Origin: Gemmatimonadaceae bacterium
GTDB taxonomy: Bacteria > Gemmatimonadota > Gemmatimonadetes > Gemmatimonadales > Gemmatimonadaceae
DNA: 64,000 nucleotides
NCBI GenBank assembly: GCA_045803545.1
Contig: JBJMOW010000005.1
Coordinates: 864,001-928,000 of the forward strand
Direction: 5' to 3'
The position numbers were made by a program, and so were the translations under genes. The notes under the pieces are model-generated. The model saw nothing but the letters and a program-made list of their open reading frames with translations, was not told the DNA's origin and did no database searches. Of the stretch, positions 1 through 64,000 are shown one piece after another. Within the stretch, counting starts at the first letter, position 1, and every line of letters starts with the position of its first letter.

Positions 1-877
<877 letters not shown>

Positions 878-879
<2 letters not shown>

Positions 880-1135
880 AGTCCCTTTCAGGTCCTGGCT
901 CGAACTCCGCTCCGCCACTACCGGCCGATCCAAACTTCGGCGCTGTGATTCCACCGGAGGTCGTGTGCGGCGGGTTCGATACGTCGTTACGACCCTCGGC
1001 CGGGTCTTCGTCGCGCGGATCGCGAACGCCGGGCTCTTCGACTCTCGATTTGGTGTTCGGCTCGCGCCCGATGCGCGAGTTTTCCTCATCGGTGCCGTGC
1101 GGTAGGTCGGCGCCTCTATTTCTCTCGTCTGCCAT
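878..1135 (-). CDS. small acidic hypothetical protein
   Basis: ORF MADERNRGADLPHG... preceded by an AAGGAG Shine-Dalgarno sequence. Confidence 0.6.
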
Positions 1136-1187
1136 CACATCTCCTTGGGAAATCTGAGGGTAGTGGCGCATGCAACGTGCCCGAAAG

Positions 1188-1228
1188 AAAAAAAGCCCGG
1201 TACTGCATCTCGCAGTACCGGGCTTTCT
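1188..1228 (-). terminator. Rho-independent terminator after the TonB receptor gene
   Basis: AAAGCCCGGTACTGC-atctc-GCAGTACCGGGCTTT stem, followed by a T-run on the minus strand. Confidence 0.85.
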
Positions 1229-1243
1229 GTTATCGGAATTGCT

Positions 1244-3733
1244 TTACGGGAAGACCGGCGCCGGTGCCGGCTGATCCTGCTGCGGCTGGCGGATTCTGGG
1301 TGGCTTGCCGTAGTTCCACTGGAATGTGAAGTACGTCGCGCGCACGCCGAACTGCCGCTGCGTGACCTGCTCTAGATAATCGTCGCCCGCCTTGATCTTG
1401 AATTTCATCTGGTTGAACGGATCCGCGAAACGAACCGCGACGCTCATGTTGTCGCCATCCAGCTTCTTCCGAACGGTGATGTTGGTCATCTGGAAGGACG
1501 AGAACTTGCCCTTTTCGATCTTCATCGGACCGCGATAGAAGTAGTTCGCCTGCAGAATCACCGTCGGATTGATCTGCGTCGTGGCATTGAGACGTGCCGA
1601 CCACGCAATCGCGTTCGATCCGAGCGCCGACTGTGATCCACCATCGGTCACCATCTTGAACACGTTCAGGCCGGCGAGCGCATTGAGCTTCGGCCCAAGG
1701 CGCAGGTTGCCATTCAGGTCGGTTCCCCACGAATCACTCTTGGCGAGATTCTGGAAGCTCACCGACGTCACCTCACGATTGTCAACCGTGTCGGCAGTGT
1801 TGATGTCCACGCGAATGACGTCCTTGGTGTGGCGGTAGAACGGTGACAGCTGAATCGAGCCAAGCTGGCCGGTCTTGCTCGCGCCCAGCTCGATCGCGTC
1901 GGTGTACTCCGGAGTCAAACGAGGATTACCAATGAACACGTTTTGCTGATCGAAGAACACCGGGAATGGATTGAGCTCCTGGGTTCCGGGCCTGCGAATG
2001 CGTCGTGAGTAGCTGGCCTTCAACTGCGTCTGTTCACTCGGCTTGAACATGATCGCGCCGCTCGGGAAGAGCGCGTGATAGTTGAACGGGACAGCCTGTG
2101 CACCGGCGAGGTCGAAGTTGCGCGACGACCACTCAGCGCGAAGACCACCCTGCAGATCGAACTTGCCGACGCTCTGGCTGAGTACCCCGTAACCGGCGTG
2201 CGTCTGCTCATCGAAGTTGAAGGTGTTGCTCAAATTGCTCGCCGCCCAGGCACCGTTGCCGAGGGCATCTTTGTAGACCTGATAGCTCTTGTCGTACCAG
2301 CGATCGGTTTCCTTGAGGCCGGTTTCGAGCTTGGACTTCGCCCACAGCGGGCGCGTGTAGTCCGTCTGCGCAGTCAGCTGGCGGGTGAGCGCGCTGTTGG
2401 AATCAATCTCACCCTGAATCGGCGAACCGGCTGTGCTGCCATCCTGGTTCTGCGGCTCGCGCCACAGCAAAGTGTTGTCTTCATCGCGTGAGCGATTAAA
2501 GCGCACTTCGCTGGACAACTCGTGGGTGCGAGGAGTGATGGTATGCTTCCACGACAGTGAGTTGTCCCAAGTAAGACCACGCGCCTTGGTGTTGCGATCC
2601 ATCACATAGCGATCGAGGAATGTCTGGCTCGCGTCCAGATCCTCATAGCCCGCCAGCGCCGCGTCGTTGTTGTGACGACGGTTTGCCGTAAGCGAATTGG
2701 ATACGACGTCCTTGTCGGTGAGCTTGTAGTCAATGTTTCCGGTGAAGTTGTGACCGCCGTTGCTGGTGGCACCGTCGATGTCCTGGTTCTGATAATCCTG
2801 TGGTGCACCGGTCGGCGTGAAGCGCGAACGATCGTTGAGGCCAGTGATGGCGCGATCATCCGCGTTGAAGCCGTAAGTGCCGAACAACGTGACGGGGCCG
2901 CTCTGATAGCCGACGTTAGCGCCAGTGTTGAAGCGGCTCGGCGTCGCGAACCCAGTGTTGAGGCCCGCGCTCAGACCAAGATCGGCGTTTGTCTTGAGCA
3001 CGATGTTGATGATGCCGGCCATTCCGTCCGGATCGTACTTGGCGGAAGGATTGGGTACGACTTCGACGCGCTCGACGATGTTCGCCGGGATCTGCTTGAG
3101 ATACGCGGCAAGCTGAGTGCCCTTGATCGGCGTCGGGCGGCCGTTGATCTGAATGACGACGTTTTCGTTACCGCGAAGACTGACCTTGCCATCCTGATCG
3201 ACTTCGACGGACGGCGTCGCCTGCAGCACGTCGCTCGCATTTGCCGCTGCCGGAGCGACGTCCTTGGCGCGATAGGTGTTGCGGTCGGGCTCGATGACGA
3301 CGGTCGGCTTTTCGCCAGTCACTTGCACGGCCTGCAATTGCACGGAGACGCGCGAGAGCTTGATGGTCCCGACGTTCGCGACCGGCGCAGTCGGCGCGAT
3401 CGTGAATTCAGGGGTGTTCATCGGAGTAAATCCAATGCCCGAGACGCGCAGATAGTATGTGCCGGGTCGGAGACCCTGCACGCGGAAGCTGCCGTCTTCG
3501 GCGCCATAGGTGCCGGTGACGAGCTTGCCATCGGACTTGTTGCGGACGGCGACCGCCGGGCGCGCAACGGCGAGTCCAGTGCTGTCGGCGGCGACGATCG
3601 AACCGCGTACTTCACCCGCGGGGGCGGGAGGTTGACCTTGGGCAGCCGGGTTAGCCCCGGGATTCTGGGCAGATAAAGGTGCGGCGGCGAGGTTCAGGAG
3701 GAGTGCGAGTACTGCGAACAGGATACGCTTCAT
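1244..3733 (-). CDS. TonB-dependent receptor (N-terminal carboxypeptidase-regulatory-like domain, plug, beta-barrel)
   Basis: Signal peptide MKRILFAVLALL...; plug motif IERVEVVPNPSAKYDPDGMAGIINIVLK; barrel motif GNPRLTPEYT. Confidence 0.9.
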   Translation of the reverse strand: MKRILFAVLALLLNLAAAPLSAQNPGANPAAQGQPPAPAGEVRGSIVAADSTGLAVARPAVAVRNKSDGKLVTGTYGAEDGSFRVQGLRPGTYYLRVSGIGFTPMNTPEFTIAPTAPVANVGTIKLSRVSVQLQAVQVTGEKPTVVIEPDRNTYRAKDVAPAAANASDVLQATPSVEVDQDGKVSLRGNENVVIQINGRPTPIKGTQLAAYLKQIPANIVERVEVVPNPSAKYDPDGMAGIINIVLKTNADLGLSAGLNTGFATPSRFNTGANVGYQSGPVTLFGTYGFNADDRAITGLNDRSRFTPTGAPQDYQNQDIDGATSNGGHNFTGNIDYKLTDKDVVSNSLTANRRHNNDAALAGYEDLDASQTFLDRYVMDRNTKARGLTWDNSLSWKHTITPRTHELSSEVRFNRSRDEDNTLLWREPQNQDGSTAGSPIQGEIDSNSALTRQLTAQTDYTRPLWAKSKLETGLKETDRWYDKSYQVYKDALGNGAWAASNLSNTFNFDEQTHAGYGVLSQSVGKFDLQGGLRAEWSSRNFDLAGAQAVPFNYHALFPSGAIMFKPSEQTQLKASYSRRIRRPGTQELNPFPVFFDQQNVFIGNPRLTPEYTDAIELGASKTGQLGSIQLSPFYRHTKDVIRVDINTADTVDNREVTSVSFQNLAKSDSWGTDLNGNLRLGPKLNALAGLNVFKMVTDGGSQSALGSNAIAWSARLNATTQINPTVILQANYFYRGPMKIEKGKFSSFQMTNITVRKKLDGDNMSVAVRFADPFNQMKFKIKAGDDYLEQVTQRQFGVRATYFTFQWNYGKPPRIRQPQQDQPAPAPVFP

Positions 3734-3931
3734 GGCCAGCTCAGTGTAGGAGTGGTCTTCAATTGTAGGGCGAGCAGGGAAAAACCCCCAGCTTAGTCTT
3801 CCCGCACTACGATTTTGACGCTGCGGGGTTTCAAAAGGTTGGCGCTGGTTTGATAAGAGCAGACGAGAAAGTCTGCGAACGGTCAAAGGCTCGCGGCCAG
3901 CGGTCACGGGATGTCGTTCAGCAGCATCCGG

Positions 3932-4411
3932 TTAGCTCTTGGCAGGCTTCGGAGCTGGCCGATTCCTCGATTTTGCGGACTCGCGCATCACTGTGCGAAC
4001 CAGGCGGTTCCATCCGGGGTGTTTTCGTTCCAGCTCAGCTGTAGCCCAGCCATTTAGATCGCAAAGCCCCAGCGCGACAGCAGGCGATCGGCTGATGCCC
4101 ATGTTGCAGTGGAGAATGATGCGGTCGAAATCAGGCGCTCCTTCGATGAAGTCGCTGATTGCGCTCGCGTGGTCCGTCGCGAACAAGACGTCGAGCGGAT
4201 CACCGCTTTCGGTGACATCACTGAAGTACATGCGGACCACTGCCTTGAATCGCGAAGACAATCGAGCCGGCTTGGCGTACGGATCCGAAATCGAAATGCA
4301 GATTTCTTTTCGCCGCGGCTCATAGCGTTCGACTTCTTCCCGCGAAAGCACGATGAGCTCTGGATCCGTCCTTCGCTGTCCGTTGTGCGACGTTCCTTTG
4401 GTGCGCGCCAT
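3932..4411 (-). CDS. predicted protein-tyrosine/dual-specificity phosphatase-like protein
   Basis: CX5R P-loop HCNMGISRS. Start MARTKG overlaps the stop of the upstream DinB gene. Confidence 0.75.
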   Translation of the reverse strand: MARTKGTSHNGQRRTDPELIVLSREEVERYEPRRKEICISISDPYAKPARLSSRFKAVVRMYFSDVTESGDPLDVLFATDHASAISDFIEGAPDFDRIILHCNMGISRSPAVALGLCDLNGWATAELERKHPGWNRLVRTVMRESAKSRNRPAPKPAKS

Positions 4412-4899
4412 TACTTGGGCGGAGGCCAAGCGCCCAGAACGCGCCGAGTCGATACGATCTGTCCAACGTGATAAGCGGCGTGATCGAGGGCCACCAGCAC
4501 GGTACGGAGGTACGTCTGGCCGGTGCCGTGGGGAATCTTCGTCGTCAGATCGATTTCGGTCTCCGTGATGAACCTCTCCAGAGCCATGCGGTCCTTTCGC
4601 CACGAGGCGACGGTCTCGTTCCACGCCTTGTCGCTGGCTGGGGCCTGGGTCTTTGGCCAGTAGTCGTCAGGCCATTTGAGCTTTTCTTCGTAGTCTGGAT
4701 TCTTGACGAAGTCGAGCAGGTCGTGCTGGGTGATTCGAATGTGCTCTAGCAGCTCCCAGACTGAGTGAGGCAATCCCGGTGGGCGTCGTCCCCGCAGCTC
4801 GGACGACAAGCCCTTGATCGAACTTTCGAGCGAGCCGTGCGACTGCTCCCAGTTCAGCGAAGAAGCCACGATCGCGCGCCAGTCCTCCTTCTTCGCCAT
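4411..4899 (-). CDS. DinB family protein
   Basis: HSVWELLEHIR and DHAAYHVGQI motifs. Confidence 0.9.
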   Translation of the reverse strand: MAKKEDWRAIVASSLNWEQSHGSLESSIKGLSSELRGRRPPGLPHSVWELLEHIRITQHDLLDFVKNPDYEEKLKWPDDYWPKTQAPASDKAWNETVASWRKDRMALERFITETEIDLTTKIPHGTGQTYLRTVLVALDHAAYHVGQIVSTRRVLGAWPPPK

Positions 4900-4923
4900 A
4901 CTCCTCCATTAGGTGAGACCTGA

Positions 4924-5115
4924 ATGATGCGCCACTTGCGCAACGACGCCAGCCCTCTCAACATTGGCCGCCCTGCCCCTGCCGTAACGGAGAAGCCGAT
5001 GCCCGACGTCCGACCGAGCCGCAGCGTGGTGAAAGCAGTCCTGACCGACCTTCAGTTCTGGGTGCCTGTCGCGGTTCTGGCTGGCGGCTTGTTTGTCCTG
5101 CGCTGGATCTCGTGA
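4924..5115 (+). CDS. small single-TM membrane protein
   Basis: C-terminal hydrophobic helix; GTGA overlap with the downstream transporter gene. Confidence 0.5.
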   Translation: MMRHLRNDASPLNIGRPAPAVTEKPMPDVRPSRSVVKAVLTDLQFWVPVAVLAGGLFVLRWIS

Positions 5116-6428
5116 GCGCGGTCGAAGTCGAGGTAGTCGAGCCGGACCCGCCCGGCGTGCTTGCACCGCAGCGACTGCGGACCCTGCAAAGCGTCGGCAT
5201 GCTCTGTGGGCTGACCGCTGGAGCATGGCTCGGCGCCGCCGAAGCACCGACGAAGCTGGTGACGCTTGGCCTGTCGCCGGTGGTGATTTCGTTGACGATG
5301 GTGATCGGCGTTTTTCTGGCGCGCTGGACGCTGCCGGCGCTGATACAAGGAACGTCATACATCGCCGCCGACTTGCGTCAGGCACCGCATCTGATCGTTT
5401 GGGCTATACTCGCTGGCTGCTTGTGGGCAGTGGCCAACACGCTAACCGTTTTCGCGGTGCGCGACGTCGGCTTGAGCATCGCGTTCCCACTCTGGAACAG
5501 CAACAGCCTGCTCGGAATCCTCTGGGGGGTTGTTTTCTTCAAGGAACTGCGTGGGGCCGATTGGCGTCGATGGCTCGGAGTATTGGGGGGAGCGCTGTTG
5601 ATGTTCGTCGGCGCCACAGCGCTGGCGATCGCATCCGCGTCGCAGGTCCCGGGGAAAGATGCAGCGCGGGGAATAGTCGCTGCCCTGTCGGCAGGCGTGA
5701 TGTGGGGAACGATGTACATCCCATATCGCAAAGCGTATCTGACCGGTATGAGCCCGCTGTCGTTCGTGACGTTTTTCACAGTCGGCGAGCTGGGAATGAT
5801 GACCATTCTCGCGCTCACCTATTCCGGCGGAGCCGGCGCATTGTGGACTCAGATCTCGGGAGCGAGACAAATTCTTTTCTGGCTGCTCGCGGGCGGATTC
5901 ATCTGGGTCATCGGCGACCTGTTTCAGCAGTACGCGGTCAAGTACGCCGGCATCACCCGCGGCATCCCGCTATCGAACACCAACCAGCTGTGGGGATTGC
6001 TCTGGGGAATTCTCGTTTTTGGCGAGCTCCACGCTGCTTCAGGTTCCGTACTCGCGCAGGTAGTCGGTGGTTCGCTGGTGATGGCGATTGGAGCGGGCGT
6101 GATCGCATTATCGTCGGTGAGTCGGAGCGAGCACGCGAGCTGGCAGGAAGCGGCCGAGCGGGAAGGCGCGCGTTACGGGGTCCGGGCGGAGTACACTCAG
6201 GCGCGGATTGCGGGAGAAGGCGGTGCAATTGGAGCGACACGCCGACGCAGCGGACTGGACTGGGCGGTCGTTGGAGTCGCGACTGCGATCATCGTCGGCT
6301 TCGCGCTCGTCGCTCGACCGCCGCAGATCAGCATTCACGTCGGCTGGTCGATGGCGTTGATCGTTGCGACGGTTGCGATGCTGGTCGCTGCCGGTTCAGC
6401 CCTCTGGAGAGCGACGCGTTTTAACTGA
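5112..6428 (+). CDS. DMT-superfamily (GRP/GlcU-like) sugar transporter
   Basis: About 12 TM helices with internally duplicated motifs GLSIAFPLWNSNSLLGILWG and GITRGIPLSNTNQLWGLLWG. Confidence 0.8.
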   Translation: MSAVEVEVVEPDPPGVLAPQRLRTLQSVGMLCGLTAGAWLGAAEAPTKLVTLGLSPVVISLTMVIGVFLARWTLPALIQGTSYIAADLRQAPHLIVWAILAGCLWAVANTLTVFAVRDVGLSIAFPLWNSNSLLGILWGVVFFKELRGADWRRWLGVLGGALLMFVGATALAIASASQVPGKDAARGIVAALSAGVMWGTMYIPYRKAYLTGMSPLSFVTFFTVGELGMMTILALTYSGGAGALWTQISGARQILFWLLAGGFIWVIGDLFQQYAVKYAGITRGIPLSNTNQLWGLLWGILVFGELHAASGSVLAQVVGGSLVMAIGAGVIALSSVSRSEHASWQEAAEREGARYGVRAEYTQARIAGEGGAIGATRRRSGLDWAVVGVATAIIVGFALVARPPQISIHVGWSMALIVATVAMLVAAGSALWRATRFN

Positions 6429-6469
6429 GTTCTCTCCGAGCGATATCGCGTCCACGCGAGTCGAGTCGC

Positions 6470-7177
6470 TTACTTTTTCCGAAGAGCCTGGCTGATGGCC
6501 GCTTCCACAAGCGGGACCATGACGCGGTATCCGGCCTCGGTCGGATGGACTCCGTCGGAAGCGAGTCCGGCTCTCATTCCGCCTTTGTCGTCGGACATCG
6601 CCGAGTGGTAGTCGAGATAGACCGCGCCGCGCAACGCAGCGTAGTCCTTGATCCACTTGTTGAGAGCAATGACCTTGGGTGCCGGATCGAGACCGGGGCG
6701 CCAGGGGAAATCGGCGGCTGGAAGAACCGACGAGAGAACGACGCGAATTCCGTTGGACTGCGCCAGCTCGGTCATCGAAGCGAGATTGTCCTCGATCATC
6801 TCCAACGTAGACGGGCCGGTATTGCCCGCGATGTCGTTGATACCCGCCAGAATCACGACCACTTTCGGTTTCAACGCGATAACGTCCTGACGGAAGCGAA
6901 GCACCATCTGCGGTGTCGTCTGGCCACCGATGCCGCGATTGACGTACGGCTTGCCGGCGAACTGGGTCGGGAAATACTGCGTCCACCCTTCTGTGATGGA
7001 GTTCCCGAGGAACACCACGCGGCTCTCATCGGCAGCCGGCGGTGATAGCTGCGCATTCGCGTCACGATACTTGGCAAGATTTGGCCAGTCCGTACGAAGC
7101 GGATCGGTCTGGGTCTGACCGTTCGAGTTAACAGCGTTGATCATGAGCAGCGCTACCGCGACCAGGATTTTTTTCAT
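6470..7177 (-). CDS. secreted SGNH/GDSL hydrolase
   Basis: GNSITEG, NRGIGGQTT, GINDI and DGVHP blocks; signal peptide. Confidence 0.92.
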   Translation of the reverse strand: MKKILVAVALLMINAVNSNGQTQTDPLRTDWPNLAKYRDANAQLSPPAADESRVVFLGNSITEGWTQYFPTQFAGKPYVNRGIGGQTTPQMVLRFRQDVIALKPKVVVILAGINDIAGNTGPSTLEMIEDNLASMTELAQSNGIRVVLSSVLPAADFPWRPGLDPAPKVIALNKWIKDYAALRGAVYLDYHSAMSDDKGGMRAGLASDGVHPTEAGYRVMVPLVEAAISQALRKK

Positions 7178-7211
7178 CGGTGACCTCGCAGGGAAACAAT
7201 CTCCCTGGAAT

Positions 7212-7493
7212 TCATTGCCAGTTGCAATAGATCACGCTGTGCAGCGCCGCGGATTTGTACACATCCGGCGCCACTCGGCAGATCGTCGCGTCGGGAGCGA
7301 CAAGCGTGTCGGGGTCCTTCTTCGACATGACTTCCTTGTGGTACATGCCGAGCTTCGCGCCGGTGAGGACGACTCCATTGGGCGAAGGCTCCACGTAGAT
7401 CGGCCGATGCGTGCAGGCGATAACGCTCGCAGCTGCAGCTGCAACGAGGATCCAGGCTTTCACCTCAGGCAAACCGCTTGAGAGACCGCTCAC
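7212..7493 (-). CDS. small putative lipoprotein
   Basis: Hydrophobic leader ending in a VIAC lipobox-like motif; overlaps neighbouring genes in the operon. Confidence 0.55.
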   Translation of the reverse strand: MSGLSSGLPEVKAWILVAAAAASVIACTHRPIYVEPSPNGVVLTGAKLGMYHKEVMSKKDPDTLVAPDATICRVAPDVYKSAALHSVIYCNWQ

Positions 7494-7731
7494 GCGCCTT
7501 CACCATCTCCACTTCCCGATTACGCGGCGGCGCGGTGGTTTTGAGAGAGTGAATGAGTTTGTTCGCGACGGCTGTGACTTCCGCCACCGCCTCGTTGAAC
7601 GCCGCTTCATTGGCGCGCGACGGCTTGGTGGTGCCACTCAGCTTGCGCACGAACTGCAGCGCTGACGCCGCGATTTCGTCGTGGGTTGCTGGAGGCTCGA
7701 AGTTGGCGAGGGTTTTGATGTTTCGGCACAT
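7465..7731 (-). CDS. DUF2277 family protein
   Basis: MCRNIKTLANFEPPATHDEIAASALQFVRKLSG signature. Confidence 0.9.
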   Translation of the reverse strand: MCRNIKTLANFEPPATHDEIAASALQFVRKLSGTTKPSRANEAAFNEAVAEVTAVANKLIHSLKTTAPPRNREVEMVKARERSLKRFA

Positions 7732-7744
7732 ATTGAAATTCCGG

Positions 7745-8185
7745 CTAACGGACGCACTGAAAGTAGATGGGTCGTAATGCTACTGTGTCGACTTCGCCCG
7801 CTGCAACATTGACATCGCTCGAGTCCGCTTTGTGGGCGAAGGCGCGAACAAATAGACGATAGCGGCCGGGCGCGAGCCCGTCGAGAACGAACCCGCCGAG
7901 GCTGTCAGCGGTCGCAGTATTGTGGGCGCCGTTGGGCGAATCACCCGGCGTTAGTGCGAGGATTGGATAGTGCGGTAGCGCTCCGCCTGAATCGGAGAGC
8001 GTTCCGATGACTGCGCCGGTGCCCGAACGCAGCGAGGGTGCGCGCGGGAGCTGAGCGGCCGTGCCTTTGGTGCGCACGTGCGTCGTGCAGCGTCCTGTTA
8101 ACAGCGATACATCTGTCGAGGTGCGGCGGTTGCAGGCGCTCGCAATTACGAGCGCCAGTAAGAGAAGGCTATACTTCGCGGCCAA
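7745..8185 (-). CDS. lipoprotein with carboxypeptidase-regulatory-like domain
   Basis: Lipobox ASAC; TADSLGGFVLDGLAPGRYRLFV motif. Confidence 0.75.
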   Translation of the reverse strand: MAAKYSLLLLALVIASACNRRTSTDVSLLTGRCTTHVRTKGTAAQLPRAPSLRSGTGAVIGTLSDSGGALPHYPILALTPGDSPNGAHNTATADSLGGFVLDGLAPGRYRLFVRAFAHKADSSDVNVAAGEVDTVALRPIYFQCVR

Positions 8186-8690
8186 TCGTCCTCAACCGCC
8201 GTCTCACGCGCCGCGGCAAGAAAAACGCGGCGGCGACGAGCACGCGCTCGAGATCCATTGAGCGAAGCTGCGCAGGATCTCCCATCCAATGGTCTTCGAT
8301 CACGCCGCGCCCGGCATTGGCGATCAACCGTTGCAGCGCCAGGACGAGGACGAACAGATCGTCGATCTCACCGAGGAAGGGGATGTAGTCGGGAATGAAA
8401 TCCATCGGCAGCAGGATGTAAGCGATAGCACCGCCGACGAGCAGCTTGTCGGTGTTCGAGACCCGCTTGTCTGCCATCAGACCGCCGAGCAGGCGCAGAA
8501 AGTTGGGCAGCTCTTTCATCGTCGACATGATGGTGCCGCGAGCCGGAGTCGCCGGCGCGCCGGACGCATTGGAACTCGAGCGCGCACTCTGCGGTCCACG
8601 AGCAGAACGGGCTGACGATGACGAGGTCGTGGAAGACCGGCGCTTTTTTGCGTTCGATGCGGACTGCGAGCGCGCTGACTGTGTTCTCAC
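8169..8690 (-). CDS. YkvA/DUF1232 membrane protein
   Basis: AIAYILLPMDFIPDYIPFLGEIDD motif. Confidence 0.9.
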   Translation of the reverse strand: MRTQSARSQSASNAKKRRSSTTSSSSARSARGPQSARSSSNASGAPATPARGTIMSTMKELPNFLRLLGGLMADKRVSNTDKLLVGGAIAYILLPMDFIPDYIPFLGEIDDLFVLVLALQRLIANAGRGVIEDHWMGDPAQLRSMDLERVLVAAAFFLPRRVRRRLRTIGREV

Positions 8691-9112
8691 TTACGCTGAT
8701 CTCCAGGTGGCGGCGTTGGTGGAACGTCGGTCGATGCCGACTCTGGCGCCGACGCAGCCGACGTGGGCGGACCGGAGGGTGCGCCCGGCGACGGCTTCGG
8801 AGCAGTTACCGAAGAAACGACTCCCGCAATCTCACTTGCAACTGACTTGCCAGCATTGGCCACGTCTGTCACGACCCCGACGGCCTTGTTCATCACGTTC
8901 ATGGTGCCGGCGATCGCTGTCGCCGACATTTTGCCGGCGCGCAGAGTGTCTTCCACTCCCTCGGCGAAGCGCTTCAGCGGGTTCGGCGACGTCGAAGGCT
9001 TCGGCGCGTACTTCGACTCCAGAAAATCGATGTAGTCGAGGATCTGGTAGATCCGCTCTTCCGGAAGCGTGGCGAGCTTCCGAATCAGGCGCTCGCGCAG
9101 GATGTCGTTCAT
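8687..9112 (-). CDS. hypothetical protein (DUF2281-like N-terminus)
   Basis: LATLPEERIYQILDYIDFLESKY; Pro/Ser-rich tail; first gene of an overlapping operon. Confidence 0.65.
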   Translation of the reverse strand: MNDILRERLIRKLATLPEERIYQILDYIDFLESKYAPKPSTSPNPLKRFAEGVEDTLRAGKMSATAIAGTMNVMNKAVGVVTDVANAGKSVASEIAGVVSSVTAPKPSPGAPSGPPTSAASAPESASTDVPPTPPPGDQRK

Positions 9113-9155
9113 CGTAGGACTAATCTCAATTACGGGAACCCGTTGCGCCAGCTAC

Positions 9156-9337
9156 GACCGACTGAGGACTAATGCACAAAAGGTAGGCAGTCCACAGAGT
9201 AGCTCAGGGTTGGGTTCGCAGCTACGATCGTGGCCGTGTCAGACTGACGAATCTACGAATCGCGAGAACATCGCTGTGAACTGACTCCTGTGCTCCTCTG
9301 CGGACTGCCTACCTTTTTGTGGAGTTGGTCAGCGGTC
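9156..9337. repeat. ~180-bp intergenic inverted-repeat element
   Basis: CACAAAAGGTAGGCAGTCCACAGAG (9175-9199) pairs with CTCTGCGGACTGCCTACCTTTTTGTG (9296-9321), with further outer and inner pairing. Confidence 0.85.
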
Positions 9338-9349
9338 ACCAGTGAACCA

Positions 9350-10426
9350 TCACCCGCCGCCGCGCCACCTCGCCCGTCTCCCGCGCACATCGATGTGTAC
9401 GTAATTCGTGCTGGAGTGACCGGTGGTGTAAATGCCGAGGCCGCCGACGAGCTCGGGGTGCTTCAGCTCGACGATCTCGACGGCGAGTCCGACCATGCGG
9501 CTGTCGATCGCGGTGATCTTGCCGTCGCCGTTGGCGTCGATCGCGACGTCGGCGGCATCGCCGTACTGGTGTTGACTGTCGCTCGCCGCGCGGCGCACAC
9601 GATTGTTGTGCGCGGGCGCGCGGAAACCTGAGTGAACGTCCAGCTCCACGTCAGCCACCGCTTTGTCGCCGTGCCAGCGCGCGATCTCCTGAATCACCAG
9701 CTCCAGCTTGTCCAGCAACTTCGGATTAACCGCGGCGAAACTGGGCCAAACGCCCTGCTGATCGTGATTGAGGAAGTCGCCAACTCTGAGATGTTTGGTG
9801 ATAGGAATATCGAGGTCGGCGGGTCTGATCTCCAGAAATCCCTCGGGCGGCGGCTGCTTGCCTCGAATGCGCTCGGCGAGGTAGGTGCCGATGCGATATC
9901 CGTGCAGCATGCTGCCTTGCTTCTCCTCGAACGGCACCAGCACCGCGAGTGTCAGTCCTTCGACCGCGCGTTGCTGATCTGCCTTGATCAGCGCCATATG
10001 GAAGAAGCCGGCTTCCGGCGGCGCGTTGACCTTGTCGCCCGCGAGCGGCTGCGGATTGGTCGCGAGAGCAGTATCGCCGACACGGATCCACGCATACTCC
10101 AGCGCTGTCGGATCACCATGGACGTCGAGCGGATAAGAAATTTCCTGGGCCGGCATCGCGAAGGCGAGCTTCACTTCCCCGCTGGCGCCGAACGCGCTGA
10201 CCGACGGGTTTGCGAGCGGAACTACCGCGCGCGTAAAAGTGCCGATCGGCTTCTCGGTGGCGTCACCCGCTGCCTGCAGAAACTGGAACGCTCCGACGGC
10301 CGCGATGGCAGCGACCGCGAGCCAGATAAGTCGGCCGACATGGCGCCTCCTGACCGGTAGATCATCAGGAAGAGCGAGCTCTTCGCCGGTTGGACGGCGT
10401 CTGTCGCCTACAACTGCCGATGTCAA
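9350..10426 (-). CDS. peptidase M15 family (D-Ala-D-Ala metallopeptidase/YcbK-like) membrane-anchored protein
   Basis: SGFRAPAHN, SQHQYGDAAD and YVHID zinc motifs; N-terminal TM. Confidence 0.88.
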   Translation of the reverse strand: MTSAVVGDRRRPTGEELALPDDLPVRRRHVGRLIWLAVAAIAAVGAFQFLQAAGDATEKPIGTFTRAVVPLANPSVSAFGASGEVKLAFAMPAQEISYPLDVHGDPTALEYAWIRVGDTALATNPQPLAGDKVNAPPEAGFFHMALIKADQQRAVEGLTLAVLVPFEEKQGSMLHGYRIGTYLAERIRGKQPPPEGFLEIRPADLDIPITKHLRVGDFLNHDQQGVWPSFAAVNPKLLDKLELVIQEIARWHGDKAVADVELDVHSGFRAPAHNNRVRRAASDSQHQYGDAADVAIDANGDGKITAIDSRMVGLAVEIVELKHPELVGGLGIYTTGHSSTNYVHIDVRGRRARWRGGG

Positions 10427-10438
10427 AAGACTTCTGTT

Positions 10439-11290
10439 TTAGTAGATGTAGACCGGCGTGCCGACCGCGACCATCGGGTAGAGGCGCTCGATGTCTGCAT
10501 TGCGCATACGGACGCAGCCGTGGCTGACCGACTGTCCGATCGTTTCCGGATGGTCGGTGCCATGGATCCCGTACCCGTCTCCAAGCTCAAGGCGGCGGGT
10601 GCCAAGGACTCCCATATATCTGCGCGCTGTGGTGCCGTAGGGCGGCACAACGATGTTTCCATTGACGACGATCTCCTTGCCTTCAACCCCTCCACCTAAA
10701 GACACGGCTTGGCCGCTGGAGTAACGCCTGACGACCTCTCCGTTCTGGGTTGTGATGACGCCGCCATCGCCCGTCGGCAGTGCCTCGCCGGGATCCAGAT
10801 GAACAATACCAAGTCCTTTCTTGTGAGCCTGTTCGACGTAGTGCCAGTCGGGGGGAACCCAGGCCGGGTTCTCATCCTTTGCTTTCACCGTCAGCCGGCC
10901 GCGCGGGGTCTCGAATCTCCACTGCCCGTTCGATCCGCCAACGAGCTCTTTACCGCTACCCGTTGCCACCGGCGCCTCGAACAGAACCTCCTTGCCCTGC
11001 TTATACCAAAGGTGATGGTCCGCCATGCTGACCACGATGTACGGCTCGTTAGCCGCTTCCGCGGCGGTCTCGCTCATCAGCGACTTCAGGCTATCGGTCG
11101 TCATCCCGAGCTTGCCCTTGATCTCGTTGAGGACGCCGAGGTTGTCGTTGTAGACCATCCGGTTCACATCGCGCTCGTAACGAAGCTCGGCAGTTTTTGT
11201 CAGCAGCATTACGCTGAGAATCGCGGCGAGCACGAATCCGAAAACAAGCATCCAGACCGTTCGGCCGCCGTATGAAAAGATTTTGCTCAT
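10439..11290 (-). CDS. L,D-transpeptidase (YkuD domain)
   Basis: GIHGT...SHGCVRM catalytic motif; FETPRG; N-terminal TM. Confidence 0.93.
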   Translation of the reverse strand: MSKIFSYGGRTVWMLVFGFVLAAILSVMLLTKTAELRYERDVNRMVYNDNLGVLNEIKGKLGMTTDSLKSLMSETAAEAANEPYIVVSMADHHLWYKQGKEVLFEAPVATGSGKELVGGSNGQWRFETPRGRLTVKAKDENPAWVPPDWHYVEQAHKKGLGIVHLDPGEALPTGDGGVITTQNGEVVRRYSSGQAVSLGGGVEGKEIVVNGNIVVPPYGTTARRYMGVLGTRRLELGDGYGIHGTDHPETIGQSVSHGCVRMRNADIERLYPMVAVGTPVYIY

Positions 11291-11952
11291 TAGTAAAAGT
11301 ATACCTTCATACCAGCGCTAAGGTTCGGCATTATCGCCTTCATGTCCTCGCTGCTGATCCGCAGCGAACCAGGCGGGACCGGCGTCGAATCATTGGCGTT
11401 GCTCGCCGACAGGATTTGGGTGCCTCCATCGAGCACGATACGCGTGTCGCCCAGATCTGCAATCGTACGCTCACCCCGCGGCACCGCCTCCGGTGGAGCG
11501 CTGTCAGTCGCTGATGGTGTTCGCTCAGGGCCGAATTGCACTGGCATCTCGCGCAGCACGGCACCTTCGCGTGTGAGGTACATGCGCGAGCTGTCGACCG
11601 ACACGTTGAGATGGAGCCGCTTATCAAACTTGGCCTGACGTTTGGCGAGCTCGATGGCGATACGAAGCTTGTTCTGCTCCGATGCCACGATCGCGTCGGT
11701 GCGCTCGCGCTCAGCCGACGTCATGTGCTCGCGAAGCTGGGTGACGTCGTGGTTGTATTTCACGCGCTTCGCCATCAGCCAGCCATCGACCGCGATCATC
11801 GCGGCGAGGCCAAGACCGAGCACGAACACGAAGCCGGGATAGGCGCGACGAAAGTCTTTCCAGCTGCCGCGTCGGCGGTCACCTTCACTTGCACGGTCCG
11901 GCCGTCGTCTCGTCTCGGGGCCGGTCTCCTGTTTGGGTCTCAAGAAAGCCAT
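11290..11952 (-). CDS. L,D-transpeptidase-like protein lacking the catalytic His/Cys
   Basis: TM plus coiled coil plus YkuD-like strands (HLNVSVDSSRMYL...GMKVYFY); GSLRI replaces HGCVR. Confidence 0.65.
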   Translation of the reverse strand: MAFLRPKQETGPETRRRPDRASEGDRRRGSWKDFRRAYPGFVFVLGLGLAAMIAVDGWLMAKRVKYNHDVTQLREHMTSAERERTDAIVASEQNKLRIAIELAKRQAKFDKRLHLNVSVDSSRMYLTREGAVLREMPVQFGPERTPSATDSAPPEAVPRGERTIADLGDTRIVLDGGTQILSASNANDSTPVPPGSLRISSEDMKAIMPNLSAGMKVYFY

Positions 11953-12001
11953 CTCGGTCTGCGCGCCCTCTCGTCGGGGTAGGATTACATTACGGGATAT
12001 A

Positions 12002-13584
12002 ATGGCGAGCAGACAACAAGCGCGGCCAGTCGCGCTGATAGTACTCGATGGCTGGGGCTACCGCCCGCAAACTGAAGGAAACGCAATCGCACTCGCCAAC
12101 ACGCCCACCTGGGACGCGTTGTGGTCGCGCGGGTCGCGCACCTTGCTCGAAGCGTCCGGCCTCCGTGTCGGTCTGCCCGAAGGGCAAATGGGCAACAGCG
12201 AGGTCGGCCATCTCAATCTCGGCGCTGGTCGCGTGGTAATGCAGGATCTGGTTCGCATCTCCACTGCCATCACTGATGGCAGCTTTTACACCAACCCGGC
12301 GCTGGTGGGTGCATGCGACCAGGTCAAGAACAACGGCGGCACCCTTCATTTGATGGGTTTGATCGGTGCGGGCGGGGTGCATGCGATCGACACCCATCTA
12401 TTCGCGCTGATCGATCTTGCCAGGAAGCGGGGGGTGAAGCGCGTCGCCATCCACGCCATGCTCGATGGCCGTGACACGCTTCCGAAGTCCGCGCTCGGGT
12501 ACACTCAGGAGCTGCTGAAGTACATCAAGAAGGTCGGATCCCCGGCCAAGATCGCCAGCGTGTCGGGCCGGTATTACTCAATGGATCGCGACCGCCGCTG
12601 GGATCGTACCCAGTTGGCCTACCGAGCGATCGTACTCGGCGAAGGAACACCCGAGACCGATCCGCTCGAGGCAATTCGCCAGTCGTATTCCGCGGACAAG
12701 ACCGACGAGTTCATGCTGCCGGTGGTGATCGTCGAGAATGGGAAGCCGGTCGCCCCAATGCGCGACGGCGACGCCGTTATCTGCTTCAACTACAGATCGG
12801 ATCGCATGAGGCAGATTGTGGCCGCCCTGATCGATGCGGGAAGCGGGAAGCGGGAAGCGGGGCGAGCCATTTCGATGGGTTCGACGTTACGCGCGGTCCG
12901 AAAGTTTCTGTCACTACGCTCACGAATTACGACAAGACGTTTCCCGTTCCAGTCGCATTTCAGCCGACATCGATGGCGCGGATCCTGGCGGAGGTTCTCT
13001 CGTCGCAGGATCTCGGCATCCTGAAGACGGCGGAAACCGAGAAGTATCCGCACGTGACTTATTTCTTCAACGGCGGTGTCGAAGCGCCATTCCCGTGCGA
13101 GCAGCGGGTGCTTGTCCCAAGTCCCAAGGGGGTGGCGACTTACGATTTGGCGCCGGAAATGAGCGCGGCTGGTGTCACCGATGCGCTGGTGAAGGGTATT
13201 ACGACGAAGGAGTTCGACTTCATTCTTTGCAACTACGCCAACGCCGATATGGTGGGACACAGCGGATCGATCCCCGCGACGATAAAAGCCGTCGAGACAG
13301 TCGATCAATCGCTGGCGAGAGTACTCAAGGCGGCGGAGTCGGCGGGAATGCGACTGATCGTGACCGCTGATCATGGTAACGCGGAGATGTTGATCGACCC
13401 GGAGACGGGCGGGCCGCACACCGCGCACACCACCAATCCGGTGCCGTTTGTCGTAGTCGATTGGGAGCAGGAGACGCAACTACGCCCGGGCGGCGCGTTG
13501 TGTGATGTCGCGCCAACTATATTGTCGATGCTCGGTGTCGAGCAGCCGGCCGAGATGACCGGCGAAAATCTTGGAGTGGATTAA
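12002..13584 (+). pseudogene. gpmI: 2,3-bisphosphoglycerate-independent phosphoglycerate mutase, frameshifted at a heptamer tract (12836-12861)
   Basis: The N-half (LDGWG, GNSEVGH, GRYYSMDRD, NYRSDRMRQ) and C-half (AETEKYPHVT, DMVGHSG, TADHGNAE, HTAHT) are in different frames, joined at (GCGGGAA)3GCGGG. Confidence 0.9.
12836..12861 (+). repeat. (GCGGGAA)3+GCGGG heptamer tandem repeat inside gpmI
   Basis: Read directly from the sequence. Confidence 0.95.
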
Positions 13585-14271
13585 GTGAAAGTATTTGTCA
13601 GCGCGATCGCGCTTGCCGTATTTGCGACCGGTGTCGACGCCCAAGTCGGGCATCTTCCGCAGAACAGTCCGTATCGCGACCTCGAGACTTCGCAGGAGCT
13701 CACGTTCTTCGGTGGGCATTACCGAGCCGGAAAGGATCCGATCGGCATCGCTCCAGGTGACGGGTCGATGTTTGGCGCGCGCTATCTGGTGCACGTTGGC
13801 GGACCTGCGTTTCTGATGGCGCGCTGGTCGCACGTGAACAGCGATCGCTTGACGATCGATCCGACGAAGACCGGAACGGCGCGCCAGCTTGGCAGACGGA
13901 ATGTTTCAGTGAATCTCTACGACGTCGATCTCGCGCTCAATCTCACCGGCCAAAAGAGCTTTCATCACATTGTGCCGGTGATAAACCTCGGGGGAGGCGT
14001 AGCGAGCTGTAGTTGTTCGGTAGCAAATGATCCGTACACCTTCGGCACCCCGTTTGCGTTCACATTCGGTGGTGGGCTCAGGTACGTTCCCGGCGGAAGG
14101 TTTCAGCTGACGGCAGACTGGAACGACTATCTCTATCAACTGAAGTATCCGACGGCATACTACCTGGCGCCCACGGGCGGAACGGCGGCGGTTTCATCGA
14201 GCCAGGCCCGCTCTTTCTGGAAGGGCAATCGAGCACTGACGATCGGCGCTTCGCTGTTGTTCTTCCGGTAA
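13585..14271 (+). CDS. putative outer-membrane beta-barrel protein
   Basis: Signal peptide, alternating beta-strand pattern, aromatic C-terminus (SLLFFR). Confidence 0.65.
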   Translation: MKVFVSAIALAVFATGVDAQVGHLPQNSPYRDLETSQELTFFGGHYRAGKDPIGIAPGDGSMFGARYLVHVGGPAFLMARWSHVNSDRLTIDPTKTGTARQLGRRNVSVNLYDVDLALNLTGQKSFHHIVPVINLGGGVASCSCSVANDPYTFGTPFAFTFGGGLRYVPGGRFQLTADWNDYLYQLKYPTAYYLAPTGGTAAVSSSQARSFWKGNRALTIGASLLFFR

Positions 14272-14311
14272 CCTGAACTTCCCTCGCAGCGGGGGAAGCT
14301 GCGGAGGAAGC

Positions 14312-14827
14312 ATGGAACGCGATTACGAGGACATCAGGTCTACCGACGAACTCAGCGACAACGAGCTACGCGCGCTGGTGCGTGACACCTTCGACCAGCA
14401 ACTTGCATTTGATCCCGACGATGTTCAGATCGCGGTAAAGTCGGGAGTCGTTTATCTCGGTGGCAGAGTCGGGACCGAGGAAGAGTTCCGTATCATCGAG
14501 CGAGTCGTCACCGATCTCGTGGGCCTCAAGAGCCTGCGCAATGAAATGGTCGTCGACCCCATTCGCCGTGCCGAGAGTCCGGAGGCTATCGACGAGCATC
14601 TGGTCGACGAAGAGCTGCACGAGGGCCTTTTGCTCGGCGACAGACCGCGCAACGAGGAGCCGGAAGCCGAGCATATCCGTGAGGATCTCCGGTCTGAGCT
14701 GTTTGGGACGACCGATGTCCAGAACTCAATTGCCAACGCAATTCCGTGGAATCCGCCGGACGGCCCGACGCCCGAGGGCCTGAGCGGCGACGACGCGAGC
14801 CCGAACGTGATGAACGACGAGCACTAG
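14312..14827 (+). CDS. BON domain protein
   Basis: SDNELRALV...VQIAVKSGVVYLGGRV...GLKSLRNEM; GGAGG Shine-Dalgarno. Confidence 0.8.
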   Translation: MERDYEDIRSTDELSDNELRALVRDTFDQQLAFDPDDVQIAVKSGVVYLGGRVGTEEEFRIIERVVTDLVGLKSLRNEMVVDPIRRAESPEAIDEHLVDEELHEGLLLGDRPRNEEPEAEHIREDLRSELFGTTDVQNSIANAIPWNPPDGPTPEGLSGDDASPNVMNDEH

Positions 14828-14988
14828 CGGGAAGCGGGAAGCGGGAAGCGGGAATCGGGAAGCGGCAGGGGGCATACGGGAGGAGGGAGGCGTTGGGCGG
14901 GGGATGCGAGATGGGGATGCGAAGCTAGATTCTAGACCGCGTCCCCATTTTTTATCTCGCTTCCCGCTTCCCGCTTCCCGCCTCCCGC
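14828..14988. repeat. inverted pair of GCGGGAA heptamer tracts filling the intergenic region before queD
   Basis: (GCGGGAA)n at 14828-14865 and (TTCCCGC)n at 14958-14988, with an inner ATGGGGA/TCCCCAT stem. Confidence 0.9.
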
Positions 14989-15408
14989 ATGCCAGCTTCT
15001 CTCACTCGACGAGTCTCCTTCTCAGCGGCGCACCGCTACAGCAGGCCGGAGTGGGACGATGCTCAGAACACGGCCACGTTCGGAGCGTGTGCGTGGCCAA
15101 ACTTTCACGGGCATAGCTACGTCTGCGACGTAACGGTCAGCGGACCGATCGATGACAAAACCGGATTCGTCGTCGACCTCGGGGTGCTCGACAGGATACT
15201 CAAGGAGCAGGTGAAGGACCGATTCGATCATCGCAACATCAATCTCGACGTTGCGGAATTTGGTGACGGCAGACTCGTCCCAACCGGCGAGAACCTCGCG
15301 CGTTTCATCTTCGAGCGAGTGGACAAGGAGCTTCCCAAGCCGGCCAGGGTGATGCGCGTCACCGTCGGTGAAGACGACACACTGAGCGCCACCTACAACC
15401 GGGATTGA
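14989..15408 (+). CDS. queD: 6-carboxy-5,6,7,8-tetrahydropterin synthase / PTPS family
   Basis: FSAAHRY, C..HGHSY, DHRNIN and PTGENLA motifs. Confidence 0.9.
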   Translation: MPASLTRRVSFSAAHRYSRPEWDDAQNTATFGACAWPNFHGHSYVCDVTVSGPIDDKTGFVVDLGVLDRILKEQVKDRFDHRNINLDVAEFGDGRLVPTGENLARFIFERVDKELPKPARVMRVTVGEDDTLSATYNRD

Positions 15409-16748
15409 GTCGAATGTCGATTCATGGAACGCGCTCGTTGCGCGCTCTGATGTATCTCGTGTTGTCAGCCACACTTTCGTCGTGTGTGACGATGTCGCGA
15501 GTGGTGCGCCCCGCGTCCGGGCGCAACGATCTGGCTCGATTGATCGACTCGCTGACAGCGCAGCCGCAGTTTCGTGGCGGACACTGGGGCGTGCTGGTGG
15601 TGAACCCGCGTACAGCGGACACACTGTATTCACAGAACGCGGGTAAGTTGTTCATGCCTGCGTCCAACATGAAGATCATCACCTCGGCGACGGCGCTCAC
15701 GCTACTTGGCCCTGACTACACCTACAAGACGACCTTTCTCGTCGACGGGCCGGTACAGGATTCATTGCTCGACGGCGACCTGATCGTGATCGGTCGCGGC
15801 GATCCGACGATCAGCGACAACATGCGTGGTGTCGCCACAACTGTCATGGATGCGCTCGCCGATTCCATTCGCGCGCACGGCATCTCACAGATCACTGGCC
15901 GCCTCGTGCGCGTCGGCAACGCCTTCCCCGACTCCGTCCATGGCTATGGCTGGGAGTGGGACGATCTCGGCGAATACTACGGGTCGGGCGTCGACGAATT
16001 GATCTTCAACGAGGGAATGGCGCCAACCACGCCTCGCCCTCCACCGGACAGCGCCCGCGACAGCGCGTATTCAGGCCCAGCGAAGGATCCGGCGACGGGC
16101 TATCTCAACGCGTTGAACGACGCGCTCGTCCGCAAGCGAATTACGCTCGATGCCGGCGTTCTCGACAGCATTCTCCCGACGCCGATCAAGATGGACACGT
16201 TGTTCACGTTCACGTCGCTGCCGATGCGGAACATACTCCCGGCGCTTCTCAAGCCGTCACAGAACCAGATCGCGGAGATTTTGTTGAAGACGATCGGTCT
16301 GGAGCGCGGGGGCATGGGCACAGCAGACAGCGCGCGCAAGATTGTGGGCCAGCAGCTTCTGGCGTGGGGAGTGAACCCCGATGAGTTCGTGATTCGTGAT
16401 GGCAGCGGACTCTCCAGACACGATCTCGTGGCCCCGGAGACGCTGGTGCGTGTGCTCGATCGAATCCAGCAGGATACGGCCTTCGCCGTCTTTTACAATG
16501 CGCTGCCGATTGCCGGCGTCGACGGGACGCTCCAGGACAGAATGAAAGGCACCCCTGCTGAAGGAAACGCGCATGCGAAAACAGGCTCCATCTCCAACGC
16601 GCGGACCTTGTCCGGTTATGTGACGACAGCCGACGGAGAGCGGCTGATCTTCAGCATCATGGCCAGCAATTGGACCGGGCCGACTTCGGCGGTGACCAGC
16701 GTCGCCGATCAGATCGTAGCGGCGCTCGCCGCATACCGCACCCACTGA
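15405..16748 (+). CDS. dacB: D-alanyl-D-alanine carboxypeptidase/endopeptidase (PBP4, S13)
   Basis: PASNMK (SxxK), SQN (SxN), DGSGLSR and AKTGS (KTG). Confidence 0.93.
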   Translation: MSRMSIHGTRSLRALMYLVLSATLSSCVTMSRVVRPASGRNDLARLIDSLTAQPQFRGGHWGVLVVNPRTADTLYSQNAGKLFMPASNMKIITSATALTLLGPDYTYKTTFLVDGPVQDSLLDGDLIVIGRGDPTISDNMRGVATTVMDALADSIRAHGISQITGRLVRVGNAFPDSVHGYGWEWDDLGEYYGSGVDELIFNEGMAPTTPRPPPDSARDSAYSGPAKDPATGYLNALNDALVRKRITLDAGVLDSILPTPIKMDTLFTFTSLPMRNILPALLKPSQNQIAEILLKTIGLERGGMGTADSARKIVGQQLLAWGVNPDEFVIRDGSGLSRHDLVAPETLVRVLDRIQQDTAFAVFYNALPIAGVDGTLQDRMKGTPAEGNAHAKTGSISNARTLSGYVTTADGERLIFSIMASNWTGPTSAVTSVADQIVAALAAYRTH

Positions 16749-16757
16749 GATAGTTCT

Positions 16758-18035
16758 GTGGCGCGTTTGCGCAGTGATCAGGAATCGCTGAAGCTCGCCG
16801 AAGCGAGCGAGCGCATCCTTGCCGACATCAAGCCGCTGGAGATCGAAGCCACCCCGCTACGCCAAGCGCTAGGCCGCGTGCTGGCGGAGGACATCTCGGC
16901 GACGGTGACGATGCCACCGTGGAGCAATTCCTCGATGGACGGTTACGCCGTGCGGTCAGCGGACATCACCCCGGTAATGACCGGCGAGAAGGTGAAGCTG
17001 CGAGTGGTGGGCACGATCGCCGCCGGCGATTTCGCCAAGCGGCCGATCAAGCGTGGGGAAGCGATGCGCATCATGACAGGTGCGCCCGTTCCGGACGGCG
17101 CCGATTCGGTGATTCGCAAGGAAGACACCGATAACGGCGTGGAGAAAGTAGAAATCCGGGACGCGCGCGATGTGTGGAAGAACATTCGGCCCGCCGGCGA
17201 GGACTACCAGCGTGGCGATGTTCTCGCCAAACGCGGGCACGCGATCAAACCCGCGCTTCTCGGCGTCCTGGCATCGACCGGCATCGGCAAGGTCAAAACC
17301 TTCAGGCGGCCGCAGGTAGCGATCGTCAGCTCGGGAGATGAGCTCGTAGATCTCGATGAGTTCGATCAGGTGGCGGACGGTAAGCGCATCGTTTCTACCA
17401 ACAGCTACACCCTCGAAGCGCTGACGCGAGCGGCGGGCGGAATTCCTTCCGATCTCGGCATTGCCGCCGACACCAAAGCGTCGCTGCGCCGAAAGCTGGA
17501 GAGCGCAGAAGGTTGCGATCTGATTCTGACTTCTGCCGGTGTTTCCGTCGGCGACATGGATCACACCCGCGACGTCATCGAAGAACTGGGCGGGGAGATA
17601 AAGTTCTGGAAGGTTAGAATGCGGCCGGGAGCGCCATTGGCCTTCGGGTTGTTGAACGGCACGCCCTGGATAGGCGTATCCGGAAATCCGGTTTCAGCGA
17701 TGGTGAGCTTCGAGCTTTTCGTCCGACCGGCACTTAGAAAGATGCAGGGCCATGCGGCGCTGTTTCGCCGCACTGTCACTGTCACCGTCGACGAAGACAT
17801 CAAGATCGCCGCTAAGCTGACTCACTTTCTGCGAGCGATTGTGACCCGCGGCGAGGACGGTACTCTAAGTGCACGACTGACCGGTCTGCAAAGCTCCGCC
17901 GCGCTGACTTCGATGGCGAAAGCAAATGCGTTGCTGATCGTTCCCGACAAATCGCCACAGGTGTCGAAAGGCTCGAAGCTCCACGCATTGATGCTCGATC
18001 AGAGTCTCGACGAGACTTCAGCGTTCTCTCTGTGA
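16758..18035 (+). CDS. moeA: molybdopterin molybdotransferase
   Basis: SSMDGYAV, RIMTGAPVP, SSGDEL, SAGVSVGD and SGNPVSA motifs. Confidence 0.95.
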   Translation: MARLRSDQESLKLAEASERILADIKPLEIEATPLRQALGRVLAEDISATVTMPPWSNSSMDGYAVRSADITPVMTGEKVKLRVVGTIAAGDFAKRPIKRGEAMRIMTGAPVPDGADSVIRKEDTDNGVEKVEIRDARDVWKNIRPAGEDYQRGDVLAKRGHAIKPALLGVLASTGIGKVKTFRRPQVAIVSSGDELVDLDEFDQVADGKRIVSTNSYTLEALTRAAGGIPSDLGIAADTKASLRRKLESAEGCDLILTSAGVSVGDMDHTRDVIEELGGEIKFWKVRMRPGAPLAFGLLNGTPWIGVSGNPVSAMVSFELFVRPALRKMQGHAALFRRTVTVTVDEDIKIAAKLTHFLRAIVTRGEDGTLSARLTGLQSSAALTSMAKANALLIVPDKSPQVSKGSKLHALMLDQSLDETSAFSL

Positions 18036-18742
18036 GCGTGCCGGACTCGTCAGGAACGACCAAGCAAGAGGTTCTGCAGGGTAAAGCCCTGATCACGTCG
18101 CTGAAGCGACGGTTTCGCACCGCCGAGATTGAAGCGGTTGTCGGTGAACGGAGATACCAGATCCTTAAGCCGGCGAATCCCGACGATCTCATTCGCGAAG
18201 AAGATTTCGTAAAGGACGAGCGACTCCCATACTGGGCAGACATTTGGCCTTCGTCACTGATCCTCGCCGCCAAACTGCTCGAGACCGATGGTCGAGGTCT
18301 CACTGCACTGGAGCTCGGATGCGGCGCCGGCTTGTGCACCATCGCCGCGACGGCCGCCGGGTTCGAAGTGCTGTCGACCGATTACTACGAAGACGCGCTC
18401 GATTTCACTCGCGCCAATACGTTCACCAACCTCGGCGCAGAAACACGGACGACGCTGTTCGACTGGCGGCATCCGCCGGCCGATCTCGGTCGGTACGATC
18501 TGGTGTTCGCCTCGGACGTTCTGTACGAGCTGGAATACGCGAGACTGCTGCCTGAGATCCTGCGGCGTACGATGAGCGTCGATGGTTACGGACTCATCGG
18601 AGACCCAGGCCGTGTCGCCGCTCCCGCTTTCGTCGAGTCGTGCGCAGATAACGGACTCGTCGCCGAGAAGATCGAGACGCGACCGTTTGAGGCGGGCGAG
18701 ATCAGGCAGAGCATTGATATTTATCTGGTCAAGCGGGGATGA
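18032..18742 (+). CDS. class I SAM methyltransferase (lysine methyltransferase/Methyltransf_16-like)
   Basis: PYWADIWPSS, LELGCGAG and ASDVLYE motifs. Confidence 0.85.
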   Translation: MSVPDSSGTTKQEVLQGKALITSLKRRFRTAEIEAVVGERRYQILKPANPDDLIREEDFVKDERLPYWADIWPSSLILAAKLLETDGRGLTALELGCGAGLCTIAATAAGFEVLSTDYYEDALDFTRANTFTNLGAETRTTLFDWRHPPADLGRYDLVFASDVLYELEYARLLPEILRRTMSVDGYGLIGDPGRVAAPAFVESCADNGLVAEKIETRPFEAGEIRQSIDIYLVKRG

Positions 18743-18796
18743 GGGATGAGGGATGGGTTTCGTGCACTCATCCCCCATCGCCTTATCCCCCATTCC
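18737..18796. repeat. GGATGAG heptamer inverted repeat between convergent genes
   Basis: GGGATGAGGGATGAGGGATGGG ... CTCATCCCCCATCGCCTTATCCCCCATTCC. Confidence 0.65.
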
Positions 18797-20466
18797 TACA
18801 TCTGCCGATACTTCGGCCCCGACCCGCCTTCGCGCGGAGTCCAGCGGGGACCGAGCACGTCGGTGGCCTTGCAATCGATACAGTTAGCCGGGTTTACGAC
18901 CAAGCGATCGCCGTCGCGTTCGTACACACCGGCGGGACACATGTGCGCGTAAAGCGCGGCGACTTCGGGAGTGATGTCCGGACCGACGATCAAGTGCGAG
19001 GGAATGTCGTCGCGCGTGGCGTTGCCCGATTTGAACACCGCGTCGAGCTTGCTGAAGGTGAGCTTGCCGTCAGGCGTGAACGGTGGCGGCGGAGTTGCTT
19101 CGCGCACTACTTCGGCGTCGGCGTGCGACTTGATCCTGCCGCCGAACAACGCACCATTGCTCAAGTTCATCAAACCGACTTTGAGACCGCTCAGGTAATA
19201 GTTGCTCTCCTGAAAAGCGACTCTCATGTTGCGACGATGGTATAAGTCGCTCGCGATGAAGCTACCGTCCACCATCGCATCGTATTCCTTTAGCGTCGCA
19301 GCGGACGTGTCTTTTTTCTTGAGCGCATCGAACGCAGTGCGGGCCGCAAACATGCCGGACTGCATCGCGTAGTGAATTCCCTTGAGTGACGCTACTTCTA
19401 CGAATCCGGCGGCATCGCCGACGAGCATCACTCCATCACCGTGGCGGCGTTTGGGTAGAGCGTAGAAACCGCCTTCGGGAATGGTCTTCGCGCCCCACTC
19501 GACCATCTCGCCGCTCTCGAGGATCTCTCGGAACAACGGGTGCAGCTTGATCCGCTGCAGCATCTCGTGGATGTCGTCAGTCGTGCGCTTGTAGTCGAGG
19601 CCGACGACCATGCCGAGCGCGATCTGATTTCGGGTCAGCGGATACATGAAGCTGCCACCGAAACAGTCCTTGGGGACAGGCCAGCCGAGCGTATGCACCA
19701 CTGCGTCGAGCGGCTTCAGCGTCTCCCAAATCTCCTTCACGCCGAGCGCGAAGATCTGCGGATTATCCGAAGATATTTTTTGCCATTCGAGGTACGCTTG
19801 CGACAGCGTCCCCCGGGTGCCTTCAGACAGGACCGTGATCTGTGCCGTAATATCGGTCGGTGGGGTATATCCGCTTCCCTGCTCCCCGCTTCTGCTGAGG
19901 CCGGACGGTGTAGTGCGCACTCCGGTGACACGCGTTCCTTCGGTGAGCAGTGACGCGGCGGGAAAACCAGTGAAGATGTTGACGCCCAGTGCTTCTGCTT
20001 TTTCACCGAGCCAGCGCACCATCTCGCAAATCGACGCGATGTAGTAGCCGTGATTCTTCATCGTCGGCGGCGTCGGCATCCTGAACGCGCGGTTCTCGGT
20101 CAGGAAATGGACGCGCTCGTGCGTCACAGGCCCGCGAAACGGGAAATCCTTGTCTTTGAGCTCCGGGAACAGGGTGCGCATTGCAACCGGATTCACTACC
20201 GCCCCCGAGAGCGAATGCTCACCCAGCGCACCTGCTTTCTCGAGCACCCCGATCTGCACTTCTCCAAGATCGCCGCCCGCTTCCTGATCCGCCTTGATCA
20301 ACTGGGCCAGAGCGATCGCGCCGGCGAGACCTGCAGGACCGCCCCCGACGAAGAGCACATCCATCGCGACTGCTTCCGCGTCCGGTTTGTCGGTGAGAAT
20401 CAGCCGATCGAGCGGAAGCGGAGCCTGATGGATGCTTGGTAGGACTCTCCCGGCGCGATCAGGCAT
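18796..20466 (-). CDS. electron transfer flavoprotein-ubiquinone oxidoreductase
   Basis: VGGGPAGL FAD motif, SLSGAV, AKTIPEGG; C-terminal ferredoxin-like CPAGVY...CIDCK; adjacent to etfAB. Confidence 0.92.
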   Translation of the reverse strand: MPDRAGRVLPSIHQAPLPLDRLILTDKPDAEAVAMDVLFVGGGPAGLAGAIALAQLIKADQEAGGDLGEVQIGVLEKAGALGEHSLSGAVVNPVAMRTLFPELKDKDFPFRGPVTHERVHFLTENRAFRMPTPPTMKNHGYYIASICEMVRWLGEKAEALGVNIFTGFPAASLLTEGTRVTGVRTTPSGLSRSGEQGSGYTPPTDITAQITVLSEGTRGTLSQAYLEWQKISSDNPQIFALGVKEIWETLKPLDAVVHTLGWPVPKDCFGGSFMYPLTRNQIALGMVVGLDYKRTTDDIHEMLQRIKLHPLFREILESGEMVEWGAKTIPEGGFYALPKRRHGDGVMLVGDAAGFVEVASLKGIHYAMQSGMFAARTAFDALKKKDTSAATLKEYDAMVDGSFIASDLYHRRNMRVAFQESNYYLSGLKVGLMNLSNGALFGGRIKSHADAEVVREATPPPPFTPDGKLTFSKLDAVFKSGNATRDDIPSHLIVGPDITPEVAALYAHMCPAGVYERDGDRLVVNPANCIDCKATDVLGPRWTPREGGSGPKYRQM

Positions 20467-21455
20467 CAGTGATGCTTCTTCGCCTCGCGCACCGCGTCGG
20501 TAAGTGCGGGCACAACTTCAAAGACGTCGCCCACGATTCCGTAATCGGCAACCTTGAAGATTGGCGCGTCCTTGTCCTTGTTGATGGCGACGATGGTTTT
20601 CGAGGTGCGCATTCCCGCCAGATGCTGCACGGCACCGGAGATTCCTACCGCGACGTAGAGCTCGGGGCTGACGAGTCGTCCGGTCTGGCCAATCTGGTCG
20701 CTGTGAGGCCGCCAGCCGTCGTCGGTGACTGCGCGCGTGGCTCCAACCGCGGCGTTACCAAAGGCAGATGCGAGATCTTCAATGAGCTTGAAATTTTCCG
20801 CCGCCTTCAATCCGCGACCGCCCGCGACGACGACCGGGGCCTCGGCAAGATCGAGCCTGTCTCTGCTTCCCTGTTTCGTCTCCAGAACTTTGACCCGAGT
20901 CGATCCGGGATCTGTCGCGGGCTGAGCGGTCTCGACCCGTCCAGCCTTTGGGTTCTGGGCCGGCGCGATCACATTCGGCCGCATCGCGATAATCGCCGGC
21001 GTGCCGGACATCGAGATCGTCGCGATGACCTTGCCGATGTTCATTGGATGCCGCACGACCAGATTCTGACCCTGAACGTCGAATGAGAGAACATCGGTCA
21101 CCACACTGACGCCGAGCCGCGCGGCCACGCGCGGCGCCAAATCGCGACCTTGAGCCGAGGTGCTGAACACTGCGGCGCGATATCCGCCCGCCTTGATGCG
21201 CTCGGCCGCGGTGGCCGTCGCAGCTTCGGGGTTGTAGTTGGCAAGGGCAGGATTCTCTACGATGATCACGACATCCGCGCCGTGTTGTCCAAGCTGCTGC
21301 GCTTTCGCGGCGATTCCGGCGGGCCCCAGCACGAGAGCGTGGACTTCCCCGCCTCCGGTTTTGTCGGCGAGCGTTCGCGCCGCGGTTACCGCTTCGAGTC
21401 CAACTTTCCGCACTTCGCTGCCGCGGGTTTCGACAAAAGCAAACACGTTTGCCAT
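20466..21455 (-). CDS. etfA: electron transfer flavoprotein alpha subunit
   Basis: [25 protein letters not shown] and [11 protein letters not shown] motifs. Confidence 0.96.
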
Positions 21456-22222
21456 TACAGAACCTTGGCTTCGGTTTGCAGCAGTTTCACGAGCTCCGGA
21501 ACGGCGGCAGCGCCTTCACCGATGATGCGTCCCGCCTGTCGTTCGGGTGGCAGCTCGAGGCGCGTCACGGTGAGCTGCGGCTGTGGCAGTTGCGCCGCTC
21601 TCGATTCGAGCGGCTTTTTCTTGGCGGCCATGATTCCCTTGAGGGACGGCAGTCGCGCGGTGTTGAGGCCTTCATCAACTGTGAGCACGGCGGGGAGTGG
21701 AAATTCCACGATCTCCTGCGCTCCTTCGAGCTCACGTTTGGCGGTTCCCTTCCCGCTGGCGATCTCCAGAGACGAGATCGCACTCACACATGGCAGCTCG
21801 AGCATCTCGGCGACCATCTGGCCGACGACGCCGTTGGACGAGTCGGGAGACATCTTTCCGAAAAGAATGAGATCATAGCCGCCCGATCTGAGCTCGGCGG
21901 CGAGCGCGCTGGCGACAGCGAACCCGTCGAATGGCACCTTGTCGGCCTTGAGATGAACTCCGCGGTCGGCGCCCATGCTGAGCCCTTTGCGAATGGTCTC
22001 CTGGACGACGTCGGGACCGAGCGAGATAACGGTCACCTCGCTGCCGGCGTTCTTGTCCTTGAGCTGCAGCGCCGCTTCGACTGCCCAGGCGTCGAAATCG
22101 TTGAGATCGAACTTCAGCCCAGCTTCATCGACCGAGACGTTGTCCGCACCGATCCTGAAGCGGACGTCCATATCGGGCACCCGCTTGACGCACACGGCAA
22201 GCTTCACCGCGGGAATCTCCAT
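21455..22222 (-). CDS. etfB: electron transfer flavoprotein beta subunit
   Basis: VCVKRVPD, LNDFDAWAVEAAL, MGADRG and RLPSLKGIMAAKKK motifs. Confidence 0.96.
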   Translation of the reverse strand: MEIPAVKLAVCVKRVPDMDVRFRIGADNVSVDEAGLKFDLNDFDAWAVEAALQLKDKNAGSEVTVISLGPDVVQETIRKGLSMGADRGVHLKADKVPFDGFAVASALAAELRSGGYDLILFGKMSPDSSNGVVGQMVAEMLELPCVSAISSLEIASGKGTAKRELEGAQEIVEFPLPAVLTVDEGLNTARLPSLKGIMAAKKKPLESRAAQLPQPQLTVTRLELPPERQAGRIIGEGAAAVPELVKLLQTEAKVL

Positions 22223-22264
22223 GTGAGTGATCGGGGAAATATATCTAGGCGAGACTGGCGTCCG

Positions 22265-22333
22265 GCGGGAGGCGGGAAGCGGGAGGCGGGAGGCGGGGGT
22301 GGGAAGTGGGAAGCGGGAAGCGGGAAGCGGGAT
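22265..22333 (+). repeat. ~10-unit G(C/T)GGGA(A/G) heptamer tract upstream of etfB
   Basis: Read directly from the sequence. Confidence 0.9.
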
Positions 22334-22383
22334 GGATGCGGGATCGACAGCTGCCGATCTGACCGCACCAAATTCTCGCCGAC

Positions 22384-22413
22384 AAAAAAAGGCCCGGCGC
22401 TTGTCCGGGCCCC
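22384..22413 (-). terminator. Rho-independent terminator after the gcdH-MEDS genes
   Basis: Minus strand reads GGCCCGG-acaagcg-CCGGGCC-TTTTTTT. Confidence 0.85.
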
Positions 22414-22451
22414 TTCGCTCCGCTCGACTGCAGTCGGAGGAGAAGGTAGAG

Positions 22452-23165
22452 CTATAGCGTCAGAGAGTCGTCAGTGGTGCGAATCGTACCGCGGAACGCC
22501 GTGTCGCCGTGGTGACTGAGTCTGATGTGACGCTCCTTGGCGCGAGTCTCCATGTCGTCCAATGAGGCCAGATACTCCTCCATTTTGACGAAATACGGGT
22601 TTTCGCGAAGCACGTTGCGCGAGATCGTGAGCGGATGCGTCTCGTAGGCACCGTGAACCATCACGCTCCCCGACAAGGATGCGACGTCGTACATGCAGAC
22701 CACGACACAGGGAAACTGCTTCGCGGCCGATGTTACTTTCGCTTCGAACGACAGGATGTCGATATCGGCCGGCCATCCCGAGCGCGCCCATCCGATGTTG
22801 CCGAGCAGACGGATGCAATTGCAGCCCGTATCAACCGCGCGCTGAAAGGTGCCGCCGATATTGGCGAGCAATTCACTGCCGTCCGGATTGCCGGAGACGA
22901 CGGAGAGCCGGCCAGCTTTCCGTACCTTCTCGACATCGACCTTTTTTCGACGCAGCACGTCGAGCACGCGCGAGTTGGCATCATCGTGCCCGAACACGAC
23001 CAGGTGGTCGCGCTTCTTGAGTCCGGCGAGAAGAAACTCTACGGCTTCGTCGAACTCCGAATCCCTCTCCCAGAAGTACGCGATGTGATCGCCGAGATGT
23101 ACTCGTTCACCACGCAGACCGAGCTCGACGGAAGCTTCAGTGGAGCGAGTGCGACGCCTGGTCAT
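22452..23165 (-). CDS. stand-alone MEDS domain protein
   Basis: GDHIAYFW...FLLAGL, IRLLGNIGW, VVVCMYD, THP and ENPYF motifs. Confidence 0.85.
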   Translation of the reverse strand: MTRRRTRSTEASVELGLRGERVHLGDHIAYFWERDSEFDEAVEFLLAGLKKRDHLVVFGHDDANSRVLDVLRRKKVDVEKVRKAGRLSVVSGNPDGSELLANIGGTFQRAVDTGCNCIRLLGNIGWARSGWPADIDILSFEAKVTSAAKQFPCVVVCMYDVASLSGSVMVHGAYETHPLTISRNVLRENPYFVKMEEYLASLDDMETRAKERHIRLSHHGDTAFRGTIRTTDDSLTL

Positions 23166-24334
23166 TCGAACGCACTGAGGCCGGTGACTGCCTGGCCGAG
23201 GATCAGCGTGTGAACGTCATGCGTGCCCTCGTAGGTGTATACGCTTTCGAGGTTTGCCATGTGTCGCATTGAGGAGTATTCGGCAAGGATGCCGTTGGCG
23301 CCGAGCAGTCGGCGCGCTTCGCGAGCGATATCGGTCGCCACGCTGACATTGTTACGCTTGGCGAGCGAGACCTGTTGAGGAGTGAAGGTCCCGGCGTCCT
23401 TGAGACGGCCCAGGTGCAGCGCGAGCAGTTGTCCCTTCACCAACTCGGTCAGCATATCAGCCAGGCGCTGCTGCTGTAGCTGGAATCCGGCGATCGGCTT
23501 ACCGAACATCACCCGGTTTCCGGCGTAGGCGAGGGCTTCCTCGTAGCACGCCTGTGCCGCGCCCATCGCGCCCCACGCAATCCCGTATCGCGCCTGGGTG
23601 AGACACATCAGTGGGCTCTTGATGCCGCCCGATTTCGGTAGCAGACAGTCTGCTCCGACTTTCACATCCTGGAGGACGAGCTCGCTGGTGTCAGATGCGC
23701 GCAGCGAAAGTTTTCCCTTCTGGTCCCTGGCAGTGAAGCCGGCAGTGTCGGTTGGAACGATGAAGCCGCGGATCGACTTGTCGGATTTGTCATCGCCGGT
23801 CTTGGCCCAGACGATGGCGACGTCGGCAGTCGATCCGTTGGTGATCCACATCTTGGCACCGCTGATCACCCAGCTGCCGTCCTTTTGCTCGCGAGCGCGG
23901 GTGATCATGCCCGATGGGTTCGATCCGTAATCGGGCTCCGTCAAACCAAAGCATCCGATTAATTCCCCTTGTGCCATTTTGGGGAGATAATGGCGCTTCT
24001 GTTCCTCGCTTCCGAACGCGTAGATCGGATACATCACCAGAGCGCCCTGCACCGAAGCAAAGGAGCGCACGCCGGAATCACCGCGCTCGAGCTCGTGCAT
24101 GATCAACCCGTACGCGACGTTGTTCAGTCCTGCGCAGCCGTATTCCTCCGGCAGATTGGCGCCAAACATCCCCAGCTCCGCCATCTCCGGGATCAGCTCT
24201 TTCGGAAATCTTCCGTCTATATAGCAATCGCCGATGACGGGCAGGACCTTCTCATCGACGAACGATCGTATGGTATCGCGGACCGCGCGCTCCTCTTCGG
24301 AGAGGACGCTATCCAGATTGTAGAAATCAGACAT
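23162..24334 (-). CDS. gcdH: acyl-CoA dehydrogenase, glutaryl-CoA dehydrogenase type
   Basis: ELERGDSGVRSFASVQG, GCFGLTEPDYGSNP, ARYGIAWG and YTYEGTHDVH motifs. Confidence 0.85.
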   Translation of the reverse strand: MSDFYNLDSVLSEEERAVRDTIRSFVDEKVLPVIGDCYIDGRFPKELIPEMAELGMFGANLPEEYGCAGLNNVAYGLIMHELERGDSGVRSFASVQGALVMYPIYAFGSEEQKRHYLPKMAQGELIGCFGLTEPDYGSNPSGMITRAREQKDGSWVISGAKMWITNGSTADVAIVWAKTGDDKSDKSIRGFIVPTDTAGFTARDQKGKLSLRASDTSELVLQDVKVGADCLLPKSGGIKSPLMCLTQARYGIAWGAMGAAQACYEEALAYAGNRVMFGKPIAGFQLQQQRLADMLTELVKGQLLALHLGRLKDAGTFTPQQVSLAKRNNVSVATDIAREARRLLGANGILAEYSSMRHMANLESVYTYEGTHDVHTLILGQAVTGLSAFE

Positions 24335-24369
24335 GCGGGAAAGTTAGCGAAAGATTGCGGCTTTACCTA

Positions 24370-24492
24370 AGGACAACTGCAACAGAACGGGATGCGGGTT
24401 CCCAGTTTATGGTTCCGGGTTTTCGGAGCGTTTAACCGACAACCGGAAACCAGTAACCGGCGACTCGCATCCCGTTCTGTTGCAGTTGTCCT
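24370..24492. repeat. 123-bp inverted-repeat (MITE/REP-like) element with 27-bp perfect terminal arms
   Basis: AGGACAACTGCAACAGAACGGGATGCG ... CGCATCCCGTTCTGTTGCAGTTGTCCT, with imperfect inner pairing. Confidence 0.9.
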
Positions 24493-24496
24493 CAGT

Positions 24497-25183
24497 CTAG
24501 GCCACCGCCCGACAAGCGAGTGGAGTAATCCCCACCGCGCGTGCTTTGGCTCGAAATGATGCCCCGTGATCGACGCCGAGTCCCTGCTCGTCCTGCCACT
24601 GGTGCACCATCTCGTGCAGCAGGGTGTGCAGCGCTTCGTCCCAGCCGTCGCGGCGGATGTGACGGCGACTGAGGACGATCTCGGGCTCGCAACCTTCCGC
24701 GGCCGGGCTGTAGTGGCCGAGTCGGCTGCGCATGCGCCGCGAAATACGAATTGGAATCGTGCGCAGCTGGCCCGAGAATCGGTCGCCGTTGTAGGCCTGG
24801 TGCCACCGTACCAGCTCGCGAACGAGTGGCACATCGGCAGGATGCGTTTTCTCCGGCGCCCGTCTACGACGCGGGACTTCGGGTCGCGCGACCGGAAACT
24901 CGAGAATGGTCCGGCGAGCGGCGTTGCGCGCCACGCGAGTGCGGCCGTGGACGAAGGTGATGATGGCGCTCCACACATCCTCCTCCGCCTGAAGGAAGCT
25001 GTTGTGGATGCGCAGCTCGCCACCGCTGTAGCTCACGACTACAGTGCGATTGGATGTCAGACGCACCCGATACTGCGACCCGAGCCCGAGACGCTGGAGC
25101 CGCGCGCGCAATTCTTCCGCATTTGAGGGTTGTTCTTCCGCCAGCTCCAGCATCAGCTGGTCGCGATCACTCAGGCGCAACAT
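24497..25183 (-). CDS. SprT-like zinc metalloprotease
   Basis: TLLHEMVHQW (HExxH) followed by DHGASF. Confidence 0.88.
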   Translation of the reverse strand: MLRLSDRDQLMLELAEEQPSNAEELRARLQRLGLGSQYRVRLTSNRTVVVSYSGGELRIHNSFLQAEEDVWSAIITFVHGRTRVARNAARRTILEFPVARPEVPRRRRAPEKTHPADVPLVRELVRWHQAYNGDRFSGQLRTIPIRISRRMRSRLGHYSPAAEGCEPEIVLSRRHIRRDGWDEALHTLLHEMVHQWQDEQGLGVDHGASFRAKARAVGITPLACRAVA

Positions 25184-26009
25184 ACTCCGAGCGTTGAAAG
25201 CACTGGTGCGGACCTTCCACGAAGGTGCGCTGTTCTTTCGACCACACGTGGGTCGTGACGTCGATGGTCGTCGTACCGATCTCGATGACGTTGACTGAAG
25301 AAGGCCTGCCTCCGCGCGAGCGGTTGGAGATGGTGCCCGCCGTCGAGATCACTGTCCCCTTCCTCGTGTGCTCGATGTAGTGCACCGACTCCTGATGGTC
25401 GTGTCCACAACAGACTACATCGACACCCATCTCAGCGAAAGCCCCGAGAATCTTCTGCGTGTTCTTGAGTCCGTGCCTCTGCGAGAGCTCGCCACGCACA
25501 GGGTTGTGGTGCATCACGATCACCCGCGCATCACGCGGAGCTGCTTTCTGAAAGATCTCCTTCGCCTCGTCCAGTTGCTTCTTGTGGATGTCTCCGATGA
25601 TCGAGATGTCCCGCAGATTCCAGGTGAGCGTGCGCAGCGTTACACCATGAGCGGTATTGAGACCGACGAAAGTCGCGCCCGGCGCGTGCAGCACCGGCTC
25701 CAGATCCTTGTCGATGAAACTGCGGTAGTTCGCGTAGACTTTCGGCTTGGTACCGAAGCCCAATGGAGCACGCCACCATTTTACATCGTGATTGCCCGGA
25801 ACGGTGATGACGCGACTGACCCTCTTGGCATCGCGGATGAACGCTGCAGCCCGCTGGAATTCGCCGGCGCGTGCGCGCTGCGTGAGATCGCCGGAAATAA
25901 CCACCACATCAAACTTCGCGGCCGCAATGATCTGTTCGATCGCCTCGATCTGCTCGGGGACCGCCGGCCAGCCGAAGTGAAGATCAGAGACGTGGAAAAT
26001 GCTGGTCAT
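25167..26009 (-). CDS. metallophosphoesterase (calcineurin-like/CpdA-like)
   Basis: SDLH, SGDLT, PGNHD, MHH and GHDH motifs. Confidence 0.92.
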   Translation of the reverse strand: MTSIFHVSDLHFGWPAVPEQIEAIEQIIAAAKFDVVVISGDLTQRARAGEFQRAAAFIRDAKRVSRVITVPGNHDVKWWRAPLGFGTKPKVYANYRSFIDKDLEPVLHAPGATFVGLNTAHGVTLRTLTWNLRDISIIGDIHKKQLDEAKEIFQKAAPRDARVIVMHHNPVRGELSQRHGLKNTQKILGAFAEMGVDVVCCGHDHQESVHYIEHTRKGTVISTAGTISNRSRGGRPSSVNVIEIGTTTIDVTTHVWSKEQRTFVEGPHQCFQRSEYVAPE

Positions 26010-26046
26010 GGCGGAGGCGAGAGGCGGGAGGCGGGAGGCGCAGGCC
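26010..26046. repeat. GGCGGGA-type heptamer tract abutting the metallophosphoesterase start codon
   Basis: GGCGGAGGCGAGAGGCGGGAGGCGGGAGGCGCAGGC. Confidence 0.7.
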
Positions 26047-26081
26047 GGTTCGAGGCGAGGACTGCGGCAACACTCGCATGC

Positions 26082-26714
26082 TCAGGGCGCGACGACGAGA
26101 TCCGCGAAATGCCTCGCCACACTGGCGGCAAGCTCTGGTGAGAACGTTGTCATCGGGTCGCTCGGAATCTCCCAAATTCCCTTGAGTTGGGCCATGCGCG
26201 AATCGATCAGCACGACGCGCAAAGTCGCAACGCCTGTACCACCCTGACTCGACAGCCTGAGCTCCACCGGAAGAAGCGCGTAGCGAGAGCCCTTGAGACC
26301 AACCAGTCCCCGCACCTGCGATGCCAAAGGATCACGGACCGCGGGATCCTGTGGTGGTCGGCCGCGCAGCCACTCCGCCGACAAGGAGCGCGCGTCCGTC
26401 ATCAGGATGCTGTTCACTTTGGACGCACGCTCCACTTCACGACCGAACGTCCACGCCGAGCCCAGACCGCGGGCGCTCAGCTCTCGCTCGATCTTCGCAT
26501 CGAGGTCATCGAGAAAAACGGCGCGGTTGGGAATGTTCTTCATCCAACCCAGACTGTCGGTGGTCGACAGATACTGGACGGGCAGCACGAGCATCTCCTG
26601 GCCGGCAAGCCGCTCGAGCGGACGCAACTGGGCCGCCGGGGGAGTTGTTTCGGGAGGCTTCGAGGCGCAGGCAAGCGAAAAAGCGGCTGCTGCGGGAATT
26701 AAGTAGTGTCGCAC
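26082..26714 (-). CDS. hypothetical lipoprotein
   Basis: Lipobox SLAC at residues 14-17. Confidence 0.7.
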   Translation of the reverse strand: MRHYLIPAAAAFSLACASKPPETTPPAAQLRPLERLAGQEMLVLPVQYLSTTDSLGWMKNIPNRAVFLDDLDAKIERELSARGLGSAWTFGREVERASKVNSILMTDARSLSAEWLRGRPPQDPAVRDPLASQVRGLVGLKGSRYALLPVELRLSSQGGTGVATLRVVLIDSRMAQLKGIWEIPSDPMTTFSPELAASVARHFADLVVAP

Positions 26715-26782
26715 CGGTAGTGTGTGGATTGCGGCGAAAGTTAACGCATACTCAATTTCAATCCTACGCTGTCAATCGAGTG

Positions 26783-28846
26783 ATGCGACAACTCCGCAGC
26801 ATCGTCATCTGGACTCTGGTTTCGATACTTGGCGCGGCCAGCTTCGCCACGCTGGCGCTGTCGCGCGGCGAGAGCGTAAACGCTGCCTGGCTACTCATCG
26901 CGGCCGTATGCACCTACGCCGTCGCGTACCGGTTCTACAGCCGCTTCATCGCCAGCAAAGTGTTCGCGCTCGATCCGGCTCGGCCGACGCCTTCGGTGCG
27001 TCTCAACGACGGACGGGATTTCACACCTACGAACAAGTGGGTGGTGTTCGGCCATCACTTCGCCGCGATCGCGGGGCCAGGTCCGCTCGTCGGTCCGACG
27101 CTGGCCGCGCAATTCGGTTTTCTTCCCGGCGCACTCTGGATAATCGTCGGCGTCGCGCTCGGCGGCGCGGTACAGGACATGGTGATTCTGTGCGCGTCGG
27201 TCCGTCGTGATGGCAAGACCCTCGGCCAGATGGCGAAAGAGGAAATCGGAACCGTCGCCGGCTACACCGCTCTGGTCGCAGTGCTCGGCATCATGATCAT
27301 TCTGATCGCAGTGCTGGCGCTCGTCGTCGTCAACGCTCTCAAGGGAAGTCCCTGGGGCGTCGTCACGATCGGGCTCACGATTCCGACGGCGCTGATCATG
27401 GGCATTTACATGAGGTGGCTCAGACCGAACCGGGTGCTCGAGGCCACTGCCATGGGACTGGTGCTGTTGCTGCTCTCGTTGCTGGCCGGCAGATGGGTTG
27501 CGCAAAACCCGGCGCTCGCGCCGACGTTCACTCTGACCGCAAGAACGCTCGCTATCCTGGTCATGGCGTACAGCTTCTTCGCGTCGGTGTTGCCGGTGTG
27601 GCTGCTGCTCGCGCCCCGCGATTATCTGTCAGCGTTTGTGAAGATCGGGGTCGTGGTCGCGTTAGCACTCGGCATCGTGATCGTGCTGCCGCCGATGCAA
27701 ATGCCGGCGCTGACGCAATTCACTGATGGCACCGGTCCCGTCTTCGCCGGCAAGATATTCCCGTTTGCGTTCATCACCATCGCGTGCGGTGCGATCAGCG
27801 GCTTCCACGCTTTGATTTCATCGGGCACAACGCCGAAGTTGCTCGCGAACGAAGCAGATGCGCGTCTGGTTGGCTATGGCGGCATGCTCACCGAATCACT
27901 GGTAGCGGTGATGGCGCTCATTGCCGCCTGCGTATTGACGCCCGGCGTCTACTTCGCGATCAACGCTCCGGCGAGTGCAATCGGCACCACTGCAGCGAGC
28001 GCCGCCGCTGCGGTTCAGCACTGGGGATTCACGCTCGATCCCGCGCAGATGCAACAACTGGCCGATCAGGTTCAGGAAAAAACGTTGCTGTCGCGGACTG
28101 GCGGCGCGCCGAGTCTCGCGGTCGGGATGGCGCACCTGTTCTCGCGGGTGCTGGGCGGATCTACGGCGATGGCGCTGTGGTACCATTTCGCCATCATGTT
28201 CGAGGCGCTGTTCATCCTGACGACGGTGGACGCGGGTACGCGTGTCGGCCGCTTCATGCTGCAGGATTTGCTGAAGCACGTCTGGGCGCCGATCGGGCGG
28301 GTGTCGTGGTACCCCGCAGTGGTGGTGTCGAGCGCGCTCGTCGTCGCAATGTGGGGGCACTTCCTTTATCAGGGAGTGATGGATCCGCTCGGCGGGATCA
28401 ACTCACTGTGGCCCCTGTTTGGAATCTCGAATCAGCTGCTCGCTGCGGTCGCGCTATGCGTCGGTACAACTGTCATCATCAAAATGGGCAAGGCTCGCTA
28501 CGCCTGGGTGACGATTCTGCCACTGGTGTGGCTGGTAGTCGTAACGATGACGGCCGGGATCGAGAAGATTTTTTCGGCCGACCCGAAGCTTGGATTTCTT
28601 TCACACGCCGGCGTAGTGAGCGCACAAATCGCGAGTGGCGCGCTCCCGGCAGGGGTGCAGACGATCAGCGATGCGCACCGACTGATCGTCAACGACTACA
28701 TCGACGCGGCGGTCGCAGCGTTTTTCCTGGTTTCGGTCGTCGTAATTCTGGTCGCGTCGGCGCACGAGTGGTTTGTCTGTGTCACGGGCCGCAAGGTCCC
28801 GCGCACCACCGAGATTCCGTTCGAGCCCACCACTCGCGCCGCGTGA
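26783..28846 (+). CDS. cstA: carbon starvation protein A family transporter
   Basis: FGHHFAAIAGPGPLVGP, LLAPRDYLS, IACGAISGFH and SRTGGAPSLAVGMA motifs. Confidence 0.96.
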   Translation: MRQLRSIVIWTLVSILGAASFATLALSRGESVNAAWLLIAAVCTYAVAYRFYSRFIASKVFALDPARPTPSVRLNDGRDFTPTNKWVVFGHHFAAIAGPGPLVGPTLAAQFGFLPGALWIIVGVALGGAVQDMVILCASVRRDGKTLGQMAKEEIGTVAGYTALVAVLGIMIILIAVLALVVVNALKGSPWGVVTIGLTIPTALIMGIYMRWLRPNRVLEATAMGLVLLLLSLLAGRWVAQNPALAPTFTLTARTLAILVMAYSFFASVLPVWLLLAPRDYLSAFVKIGVVVALALGIVIVLPPMQMPALTQFTDGTGPVFAGKIFPFAFITIACGAISGFHALISSGTTPKLLANEADARLVGYGGMLTESLVAVMALIAACVLTPGVYFAINAPASAIGTTAASAAAAVQHWGFTLDPAQMQQLADQVQEKTLLSRTGGAPSLAVGMAHLFSRVLGGSTAMALWYHFAIMFEALFILTTVDAGTRVGRFMLQDLLKHVWAPIGRVSWYPAVVVSSALVVAMWGHFLYQGVMDPLGGINSLWPLFGISNQLLAAVALCVGTTVIIKMGKARYAWVTILPLVWLVVVTMTAGIEKIFSADPKLGFLSHAGVVSAQIASGALPAGVQTISDAHRLIVNDYIDAAVAAFFLVSVVVILVASAHEWFVCVTGRKVPRTTEIPFEPTTRAA

Positions 28847-28880
28847 TTGCTCTTCACTCTTCTCCATTAAAGATCCGTTA

Positions 28881-31205
28881 ATGCCGAGATTTTTCACTTT
28901 GCTGGCTCTGGTTTGTCCGGCTGCACTCGCCGCTCAATCGAGGCCGTTCGATTTTTCGATCAAGAACATCATGCGTGGGCCGGAGCTCTATGGCCGGCAG
29001 CCGCAGAACCTGCACTGGAGTGCCGACAGCAAGTGGATCTACTTCAACTGGCTCGAACCGGGCACTGACTGGCGCGAGGCGCCGAAACAGTTCCGGGTGC
29101 GCGCTGTTTCCGGCGCAAAGCCGGAAAGAGTGTCGATTCGCGAAGCCGATACCACTTCGTCGCGGTATACTGAAGGCGCGCTGTCGCACAGCGGCAGATA
29201 CTCGGTGGTCGCCGCGCGCGGCGATCTATACATCAACGATCTCGCTTCCGGCACCACGCGCCGGCTTACGCAAACGGTCGAGGAGGAGTCGAACCCGCAG
29301 TTCTCGACCGACGATCGCCAGGTCTTCTTCGTTCGCAACAATAATGTCTACGCGCTGAATCTCACCAATGGATTCCTGAGACAGATCACCGACATCAGGC
29401 AGGGGCCCGCGCCGAGCGATTCGTCGCGGGCGCAGGGACAACGTGGCCGTCTCGAACAGCAGCAGCGCGATCTTTTTGAATCGGTGCGCGATCGCCTGCG
29501 CGCCGACAGCATTGCCCGCGCCGAGCGATTGCTGCGCGACTCGCTGGCGCTCAAGCCGATCTATCTGCAGAGCGGCGAGCAGGTGAACGACTTCTCCATT
29601 TCTCCCAGCGGTAATTCACTGCTCATCTCCACTCGCAGCCCGGCGAGCGGTCAGCGCACCAACGACATCCCGCAATACGTCACCCGCAGCGGTTACACCG
29701 AGGAATTGCGTGTGCGCACCAAGGTGGGCGACTTCGAGCAAAAAGGACGAGTCGCGCTGATCACGCTGCCGGCGGCGACGGTGAGCTGGCTCAAACCGTT
29801 TCCAGCGGATACGACAACCGGCGCCTTCCAGCTACTGGGATGGAATGACGCCGGAACTCGCGCGGCGTTTTACGCCTACAGCGGCGACAACAAGTGGAGC
29901 TACCTCGAGACTCTCGATCCCAGCGGTAAGCTCACCACGCTCGAAGCTTTGCGCGACTCGGCGTGGGTCGGTGGACCGTGCGGACCGTGCGGCGGCTGGT
30001 ACGGTCCGGGTGATGGACGGGTTTGGTACACGTCGGAGGCCGAAGGCTTCTCTCACATCTACACCGCCTCTGCAAGTGGAACCGACAGACACCAGCTGAC
30101 GCACGGCCGTTGGGAGGTGCGCAACGTCGCGCTCTCCCAGGACAAGCGCTGGTTCTATCTCACCACCAACGAAGTCTCGCCATTCGAAGAACATCTCTAT
30201 CGTATGCCGACTGGCGGCGGTGCGGTCGAGCGCATCACCACCAAAGTCGGCAGGCATTCCGCGACGGTCTCGCCCGACGGTCAGCTGATCGCGGATGTCT
30301 ATTCGTATGTGAATCGGCCGCCCGATCTTTTCCTGATGCACATGCGACCGAACGCAGAAGAGTCGCAGCTGACGACGTCGCCGAGTGCAGAGTGGCTGTC
30401 GTTTCAGTGGGTGGTGCCTGAGATCGTGATGATCCCTGCGTCGGACGGCGTGAATGTGCCAGCGCACATCTACCGTCCGGCCGACATGAAGGCGCAGCCC
30501 AATGGAGCAGCCGTCATCTTCGTCCACGGCGCCGGGTATCTGCACAACGTCGGCAGTTTCTGGTCGGAGTATCCGCGTGAATACATGTTCAACCAGTTCC
30601 TCGCATCGAAGGGCTATACGGTTCTCGATGTCGACTATCGCGGATCGGACGGTTACGGTCGAGATTGGCGGACGGCGATCTACCGTCACATGGGCGGTCG
30701 CGACCTGCAGGATCAGGTTGACGCGTCAAAGTACCTCGTACAGAATCTTCAGATCGATCCGAAGCGAATCGGTATTTACGGCGGCAGCTACGGCGGGTTC
30801 ATCACGCTGATGGCGTTGTTCACCGAGTCATCGCACTTCGGCGCAGGTGCCGCGCTGCGCAGCGTGACCGATTGGGCGCATTACAATCAGGGCTATACGT
30901 CCAGCATTCTGAATCTGCCGCAGAACGACACGCTCGCCTATCGGCAGTCGTCGCCGATCTATTTCGCTGACGGACTGCAGGATCCGCTGCTAATGGCGCA
31001 CGGCATGGTGGACACCAATGTCCATTTCCAGGATATCGTGCGGCTGACTCAGCGATTGATCGAGCTCGGCAAGACGCGGTGGGAGCTTGCGGCTTATCCG
31101 GTCGAGGATCATGCATTCGTGAGACCTTCTTCGTGGGCCGACGAATACCGCCGGATATTCGAGCTGTTCGAACGCTACCTGCCGACAAGGGCAACCGGAC
31201 GATGA
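28881..31205 (+). CDS. secreted S9 prolyl oligopeptidase / DPP IV-like peptidase
   Basis: Signal peptide, beta-propeller, GGSYGG nucleophile, HGMVDTNV and EDHAF motifs. Confidence 0.93.
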   Translation: MPRFFTLLALVCPAALAAQSRPFDFSIKNIMRGPELYGRQPQNLHWSADSKWIYFNWLEPGTDWREAPKQFRVRAVSGAKPERVSIREADTTSSRYTEGALSHSGRYSVVAARGDLYINDLASGTTRRLTQTVEEESNPQFSTDDRQVFFVRNNNVYALNLTNGFLRQITDIRQGPAPSDSSRAQGQRGRLEQQQRDLFESVRDRLRADSIARAERLLRDSLALKPIYLQSGEQVNDFSISPSGNSLLISTRSPASGQRTNDIPQYVTRSGYTEELRVRTKVGDFEQKGRVALITLPAATVSWLKPFPADTTTGAFQLLGWNDAGTRAAFYAYSGDNKWSYLETLDPSGKLTTLEALRDSAWVGGPCGPCGGWYGPGDGRVWYTSEAEGFSHIYTASASGTDRHQLTHGRWEVRNVALSQDKRWFYLTTNEVSPFEEHLYRMPTGGGAVERITTKVGRHSATVSPDGQLIADVYSYVNRPPDLFLMHMRPNAEESQLTTSPSAEWLSFQWVVPEIVMIPASDGVNVPAHIYRPADMKAQPNGAAVIFVHGAGYLHNVGSFWSEYPREYMFNQFLASKGYTVLDVDYRGSDGYGRDWRTAIYRHMGGRDLQDQVDASKYLVQNLQIDPKRIGIYGGSYGGFITLMALFTESSHFGAGAALRSVTDWAHYNQGYTSSILNLPQNDTLAYRQSSPIYFADGLQDPLLMAHGMVDTNVHFQDIVRLTQRLIELGKTRWELAAYPVEDHAFVRPSSWADEYRRIFELFERYLPTRATGR

Positions 31206-31393
31206 TCAGGCGCATTGCTGGCATGTTCTCGCGCACCGCCTCTTTCGTGCGTGCGGTACTCGGCGTGCCCGACTACGACCGGTACCTCGACCACATGCGC
31301 AGCGCGCATCCGGGCGACCGGGTTATGAGCGAGACAGAATTCCGGCATGCCCGGATGAACGACCGCTATAACCGCACGTCTCGCTGCTGCTAG
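31202..31393 (+). CDS. YbdD/YjiX family CstA-associated small protein
   Basis: LGVPDYDRYLDHMRSAHPG...RCC C-terminus. Confidence 0.9.
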   Translation: MIRRIAGMFSRTASFVRAVLGVPDYDRYLDHMRSAHPGDRVMSETEFRHARMNDRYNRTSRCC

Positions 31394-31459
31394 CGCGGAC
31401 CAGATGTGCAAGACTCGGATTGGGCAACGTCTCCCTAAAGACACCAACCGAGCCAACAA

Positions 31460-32428
31460 ATGCGAAAAATCGGACTTGCACTCATTCTCGTCGGCGGCCT
31501 AGTCGCCTGCAAAGACAAACAACTATTCAATGACAAGAGCGATGCGGTCGCTGGAGGCGCACGGGTCGAGGAGCGGGCTGCGACTCTCCAATCCAAAGCA
31601 ATGGCGCCACCGCCGGTGCCGGCAACAATGGCGTACGGGGTAGTTACCGGTGTAGCAAGTGAGGTCGCCGCGACATCGGACGCCGCTGCCCCGGCTAGAG
31701 TAGCGCCGCAATCCTCCGATGCGCTGCAGGGAGTCAGCTATGCGACGACTGCAGCCAACACCATGATCATCCGGACGGGCCAGGCGTTCATCGAGGTCGA
31801 CAAGGTCGATCCGGCCATACTCAAGGTTCGGCAGCTCGTGACGCAGGCGGGCGGCTACATCACCAATTCCTCGATCAGCGGCGGGCACGATCAAATCCGC
31901 CAGGCGGCGATCGAGATCAAGATTCCGAACACCAAGTACGATGAAGCGGTCGGTTCACTCAGCTCGATCGGCAAAGTCGAGACGGTTAGCTCCAACGCCC
32001 AGGATGTCGGTGAGGAGTTCGTCGATGTCAGCGCTCGCGTCGCCAATGCGCGGCGATTGGAGGAGCGGCTGATCGATCTGCTGGCGCGGCGCACCGGCAA
32101 GCTCGACGAAGTCCTGCGCGTCGAGCGCGAGCTGGCGCGCGTGCGCGAGGAGATCGAGCGTTACGAGGGTCGACTGCGGTATCTCAGTGCCCGAGTGGCA
32201 ATGAGCACATTGACGATCAATGTCCATGAGCCGGCGCCAATCATCGAACCGGGCCGCAGTCCAATCGCCGATGCTTTCCGCCGCGCCTGGCAGAATTTCG
32301 TCGGACTGGTCGCCGCGTTGATCGCCTCACTCGGAGTTTTGATTCCGATTGGCTTGATCGGCCTCGGCGGGTGGATTGGATATCGGCGCTGGCTGAAAGG
32401 ACAGCGGCCCATCAGGCTCGGCGTGTAG
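31460..32428 (+). CDS. DUF4349 lipoprotein
   Basis: Lipobox LVAC; QDVGEEFVDV...ELARVREEIERYEGRLRYL coiled coil; C-terminal TM. Confidence 0.88.
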   Translation: MRKIGLALILVGGLVACKDKQLFNDKSDAVAGGARVEERAATLQSKAMAPPPVPATMAYGVVTGVASEVAATSDAAAPARVAPQSSDALQGVSYATTAANTMIIRTGQAFIEVDKVDPAILKVRQLVTQAGGYITNSSISGGHDQIRQAAIEIKIPNTKYDEAVGSLSSIGKVETVSSNAQDVGEEFVDVSARVANARRLEERLIDLLARRTGKLDEVLRVERELARVREEIERYEGRLRYLSARVAMSTLTINVHEPAPIIEPGRSPIADAFRRAWQNFVGLVAALIASLGVLIPIGLIGLGGWIGYRRWLKGQRPIRLGV

Positions 32429-32438
32429 CGCCGTGATG

Positions 32439-32975
32439 TTACCGGCTTACGTCCCGATTGTACCACCACAACGCCCGAGACAACGCAGCGTAGGAGGCAT
32501 TGATGTGGGTCAGACCCCATCCAATGCCTCCTGCGCCGGCGATGATGAGAACCGGCGTCGAGGCGTTGTTGGAATTATTGCCGGCGATGATCAGTCCCGC
32601 AGCCACCAGACTGGCTCCGATGCTGGTCACCAGCGAGCCTCGATAGTTGCTGACGCGGAAATCCCTGGCCGCAGCAGCCGCCTGTGGCGATGACTGCACC
32701 AGCTTCTCGACGTCGAAGCCGCGGAACCAGCCAACACTGCCGACGAATTCGCCTTTGGCTCCGCGCATGATGTTGGCGCTGCCCCAGCTCGATTCGAACC
32801 GCAGCGCCTGCGAGTCGTAAGCAGTCGCCGAATCGGTGCGAGCGGCCGGCGCCGAAAGTGAGGGCGCGCCTGCCTGGTTGCGATTGGTCGCAGGCGAGTG
32901 GTCGGTGGTCTGCGCGGTCAGCGATCCTGCGGCAAGCGCCGGCACTGCGAGCGCGAGCACGATTCTTAACTTCAT
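32439..32975 (-). CDS. hypothetical exported/membrane protein
   Basis: Signal peptide, two C-terminal hydrophobic segments, ends in WWYNRD. Confidence 0.7.
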   Translation of the reverse strand: MKLRIVLALAVPALAAGSLTAQTTDHSPATNRNQAGAPSLSAPAARTDSATAYDSQALRFESSWGSANIMRGAKGEFVGSVGWFRGFDVEKLVQSSPQAAAAARDFRVSNYRGSLVTSIGASLVAAGLIIAGNNSNNASTPVLIIAGAGGIGWGLTHINASYAALSRALWWYNRDVSR

Positions 32976-32990
32976 TGGACCTCAGAAGAG

Positions 32991-33034
32991 AAATTCGCCC
33001 AAATCGTTCTTTGGGTAAGGACGATTTGGGCGAA
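32991..33034 (-). terminator. strong hairpin / probable terminator
   Basis: TTCGCCCAAATCGT-N-ACGATTTGGGCGAA stem, followed by TTTCTCTT on the minus strand. Confidence 0.7.
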
Positions 33035-33097
33035 CCGGAAATTACAGTTTCAGAGTTAGCTCTTCAGATCGCGATCGCAGCACCAGCTCCTACCCAA

Positions 33098-34405
33098 CTA
33101 ATGGTGGTAGATGATGGTAGCGCGGCCGTTGAAGGTCTGCCCATCCATGATCACGTGGGTGTTCTCCGGATAGTAGTAACGGGTGCCGGACTGATCGACG
33201 GCGGCACCGAGAAAATCGTCGTTGGTGGTGAGCCATGACCCTGCGTTGGTGAACAGCGTCCCGAGGAACGCAGCCGACACGATCACCCAGTTCGCCTTCG
33301 GCAGTACCTTGATCGCGACCGTTCCTAGCGCTGCTGCAGTCGACTGAAGCGCTTGCGTCAGGGTGTTGGTGTCGAGTTTGAGCGTGCACGGCTGGTTGTC
33401 GTCTTCCCAGAACATCACGTGAAATCCGTCGGAGAACTTCTGGGTGAACGCAGTCACTTCGGCTTCGCTGAACAGCAATACCTGGCCCGACCAGAAGCTC
33501 CCGTTCTGATCGAAGTACTTTCGCGGATCGTACACGTGCTCGCCGGAGCACGATAGATCGTCGGCATAGGTCGGCGCGGTGCCCATATACGGCCCCTGGA
33601 TGTGTACCTCGATCTCAGGATCGCCCCTGAACCACGGCTCCTTCATGTCCATCAGCCGCGAGAATTCCAGGTAGATGCCGGGCGCCAACGACGTACCGCC
33701 TCCACCGCCACCTCCGCCGCATGTCTCACCGCAAGCGATCAGACTGGACTGAGTCAACTGGAATGGCTCCAGCGTGCCGATTGCCTCGCCGTTCTGGTCT
33801 CGCGCGTTCTTTGATCTCTTGAGATCCATCGGCTGATCGAACCGAGTCTCCACCGGCACGATCGACAGCGCCGGCTGATCCGGCGCGACTTTCCTGTCGA
33901 GCGCCACTTCCCCGCCGGCTTCATTGAACGCCACGATCGGCGACGATTCCTCGAGCTGCGAAACGACCAGTACATCTGCCTTGCCGGTCCACGTCTCGCG
34001 TTGTGCTGCGACGGGCATGTAAAGCTCGAGCGACCGGATGGCCGACAGCGTCGTGAAAACTGCGTTCTCATCGCTGCCATCTATTGCAGCCATTCGCGTC
34101 AGCAACGCCTTGCCATCCCGGGATCTGAGGTAGGGCCCAAGCTCCACTTTGTGTTCACGAAACGGCGCCGCCCTCAGGTCCCGCTTGAGATGTTGACGCG
34201 CCGGCTCGTTGTCCATCGCAATCGCGACGAGCCTGGCGATCTTCGTCAGCGCGACGCGTTCCTCACTCTGAGCACCGCTGCCGGTACTCGTCGCCACGTC
34301 GGGCGAAGCGGTTGGTGCCACGCTGCGGCCAATCGGGTCGGAACAAGCGCCGAGGGCAGCGAACAACGCCAGAAAAAGAACTCCTTCGCCATGTGTGTGT
34401 TTCAT
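33098..34405 (-). CDS. hypothetical lipoprotein (possibly DUF3103-like)
   Basis: GAGG SD before MKHTHG; lipobox LGAC; EPWFRGDPEIEV and MFWEDD motifs; Gly-rich linker. Confidence 0.65.
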   Translation of the reverse strand: MKHTHGEGVLFLALFAALGACSDPIGRSVAPTASPDVATSTGSGAQSEERVALTKIARLVAIAMDNEPARQHLKRDLRAAPFREHKVELGPYLRSRDGKALLTRMAAIDGSDENAVFTTLSAIRSLELYMPVAAQRETWTGKADVLVVSQLEESSPIVAFNEAGGEVALDRKVAPDQPALSIVPVETRFDQPMDLKRSKNARDQNGEAIGTLEPFQLTQSSLIACGETCGGGGGGGGTSLAPGIYLEFSRLMDMKEPWFRGDPEIEVHIQGPYMGTAPTYADDLSCSGEHVYDPRKYFDQNGSFWSGQVLLFSEAEVTAFTQKFSDGFHVMFWEDDNQPCTLKLDTNTLTQALQSTAAALGTVAIKVLPKANWVIVSAAFLGTLFTNAGSWLTTNDDFLGAAVDQSGTRYYYPENTHVIMDGQTFNGRATIIYHH

Positions 34406-34494
34406 AGAACCTCCTCGGCGAGCGGTGCGATTGGTGAGCGCGCACACTACCGCGAGGAGGCCGACAGGTCGTAACCCGCGAACCGCTTATGAGA

Positions 34495-35739
34495 TCAGTT
34501 CGCCGCTACCGGCCGCGATGGAGCGACGACCGCCATCATCACGGCAGCGAACAGAGCGAGTGAAGCGCCAAACAGAAACGCACTCGGCGATCCGTGATTA
34601 TCCCAGATCCAGCCGAAGATCAGCGACGCCGGCAGCGCGCCAAGGCCAATGGCGAGGTTGTACCAGCCAAATGCGGCGCCTCTTCTCGCGCGCGGGACGA
34701 TGTCAGCGACCAGCGCCTTCTCCGTTCCTTCTGTCATGCCGTAAAAGATTCCATAGACGGCAAACAGAGCCCACGCCTGCCATGGCGCGCCGGCCCATGC
34801 AAACGCGAAATACACCGCCGCGTACAGCAGCCAGCCGCCGATGATCAACGGCTTGCGACCGATCCGATCGGAGAGTTGTCCGCCGTACGTGCCCGTCGCC
34901 GATTTGACGAAGTTCAGAACTGCCCACAGCACGGGCGCCAGCGCTACCGGCACACCGAGCTGACTCGCACGCAGCAGCAGGAACGCGTCGGTGGAGTTTC
35001 CAAGGGTAAACAGCAGGACCACGGTGAGATACGCCCAGAACTTTCCGTTCAGTCGCTCCGTCTGCAGCGACGTGCCCTTCTCATCGCCTCGATCCCGCTT
35101 TGGCACATCGCGCACAACGAAGATCAGAATCAACATCGCGATCGCCGCCGGAATCGCAGACAGCCAGAACACGTTTCGCATCGCAAGCTCGTCGTGCGAT
35201 GACAGCCGCTTGCTGGTATCGAGCATGCCGACGCCATGCAGCTTGAGAATCATGAACGCGAGCAGCGGCCCAAGGACGGCGCCCGCGTTGTCGGCGGCGG
35301 CGTGAAATCCGTACGCGAGTCCGCGCGATTCGGGGGGCGCCGAGTCCGCGAGCAGCGCATCACGTGGCGATGTCCGCAAACCTTTGCCGATTCGATCCGT
35401 CACCCGAATCGCAAGCACCTGCGATGCGGTCCTCGCCGCAGCGGTGAATGGGCGCACGATCGATGCAATCAGGTAGCCGATCACGACGAACGGCTTCCTC
35501 GACGTCATTCTGTCCGACCACCAGCCGCTCACCAGTTTGAGCAGTGAGGCAGTCGTTTCGGCGACGCCCTCGATGGCGCCAATGAACGTCGAGCTGGTGC
35601 CGAGCACTCCCGCCAGGAAAATCGGCAGGAGTGGGTAGATCATCTCTGTCGAGACATCGGTGAAGAGACTAACCGCGCCGAGCCCGATGACATTGCGGCC
35701 GAGCTTCGCAATGCGGCTCGGCGACGCCGGCTTATCTAT
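34495..35739 (-). CDS. MFS transporter (probable non-canonical start codon)
   Basis: The family-type N-terminus LGRNVIGLGAVSLFTDVSTEMIYP lies upstream of the first ATG (35643). DRIGKGLRTSPRDALLA and SDRIGRK motifs. Confidence 0.9.
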   Translation of the reverse strand: MDKPASPSRIAKLGRNVIGLGAVSLFTDVSTEMIYPLLPIFLAGVLGTSSTFIGAIEGVAETTASLLKLVSGWWSDRMTSRKPFVVIGYLIASIVRPFTAAARTASQVLAIRVTDRIGKGLRTSPRDALLADSAPPESRGLAYGFHAAADNAGAVLGPLLAFMILKLHGVGMLDTSKRLSSHDELAMRNVFWLSAIPAAIAMLILIFVVRDVPKRDRGDEKGTSLQTERLNGKFWAYLTVVLLFTLGNSTDAFLLLRASQLGVPVALAPVLWAVLNFVKSATGTYGGQLSDRIGRKPLIIGGWLLYAAVYFAFAWAGAPWQAWALFAVYGIFYGMTEGTEKALVADIVPRARRGAAFGWYNLAIGLGALPASLIFGWIWDNHGSPSAFLFGASLALFAAVMMAVVAPSRPVAAN

Positions 35740-36719
35740 GATGAGCGCACCTCGGAGTGGTCGCCGACCGTGATCTCGCCGCGCACTCCCTCCAGAACGG
35801 TATCGTCACCAACGAGCGAATTCTTGAGCACCGATTTCCTGATTTTCGCGTTAGAGCCGACGATCGAGTGGCTGATCTCGGAACCATCGAGAACCGTCCC
35901 CGCGCCAATCGACACATTCGGACCGACCCTGGACTTCTTCAGCGTGACGTTGTCCTCGATGTAAACCGGATCGATGATCGTCGAATCGCCGGCATCGCGC
36001 GGTCGACGCGCGTGACCACGCTTTAGCATCGCCTCATTCGTCTCGAGTAGCGTCTCGATCTTGCCCGCATCGTACCAGCCCTCGACGTCGATCACTTTGA
36101 TCTTGGCTCCCTTGTCGATCATGTACTGGAATGCGTCGGTCAGAAAATACTCGCCCTGGTTCTTCGGTTGCTTGAGCGTCCAGTCGATCCCCTCGAACAG
36201 GAGCTTCCAGTTGCGGATGTAGTACAGTCCGATGTTGGCGCGCTTGGAGATCGGGGTCTTCGGCTTCTCGACGATTTTCGTCATGTTGCCGTCCTTGTCC
36301 GTGACGACGACGCCAAAGCGCTGGTAGTCTTCGACCTCTTTGACCCAGATGATTCCGTCAGCGTCGACGGTCTTCACCTTCGACAGGTCGGCGTCGAAGA
36401 TCGTGTCGACGAAGACGATCAGCACAGGCTGATCGGCGTACTCCTGCGCAAGGGCGATCGCGCCGGCTGTTCCATCCTGCACCTTCTGCTCGATGAATAC
36501 CGACGGAATGTCGGTCTCCGTTCTCGCGTACTCTTCGACTTTTTCCTTGAGGTGACCGGTGATGTAAATGATTTGCTCGACGTTGCCGAGTCGCTTGAGC
36601 TCGTCGAGGACGTATGACATCACCGGCTTGCCAGCGACCTTTAGCATCGGCTTCGGAGTGATGTGCGTATGCGGCCGCAGGCGCGTTCCCTTGCCGGCCA
36701 GCGGAATGATGACTTTCAT
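35736..36719 (-). CDS. sugar-phosphate nucleotidyltransferase with C-terminal left-handed beta-helix
   Basis: LAGKGTRLRPHT...PKP, GTAGA, VEKP and WYDAG motifs; hexapeptide repeats. Confidence 0.92.
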   Translation of the reverse strand: MKVIIPLAGKGTRLRPHTHITPKPMLKVAGKPVMSYVLDELKRLGNVEQIIYITGHLKEKVEEYARTETDIPSVFIEQKVQDGTAGAIALAQEYADQPVLIVFVDTIFDADLSKVKTVDADGIIWVKEVEDYQRFGVVVTDKDGNMTKIVEKPKTPISKRANIGLYYIRNWKLLFEGIDWTLKQPKNQGEYFLTDAFQYMIDKGAKIKVIDVEGWYDAGKIETLLETNEAMLKRGHARRPRDAGDSTIIDPVYIEDNVTLKKSRVGPNVSIGAGTVLDGSEISHSIVGSNAKIRKSVLKNSLVGDDTVLEGVRGEITVGDHSEVRSS

Positions 36720-37147
36720 GGTGCGCTGGTTCCCTCTCGCCCGTACTTATCTGTTAATCGCACTACGTCATCAAGCTCGGGAGTCGAGACTTCGAGTACG
36801 TCGCAATCTGTAACGGCTACCATCTGATGAACGGTGCCCGGTGTGATTCTGAATGATTCACCGATACTGAGCTGCATGTCGTCCAGGTTGTCGCTACCCT
36901 CTCGCTGGACGCGATAGCTGATCTCGCCCGACAGCAAATAGACAGTCTCATCTTTCTTGTTGTGATACTGTACCGACAACTCTTGCCCGGCATTGATATG
37001 TAAGATCTTGCCCACATAGCGATCAGTGTACGCCCAGATCGTTTCGTGTCCCCACGGTTTGGGAACACGCTTGATCGCAACGCGTCCGGCGATAGCGCCG
37101 GTTGCGCGGGATTTGCCGCCGCGACGTGGAGTCTCTGATTTGGCCAT
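36716..37147 (-). CDS. cupin (mannose-6-phosphate isomerase type II-like)
   Basis: KPWGHE, LSVQYHNKKDET and HQM...EVSTPELDDVVRLTDKYGR motifs. Confidence 0.88.
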   Translation of the reverse strand: MAKSETPRRGGKSRATGAIAGRVAIKRVPKPWGHETIWAYTDRYVGKILHINAGQELSVQYHNKKDETVYLLSGEISYRVQREGSDNLDDMQLSIGESFRITPGTVHQMVAVTDCDVLEVSTPELDDVVRLTDKYGREGTSAP

Positions 37148-37218
37148 GCCTAAATATCTATGCGCACCGGGTTACGAGCCACTTGCACCGGGCATGGATT
37201 CTGCCCCCTGTCCAACGC

Positions 37219-39021
37219 ATGATTCTTTCGCCAAAGCATCTTCCGCGCCTTGTCAGCACGATCAGGCTCTTTACCAACTATGGCCTGCGTGATTTTGCCA
37301 AGCGTCAGGGCCTGCTGAATCTCGAGGGCGCTTCTCTAAACGAAGACGTCGGAATTGACAGCGATACCAGGGAAAAGGCGAAAGCGTTCCGGGAAAGGCT
37401 GGTCGAGCTGGGCGCAGCATACATAAAGCTCGGTCAGATTCTTTCGACACGCCCAGACCTGCTGCCAAAGCCATACATCGAAGAGCTGACACACCTGCAG
37501 GACGACGTCCCACCGATGCAGCTCTCAGAGGTCGAGCAATGCATCGAGGACGAGCTGCACGCGCGAATCAGCAAACTCTTCGCGTCGTTCGAAGAAAAGC
37601 CACTCGGCAGCGCCAGCCTCGGTCAGGTGCACGCGGCCGAGTTACGCGACGGTCGCAGTGTGGTAATCAAAGTCCAGCGCCCGAATCTGCGCGAGCTGCT
37701 TTCGGAGGACATCGAGTTCTTCCGAGAGCTGGCGAGCTTTCTCACGGAGCACACCTCTGCCGGATCGCGGATCGATTTGATCGGCGTGGTACAACAGGTC
37801 GAGCGCGCGCTGGTGGACGAGCTCGATTACCGCACCGAAGCGCGCAATGCCGCTTCGTTCAGGAAGGATCTCGCCGGCTTCCCGCACGTGCTGATTCCGC
37901 GCGTCATCGATGCCTACACGACGCACAAAGTGCTGACCACCGAGCGAATCAAGGGCGTCAAGATCGACGAGATTCCGCCGATCACGCGAATCGATTACGA
38001 CTTCAGCGATCTCGCCGATGAATTTGCGAAGGCGTATTTGAAGCAGATCACCGACAGCGGTCATTTCCACGCCGACCCCCACCCCGGCAACGTGTTCGTG
38101 GTGCTCCCCGGCCGTGATAACCCGCAGACGCCCGCCGAAGCTGCCGCGGCCGATCGCCGCCAGGTAGTGCGTCCCGGCGCAACGGCTCTTGTCGAATCGG
38201 AGAACGCAGCGCGTGCCGCTGCGATTGCCTCAAATGCCGCGTTCGATGAGCCCAAGCTGGCGCTGATCGATTTCGGCATGACCGCGCACCTCACGTCGCA
38301 GATGCGTGATCACGTCATCAGGCTGCTGATGGCGATGGCGGAGAACAACGGTGACGCCGCCGCCGAGAGTCTCGTCGAGATGGGGCAGGCACCGGAAGAC
38401 TTCAACCGTCAGGCCTACACCCGAGATGTTGCGGACCTGATCGCCAAACACAACAACCAAACGGTAGAGGAAACGCCCGCCGGCGTCATTCTGTACGAGA
38501 TGATTACGATCGCCTTCCGCGAAGGCCTCAAGCTGCCGGCGGAGCTGACCCTGCTAGCCAAAGCGCTGTTCAATCTCGACGCCGTCTCGCGCGCGCTGGA
38601 TCCGAACTTCAACCCCAGCAAGTCGATCCGCGATTACACCAACGAGATCGCCAACAAGCGTGCTCAGCGCGATTTCTCTCCGCGCCGTCTGTTCCAGATG
38701 GCCGCCGAGACATCGGACTTGATGCGCGCACTGCCCCACCGTCTCGACGTGATCACTCAGAAACTCGTCTCCAATGATTTCGCCGTTCGCGTCGAAGCGC
38801 CGCAGCTTGGGTCCCTACTGCTCGGCCTCGAGAAGGTCGCCAACCGCATTTTCACTGGTTTGGTGCTCGGCGGTTTGCTCGTTGCCAGCGGATTGCTGAT
38901 GCAGTTTCAGCCGCGACTGGCGATGTTCGGCTTCATCATCGCCGCTGCTCTTGGATTGTGGATGGTGTTCGCGATCCTGGTTCAGGATCGCAGGAGCAGG
39001 CGCCGCAAGGGCAAGCCCTGA
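37219..39021 (+). CDS. ABC1/UbiB family atypical kinase
   Basis: YIKLGQILSTRPD, SASLGQVH, VIKVQRP, FHADPHPGN and LIDFGM motifs. Confidence 0.93.
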   Translation: MILSPKHLPRLVSTIRLFTNYGLRDFAKRQGLLNLEGASLNEDVGIDSDTREKAKAFRERLVELGAAYIKLGQILSTRPDLLPKPYIEELTHLQDDVPPMQLSEVEQCIEDELHARISKLFASFEEKPLGSASLGQVHAAELRDGRSVVIKVQRPNLRELLSEDIEFFRELASFLTEHTSAGSRIDLIGVVQQVERALVDELDYRTEARNAASFRKDLAGFPHVLIPRVIDAYTTHKVLTTERIKGVKIDEIPPITRIDYDFSDLADEFAKAYLKQITDSGHFHADPHPGNVFVVLPGRDNPQTPAEAAAADRRQVVRPGATALVESENAARAAAIASNAAFDEPKLALIDFGMTAHLTSQMRDHVIRLLMAMAENNGDAAAESLVEMGQAPEDFNRQAYTRDVADLIAKHNNQTVEETPAGVILYEMITIAFREGLKLPAELTLLAKALFNLDAVSRALDPNFNPSKSIRDYTNEIANKRAQRDFSPRRLFQMAAETSDLMRALPHRLDVITQKLVSNDFAVRVEAPQLGSLLLGLEKVANRIFTGLVLGGLLVASGLLMQFQPRLAMFGFIIAAALGLWMVFAILVQDRRSRRRKGKP

Positions 39022-39023
39022 CG

Positions 39024-40007
39024 CTAACGCCAGACCAGGACGATTTTTCCGAACGTCGTGTTGGACTCCATCACCCCGTGCGCTTCAGCCATTTGATCGA
39101 ACGACAGCACTCGGTCGACTATTGGCTTTAGTCGTTCACTTCCAAACAGCGGCATCATCCGCGCGGAGAAGTCTCTCGCCAGCGCGATCTTTTCTTCGAT
39201 CGGGCGAGCGCGAAGTGTCGTGCCTACCACCGTTCCGCGCTTGCGCAGCAGGACTCCCATGTTGAACTGCGCCATGTGCCCAGCGGTGAGACCGACTACA
39301 ACAATCCGCCCTTTGAGCGCGAGCACGCGAAGGTTTCCCTCCAGATAATTGCCGCCGACGAGGTCTAGAATCGCATCCACGCCGTTGGCGCCGGCCTCCT
39401 TCTCGATTTGCGTTGCCCAGTCGACTTTCGATGCGTCGACGCCGATGTCGACACCGAGCTCCTTGACGCGAGCGAGTTTTTGCGGCGATCGAGCCGTCCC
39501 AATGACGCGCGCGCCAATCAGCGTCGCGAGCTGCACGGCTGCCGTGCCGACGCCGCTTCCCACTGCGTGAATCAACAGCGTTTCACCAGACCGCAGGCTC
39601 AGTCGCGTGAACAAAGCGTCGTACGCCGTCAGAAAAACTTCGGGGATAGCCGCCGCGTTTTCCCACGACATTCCGGCCGGCACCGGCATCGCTTCGCGCT
39701 CGTGCACCGTTACAAACTCGGCATGACCGCCACCACCGATGATTCCCATCACCCGGTCGCCCTTCTTCCAGAGCTGACAGCCTTCGCCGAGTGCGTCGAC
39801 TTCGCCCGCGTACTCCATTCCAGCGATGTCCTCGGGCGAACCCGGCGGCACCGGATAATTACCGGCGCGCTGAAGGAGATCTGCCCGGTTCAAGGCCGAC
39901 GCGCGGACTCTCACTCGAATCTGGCCGGCACCCGGCTCCGGCGTCGGCCGATCCTGAACTTCGAGTACTTCCGGGCCTCCCGGGCGCGTGATAATGACAG
40001 CTCTCAT
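39024..40007 (-). CDS. NAD(P)H-quinone oxidoreductase, PIG3 family
   Basis: ALNRADLLQRAGNYP, AAAIPEVFLTAY, IHAVGSGVGTAA and GKIVL motifs. Confidence 0.92.
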   Translation of the reverse strand: MRAVIITRPGGPEVLEVQDRPTPEPGAGQIRVRVRASALNRADLLQRAGNYPVPPGSPEDIAGMEYAGEVDALGEGCQLWKKGDRVMGIIGGGGHAEFVTVHEREAMPVPAGMSWENAAAIPEVFLTAYDALFTRLSLRSGETLLIHAVGSGVGTAAVQLATLIGARVIGTARSPQKLARVKELGVDIGVDASKVDWATQIEKEAGANGVDAILDLVGGNYLEGNLRVLALKGRIVVVGLTAGHMAQFNMGVLLRKRGTVVGTTLRARPIEEKIALARDFSARMMPLFGSERLKPIVDRVLSFDQMAEAHGVMESNTTFGKIVLVWR

Positions 40008-40015
40008 TTCAGATT

Positions 40016-40933
40016 CTATAACAGACTCGCGACGACGCTCGCGACGTATCGATCTGCCCGCTCGGCTAAGACGTCGGTACTGATGAATGGGAACCCCTCT
40101 GCAACCCAGCCGCCGTACATGGTAATTGGGCCCGGCAGCAGCTCCACCACCGTCATCAAATCCCAATACGGATCGTAGGTGAAGTCAGCACCCGCTGCTT
40201 TCTTGTAGGCTTCCAGAAACTCGTCGGCCACCTCGACGCTATAGAGATTGGCGAGGTTGTGGCGGCACCAGGCAACGTCGATTCCTACGGGTCCCTTGCA
40301 CGCGTTCACCCAATCGACAACGCCGCTGACTTTGCCATCGAGCCATAGCAGGTTGCTGGGATGATAATCACGGTGAATGAAGCACTCGCGTGACTGTGGG
40401 GGCGAACTGCCGACTATTTCGATCGCCGTATGCCATGCCTGTGGTTCTCGTGACCAGCCTGGTACTTCGAGGCGCTCCTCGACGTTGAAGCGTCGATAAG
40501 TCCAGGGAAATCCGTCGGCGTCGAGGCGATGAATTTCAACTGCCGCGGCCGCCATCTCGGTCAGCCACGTCGAGAGATCTTCCGGTCGCAGCTGCGTCGC
40601 GCCGGGCAGCATGGTCGTTAGAGTCGCGGGAGTGCCGGACTCGTCGCCGTCCGAATCGAAAGCGACGAGCGTGGGCACTCGGAGGTTTGCATTGGACGCC
40701 CAGGCGAGCGCAGCCGCCTCGTGCGCGACGAGATCCGGCTCAGCCTTCAGCCATTGCTTGTCGGTGAAGCGTCGCAGCACCAGCTGAACGCGTTTGCCAT
40801 CGAGGGCAACCTCGATTGCATCGAGTCGCGCCGAAGTCCCCGCCGGGATGTGATGCGCCCATCTCAACCTCGCTTTTCCGGGGAGAGCTCCGACAATCCA
40901 TTTCTTGACGCGTTGATCCAGCTCAGTGGGCAT
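40016..40933 (-). CDS. aminoglycoside phosphotransferase-family kinase
   Basis: HRDYHPSNLL and VVDWVNAC motifs. Confidence 0.88.
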   Translation of the reverse strand: MPTELDQRVKKWIVGALPGKARLRWAHHIPAGTSARLDAIEVALDGKRVQLVLRRFTDKQWLKAEPDLVAHEAAALAWASNANLRVPTLVAFDSDGDESGTPATLTTMLPGATQLRPEDLSTWLTEMAAAAVEIHRLDADGFPWTYRRFNVEERLEVPGWSREPQAWHTAIEIVGSSPPQSRECFIHRDYHPSNLLWLDGKVSGVVDWVNACKGPVGIDVAWCRHNLANLYSVEVADEFLEAYKKAAGADFTYDPYWDLMTVVELLPGPITMYGGWVAEGFPFISTDVLAERADRYVASVVASLL

Positions 40934-40978
40934 TACGAATCATGCATGGATGACCGCGCCGGGAAAAGTTTCCCGCGA

Positions 40979-41012
40979 AAAAAAAGAAAGGCCGGCGGAG
41001 AGCCGGCCTTCC
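40979..41012 (-). terminator. Rho-independent terminator after the M16 pair
   Basis: AAGGCCGGC-N5-GCCGGCCTT stem, followed by a T-run on the minus strand. Confidence 0.85.
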
Positions 41013-41034
41013 CAGAATTGACAGCTGATCCGAG

Positions 41035-42471
41035 CTATCTGAGCTTGTTGCCGTTCGCATCCCAGACTTCAACCGAGCCGAAGTTTCGCGCCCTGATCGG
41101 AGCTTCGATCTTGGAGAGATCGCCGGCGACGACAACGACAAGCTTGTTCGGCGTCAGTTTGCTGCTCGCGACCCGACGCACATCCTCTGGCGTGACGGCC
41201 GCCAGTCGCTCGCGATACGTGGTATAGAAATCCAGCGGCAGGCCCCAGACGATCAGATTCTGGAGACGCGTTGTCAGGCCCTGCACCGACTGTACCGCAT
41301 TTGGAAAGCCCGAGACCAGGTTGTTCACCAGCGCCTGGAGTTCCGGTGCCGGCACCGTCTCGGTCCCCAACCGGTTGTACTCGCCGATAGCCTCGACGAG
41401 CGCCGAGTCAGTGGCATTGGTTCTTACCTCAGAGCTCATTTGGAACACGCCTGCGCCGGGGCGGAGGTCGAGGCCACTGAATGCGCCGTAGGTGTAGCCA
41501 TGCTTTTCGCGAAGGTTGCTATTGAGACGGGAGCTAACTGCACCCCCGAAAACGTGATTCAACGCCAACATGGGGATGTACTCCGGATCCGTAGCCTGGA
41601 AGCCGGGCTGGCCGACGATGATCGTCGACTGCACGGAGCCCGGACGATCCACCAGAATCACGCGAGTGCCGGTGCCGGTGTGCACCGGATTCGCTACCGC
41701 AGCAGTGGCGGCTCGAGTAGCGCTCCACGAGCCGAATGCCTGCTGCGCAACCGACCTCGCCTCGGCAGGAGTGATATCTCCGACCATGAGCAGCGTCGAA
41801 GCCGACGGCGCGTACATCGTGCGCTGCCAATTCACGACATCGTCACGAGTGAGCGCGTTGATCGACGCCATCGTTCCGTTGGGCGGTCTGGAGAATGGCG
41901 CGGTCGAGTCGAATGCGGCCCGAACAAAGGCATCGCTGGCGAGTCCGCTCGTTCGCGCATGAGACTGCTGGTAAGCGGCGATCGCCTGGTTCTTCACTCG
42001 AGCGAATTCGCTGGTCGGGAAGCTCGGTGACATCACCGTCTTCGCGGCCAGCTGCAGCGCCTGCGGAAAGACATTCTTCAATGCGACGACGTCGGCGAAC
42101 GACGTGCTGTAGCCCCCGCCGGTCTGATACTGCGCGCCGAGTGCATCCATCTGGCGGGCGATTTCTGCGCCCGACAGGTCGGCAGTTCCTTCCGACAACA
42201 GGCGGCCGGTGAGTGATGCGAGACCATTTTTCGCCGCGGGCTCGCGCTGCGCGCCGGCGTCGATGATCAGTCTGCCCTCGACTTCGGGAAGATTGTGCTT
42301 CTCGACGACGATGACCTTGAGTCCGTTGGCGAGCTGGAACTGATTTACCTGCGGAAATACGTACGGGCGCAGCGGTCCAGGCGCCGGAGGCGTCTGAGTC
42401 TGCGCATTTGCGGTAACAGCGCCAATCGCAAGCGATAGCGCGACGATTTTGATTCTGTTTGCGCTATGCAT
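41035..42471 (-). CDS. M16 peptidase, non-catalytic subunit
   Basis: LANGLKV and SSRLNSNLREKHGYTYG motifs; lacks HxxEH; signal peptide. Confidence 0.9.
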   Translation of the reverse strand: MHSANRIKIVALSLAIGAVTANAQTQTPPAPGPLRPYVFPQVNQFQLANGLKVIVVEKHNLPEVEGRLIIDAGAQREPAAKNGLASLTGRLLSEGTADLSGAEIARQMDALGAQYQTGGGYSTSFADVVALKNVFPQALQLAAKTVMSPSFPTSEFARVKNQAIAAYQQSHARTSGLASDAFVRAAFDSTAPFSRPPNGTMASINALTRDDVVNWQRTMYAPSASTLLMVGDITPAEARSVAQQAFGSWSATRAATAAVANPVHTGTGTRVILVDRPGSVQSTIIVGQPGFQATDPEYIPMLALNHVFGGAVSSRLNSNLREKHGYTYGAFSGLDLRPGAGVFQMSSEVRTNATDSALVEAIGEYNRLGTETVPAPELQALVNNLVSGFPNAVQSVQGLTTRLQNLIVWGLPLDFYTTYRERLAAVTPEDVRRVASSKLTPNKLVVVVAGDLSKIEAPIRARNFGSVEVWDANGNKLR

Positions 42472-43880
42472 TATTGAGTCCTCGTATCGGCTGATGCCGT
42501 CTTCTTGGCTGGCACGTAGATCAGAACCGCGCGGTTCGTCGGAACGAGCCGCTCATGCGCCAGCGCGTTGAGATCGTCGAGCGACACGCGGTCGTAGTCA
42601 GCCAACACCTTGTTGACGTGATTTGGATCGTGGAAGAAAGTCCAGCCTTCGGCGAGACGATCAGCGCGTCCGCCAAAGCCGCCGGTAGTCTGTAAACCAT
42701 TCACGAAGCCGAAACGCTCCGTCGCGCGTGCACGCTCCAACTCCGCCTGAGTGAAGCTGCTGGCGCCTGCGAGCTCCGCCATCATGGCGACTTCGAGCGA
42801 GTCGGCGTTGGCGCCCGGCTTACCCGTGGCGATGAAGACCAGCTCGTCTCCGCCGCCGGACAGACCGAGGTTGAAAGCAGTCACGTTCGTCGCAATCTGC
42901 TGGCGGCGCACGAGGGCGTCGTACAGGCGGGACGAGCGACCGGAACCGATGATGTCGCCCAGTAGCGACACCGTTGGAGAACGTCGATCTGTGGCCGGCG
43001 GAACTCTGTAGCCGACGTAGATCGCAGGCGCGGGCGCCTGTTGATCGGTGATGACGTAACGCTGCTGATGACCGATCACCGCCGGTACCGACATGTTCGC
43101 GAGGGCCGGAACTTTCGGTCCGCGCGGAATCGACCCGAAATACTTGCGCACCATCTGCTTCACTTGGGGCACGTCGATGTCGCCGGCGACGACGAGCACG
43201 GCGTTGTTGGGCGCGTAGTATGTCTTGAAGAAGTTCTCAACGTCGGTCAGACTCGCCGCGGATAGATCGGTCATCGAGCCGATCACGGAGTGGTGATAGG
43301 GGTGGCCCTCGGGAAACAGCGCCTCGCCCATCTTCTCGAGCCACGTTCCGTAAGGCTGATTGTCGACCGACTGACGCCTCTCGTTCTTAACGACTTCGCG
43401 CTGGTTATCGAGCTTGGCCTGATCCATCGCGTTGAGCAGCGTGCCCATACGATCCGACTCCAGCCACAGCGCGAGCTCGACCTGGTTCGACGGTACCTGC
43501 TCGAAGTAGTTCGTGCGGTCCCAGCTGGTGGTGCCGTTGATGTCGGCGCCGCCGCGTCCGCCCGCTGCTTCGAGCAGAGCGAAGTGCTGGCCCTTGGCGA
43601 CGTTCTTCGAGCCCTGGAACATCATGTGCTCGAACAAATGAGCGAAGCCGGTGTGCCCCGGCTGTTCCATCTTCGATCCGACGTTATACCAGAGGAGGAC
43701 CGCCGCTACGGGAGTGGAGTGATCGACGTGGTAGATCACATTCAGCCCGTTGGGCAGTGTTTCCTGGGTATAGTCGATACGCACCTCGGGACTCTTGCCC
43801 GCTTGCGTTCTGGATGCCTGCGCGCCGGCGTTCATGGCGACAAGACATGTTAGAGAGACCGCAAATACGCGGAGTCTCAT
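42471..43880 (-). CDS. M16 zinc peptidase, catalytic subunit
   Basis: GFAHLFEHMMF (HxxEH), WLESDRM and YYAPNNAVL motifs; signal peptide. Confidence 0.94.
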   Translation of the reverse strand: MRLRVFAVSLTCLVAMNAGAQASRTQAGKSPEVRIDYTQETLPNGLNVIYHVDHSTPVAAVLLWYNVGSKMEQPGHTGFAHLFEHMMFQGSKNVAKGQHFALLEAAGGRGGADINGTTSWDRTNYFEQVPSNQVELALWLESDRMGTLLNAMDQAKLDNQREVVKNERRQSVDNQPYGTWLEKMGEALFPEGHPYHHSVIGSMTDLSAASLTDVENFFKTYYAPNNAVLVVAGDIDVPQVKQMVRKYFGSIPRGPKVPALANMSVPAVIGHQQRYVITDQQAPAPAIYVGYRVPPATDRRSPTVSLLGDIIGSGRSSRLYDALVRRQQIATNVTAFNLGLSGGGDELVFIATGKPGANADSLEVAMMAELAGASSFTQAELERARATERFGFVNGLQTTGGFGGRADRLAEGWTFFHDPNHVNKVLADYDRVSLDDLNALAHERLVPTNRAVLIYVPAKKTASADTRTQ

Positions 43881-44001
43881 TCGACCTCCATTGATTTGTT
43901 GAGTGCGTGCGCGTTGGACGGGAACGGCACGCGGGGGAGGACCAAAATAGGAAACGGGTTCGCGGGGGGAAAGAGTCTTGTTCGTACCGAGGACTTTAGA
44001 A

Positions 44002-44184
44002 GCGCACTACTTCGCTGAGCGCTGACCGCTTCACGCTCACCGCTTGGCGCTGCCGGCAACATGACAGAACTCATGGCATAAAAGCGAACAGATCGCGTTT
44101 CCTTGGTTGGGTCGCGACCTGTCCCGTCGCTTGTCGCGGACAGCGATCAGCGTGAAGCGCTCAGCGCTCAGCGAAGTACTGCGC
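44002..44184. repeat. ~180-bp inverted-repeat element with 43-bp arms built from CGCTGAG-like heptamers
   Basis: GCGCACTACTTCGCTGAGCGCTGACCGCTTCACGCTCACCGCT pairs with AGCGATCAGCGTGAAGCGCTCAGCGCTCAGCGAAGTACTGCGC. Confidence 0.85.
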
Positions 44185-44207
44185 GGTTAAGTCCTCATTC
44201 CGCCGCC

Positions 44208-45437
44208 CTACTCGTAACGCAGCGACTGAATCGGATCCAGGCTCGCCGCTCTCCGTGCTGGCCAAACACCGAACAGTATCCCGACAAACCCCGAGAAGAA
44301 GAACGCCAGCAGGATCGACGACGGCGCCACCGAGGTGTTGAAGTTGCCGAACTTGGCCAGCGCGATTGCGCCGAGCCACCCAAAGACGATTCCGCCGACA
44401 CCGCCGAGCAGGCACAACACAACTGCTTCGATCAGGAACTGAAGGAGAATGTTCTTTGGAGTCGCGCCGAGTGCTTTGCGGACGCCGATCTCGCGGGTGC
44501 GCTCCGTTACGGACACCAGCATGATGTTCATGATGCCGATGCCGCCGACGAGCAAACTCACCGCGGCGATGCCCGAGAGGAGGAAGGTGAAGATCTGCGT
44601 CGTCTCACCGAGCGTGTTCAGGAAGTCGGCCTGACTGCGAATCTGGAAATCGTCGGGGACGCCGACGCGCAGCCGGTGCTCTCGGCGCAGAATGCGTTGA
44701 ATGTCCGCCATCGCATTTGGTATTTGCGCTTCCGATGCCGCGAGCACACCGATCTGACGCAACCTGTCGCTACCGAAAAGACGGAACTGCGCTGTTGTAA
44801 TCGGGACCAGCACCTGATCATCGGGGTTGCCGAATCCACCGCTATTGCCTTTGCTCGCCAACACACCGATGACCTGAAACAGGAATCCGCCGATTCTCAC
44901 GTTCTGATCCACGAGAGATTGCGCGGGGACTCCAAGATTATCGGGAATCGCCGCGCCAAGAACTGCGACGCGTTTGCTTGCACGGTCATCGCCCTGGGTG
45001 AACATCTTCCCGTAAGCGATCGCATACTTGCGGACGTCCAGATAGTTCGCCGTCGTGCCGAGCACCGTGGTATTGGTGTTCGTATTCAGATACTGCACCT
45101 GCAGTTGCTTCTGCATCTCGGGCTCGACGGCGGAGATGGCGCCGCCCGCCGTGGCAGCCGAATCCAGAAGCGTCGCATCGGACACGGTCATCGGCGCGCG
45201 ATCATTCCCGGAGGACACGCCGCCAGGTGCGAAGATCTGGCCGGGCGAAACTGACAAAAGCGTAGTTCCCAGTGCGCTGATTCGCGCTTGCACCGATTCC
45301 GACGCGCCGCGTCCGAGCGCGACGACCGCAATCACTGCTCCGACGCCGATGACGACGCCGAGCATCGTCAGGAAAGAGCGCAGCTTATTGGCGCGTAGTG
45401 CGCCAAGCGCAACACCGATTGTCTCGCCAAGTAGCAT
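44208..45437 (-). CDS. MacB-like ABC transporter permease (no fused ATPase)
   Basis: RSFLTMLGVVIGV, GGIGIMNIMLVSVTERTREIGVRKALGA and PARRAASLDPI motifs. Confidence 0.94.
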   Translation of the reverse strand: MLLGETIGVALGALRANKLRSFLTMLGVVIGVGAVIAVVALGRGASESVQARISALGTTLLSVSPGQIFAPGGVSSGNDRAPMTVSDATLLDSAATAGGAISAVEPEMQKQLQVQYLNTNTNTTVLGTTANYLDVRKYAIAYGKMFTQGDDRASKRVAVLGAAIPDNLGVPAQSLVDQNVRIGGFLFQVIGVLASKGNSGGFGNPDDQVLVPITTAQFRLFGSDRLRQIGVLAASEAQIPNAMADIQRILRREHRLRVGVPDDFQIRSQADFLNTLGETTQIFTFLLSGIAAVSLLVGGIGIMNIMLVSVTERTREIGVRKALGATPKNILLQFLIEAVVLCLLGGVGGIVFGWLGAIALAKFGNFNTSVAPSSILLAFFFSGFVGILFGVWPARRAASLDPIQSLRYE

Positions 45438-46976
45438 TTACTGCCCTCCTCTCCCGCCGCCTCCGCCAGTGCGACCGCCACCGGCGCCGCCGCCAGCCCC
45501 TCCTCCAGCCGCTGGTGTCTGCTGCTGTTGCAGACCTCCGCCCGCGCCGGCGCGGACGCGATTCTGCAATTGCTCGCGCTGCGCTTGCAGCACCGCCGGG
45601 CCGAGCAGCGCCACCATCTCACCCTGCTGGAGTCCGCTCAGGATCTCGGTGTAGTCGAAGTCGCTGATGCCGACGCGCACAACCCTCGGCGAATACGTGT
45701 CACCCTTCTTTACGAACACGAACATCGGTCCGCCTGTTCCGCCCCCGCCGGCACTGCCTGTACCCCCACCGCCTGCCGCACCGGCGCCCCCCTGACGCGA
45801 GAACCCGCCTGTCCCGCCACCACGCTGGCCAGTCGATGAGGGCGTTCCGGAAGCTGCGCCACCGGATCGACCACGGAATGAAGTAGTGTCACCGGGCGCT
45901 CGATTGAATCTGCGCGTGGTGTCTCCGCCCGCTGTAGATGACGCAGTCGACGACGCCGTTCCACCACGACCGCCGCGCGCTGCACGGGCGGCGGTAACTG
46001 CGGCTTTGATGGAATCAGCCGATACACCAAGTACCGGCGCAACAACTGCCGCGTCGCGCGAATTCCTGATCGCGTCACTCGGCACGGCCAGAACGTTGTC
46101 GTGATGCGCGATGTCCATCGTCACCTGGCCGTTCATGCCGGGCTTGAGCGCGCCGTCGAAATTGTTGAGCGAAACCAGTACGGGAAACATCGTCACGCTC
46201 GACTGCACCACTGCTTCTGGCTCAACCTGCTCGACCAGCCCGACGAATCGCCGGTTCGGAAAAGCATCGACGGTCACGGTGGCACTTTGCGCCGGCTGCA
46301 CGCTGCCGATGTCCGTCTCATTTACGAATGCGCGCATCCGCACCTTGGTGAGGTCAGCCATTTTCAGAATTGTGGTACCGCCACTCGCCGACGACGTCGC
46401 CGAGCTGATCACCATTCCTTCCGAAACCGGCTTCTCGATGATGGTGCCGTTGCTGGGCGCGCGAACCGTCGCATCCTCGAGCCGTACTTTCGCGATCGAC
46501 AGGTTGGTGCGCGCCTTGATCAGATTGGCGTCGGCGTTGGCGAAATCGAGTGTCGCCTGATCCATCTCCTGCGCCGTGATGATTTTTTCTTTGTACAACT
46601 CCGCCGAGCGATTGCGCTGCGCCAGGGCGGTGGAGCGCTGCGCCGTTGCCGACGAGACATCTGCTGCTGCCTGGGTGTACTGATTCTGCACGTCTCGCGG
46701 ATCGATCTGTACCAGGAGATCACCGGTTTTCACGTTCGATCCGATGTCGACCGGCATCCGCACAATCGTGCCTGACGCTTTGGATTTTACTTCGACGATG
46801 TCGACAGGCTCGACGGTTCCGTTTGCCTGCACGCTGAGCGCTATGGTGCGTCGCTCAACGGCGACCGTCTCGATGACGAGCGCCGGATCTGTGCTCTTCT
46901 TGCATGCGCCGAGCGTGAGAATGGCGGTAATCAACAGCGCCTTACTGCGTACCGAAATCAGTTTCGTCCCGTTCAT
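45438..46976 (-). CDS. MacA-like membrane fusion / periplasmic adaptor lipoprotein
   Basis: Lipobox LGAC; VEVKSKASG, VRAPSNG and LKPGM motifs; Gly-rich inserts. Confidence 0.92.
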   Translation of the reverse strand: MNGTKLISVRSKALLITAILTLGACKKSTDPALVIETVAVERRTIALSVQANGTVEPVDIVEVKSKASGTIVRMPVDIGSNVKTGDLLVQIDPRDVQNQYTQAAADVSSATAQRSTALAQRNRSAELYKEKIITAQEMDQATLDFANADANLIKARTNLSIAKVRLEDATVRAPSNGTIIEKPVSEGMVISSATSSASGGTTILKMADLTKVRMRAFVNETDIGSVQPAQSATVTVDAFPNRRFVGLVEQVEPEAVVQSSVTMFPVLVSLNNFDGALKPGMNGQVTMDIAHHDNVLAVPSDAIRNSRDAAVVAPVLGVSADSIKAAVTAARAARGGRGGTASSTASSTAGGDTTRRFNRAPGDTTSFRGRSGGAASGTPSSTGQRGGGTGGFSRQGGAGAAGGGGTGSAGGGGTGGPMFVFVKKGDTYSPRVVRVGISDFDYTEILSGLQQGEMVALLGPAVLQAQREQLQNRVRAGAGGGLQQQQTPAAGGGAGGGAGGGRTGGGGGRGGQ

Positions 46977-47003
46977 TAGTTCGTTGCGTTCAGTTTTCGT
47001 TCG

Positions 47004-48377
47004 TCACTGCAGATCGCGTCCGATCAGCGCTTCCAGCTGCGCCCGCGCGATCCTGTAGTCGTACCGCGCCTGGATCAGAGCCTGTTCCGCCGTCGCGAGT
47101 GCGGCCTGGGATGTAATGAGGTCCAGCAAGGTGGAGGCGCCAATGTTGTACCGCTGCTGCTGCACGCGCACGTCTTCCTGTGCCGCCGCGACTGAGGCGA
47201 TCTGCACGGCGACTCGCTGCGACGCGCCGCGAAGGGCGCCGATGAACTGGGTCAGCTCTTCTACCGCCGCCAGCTGTGAGTCGCGCAGCTCAGCCTGCGA
47301 GTTCACTTCCGCGACACGCGCCCGCACGACGTCCTCTTCGCGCTGGAAGTTGTTGAACAGCGGATAGGAAAGCGAGAACGAAAGGCGGCCGCTGTACGTG
47401 AACGGGTCGTTGCCGAGACCGAAGCGGGGATCCGTTCCGGTTCCGCTGCGTGAATAGGCAACGCTTAGAGATGGCAGATACTGGCCGCGCGCGGCTTTTC
47501 GATTTTCAGTCGCAGCATCGAGGTTCGCCTGCGCTTGTTGCACCGCCGGTCCGATCTTCGCCAGCTCCGCTAGCTGCGCGCTGTCCGGCAATGCGGCCAT
47601 GTTTTCCTGCACGGAAGTTGGGTCCGCCGTCACCGGGACTGGAGAGCCGACCAGCCGCGTCAGCGCAGCATCGCCTGCTTCCTTGGCGCTCTGCGCCGTG
47701 ATCAGCGCCAGCTGGGCGTTTCCGACCTGAATCACACCGCGCAGCGAGTCGGATCTGGTGGCAACACCAGCTCTCACCCGTAAGGCCGAGCTCTTGAACT
47801 GCTCCTGGGCCTGAGCCATCTGCAGCCGCGCTGCGTCTTCGCTCTCGATAGCGGCAAGCACCGCGTAGTACTGCTGCTTCACCTGCAGCGCGACGTTGTA
47901 CTTGACTGCAACTCTGTTCGCCTCGGCCGCGATAATACCGGCTTTTGCAGTGCGGAGAGCGTAGAGTCGCTGCCCGCCATCGAACAGCGTCATGTTGAGA
48001 TTGAGACCGACATTGTTGGTCGGCTGCGACGCGACGGTAACCTCCTCGCCGTTCGAATTGAGTCGGGTTTGACCACCGCCCAGCTGGACGATGTGGCCGG
48101 CGCTAATCGACGCGCTCGGGAGAATTGCACCAACGGCTGACGTGCGCGCTGCTTTGCTCGTTCGCTCGGTTCCCTCGGCAGCGATCGCCTGGGGCGAGTT
48201 CTGCTGGGCCATCGCCACCGCTTCCTGGAGCGTGATTTTGCGGGCGCTGTCGGGCGCTTTTGTCAGACCCGGTTGAAGGCCGGGTTGGATGACCTGGGCC
48301 GCGACGGAGCTCGCGGCGCTCACGAGAATGAACGCTGAGACTGAAAACAGTCTCATCGAGGACGGAAAATTGGGCAT
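47004..48377 (-). CDS. TolC family outer membrane efflux protein
   Basis: Two OEP repeats (TLFDGG, YPLFNNF); RYNIGASTLLDL. Confidence 0.92.
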   Translation of the reverse strand: MPNFPSSMRLFSVSAFILVSAASSVAAQVIQPGLQPGLTKAPDSARKITLQEAVAMAQQNSPQAIAAEGTERTSKAARTSAVGAILPSASISAGHIVQLGGGQTRLNSNGEEVTVASQPTNNVGLNLNMTLFDGGQRLYALRTAKAGIIAAEANRVAVKYNVALQVKQQYYAVLAAIESEDAARLQMAQAQEQFKSSALRVRAGVATRSDSLRGVIQVGNAQLALITAQSAKEAGDAALTRLVGSPVPVTADPTSVQENMAALPDSAQLAELAKIGPAVQQAQANLDAATENRKAARGQYLPSLSVAYSRSGTGTDPRFGLGNDPFTYSGRLSFSLSYPLFNNFQREEDVVRARVAEVNSQAELRDSQLAAVEELTQFIGALRGASQRVAVQIASVAAAQEDVRVQQQRYNIGASTLLDLITSQAALATAEQALIQARYDYRIARAQLEALIGRDLQ

Positions 48378-48399
48378 GTACCGAACACCTAATCGGTTG

Positions 48400-48430
48400 A
48401 AAACAAAAGGCCGCACCTGACTGCGGCCCT
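48400..48430 (-). terminator. terminator of the atp (F0/delta) operon
   Basis: Minus strand reads GGCCGCA-N6-TGCGGCC-TTTTGTTTT, about 60 bp after atpH. Confidence 0.8.
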
Positions 48431-48491
48431 TCAATAACTACGCCCAACTGATGTGGTGTGCTGAGATCGGAGCCTCCCGATCAGAACTCGC

Positions 48492-49040
48492 CTATCGAGA
48501 GACCGTCGTCAACATCCTCTGTTTGAGGACCGACAAGCGCTTGCGCACCGACCCGTCGATTACCGTGTCGCCCACCTTCACGATCAAACCGCCCAGGATC
48601 GCCGGGTTCGTATTGATGTGTGGGACAACCCGCTTACCAAACAAACGAGACAGCTGGCGGGCCAGTGCATCCCGCTCCGGCTCGCCTGGCTCGCGCGCAA
48701 CGGTAACGTTCGCGTGGAGGCGGTTCTCGGCTTCGTCGAGCAGCGTCTGGTATTCGGAGGCGATCGCCGGAATGAGCATCTGGCGTCGCTTCTTGATCAC
48801 CGTCCCGAGGTAGCGGAGAAAGAGCCGCGGCACCTTTTTGCCAAGAGCCTTTTCCAGAATGTCAATTTTATGAGATGCAGCGAGCTTCGGGGACTCTAGA
48901 AACGCGCGCAGAGTCTGATCCTCACGCATCGCAGTAGCGATTGCGGTGAGCAGCGCACCGAACTCTTCGATTTCGTCGCTCTTCCGCGCCAGCGCGAGGA
49001 GCGCTTCCGCGTAATTGCGACCGATCGTCGATTCGTTCAT
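48492..49040 (-). CDS. atpH: ATP synthase F1 subunit delta
   Basis: GRNYAEAL and ILGGLIVKVGDTVIDGSV motifs. Confidence 0.95.
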   Translation of the reverse strand: MNESTIGRNYAEALLALARKSDEIEEFGALLTAIATAMREDQTLRAFLESPKLAASHKIDILEKALGKKVPRLFLRYLGTVIKKRRQMLIPAIASEYQTLLDEAENRLHANVTVAREPGEPERDALARQLSRLFGKRVVPHINTNPAILGGLIVKVGDTVIDGSVRKRLSVLKQRMLTTVSR

Positions 49041-49603
49041 CCGCGAGTCGTCTCGCCGGCGGGAATCGAGGAGAGGAAGCTCTCGACGATTTTGCGGTTC
49101 GATTGGTCGTCAAGATTCTTTTCGATGACTTTGCTGGCGCCGGCAATTGCCAGCTCAATCGCCTCACGACGCATTTCGGCGATGGCGCGCTCCTTCTCCT
49201 GCGCGATCTCGCGCCGCGCCGACTCCAATATGTGCTGTTGCTGCTGGCGAGTCTCCTCGATCATCTGGGCACGAACCTGCTCGCCGGTCTGACGACCTTC
49301 GACGATGATCTTCTGAGCCTCGTTCCGCGCGGACTCGATCTGACGCTTCTGCTCGGCGAGGACTTGCGCCGCTTCTTCACGATCTCTCTTTGCGCCTTCA
49401 ATCGCGTCCTCGAGCGCTTTCTCACGCGCTTCAACGGCAGCAGTGATCTTCGGGAAGACCAATCGCGCGAGGATTATGAAAAGGACGATGAAGGTGACCA
49501 GAGTCCAGAACATCAGGCCGCCGTTTGGTGTCAGCAGGTCGCCGCCGCTGGATTCTTCCGGTGCCACCTGTGCTGCCTGTAGAAGTGCGAAGAAAGCGTT
49601 CAT
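49037..49603 (-). CDS. atpF: ATP synthase F0 subunit b
   Basis: FWTLVTFIVLF TM followed by a long coiled coil; position in the operon. Confidence 0.95.
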   Translation of the reverse strand: MNAFFALLQAAQVAPEESSGGDLLTPNGGLMFWTLVTFIVLFIILARLVFPKITAAVEAREKALEDAIEGAKRDREEAAQVLAEQKRQIESARNEAQKIIVEGRQTGEQVRAQMIEETRQQQQHILESARREIAQEKERAIAEMRREAIELAIAGASKVIEKNLDDQSNRKIVESFLSSIPAGETTRG

Positions 49604-49685
49604 GTTTGTTTTGGCTCGAAGGACGGAGCTGTCAGTGTTTGAGAAGTACCGACGGTGGGTCCGGGACCCACCGTCGGCGAGCGTG

Positions 49686-49970
49686 CTAGAACTTGAACTT
49701 GTTCTGAACCAGGAACGCAATAACGATCGAGAACAGCGCAATTCCCTCGATCAGTGCTGCGAAGATGATTGCACCAGTTTGAATGCGAGCGGCCATCTCC
49801 GGTTGACGTGCCATGCCGTCCATTGCCTGGCCGGCGAGTCGTCCGATACCGATGCCTGCACCAATCGTAGCGAGACCGCCCCCGAGACCTGCACCGAGCA
49901 GCGCCCATGCACCGGCGTACTCGCGGGTGAAGCCGGCTGCCGCCTGAAGCAGAGGATACATCATAACCAT
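49686..49970 (-). CDS. atpE: ATP synthase F0 subunit c
   Basis: GAGIGIG, ARQPE and ALIEG motifs; H+-type pattern (no Q..E-S/T Na+ signature). Confidence 0.96.
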   Translation of the reverse strand: MVMMYPLLQAAAGFTREYAGAWALLGAGLGGGLATIGAGIGIGRLAGQAMDGMARQPEMAARIQTGAIIFAALIEGIALFSIVIAFLVQNKFKF

Positions 49971-50113
49971 TTTCTTACCCTCTTCCTTTGTAGCAATCGT
50001 GATTGGTCATGCTCGCGATCACGACATCGCTATCCGTAAACGGAGCAAAGGCTCCAACGGAATTCTCCGACCGGCTCGGTCGGATACCTACACGGAGTTG
50101 AGCAAGCTCCGCG

Positions 50114-50962
50114 TCAGTGTGCACTCTCGCGGATCAATCCGATAAACACACTGGTGAGCAGCATAAAGATGAACGCCTGCAGAAATCCGACGAATATTTC
50201 CAGACCTGATATGGCGAGTGCCATCGCGATCGGCAGCGGAACAAGAATCCAGCTGGCGAACGTGAAGATGAGGCTGATCAGCGCCAGCAGCACGACGTGT
50301 CCGGAAATCATGTTGGCGAACAGACGGATCGCCAGCGCAAAAGGCTTGGTGAGCTTCCCGATGATCTCGATCGGCGTGAGAATCGGCGAAATGAAGAGCT
50401 TCATGCCGAGCGACATATCCTGCGGCCAGAATACTATGGTATTGATGTAGCCTTTTCCGAGTGCTCGCATGCCCGCGACTTCAATCACGATGAAACTCAC
50501 GATAGCCAGCGCCGCTGTGACGGAAATGTTTCCGGTCGCAGTGGCGCCATACGGGACGAGTCCAAGCAGATTGGCGAAGAGCACGAAGAAGAAAACCGTT
50601 AGCAAATAGGGAACGAACGCGTTGCCATGTGCGCCGACGTTAGGCAAAATGATTTCGTTGCGGAGGTAGAGAATGATCGCCTCGAAACCATTGCCCACTC
50701 CACTCGGCGCTTTGCCTTCGCGTGTGCGCCGATTGTGGCCACGGAGAGCGAGCAGCGTAAAGAGCAGACAGAGCAGCGCGGCAACCCAAAGCATCACGAC
50801 GTGTCGCGTCGGCGAGACGTCGAGCGCGAAGTTCCCGATGTGGATCGGTTTCCAGCGCGGCAGCTCGTACTCGCACACGAATCCGGTGTGGAGGCACGGA
50901 TAGTCAAGCGTGTGCGAGTCGGTGATGTGCGGCGTTATGAAGTCTTTGGCGTCAGCGATCAT
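50114..50962 (-). CDS. atpB: ATP synthase F0 subunit a
   Basis: PFALAIRLFANMISGH and LQAFIFMLL motifs. Confidence 0.96.
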   Translation of the reverse strand: MIADAKDFITPHITDSHTLDYPCLHTGFVCEYELPRWKPIHIGNFALDVSPTRHVVMLWVAALLCLLFTLLALRGHNRRTREGKAPSGVGNGFEAIILYLRNEIILPNVGAHGNAFVPYLLTVFFFVLFANLLGLVPYGATATGNISVTAALAIVSFIVIEVAGMRALGKGYINTIVFWPQDMSLGMKLFISPILTPIEIIGKLTKPFALAIRLFANMISGHVVLLALISLIFTFASWILVPLPIAMALAISGLEIFVGFLQAFIFMLLTSVFIGLIRESAH

Positions 50963-51326
50963 ATTCGAGCAACAGCGGTTCGGCCATCATTGTCAAAAAG
51001 AAGAACGTCACCAGGCTCACCAGCGCCGCTTCGAGCGAGACGTTGAAGATCCTCGCCACCGGCGCGTACAGCACCAGCACCATCAGCCTTAATCCTGCGC
51101 CCAATCCCCAACGGATAAACAACTCACCAGTCGCTTCGCCGCTTGTCCTCGACGGGCGGAGCAGGGCAAAAGCGCCGAGCTGTACTGCGAAAGCCAGTCC
51201 AGCTGAAACCAGCATCGCTTCGTGTTCCTCGACAGTCCTGAAGTAGGCCCTCAGGATGATTGTCGCGACGACGATTAGAGTGGCGGAGATTCCAGCGAAA
51301 TAGGCAATCGCCCGTTTCTGTCTCAC
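50952..51326 (-). CDS. atpI: ATP synthase accessory protein I-like membrane protein
   Basis: Four TM segments, directly upstream of atpB. Confidence 0.7.
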   Translation of the reverse strand: MRQKRAIAYFAGISATLIVVATIILRAYFRTVEEHEAMLVSAGLAFAVQLGAFALLRPSRTSGEATGELFIRWGLGAGLRLMVLVLYAPVARIFNVSLEAALVSLVTFFFLTMMAEPLLLEYDR

Positions 51327-51616
51327 TTATTCGACGTCCGGCTTCCATCGTCGCCGCGCCGTCTCGCCGCCCTCTCTGCGTCGTCCTGCTTCTGCGCCGC
51401 GCTGATCTTGCGGTACATATTGTAGAACGCCGCCGCTGCGCCGACAAAAACGCTGGCGATGGTGAACAACCCGTTGGTAGCAAGTCGTTTATCGAGCCAC
51501 TGGCCAGCGAACAGGAAGACGATGATCGCGATGGCGAATTGCATTCCGACGCCGGCGAAATCGGCGCCGGACAGACCCTTTTTCGGGCTCTGTTGCGACC
51601 GCTTTCCGTCTTCCAT
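51323..51616 (-). CDS. AtpZ/AtpI family protein
   Basis: GMQFAIAIIVFLFAGQWLDKRL...FVGAAAAFY motif. Confidence 0.85.
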   Translation of the reverse strand: MEDGKRSQQSPKKGLSGADFAGVGMQFAIAIIVFLFAGQWLDKRLATNGLFTIASVFVGAAAAFYNMYRKISAAQKQDDAERAARRRGDDGSRTSNK

Positions 51617-51637
51617 TTCGCGGAGGAAAATAACCGC

Positions 51638-51655
51638 TTGTGAAGATTTTCACAA
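51638..51655. promoter_or_regulatory. Rex-type operator upstream of the atp operon
   Basis: TTGTGAA-GATT-TTCACAA exactly matches the TTGTGAA-N4-TTCACAA Rex consensus, about 22 bp from the atpZ start. Confidence 0.75.
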
Positions 51656-51834
51656 GCGATTGTGGAGGCGGTTTCCGAACGTAGACCGAAGATCTGTAAA
51701 CGGTGCAAGTCGAAGACTGATGCGAGGTTAGTCTGTGACTTGATTGTTGACCGTTCGTCTATGTGTCGATAAGTTGGCCTTCTTGGAAAATGTGAGAAAG
51801 GCCCGCCCGCCCTTTATGAATCGCCGCTACTACA

Positions 51835-52311
51835 TTGGATAACCGTCTCATTCTCCCGTTGCTGTGCGCCGCATCAGTTGCGTTCGCCGCCGCCCCCTCC
51901 TTCTCGCACGACGACAAGCCGATTGCCAGCCCGAAGCTGGGTAGAGACGCAACCAGCACCGCGCCAATCGTCACCAAGTTCGACATAACGAGACCGAACA
52001 ACGACGCGAGTAAGCTTCGTTTCACGCTCAACATCAGAAACAACACCAGCAAGATGCTCGAGCTGCGGTTCCCCAGCGGACAGACTCACGACTTCGTGGT
52101 CAGGGATTTCGCCGGCACCGAAGTGTGGCGCTGGAGCTCAGGGCACATGTTCACTTCGGTGATGCGCGCGACGATGATCAAGGGAAAGAGCCAGGCGAGC
52201 TACGCCGAAAGCTGGAGCACCAAGGGACAGCACGGTACGTTCACAGCGGTCGCGATACTCAAGAGCGATAACTTCCCGGTCGAGTCCACCGTTCAATTCG
52301 TCCTGCCGTAA
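51835..52311 (+). CDS. exported protein with BsuPI (intracellular proteinase inhibitor)-like domain
   Basis: LRFPSGQTHDFVV...EVWRWSSGHMFTSVM motif; signal peptide. Confidence 0.8.
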   Translation: MDNRLILPLLCAASVAFAAAPSFSHDDKPIASPKLGRDATSTAPIVTKFDITRPNNDASKLRFTLNIRNNTSKMLELRFPSGQTHDFVVRDFAGTEVWRWSSGHMFTSVMRATMIKGKSQASYAESWSTKGQHGTFTAVAILKSDNFPVESTVQFVLP

Positions 52312-52344
52312 TTACTGCGGACTGCGGACAAACTGCAAACGACT

Positions 52345-52373
52345 AAACGCGCTCTGACGAGCGCGTTTTTTGT
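52345..52373 (+). terminator. Rho-independent terminator
   Basis: AAACGCGCTC-tgac-GAGCGCGTTTTTT. Confidence 0.85.
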
Positions 52374-52612
52374 TGGTGGGACCAAAGGTGGGAGTTGCCA
52401 GAGATTGCACAGATCTCAGTTTGCGGTTGTTTTACACGTATTCTGAGCGTCGCCGCATCCTCTTTCCATATCGCCATCCCCATCCCTCATCCCAACAACA
52501 CCGCGCTACATCTACGAAGCCAAGGGTTTCACCTGCTCAGAAAAGACGATCGCCAAACCACGGCAAAAAATTTGGTTGGCCATTACCAGCACCCATCGCT
52601 AAAGTTCTGAAC

Positions 52613-53377
52613 ATGAGACTCCACCCGTCGCTGTTCGCTGTGCTGCTCGTGTGTGTTCCCGCCGTGAGCGGTGCCCAAGCCAAGAATTCCGTCGTTATCG
52701 CGTCGGTCACCGACGCGAAGTCGGGCCAACCGATCTCCGATGCACAGGTGACGCTCGACGACTTGAACATCACCGCCAGAACTGACTGGAGCGGCGAGGC
52801 ACGCATCGCCGGCGTCGCCGGGGGCGAACACAACTTCATCATCGTCAAGCCTGGCTATGACTCGATGGTCGTTGCGCTGCAGGTTCAGGGCGACTCCGTC
52901 GGGCCGGTTTTTCGACTGCTCAAATCCGGTACGACGACCACCACGACGCCAACGCTCGCTCCCGTGACGGTGCCCGCCGACCCCTCGACGTCCTATCTCG
53001 CCGAGTTCGAGACGCGGCGCGCGCAAGGTCAAGGCAAGTATCTAACGGCGCCCGATCTCGAGAAGAAGGCAAACCGCTCTCTGGTGACGGTGCTGGCGCA
53101 GGCGTTCGGAGGACTGATGTCCACGTCTGATCTTACGCGTCCGGGACACAACATCCTGACGACTCGTCGGACGCGGCCACGCCTGAACGGGGCCTCAGCC
53201 GATGTCCACTGCGGCGTCGACATTTACATGGACGGGTCGCCGTACCTCGACGATCTCGAAGCGATTCGTCCGAGTGAGCTCGCCGGAGTAGAGTACTACC
53301 CGATCGAGAGCGCCCCTGGCGAATACCGCAGGCTCACCGACAACTGCGGCGTGTTGATTCTCTGGACCAAGAAGTAA
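52613..53377 (+). CDS. exported carboxypeptidase-regulatory-like + TonB plug-like protein (no barrel)
   Basis: Signal peptide; ARTDWSGEARI; FETRR; C..IYMDG...ELAGVEYY...CGVLILWTK. Confidence 0.75.
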   Translation: MRLHPSLFAVLLVCVPAVSGAQAKNSVVIASVTDAKSGQPISDAQVTLDDLNITARTDWSGEARIAGVAGGEHNFIIVKPGYDSMVVALQVQGDSVGPVFRLLKSGTTTTTTPTLAPVTVPADPSTSYLAEFETRRAQGQGKYLTAPDLEKKANRSLVTVLAQAFGGLMSTSDLTRPGHNILTTRRTRPRLNGASADVHCGVDIYMDGSPYLDDLEAIRPSELAGVEYYPIESAPGEYRRLTDNCGVLILWTKK

Positions 53378-53433
53378 TCGTTGGGCTCGAGGGAGCACTC
53401 CCGAGATCCGCGACCACCCTCGGAGAATGAGTC

Positions 53434-53879
53434 CTACTGACCCGGCTGCGGCGTCGGCGGTTTGCTGTAGCTCACACCGCCGCCCCCGAGCGACTTCCCA
53501 ATCCAGATCGCGCCGCCGGTAATCAGCGCGGCAAGCAACACCGAGCGGCCAACCTGCACATGCTTTTGCGAGACGGCGACAACGTAGCGCGATGGAATCA
53601 ACACCGTCTCGCCGCGGAAGGCCTGATCATCGGCATCGACGCGGCCGACTTCGTTCGCGGATATCGCGACGCCCGAATCGGACACCGAGCGCACCCGACC
53701 TTCAATCGATTGGATCTGCGATCCCAGCTGCCCGAAATTCTGATTGCGGGCGTCATCACTGAGCGCGAGTCGCACCGTTCCCACCCCGGTGCAGTCTGCA
53801 GCGTAATTGGCGCATACGTCGAGCACGCGCCGGCCGCAAAACATCCCAGCGTCAACGACGCAACAAGTCTATGTCTCAT
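53434..53879 (-). pseudogene. small lipoprotein gene split by a 1-nt frameshift at a G4 run
   Basis: The leader MRHRLVASLTLGCFAAGAC-STYAPITLQTAPG is in one frame and VGTVRLALSDD...PQPGQ in another. One extra G in the run at 53784-53787 joins them. Confidence 0.7.
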
Positions 53880-53892
53880 AAACTTCCCGTCT

Positions 53893-53932
53893 AAAGAAAA
53901 TCCGGGTATGCGTCCTTCGACGCATACCCGGA
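53893..53932 (-). terminator. terminator after susD
   Basis: TCCGGGTATGCGTC-N4-GACGCATACCCGGA 14-bp stem, followed by TTTTCTTT on the minus strand. Confidence 0.85.
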
Positions 53933-53955
53933 CCACCTCGTTCAAAATCAATGCA

Positions 53956-55302
53956 CTACCCAGCCAGACAGGCCTGGCCGGTTCCGTCGGAGACGGTATT
54001 CGCCGGATCGTTCGGATTGCGCGACCCGTTGAATCCCTGTCCTGCGGGCGGAATGTTGGTGTTCGTGAAGCGCTCGTTCGGATCGTAGTACATGCGACCG
54101 GGCATCTTCTGTCCCGCCTGAGTCGGCGCGAAGTTCGGAGTGCACGTGCGCTTGTAATCGTTCCACGCTTCGTGACCGAGCTGGAAATCGGCGATGTACT
54201 TCTCGGTCAGGATCTCATTGAGCAGCGCCTGTCCAGCGACTGCTTCGGGAGCCAGTCCGTGGTTGTCGCGCTCTTCGTTCAGCTTCGCCAATGCCGTCAC
54301 CTGATCGCCGGTCCGATAAGCCGCCTCGGCCCAGATCAGAGTGTTTTCATCGTACGAGACGAAGGTCTGCGGATAATTCGGAGCCAGCCTCGTTCCACTC
54401 AGGTTCGTCGCCGCGCCGTTGAAATAATCCTGGCGCCGCGGGTCACTACGCGTACTGAGCAGACTCACGAACTGCGGGTCCGGGATCAGATAACCACCGC
54501 GCCCGATCGTCAATTGGAACTGGTAGTAGAAGTTCGTCTCATTGGTGTTGCTGGTGAACGCGCCGAAGTAGTTCCCCGCGTCGGAGCTGATTCCCTGCTC
54601 CGCCTCGGCGAGCGCCGCCGCGTACGCCGCCTGTCCACGAACCTCCGCCGTGTGCATGTAGAATCTCGCCTTGAGCGTGTGCGCGAGCGCAGTCCACGCG
54701 TCGGTATCGCCGCCATAGACCAGGTCTGAAGCCACCGGCGGCGAATTCGTCTCCGCGGTGCTGGCCATATTGGCGATCGCTGCCGACAACACTTTCTGCA
54801 CCGAATCGTAAACCGTCAGCTGATTATCAAGCGGCGGGTTTAGTTCGTTGGTCAGCGCGTGCGAGTAGACGATGTCACCGAACAGGTCAGCGCCGGTTCC
54901 CATCGTGAGCCCTTCCTGTACCTGCAGGATGCCGAGCATCGCAAAGTTGTTCGCCTCCTTCGCGAGATTCTGCGCGCGCACGATGTCAACGAGACCACCG
55001 GCAGCGTAGAGACCGATGTTGAACCCGCTCTGAATGCCTTCGTCGTAGAGGTAGTTGTAGATGCTTTGGTACTGGTTCTGACCGCCGGCGAACTGACGCG
55101 CCCACATGCCCGTTACGCGCGCCGGATCGCTGCCGAGCAGCGCCCAAATGGCCCCCTCTGCGCCGGCGAACAACTGATTAGCCGTCGCAACTTGCGGCCG
55201 ATTCGGATCGTTGCTCAGATCCCCGCCCGTCAGATAATCACCTTTGCAGCTCGTCGCCGTCAGCCCGACGACAACGAGCGCGAGATATCGAAGTTTTATC
55301 AC
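53956..55302 (-). CDS. SusD/RagB family lipoprotein
   Basis: Lipobox ATSC; DPNRP, DLFGDIVYS, AHTLKARFY, EKYIA and EAWNDYKRT motifs. Confidence 0.92.
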   Translation of the reverse strand: MIKLRYLALVVVGLTATSCKGDYLTGGDLSNDPNRPQVATANQLFAGAEGAIWALLGSDPARVTGMWARQFAGGQNQYQSIYNYLYDEGIQSGFNIGLYAAGGLVDIVRAQNLAKEANNFAMLGILQVQEGLTMGTGADLFGDIVYSHALTNELNPPLDNQLTVYDSVQKVLSAAIANMASTAETNSPPVASDLVYGGDTDAWTALAHTLKARFYMHTAEVRGQAAYAAALAEAEQGISSDAGNYFGAFTSNTNETNFYYQFQLTIGRGGYLIPDPQFVSLLSTRSDPRRQDYFNGAATNLSGTRLAPNYPQTFVSYDENTLIWAEAAYRTGDQVTALAKLNEERDNHGLAPEAVAGQALLNEILTEKYIADFQLGHEAWNDYKRTCTPNFAPTQAGQKMPGRMYYDPNERFTNTNIPPAGQGFNGSRNPNDPANTVSDGTGQACLAG

Positions 55303-55318
55303 TGCAATTCTCCTTTCG

Positions 55319-58300
55319 TTATCGGTTTAGGCTGAACGACAACACGAACGACCGCGACTGCGGATTGGCGAACCAATCGAGTCCCTGAGTGAGGTACTCT
55401 GCACCCGCGTTGTTCACTTCCGGATCGAGCCCGCGATACTGCGTCCAGGTCTTCAGGTTGCGACCCGAGATGCGGATGTCCGCCGAGCTGAATCCAGTCA
55501 GGTTCTTCAGGAACGGCCGATCGAGCGTGAAGCTCAGACTCAGCTCACGCAGCTTGACCCAGCCGGCGTCTTCCATGAATTGCTCGCCAGGACCCGTGAA
55601 TCCGCCGCCAGTGCCGACGATGCTGAGCCAGTTCTCCCAGTCCTCTGGCGTATTGAGGCCGACGACTCCAGTGCCGGGACCCGCGACGTCCGGATACGCC
55701 TTCGTATCCCAACTGACGCCGTACTGGCCGGTGCCGCCGCGCGCATCGGTGTCCTTGTGAGTACCAAAGACGTAGAGAGCGCCGCGAGTACCGTTGTATT
55801 GAGTGCCGCCCTTTTTGACATCGAGCAAGCCGGACAACGTGAACTTGTTCAGAATCTTGAGCGATGACGAGTAGGACATGGTGTACTTCGGATGCGGATC
55901 ACCGATGACCCTGATCGCTGGATCAGCGACCGGTAGGCCGTCCGGACCGAGGAACAGCGCGTTTCTCTTATATCCGCCGGGTGTTGCGCCGCAGAGAGCA
56001 TCGATGTCCTGATCCGCTGCGCCCATGCCCGGCACCGCGATGTGGGTTCCCGACCCGCAGTGCACGAAACCGGTGCCGATGATGACGCCCGGTGCGTAAC
56101 CAATCACGTCAGCGCCTTCAGCTTCGTTCGCGCCGAATCCTTCCAGCAGATCGAAGATCTCAGCGCCGCCAAGATCAGTGACCTTGCCGCGGTTGCGGCC
56201 GAACTGCACGCCGAATTCCCACGCGAGATTCTGCGAGGTGTAGGGGCGGGCGTTGAACGAAACCTCGATTCCCTTGTTCGACAGCGCGGCGGTATTCTCG
56301 AACGCGCTGAGGAACCCGGTCGCGGCCGCGTTCACCGTGATCGGAAGAATCACGTCGGACGATTTCTTGTTATAGCCGACGACCGACAGATCGACCTTCT
56401 GATCGAAGAAGCCGAGATCCGCGCCGACCTCGAACTCTTTCTGCAGCTCGGGACGCAGCGCTGGATTGCCGATCCTGGTGCTGCTGGTGACGCCCGGCAC
56501 GCCGCCGACCGTGGTGCGCAAAACGTCGCCGTAACTCGACCCAAACTGCACGACCGTGCTCAATGCATTGAGCGCTGCGTACACGTCCGGCTCGCGCCCC
56601 GTTTCGCCATACGCTGCGCGCAACTTGCCGAAACTGAACAAGCCGGTCGGCTCAGATCCGTGGAACAGATTGCTGAACGTCCAGGCCGCCGACGCTTTCT
56701 TGAAAGTGTGACGACGCTGTGAAGCTCCGAACGTCGAGAATCCGTCGTTCCGCAAGCCGGCGGTCAGGTAAATCTGGTTGTAAAGATTGAACTCACCTTG
56801 CCCGAAGTAGCTCTCGATGTGACGGAGCGACTTGTTCTCGATGGCCGCCTGCGAGATGGTGTTCTCGAGCGCAAGCGGAGTAGGCGCGATCAAGCCTTCA
56901 CCAACCGTCGTGTGTTGCCGATAGCGACGTGAGTTCAGGTTTTGACCGACCGTGAAGGTCGTGTTGAAGTTCTCGCCGCGATCGAAGGTCGCCGAGGCAA
57001 GCAGGTTGTGATCGATGATCAGGTTGTTCTGATCGTTGCGAATGACGTTACCAGCGCCGTCGTTCGCCGAGGTTTGCGGCAGCGCCTGGAGCCGTGAGTC
57101 GGTGTAGTAGTCGCCACCGATCGTCTCCTTTACGTTCAGCCACGTCAGTGGATGCCAGTCGACGTTGAAGTTGGAGATGGCGCGCCCGACTTCATCGCGA
57201 TTGCCGTTGCTCGAAGCCACGAAGAACGGATTGTCGTAATACGCGCAGCACCCGAATGACTCGACTGTCGTCGCATTCGGGAATCGATAGCTGCGCTGCT
57301 GGCCGTACTGATTGAGGTACGGCTCGTTGTTGAACGCGGGCGGCGTTCTGAGCGCGCCAAGCAGCAATCCGGAAACGTCGTTGCCGCGCTGCACGAAATT
57401 GCCACGCGCATCGACGTAATTGAAGTTGCCACCAAGCGTAAGCTTGCTGCTGACTTCCTGAGTGCCCTTGAGGCGGAAGCTGGCGCGATTGTACTTGTTG
57501 TTCGGCCCCTGGATGATGCCGTCCTGATTGGTGAGACCGACGGACGAGTAGAACGTCGTGCGATCGTTGCCGCCAGAAAGCTGAATGTTGTTATCCGCAG
57601 TGAGACCTGTTTTGAACAGCTCACTCAAGTGATCGTAGGTCTGCGTGCCCGCGGGCAGTTTCGCGCCCCACGATGTACGACCGGCCGTAGGTGCGCAGTC
57701 AGGCGTGTCACCGCAGGTCGCCATCGCATCGGGAATCGGTCGCGGATCCCCGTTTGCGTTTGTGCGCGCCAGCGAGCCCTGTGCGTAATCGTGCTGCAGG
57801 AAGTCGACGAGACGAGGTTTGTCCCACGACAGCGTCGAGCCAACGCTGATACGGGTTGGTCCGCTGCGACCACGCTTGGTCGTAATCAGTATGACACCGT
57901 TCGCGGCGCGCGCACCGTAGATCGCTGCTGCCGCCGAACCCTTGAGGATCTCGATGCTCTCGATGTCGGACGGATTGACGTCAGCCGCGCGATTGGTTGT
58001 TACCGTGCCACCCTGCCTGTCGGTGACTGAGCCGCTGCCGACACCAATCGCCATCGTTGCCGGCGACACGGTCTGGTTGTCGATCGGCTGGCCATCAACG
58101 ACGAACAACGGCTGGTTGGTACCGGTCAGTGACGCTTCGCCGCGGATGACGACCGATGCAGCTGCACCGGGCTCACCCGACTGAGTGCGCACGTTCACGT
58201 TCGGCGCTTTGGCGGCGAGCGCAGCAATCACGTTTTGCGGCTCGTTGGACCGACGCAGCGCGGAGCTGTCGACGCGATTGATCGTCACGCCCAGTCGCTC

Positions 58301-58678
58301 GCGTGTTGTCGTGGTTCCGGCGCCGGTCACCACGACTTCGCCGAGGTGGAACGGATTCACCGGCAGGGTGAAGTTCTGGTTGTTCGTTGCTCCGGGCGTG
58401 AGCGCAATCTGAACCGAGCGCGCGGTGTAGCCGATGACGCGCGCGGTCAATGTCGCGGTGCCGCCTGTCGCTCTGCTCGACGGAACGATGAAGGTGTAAC
58501 TGCCATCATCGCTGGTCGTGGCGCCGATGTTGGTACCGGCGAGGAATACGCTCGCGGCACCGAGTGGCGCACCCACATCGCTCGTGACACGGCCGGTCAC
58601 GGTCGTTCCGCTTTGCGCGAACGCCGCCGATGCCGTGAATGCGAGTGTGGTGACGAATGACAAGAATTGTCTTCGCAT
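55319..58678 (-). CDS. SusC/RagA family TonB-dependent receptor
   Basis: PLFVVDG, DIESIEILKGSAAAAIYGARAANGVILITTK and GLDPE motifs; adjacent to susD. Confidence 0.95.
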   Translation of the reverse strand: MRRQFLSFVTTLAFTASAAFAQSGTTVTGRVTSDVGAPLGAASVFLAGTNIGATTSDDGSYTFIVPSSRATGGTATLTARVIGYTARSVQIALTPGATNNQNFTLPVNPFHLGEVVVTGAGTTTTRERLGVTINRVDSSALRRSNEPQNVIAALAAKAPNVNVRTQSGEPGAAASVVIRGEASLTGTNQPLFVVDGQPIDNQTVSPATMAIGVGSGSVTDRQGGTVTTNRAADVNPSDIESIEILKGSAAAAIYGARAANGVILITTKRGRSGPTRISVGSTLSWDKPRLVDFLQHDYAQGSLARTNANGDPRPIPDAMATCGDTPDCAPTAGRTSWGAKLPAGTQTYDHLSELFKTGLTADNNIQLSGGNDRTTFYSSVGLTNQDGIIQGPNNKYNRASFRLKGTQEVSSKLTLGGNFNYVDARGNFVQRGNDVSGLLLGALRTPPAFNNEPYLNQYGQQRSYRFPNATTVESFGCCAYYDNPFFVASSNGNRDEVGRAISNFNVDWHPLTWLNVKETIGGDYYTDSRLQALPQTSANDGAGNVIRNDQNNLIIDHNLLASATFDRGENFNTTFTVGQNLNSRRYRQHTTVGEGLIAPTPLALENTISQAAIENKSLRHIESYFGQGEFNLYNQIYLTAGLRNDGFSTFGASQRRHTFKKASAAWTFSNLFHGSEPTGLFSFGKLRAAYGETGREPDVYAALNALSTVVQFGSSYGDVLRTTVGGVPGVTSSTRIGNPALRPELQKEFEVGADLGFFDQKVDLSVVGYNKKSSDVILPITVNAAATGFLSAFENTAALSNKGIEVSFNARPYTSQNLAWEFGVQFGRNRGKVTDLGGAEIFDLLEGFGANEAEGADVIGYAPGVIIGTGFVHCGSGTHIAVPGMGAADQDIDALCGATPGGYKRNALFLGPDGLPVADPAIRVIGDPHPKYTMSYSSSLKILNKFTLSGLLDVKKGGTQYNGTRGALYVFGTHKDTDARGGTGQYGVSWDTKAYPDVAGPGTGVVGLNTPEDWENWLSIVGTGGGFTGPGEQFMEDAGWVKLRELSLSFTLDRPFLKNLTGFSSADIRISGRNLKTWTQYRGLDPEVNNAGAEYLTQGLDWFANPQSRSFVLSFSLNR

Positions 58679-58867
58679 ACAACTCACTCCTTGAGTGTGA
58701 TGTTCGGAATGTGAGAGTGAGCGCAGGCGTGTAAAAGACTTTTTGCAGTTCCGAACTGGTTAAGGAGCTGTGCGCGATTTTTTACAAATCGCATACATGG
58801 CGGGCGCGTAGTAACGCAGGCGACCCCGCGTAACGCATCATATCTTCTCACGTACACCCGTCATTAC

Positions 58868-60613
58868 ATGTCACTGATCCGTCGTATGCGAGCATACGGA
58901 GCCCGCCCGCTGCTGCTCGGCGGGGCGCTTCTGGGAATCGTCGTGGTTGCGGGACTCGCGGCACTGGAGTCACACCGCACCTTCGTCGCGCGCAAAGCGT
59001 CCGCCGAACAGACGGTGCGCGATTACGCGAAGTTCGCGGCGTACCTCTATTCGACCCGGATCTATCTGTTCGCGCGCGAACGAACCTTCATGCCGTACGC
59101 GAAGTTCAACGCCGACGACCCGTACACGCGTGCCTCCCTGCCGCCGCTTTCTGCGATCCCCGCGAATACAGATTCGACGGAGAAGTGCGGACCAAACTGG
59201 ACCACTTATCGATTCCGCCTTGATCTACCGTCGGGCACGGTTCAATACCTGGGCGTTCGACCTCTGCCCGCAGTGGACCGGGCCATTCGCGACACGATCC
59301 CAAAGCTCGCCAACTCGCCCTGGGTCAAGCTCTCCGGATTCGGATACCTCTTCGTCGACCCACCGGGTGCGCCGAGAGAAGCGATTTCATACCTGCGAAC
59401 ACTCGACTCCGCTAAGAACGTCATAGCGGTTTACGGCTACCGGTCCTGCTACGGTGTGCGCGACACCATTGACTACGCGACCGTGCACAGGATCGTAAAG
59501 GTTTTGCCGCCAATGATCCCGGGGTATGGGGACTCTGCGTCGGATGCCCCCTCGGCGTGGTGCAAATGCGGCCCGAAAAAATCGGGAACCAGGAACGCCT
59601 CGGCCATGGAGCGGATGGCTGGCCCCTGGCCAAACGGCATGCCGGCGGATTCGCTACTGTATTTGAAGATCACTGACTTTCACGACCGCACCTTGTACCA
59701 GGTGCCTGCGCGCGGGAAATCTTCAGACTTGTACGGTGTCTCGCCCATCGGATACATCGGGGGCGTCTGGGTATGGGTCTCGTTGCGACCGGACGTCGCA
59801 AGGTTCCTCGTCGCCGGCGGCATCCCCGAGTCCCACGTCCCTGCGTCACTGGTGCTGTTCGGGGGCGCCATTGTGCTCGCAATCGCCGGGTTCGCTTCGC
59901 TGCGCAGTGAGGTCCGCCTCGTGCGGTCGCGAGAGCGGTTCCTGGCCAACGTCTCTCACGAGCTGAGGACCCCGCTCCAGCAGATCCTGCTCTTCGTCCA
60001 GCTGGTGCGGCTTGGCCGAACAAGGAGCGAAAGCGAGAAGGAGAAATCCCTCGAAATCATCGAGCGGGAGACGAATCGGCTGATTGCGTTGTCTAATTCC
60101 GTATTGACGGCCACCTCGACACCGGAGATGCAGCAACTGGAGTCGAGCGCGGTCGACGTCGCGGGCGTAGCACAAACGGCGGCGGATTTCTTCACACCTC
60201 TCGCGGAAGCTCGCAAGATGCGGATTGAACTGGACGTGGAGCAGCCGGCGGTTGCGCGCGGCGATCCGGGCGCGATCCGGCAGATCCTGATCAACGTGCT
60301 CGACAACGCCGCGAAGTACGGTCCGACGGGCCAGACGATCAAAATCGGTGTTCGCAAGAACGGGCCGATTGTCCGCTTATGGGTCGACGATCACGGCCCC
60401 GGGATCCCGCTCGCCGAGCGTAACAATGTCTGGCAACCCTTCGTAAGGCTGGGAGGGACAGTGGACGACAGCACCGGGGGGGCCGGACTCGGCCTCGCGA
60501 TTGTGCGCGACCTGGCTGCGGCGATGGATGCCCGTGCTGAGCTATCCGACGTCCCCGGGGGAGGCACCCGCTTCTCGCTGGATCTACACGCGAACCAGAA
60601 TGGGGCTCACTGA
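58868..60613 (+). CDS. membrane sensor histidine kinase
   Basis: Two TMs; SHELRTPL H-box; NVLDNAAKY, DHGPGI and GAGLGLAIV boxes. Confidence 0.94.
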   Translation: MSLIRRMRAYGARPLLLGGALLGIVVVAGLAALESHRTFVARKASAEQTVRDYAKFAAYLYSTRIYLFARERTFMPYAKFNADDPYTRASLPPLSAIPANTDSTEKCGPNWTTYRFRLDLPSGTVQYLGVRPLPAVDRAIRDTIPKLANSPWVKLSGFGYLFVDPPGAPREAISYLRTLDSAKNVIAVYGYRSCYGVRDTIDYATVHRIVKVLPPMIPGYGDSASDAPSAWCKCGPKKSGTRNASAMERMAGPWPNGMPADSLLYLKITDFHDRTLYQVPARGKSSDLYGVSPIGYIGGVWVWVSLRPDVARFLVAGGIPESHVPASLVLFGGAIVLAIAGFASLRSEVRLVRSRERFLANVSHELRTPLQQILLFVQLVRLGRTRSESEKEKSLEIIERETNRLIALSNSVLTATSTPEMQQLESSAVDVAGVAQTAADFFTPLAEARKMRIELDVEQPAVARGDPGAIRQILINVLDNAAKYGPTGQTIKIGVRKNGPIVRLWVDDHGPGIPLAERNNVWQPFVRLGGTVDDSTGGAGLGLAIVRDLAAAMDARAELSDVPGGGTRFSLDLHANQNGAH

Positions 60614-61362
60614 TGACACAACCGACTTCCTCCTGGCAGCCGTCACACAACGGAGACGCGGCGCCCAGCCGCAACATTCTGATCGTCGAAGACAACGAGA
60701 CGCTGGCGTTTGGTCTGCGCACCAGCCTCGAGGTTGAAGGCTACGAGGTTGAATGCGTGAGCGATGGCAACGTCGGCCTGGAGTGGCTGACCGATCACAC
60801 GCCGGATCTGATCGTCCTCGACCTGATGCTGCCCGGTCTCAACGGCTTCGAGGTGCTCCGTCGCTATCGCTCCAACGGCGGCAATGCCGCCGTGCTCATT
60901 CTCTCTGCGCGTGATCAGGAAGTCGACAAGGTGCAGGGATTCCGGATTGGCGCCGACGACTACGTGGTCAAGCCGGTCGGCGTGCTCGAGTTCCTGGCGC
61001 GCGTGGAAGCGTTGATGCGCCGGGTGAGCACGCCCGCGCGTGGGGGAGATGCGGGCCGAGGTGCGCTGCATCGCTTCTCCGACGTCGTCGTCGATTTACG
61101 CACGCGCACGGTCACGCGTAGCGGAAAGCAGGTCGATCTGAGCCCGATGGAGTTCGATTTTCTGGCGTACCTGATCGAGTCTGGTGGCGACATCGTTTCG
61201 CGCGACACGCTGATGCAGCGCGTCTGGCGCTACACCACCGGCGTCACTTCACGCACGGTCGATCAACACGTTGCTCGGCTGCGCAACAAGCTCGAGCCGG
61301 ATCCTGCGCAGCCTCGCCATCTCATTACTGTGCGCAAGGCTGGCTATCGCTTTCAGCTGTAA
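60613..61362 (+). CDS. OmpR/PhoB family response regulator
   Basis: IVEDN, LDLMLPG, GADDYVVKP and SRTVDQHVARLRNKLE...TVRKAGYRF motifs. Confidence 0.95.
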   Translation: MTQPTSSWQPSHNGDAAPSRNILIVEDNETLAFGLRTSLEVEGYEVECVSDGNVGLEWLTDHTPDLIVLDLMLPGLNGFEVLRRYRSNGGNAAVLILSARDQEVDKVQGFRIGADDYVVKPVGVLEFLARVEALMRRVSTPARGGDAGRGALHRFSDVVVDLRTRTVTRSGKQVDLSPMEFDFLAYLIESGGDIVSRDTLMQRVWRYTTGVTSRTVDQHVARLRNKLEPDPAQPRHLITVRKAGYRFQL

Positions 61363-61386
61363 AGCGTCGCCGTTCTGCGCCGCTGG

Positions 61387-61938
61387 TCACGCCCGCCGGT
61401 GATAATAGAAGTCGTACTCGGTCCTCCACGTTTTTCCGCCGTCACTAGATAACTCCGAGTGCTGGCGAACGGTGTCCTTGTCGACCGGCGTGAAGGTCAG
61501 TCTGATTGTCGTCTGCGTTGAACCGGCCGGCTTCCAGAAAAAGACCAGGCTCTCACCGTCGCTCTGACTCTCACGGTACTCGTGGACATCTCCGTCGGAG
61601 CCAATCCAGAATTGCTGCCATTGCTTAAGACGGGGACTGTAGGAATTGAGACTCTTTCCAGTTCCACCCTTGGCGCCGGTCCAATTCTCCAGCACCGCGC
61701 ACCCGTTACTGGTGCTTTCGATGACACTGTCGCCGACATGGGTGCCGTCTTCGGTTTTGACATCCCACGCGCCGATCCAGAAGTCAAAGCGATGACGTTC
61801 AGGATCGTCCGCGCACGAATAGGGTGCGGCGGTCGAGTTAACCGCCTGACTGGCCGAGCTGGAGCTCGCCTGCGCAAAGGTTCCTTGGCCACCGAGCAGC
61901 GCAAACGCCGCGAATGTGAGTCTGATCGTTAATCTCAT
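61387..61938 (-). CDS. exported hypothetical beta-rich protein
   Basis: AGGAG SD; signal peptide; C...HRFDFWIGAWDV, GKSLNSY and SSDGGKTW motifs. Confidence 0.75.
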   Translation of the reverse strand: MRLTIRLTFAAFALLGGQGTFAQASSSSASQAVNSTAAPYSCADDPERHRFDFWIGAWDVKTEDGTHVGDSVIESTSNGCAVLENWTGAKGGTGKSLNSYSPRLKQWQQFWIGSDGDVHEYRESQSDGESLVFFWKPAGSTQTTIRLTFTPVDKDTVRQHSELSSDGGKTWRTEYDFYYHRRA

Positions 61939-61970
61939 GAGTCGGTTTCTCTCTCCTGTGTCACCTGAAG

Positions 61971-62047
61971 TCCGCCGAGCAAAGCGAAGAAACGCTCGGG
62001 TTGATTGGGGTACTCTTAGACATCGGCACATCGCTTTGCTCGGCGGA
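61971..62047 (-). ncRNA. candidate TIGR-like guide RNA: one 36-nt dual-spacer unit in the loop of a 17-bp stem
   Basis: Perfect 17-bp IR TCCGCCGAGCAAAGCGA. The minus-strand loop reads TG-TGCCG-ATGTCTAAG-AGTACCCCA-ATCAACCCG-AGCG-TTTCT. It lies 22 bp downstream of the Nop-fold gene. Confidence 0.55.
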
Positions 62048-62069
62048 TATCCGAATTAGTGCAGGGTGG

Positions 62070-62945
62070 TTAGGCGGTAATCCTCGGGTGATACGGGCGC
62101 ACGATCGGCAGGTTCAAAGACTTTCGCCACGCAATCCATAGGTTGCGGAGGAAAGCCTTCTCCATTTTTCGGAGCGCGGCGAGATGACTGCGCTTGGCGG
62201 TCCAGCCCTCCCTTTCGGTCGCCAGCCTCTCACGCTCGGCGTCGTAGTAGGTTCGGTAATCGCTTCCGCAGCGCAGCATCGAGACGCCAATCAGATAGCA
62301 TGACTTCCGAGCATGCGCATCGTAGCTGTTGCGACCACCGACTACGCTGCGGCGGGGCGCCACGCGCGTCGTATCGTCGTTAATCAGCTGCAGATGGCCG
62401 CTGCACAGACGCGAGCCGGCGCGGGTGAAGTGCGTGTCACCCAGCTTGTAGCCCGCCGGCATTCCGACCTCGAGCTTGCAGCGCGGGCACTGATAAGCGT
62501 TGCCGGGGATGGTCGCGAGGCCACAGTACGCCCAGAACGCGGACGGCGTTTTTGCGCGAGTGACATCGAGCCGGGATAGAAGTCGCGCGGCAAGCAGCTC
62601 GCCGACTCCACGTTGCTCCGACATCCATTGCCACGCCGGATGAGAGTCGATCGATGAGCGCAGCGCCACTGCGGCATCGTTCTCGTCTTCGCTCGCGCGC
62701 CAATACGCTTTCTCCAGAACTCGTGGTGCGCCGGCAGTTTCTCCGCGCGCGATGACCTTCAGCAGCGAGTCAGCATCACCCGCGATGCTGCCAACTCCAT
62801 CGAACGAGCGACCCTGAAAGAGCGCCCGCAGACGCTCGCCATGGGCGATGCGCGAGCGCTGCGCATCCTCGTAGAGCTGATATAGCAATCGGAGGTCGTG
62901 CGCGGCCTCGTTCGAGTCGGACAAGCGCTGAAGTGATGTCGCCAT
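62070..62945 (-). CDS. IS110/Nop-fold RNA-binding protein without RuvC (TasA-like), with a Cys/His insertion
   Basis: Coiled-coil N-terminus LYQLYEDAQRSRIAHGERL; HPAWQWM..RGVGELLAARLL; SAFWAYCGL; C-terminal HLAALRKMEKAFLRNLWIAWR..NLP...PY. No DEDD domain. Confidence 0.75.
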   Translation of the reverse strand: MATSLQRLSDSNEAAHDLRLLYQLYEDAQRSRIAHGERLRALFQGRSFDGVGSIAGDADSLLKVIARGETAGAPRVLEKAYWRASEDENDAAVALRSSIDSHPAWQWMSEQRGVGELLAARLLSRLDVTRAKTPSAFWAYCGLATIPGNAYQCPRCKLEVGMPAGYKLGDTHFTRAGSRLCSGHLQLINDDTTRVAPRRSVVGGRNSYDAHARKSCYLIGVSMLRCGSDYRTYYDAERERLATEREGWTAKRSHLAALRKMEKAFLRNLWIAWRKSLNLPIVRPYHPRITA

Positions 62946-63031
62946 GCTGATGATTTGGTGTTGGTCCAGGCAACGCTACAGCGCGGCACGCACTCACAGT
63001 GTTTACGTCCAGTAAAGTTTTGGCAGCGGTG

Positions 63032-64000
63032 TTATTGCTGAGGGCAAGCGTCGAATCGCTCCACCAGAGTGCTGCCACTCGCTGAGTGACTCATTCCGAC
63101 AACCGGGTTTCCGCCAACCAGCCAGACCGCGCCGCGAAAGACAACTGCGCGCGCGTAATTCCGTGGCGTGCGCAGCGGTGCAGCGTGCTCCCATTGGTTC
63201 GTTGCTGGATTGAGCCGCAGCACTTCGTCGAGCGTGGATTTGTGCGCCTGTGATTCTCCACCGAAGACGTAGATGGCCCCGCAGTAGAGCGCAGCGCCAG
63301 CAGTGCCGCGGGGCTCGATTGGTGGACCAGCCGTCCAGAAGTCGCTTTGGGGGTGGTAGATCTCGACATCGCCGAAATCTCCCGGACCACTTCGACCACC
63401 GATCGAGTAGAGCTTGCCGTTGTAGGCGAGGGCCGACGGACTCCCTTTCGATCGTGACAATGGCGCCCGCTCCGTCCAGCGATTCGTGGCGGGATCGTAC
63501 TCCGAATGGTTGGCGAGAGTCGATCGTGAATTCCCCCCACCGATGACGTGAATCCTTCCATCGAGTACTGCCGCGGCGTGACCGCCACGTGGCTCTGCCA
63601 ATGGAGCGGCGGTACTCCAGCTGTGGGTGTCGACGTCGTAGACGAGGACGTCGGAGCTGGGAACGTTGGTCGTGGTCTTGAATCCGCCGATGATGTAGAT
63701 GCGTCGACCAATCACCGTCGCCGTCGGGGCGTTGAGTCCTTCGCCTGGCAGCCTGGTTTCATCTCGCCATTGAGTGCCGTCAAAGCGCTCGACTTCCAGC
63801 ACCGGCTGGCCGCCGGCGCCGGTGCCGCCAATCGCGTAGATCGCGTCGCCGGTGCTGACAACCGCGTGCGCCGAGCGGGCGTGAATCAACGAAGGGGCGT
63901 CGTACCACTCGCCGGTGGAGCGATTCGCCGAGAGACTCGCGCATCCGCAAAGCGTTGCCGCAACCGAAAACCTCGCGCACGCGCTCAGAGTTACCGCGAG
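63032..64000 (-). CDS. Kelch-repeat beta-propeller protein (5' end outside the window)
   Basis: Six repeats with GG..Y/F..W pattern; the frame stays open to position 64000. Confidence 0.9.
   Translation of the reverse strand, partial: LAVTLSACARFSVAATLCGCASLSANRSTGEWYDAPSLIHARSAHAVVSTGDAIYAIGGTGAGGQPVLEVERFDGTQWRDETRLPGEGLNAPTATVIGRRIYIIGGFKTTTNVPSSDVLVYDVDTHSWSTAAPLAEPRGGHAAAVLDGRIHVIGGGNSRSTLANHSEYDPATNRWTERAPLSRSKGSPSALAYNGKLYSIGGRSGPGDFGDVEIYHPQSDFWTAGPPIEPRGTAGAALYCGAIYVFGGESQAHKSTLDEVLRLNPATNQWEHAAPLRTPRNYARAVVFRGAVWLVGGNPVVGMSHSASGSTLVERFDACPQQ

Follow-up and report, generated by a model that had tools for sequence, protein, structure and literature searches.

The closest described relatives of the locus reported here are TasA proteins encoded with stem-loop TIGR arrays, as the available text of three reports describes them for PlTasA, BlTasA and MbTasA (PMC12045711; 10.64898/2026.09.09.750476; 10.64898/2026.08.11.744272). 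Like them, the 291-aa protein encoded in the 64,000-nt stretch of DNA that we analyzed (the window, part of genome G000) is a solo Nop/coiled-coil protein with a short C-terminus. Its RNA unit resembles the stem-loop TIGR units in its dual spacers of ~9 nt, symmetric C/D boxes, 4-nt gap, extra G-C pair beside the box and palindromic stem, and it follows the 36-nt tigRNA layout of Faure et al. except for an AG box D (PMC12045711). The locus differs from a standard TIGR array in being a single unit with fixed spacers and AG box D, placed in a chromosomal synteny. In their accessible portions, Faure et al. (PMC12045711) and Xu et al. state that little is known of what TIGR spacers target in nature or of their native roles. 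The term "Gemmatimonad" does not occur in the main text of Xu et al. or in those supplements of Faure et al. that were examined, and our literature search returned no paper joining TIGR or TasA with Gemmatimonadota (bioRxiv supplements or TIGRSafari may list such loci) and, among the matches listed, none joining a tigRNA with SusC.

Two further RNA-guided factors are instructive for comparison. TldR is a domesticated TnpB, nuclease-less and with one conserved guide; in the published sections available, the fliC_P-linked form targets the promoter of a host paralog of its linked gene, and the oppF-linked form uses a short guide against a transporter promoter (10.1101/2023.11.30.569447). The system in the window is likewise nuclease-less with a single conserved guide, and the favoring of its own SusC/D that we propose below would parallel fliC_P-linked TldR and flagellin. 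However, TldR has a Cas12-like fold and a single spacer with a TAM, whereas the guide described here is split over both strands and is predicted to have coding targets as well. In Bacteroidetes, dCas12f-sigmaE exerts RNA-guided control over susCD operons from loci next to susCD (accessible text of PMC12259090). Location beside susCD and RNA-guided susCD control, here proposed, are common to both, but dCas12f-sigmaE is an activator that needs a sigma factor and an HTH partner, neither of which is conserved in our loci, and its scaffold is unrelated.

The 291-aa protein is a nuclease-less, TasA-like member of the Tas family. It scores 239.7 bits against the NCBIfam TIGR_Tas model (NF052498, cut-off 100), and a profile built from 40 homologs found only TasR (9MTY, 1e-17) and TasH (2.5e-6) as significant PDB sequences. 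The AlphaFold2 model (pLDDT 91, pTM 0.86) is closest to the Tas proteins, with VIA Z scores of 19.3 for TasR and 18.5 for TasH, followed by IS110 (13.8) and Nop5 (8.1), which have the RNA-binding fold in common with it; it aligns with TasR at an rmsd of 2.2 over 193 residues, and Foldseek returned 9MTY at E 4e-9. The Nop/Tas fold assumed in the original prediction, made from sequence alone, was thus recovered, and two other features that it had described also hold, namely the lack of an N-terminal nuclease and of a catalytic-Ser loop after SAFWAYCGL. The open frame reaches just 10 codons further upstream (301 aa) and the modeled coiled-coil helix begins at residue 10, leaving no room for an N-terminal nuclease; no longer homologs occurred among 8000 candidates, which is weak evidence on this point. 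After SAFWAYCGL there is an insertion of ~60 aa in the wedge position, where the only S-G (residues 182-183) has a variable Ser. The insertion contains C153, C156, H172 and C181, each invariant in 40/40 close homologs and kept in 95-103 of 145 wider homologs, and may constitute a metal site; an atlas search with the insertion was uninformative (best score 0.77). Nop5 of box C/D snoRNPs is characterized by a fibrillarin-binding N-terminal domain, K-turn RNA and RNA targets; the protein described here has no N-terminal domain, and a scan of the RNA unit found no Rfam family above chance (one match, E 4.7). A homodimer model reached an ipSAE of 0.52 (best control 0.00; pLDDT 81; contacts at least 96% in agreement between runs), a mark that 20 of the 30 solved homodimers attain and that 1 monomer out of 23 attains, though likeness to solved Tas dimers may explain the score; its interface is formed by helices 17-38 and 74-94 of the coiled coil.

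Table 1. Features of the locus, as positions in the 64,000-nt window.
Feature	Position	Strand	Remarks
tasA-like gene, 291 aa	62070..62945	-	coiled coil and Nop C-terminal domain, without nuclease
C-x2-C...H...C motif, residues 153-181	62403..62489	-	putative metal site
Stem-loop tigRNA-like unit, single	61971..62047	-	stem arms 62031-62047 and 61971-61987
Spacer A ATGTCTAAG	62015..62023	-	box C 62024-62026 (CCG), box D 62013-62014 (AG)
Spacer B ATCAACCCG	61997..62005	-	box C' 62006-62008 (CCA), box D' 61995-61996 (AG)
4-nt loop between half-units	62009-62012	-	
Putative tasA promoter region, conserved	62972..63016	-	from upstream listing of loci; presumed role
TTTAC-N5-GTA(A/G)ACA motif	62999-63016	-	
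-10-like element	62972-62980	-	
Exported protein gene	61387..61938	-	directly 3' of tigRNA; variable neighbor, 19/39 loci
OmpR-type response regulator	60613..61362	+	convergent with tasA; Pfam Response_reg and Trans_reg_C; 38/39 loci
Sensor histidine kinase	58868..60613	+	divergent from susC; Pfam HisKA and HATPase_c; synteny
Linked SusC/RagA TonB-dependent transporter	55319..58687	-	TIGR04056 510 bits, TIGR04057 60.9 bits
Signature codons V-N-P-S-D-I of linked susC	57963..57979	-	mismatched to spacer B
Lipoprotein gene after susC	53956..55302	-	presumably SusD/RagB-like, by position; no NCBIfam match
Kelch-repeat gene	63032..63889	-	upstream; Pfam Kelch; 15/55 loci

The structured unit that had been proposed 22 nt past the tasA stop codon is indeed there, as a perfect 17-bp inverted repeat enclosing 43 nt. 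The hairpin folds with z = -2.8, none of 200 shuffles being as stable, and has the strongest stem among 39 scaffold-like matches in the genome (-36.5 kcal/mol, the next -20.6). The layout GCC(N)-9-nt spacer A-AG-4 nt-CCA-9-nt spacer B-AG-CG recurs in all 61 close loci that have at least 110 nt of flank. Positions 1-6 of spacer A are nearly invariant and positions 7-10 are free in sequence and length; of the 63 close-clade units, 53 have the same spacer B, and the changes in the remaining 10 are C>U or A>G, so that wobble pairing is kept. The stem is always paired while its sequence varies (z < -2 in 61/61 distinct units, with 58 distinct 5' arms), showing compensatory change at 9 of 15 consensus stem pairs in 45 sequences of the 61 distinct units, and conservation is higher in the 36-nt loop core than in the stem. 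A strict scaffold match occurs once per locus in 69 of 73 loci, and the window's genome has one strongly stemmed unit; what we found is thus one unit with fixed spacers and not a tandem array of several units with variable spacers. Box D is AG at both positions instead of the canonical UG or CG. Boxes of TIGR units are described as divergent yet covarying in the accessible text of Faure et al. (PMC12045711), and covariation holds in the clade of the window. Regarding the 3' flanks of homologs, the expectation of a conserved stem and boxes was confirmed but that of variable 9-mers was not, the spacers being fixed in the clade and differing only between sub-clades. Four further guide types have the same scaffold with different spacers, and 11 more distant homologous loci had no recognizable unit 3' of the gene, upstream or within it. 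Five metatranscriptome runs gave a share of 0.06-0.10; in four runs, parts of tasA are represented by short contigs, one of which runs across the end of the gene and the hairpin, the assembled contigs carrying neither strand nor RNA ends.

Homologs of the protein numbered 390 among the 8000 candidates, and those with names are from Gemmatimonadota. Matches to tas were present in 26/109 genus genomes, 20/401 family genomes and 9/401 phylum genomes (5 strong), as a single copy in the genome of the window, and a scan of genome contigs for the locus found 2 loci only. Viral contigs yielded only two distant Tas relatives with 27-32% identity. The gene is under purifying selection in Gemmatimonadaceae, with a median dN/dS of 0.21 and a maximum of 0.36 (54 distinct intact genes, 756 usable pairs out of 1431). 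GC content is flat over the region. The chromosomal setting without IS or phage hallmarks was as originally described, but the Kelch and exported-protein genes then given as its context vary (Table 1); the constant neighbors of tas are the response regulator and SusC/RagA, the latter within 4 kb of tas in 18 of 23 loci. The Kelch gene is probably outside the system, and the exported-protein gene has no NCBIfam family. Upstream of tasA, the TTTAC-N5-GTA(A/G)ACA motif occurs in 63 of 75 rows, the misses being mostly rows without flank; by its likeness, it may be a site for the adjoining OmpR-type regulator. Family, structure, selection, synteny and RNA covariation bear out the idea of a TasA-like protein with one fixed stem-loop guide, and we consider it practically certain that the locus comprises a Tas protein plus a tigRNA. 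There is very little doubt, in our view, that the system is host-domesticated. The notion of a host-co-opted regulator, also part of the original prediction, gains support and now has a concrete candidate target in the SusC/RagA genes.

In TIGR geometry the two spacers read opposite strands, A one and B the other, at neighboring positions separated by 0-2 bp. The guide of the window has no perfect target; in its own genome the canonical 18-bp geometry and three other spacer orders gave at best 3 mismatches, which is chance level. A weighted scan of the genome put a 17-bp site first; this geometry (8+8 nt, 1-bp gap) was picked after the data were seen and is one of 8 tried. TasR tolerates a 1-bp gap between half-sites, according to the available text of Faure et al. 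(PMC12045711). With the 17-bp geometry just 2 sites in the genome have 2 or fewer mismatches (shuffled guides, mean 0.42), and both are intergenic and upstream of susC, in a genome that is ~91% ORF-covered and has ~15 susC genes. One (C6:16145-16161) covers the TTGACA of a susC promoter whose -10 element lies 17 nt on, and the other (C2:1194042-1194058) stops 3 nt before another susC TTGACA. Both are kept in G710 (=G721) as conserved islands in diverged flanks, the G710 site matching that genome's own spacer A at 8/9 positions. The C2 site is absent in G036, and in four other genomes the C6 susC has orthologs with different genes upstream and without the site; G757, an unpublished genome and one of these four, is counted together with G743 among the genomes in which tas was not found, and neither of the two underlies any positive claim. 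Scanning the susC genes of G036, G597, G656, G650, G688, G621 and G580 revealed no promoter site, and the same was true of 19 held-out rows, of which 18 had flank and the best match had 4 mismatches; in G036 (98% complete) the 17-bp geometry gave nothing better than 3 mismatches. Across susC upstream regions, sites with 3 or fewer mismatches to the own guide occurred in 5/101 as against 0/115 for a non-cognate guide, in a count that left out 3 loci without recognizable signature and regions shorter than 200 nt. The best matches within the tas loci themselves have 3 mismatches and overlap with the guide.

Some other places in these genomes were recorded along the way. A 16-bp site with 3 mismatches in G000 and G656 (G000:C5:143050-143065; G656:C14:30502-30517, L511) lies in a palindromic operator upstream of a BlaI/MecI-like repressor gene and was set aside as operator conservation. 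The region G000:C6:8000-26000 (L111) holds a cluster of three SusC/SusD-like pairs, within which ~6 kb separate the best promoter site from the distant paralog. At G762:C145:5735-5751 (L618), the opening codons of a susC-like gene show weak similarity to a spacer-B match, and the same contig carries the distant paralog.

The core of the guide corresponds to the codons I-N-P-x-D-I of the SusC signature. It has 4 exact matches in the genome, all susC-associated, and matches pile up in the TIGR arrangement only (P = 1e-4 against shuffles, P = 0.03 against a genome-word null). Coding sites typically pair at 13-14/16, and most of them have a mismatch at U6, a nearly invariant position of spacer A. 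Partial pairing has a precedent in TasR, which engaged a site with full spacer B and 6/9 of spacer A in the part of Faure et al. that describes it (PMC12045711). Exact core matches in susC coding DNA are as frequent in other genomes (8/40) as in carriers (14/60; p = 0.81), while AAC after Ile is enriched in carriers' susC (20/28 vs 11/30, p = 0.01).

Carriers usually have two copies of one SusC subfamily, which is present in 25 of 26 tas-positive genomes vs 10 of 83 genomes in which tas was not found. Positions 1-8 of spacer B match the distant paralog in 10/10 genomes but the linked susC in 0/23 rows (0/12 genomes and 0/11 metagenome loci, some of them near-duplicates). In genomes fetched after this prediction, the match was present in 6/7 distant paralogs vs 0/12 linked susC genes, two of the latter being assigned across a contig break. 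Pooled, spacer B matches the distant paralog in 16/17 genomes and the linked susC in 0/35 loci, a contrast for which Fisher values overstate the significance because relatives are not independent. Linked copies lose the match by varied changes, including the rare codons ATA, TTA and CTA; in those susC genes Ile is encoded by ATC in ~77% of cases, and Asn before Pro by AAC in 28-42%. On a SusC tree of 34 rows (3 near-duplicate linked rows left out) linked and distant labels interleave, with at least 4-5 forced changes, so the contrast in matching does not stem from one inherited event. Genomes in which tas was not found present a mixed picture. Among their SusC-subfamily copies 4/7 match spacer B; G792 has a two-component/susC locus without tas or tigRNA in ~1.4 kb of flank and its linked susC keeps the match, and in G796 and G784 the tas-less two-component-linked susC is mismatched too. 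In 9 of the 26 tas-positive genomes a second paralog was not detected; these 9 are mostly fragmented assemblies.

A sister clade (G250, G688 and G621) has an unrelated guide, and in G250 this guide matches 16/16 at a site that precedes a susC start by 37 nt. The 401 family genomes contain no other perfect match to it; five matches with 1 mismatch lie in other genomes. This target was not found in G688 or G621, so that one of three genomes with the guide has it, and viral matches to the 16-mer (at least 120) were treated as chance. For the guide of G580 no susC target was found (best 4 mismatches).

Taken together, these observations suggest the following mechanism. A TasA dimer would bind the single fixed stem-loop tigRNA encoded just 3' of its own gene, and the guide would read double-stranded DNA in the TIGR geometry described above, its two spacers recognizing neighboring stretches of opposite strands. 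Its targets would be SusC/RagA genes elsewhere in the chromosome, at the I-N-P-x-D-I signature codons, and in some lineages additionally a susC -35 box or 5' UTR. As the guide leaves the variable signature codon unpaired, several paralogous transporter genes could be silenced. Binding without cutting may block initiation or elongation. TasA represses in E. coli reporters and nuclease-dead TasH from a promoter or an ORF, going by the available text of the respective reports (10.64898/2026.09.09.750476; 10.64898/2026.08.11.744272). The linked susC would escape by mostly synonymous changes that break its spacer-B match, and the locus may in this way favor its own two-component-controlled SusC/D over the paralogs. 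Processing of the RNA, formation of an RNP, binding to DNA, repression and the purpose in the cell are our inferences. Judging from sequence matches, susC genes are likely the targets, and if they are, repression would be highly probable. The entire reading, a host-domesticated RNA-guided repressor silencing rival SusC paralogs, is one that we favor, but our confidence is held at a moderate level by the invariant U6, by carriers in which no target was detected, by the geometry chosen post hoc and by the relatedness of the genomes.

The true target of the Tas protein and its fixed tigRNA might instead lie elsewhere, in a mobile element or in a gene missing from the assemblies, which we consider unlikely. 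The susC matches would then be partly coincidental, since I-N-P-x-D-I is a multi-copy motif, and the imperfect pairing, the unexplained U6, the lack of a clear target in G036 or G580 and the equal rate of core matches in non-carriers would fit. Placed before reverse spacer B, spacer A would also read as M-S-x-R-V-D, like the start of a gene. This gene-start reading was rejected: six-frame searching gave 2 genome matches, both poor against the guide DNA, hence no fitting gene start in the own genome, and the 26 viral 18-bp matches are heterogeneous and form no coherent gene-start family. Also speaking against a target elsewhere are the perfect susC site of an unrelated guide, the two promoter sites kept in both G000 and G710, and the linked-versus-distant contrast that was repeated in held-out genomes.

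Another way to read the same susC targets is that the complex activates or tunes transcription, for example through DNA bending or through contacts of the Cys/His insertion with RNA polymerase or the response regulator. The site ending 3 nt upstream of a -35 box would suit an activator, as would the activation of susC promoters by dCas12f-sigmaE (available text of PMC12259090) and the RNA-polymerase alpha-CTD-like/HhH N-terminus of a distant homolog, P0125. However, the other promoter site covers TTGACA itself, a further one is in a 5' region, and most are found ~700-800 nt into the ORF, at which position nothing but a roadblock is plausible; avoidance of the match by the linked copy fits escape from repression. 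Activation or other tuning is improbable. A purely structural or autoregulatory role of the RNA, for example in repressing the tasA promoter with no DNA target in trans, appears very improbable: spacer A does resemble the GTA(A/G)ACA of that promoter (mean 6.3/9), but 49 distinct guide-promoter pairs show no covariation (permutation P = 0.76), and for spacer B no more than 1.5-3.6 of 8 positions pair with the promoter. IS110 transposases have an N-terminal DEDD domain and a catalytic Ser loop and are mobile, multi-copy and variable in context, and a truncated IS110 remnant beside an ordinary terminator hairpin, to which weak matches to Pfam Transposase_20 and NCBIfam IS110 (NF033542, 20.7 bits vs cut-off 140) might point, can be dismissed as extremely improbable, given that the protein lacks a DEDD/RuvC-like domain and a conserved catalytic-Ser loop, scores far above the Tas cut-off, is single-copy, of fixed length and synteny and under selection (dN/dS ~0.2, contrary to the refuting case of remnants under no purifying selection), and that the loop core is conserved beyond the stem.

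With silencing of SusC paralogs as the preferred reading, the guide, fixed and conserved across species, leads to named candidate chromosomal targets, and the linked susC serves as a built-in negative control. If the reading is true, the range of TIGR-Tas, with its phages and CPR bacteria, widens to include a domesticated regulator of common soil bacteria, with a rare natural target and self/non-self discrimination by synonymous codons. The unit with AG box D would represent a natural non-canonical scaffold, suited to testing how little pairing a binding-only Tas needs. In a broader formulation that we favor only slightly, this would be a single-guide transcription factor of free-living Gemmatimonadota whose split guide reads SusC codons, whose linked susC was recoded, whose guides were re-aimed at susC 5' regions in sister clades, and which arrived at susC control independently of dCas12f-sigmaE.

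Several observations concern the wider family. SusC-like or response-regulator genes often come directly behind the more distant Tas homologs as well. In a sister clade (L005, L085-L091, L101, L102) the tigRNA lies between tas and a gene that resembles LytTR genes, with susC next; in L102 it is partly within the 3' end of tas. The guides 3' of tas in L076, L078 and L083 can be read, as spacer B plus reverse spacer A, as a start codon and signal-peptide n-region (M-P-R-R-L; M-N-R-L-L). Tas homologs with 34-46% identity and no recognizable guide occur in L097-L100, L104-L108, L006 and L007, with susC-like genes directly after tas in L097, L100 and L104 and response regulators in L006 and L105. 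Contigs C308 and C298 of G774 (L660, L670; assembly with 3% contamination) hold between them two full-length copies of tas whose spacer A sequences differ slightly. Among proteins with additional domains, P0163 and P0260 have LAGLIDADG insertions, intein-like in P0163 as it also has a Hint domain, and P0125 is the homolog with the N-terminal alpha-CTD-like/HhH domain mentioned above. In the viral contigs L092 and L093, distant Tas genes are followed by apparent canonical dual-repeat TIGR arrays.
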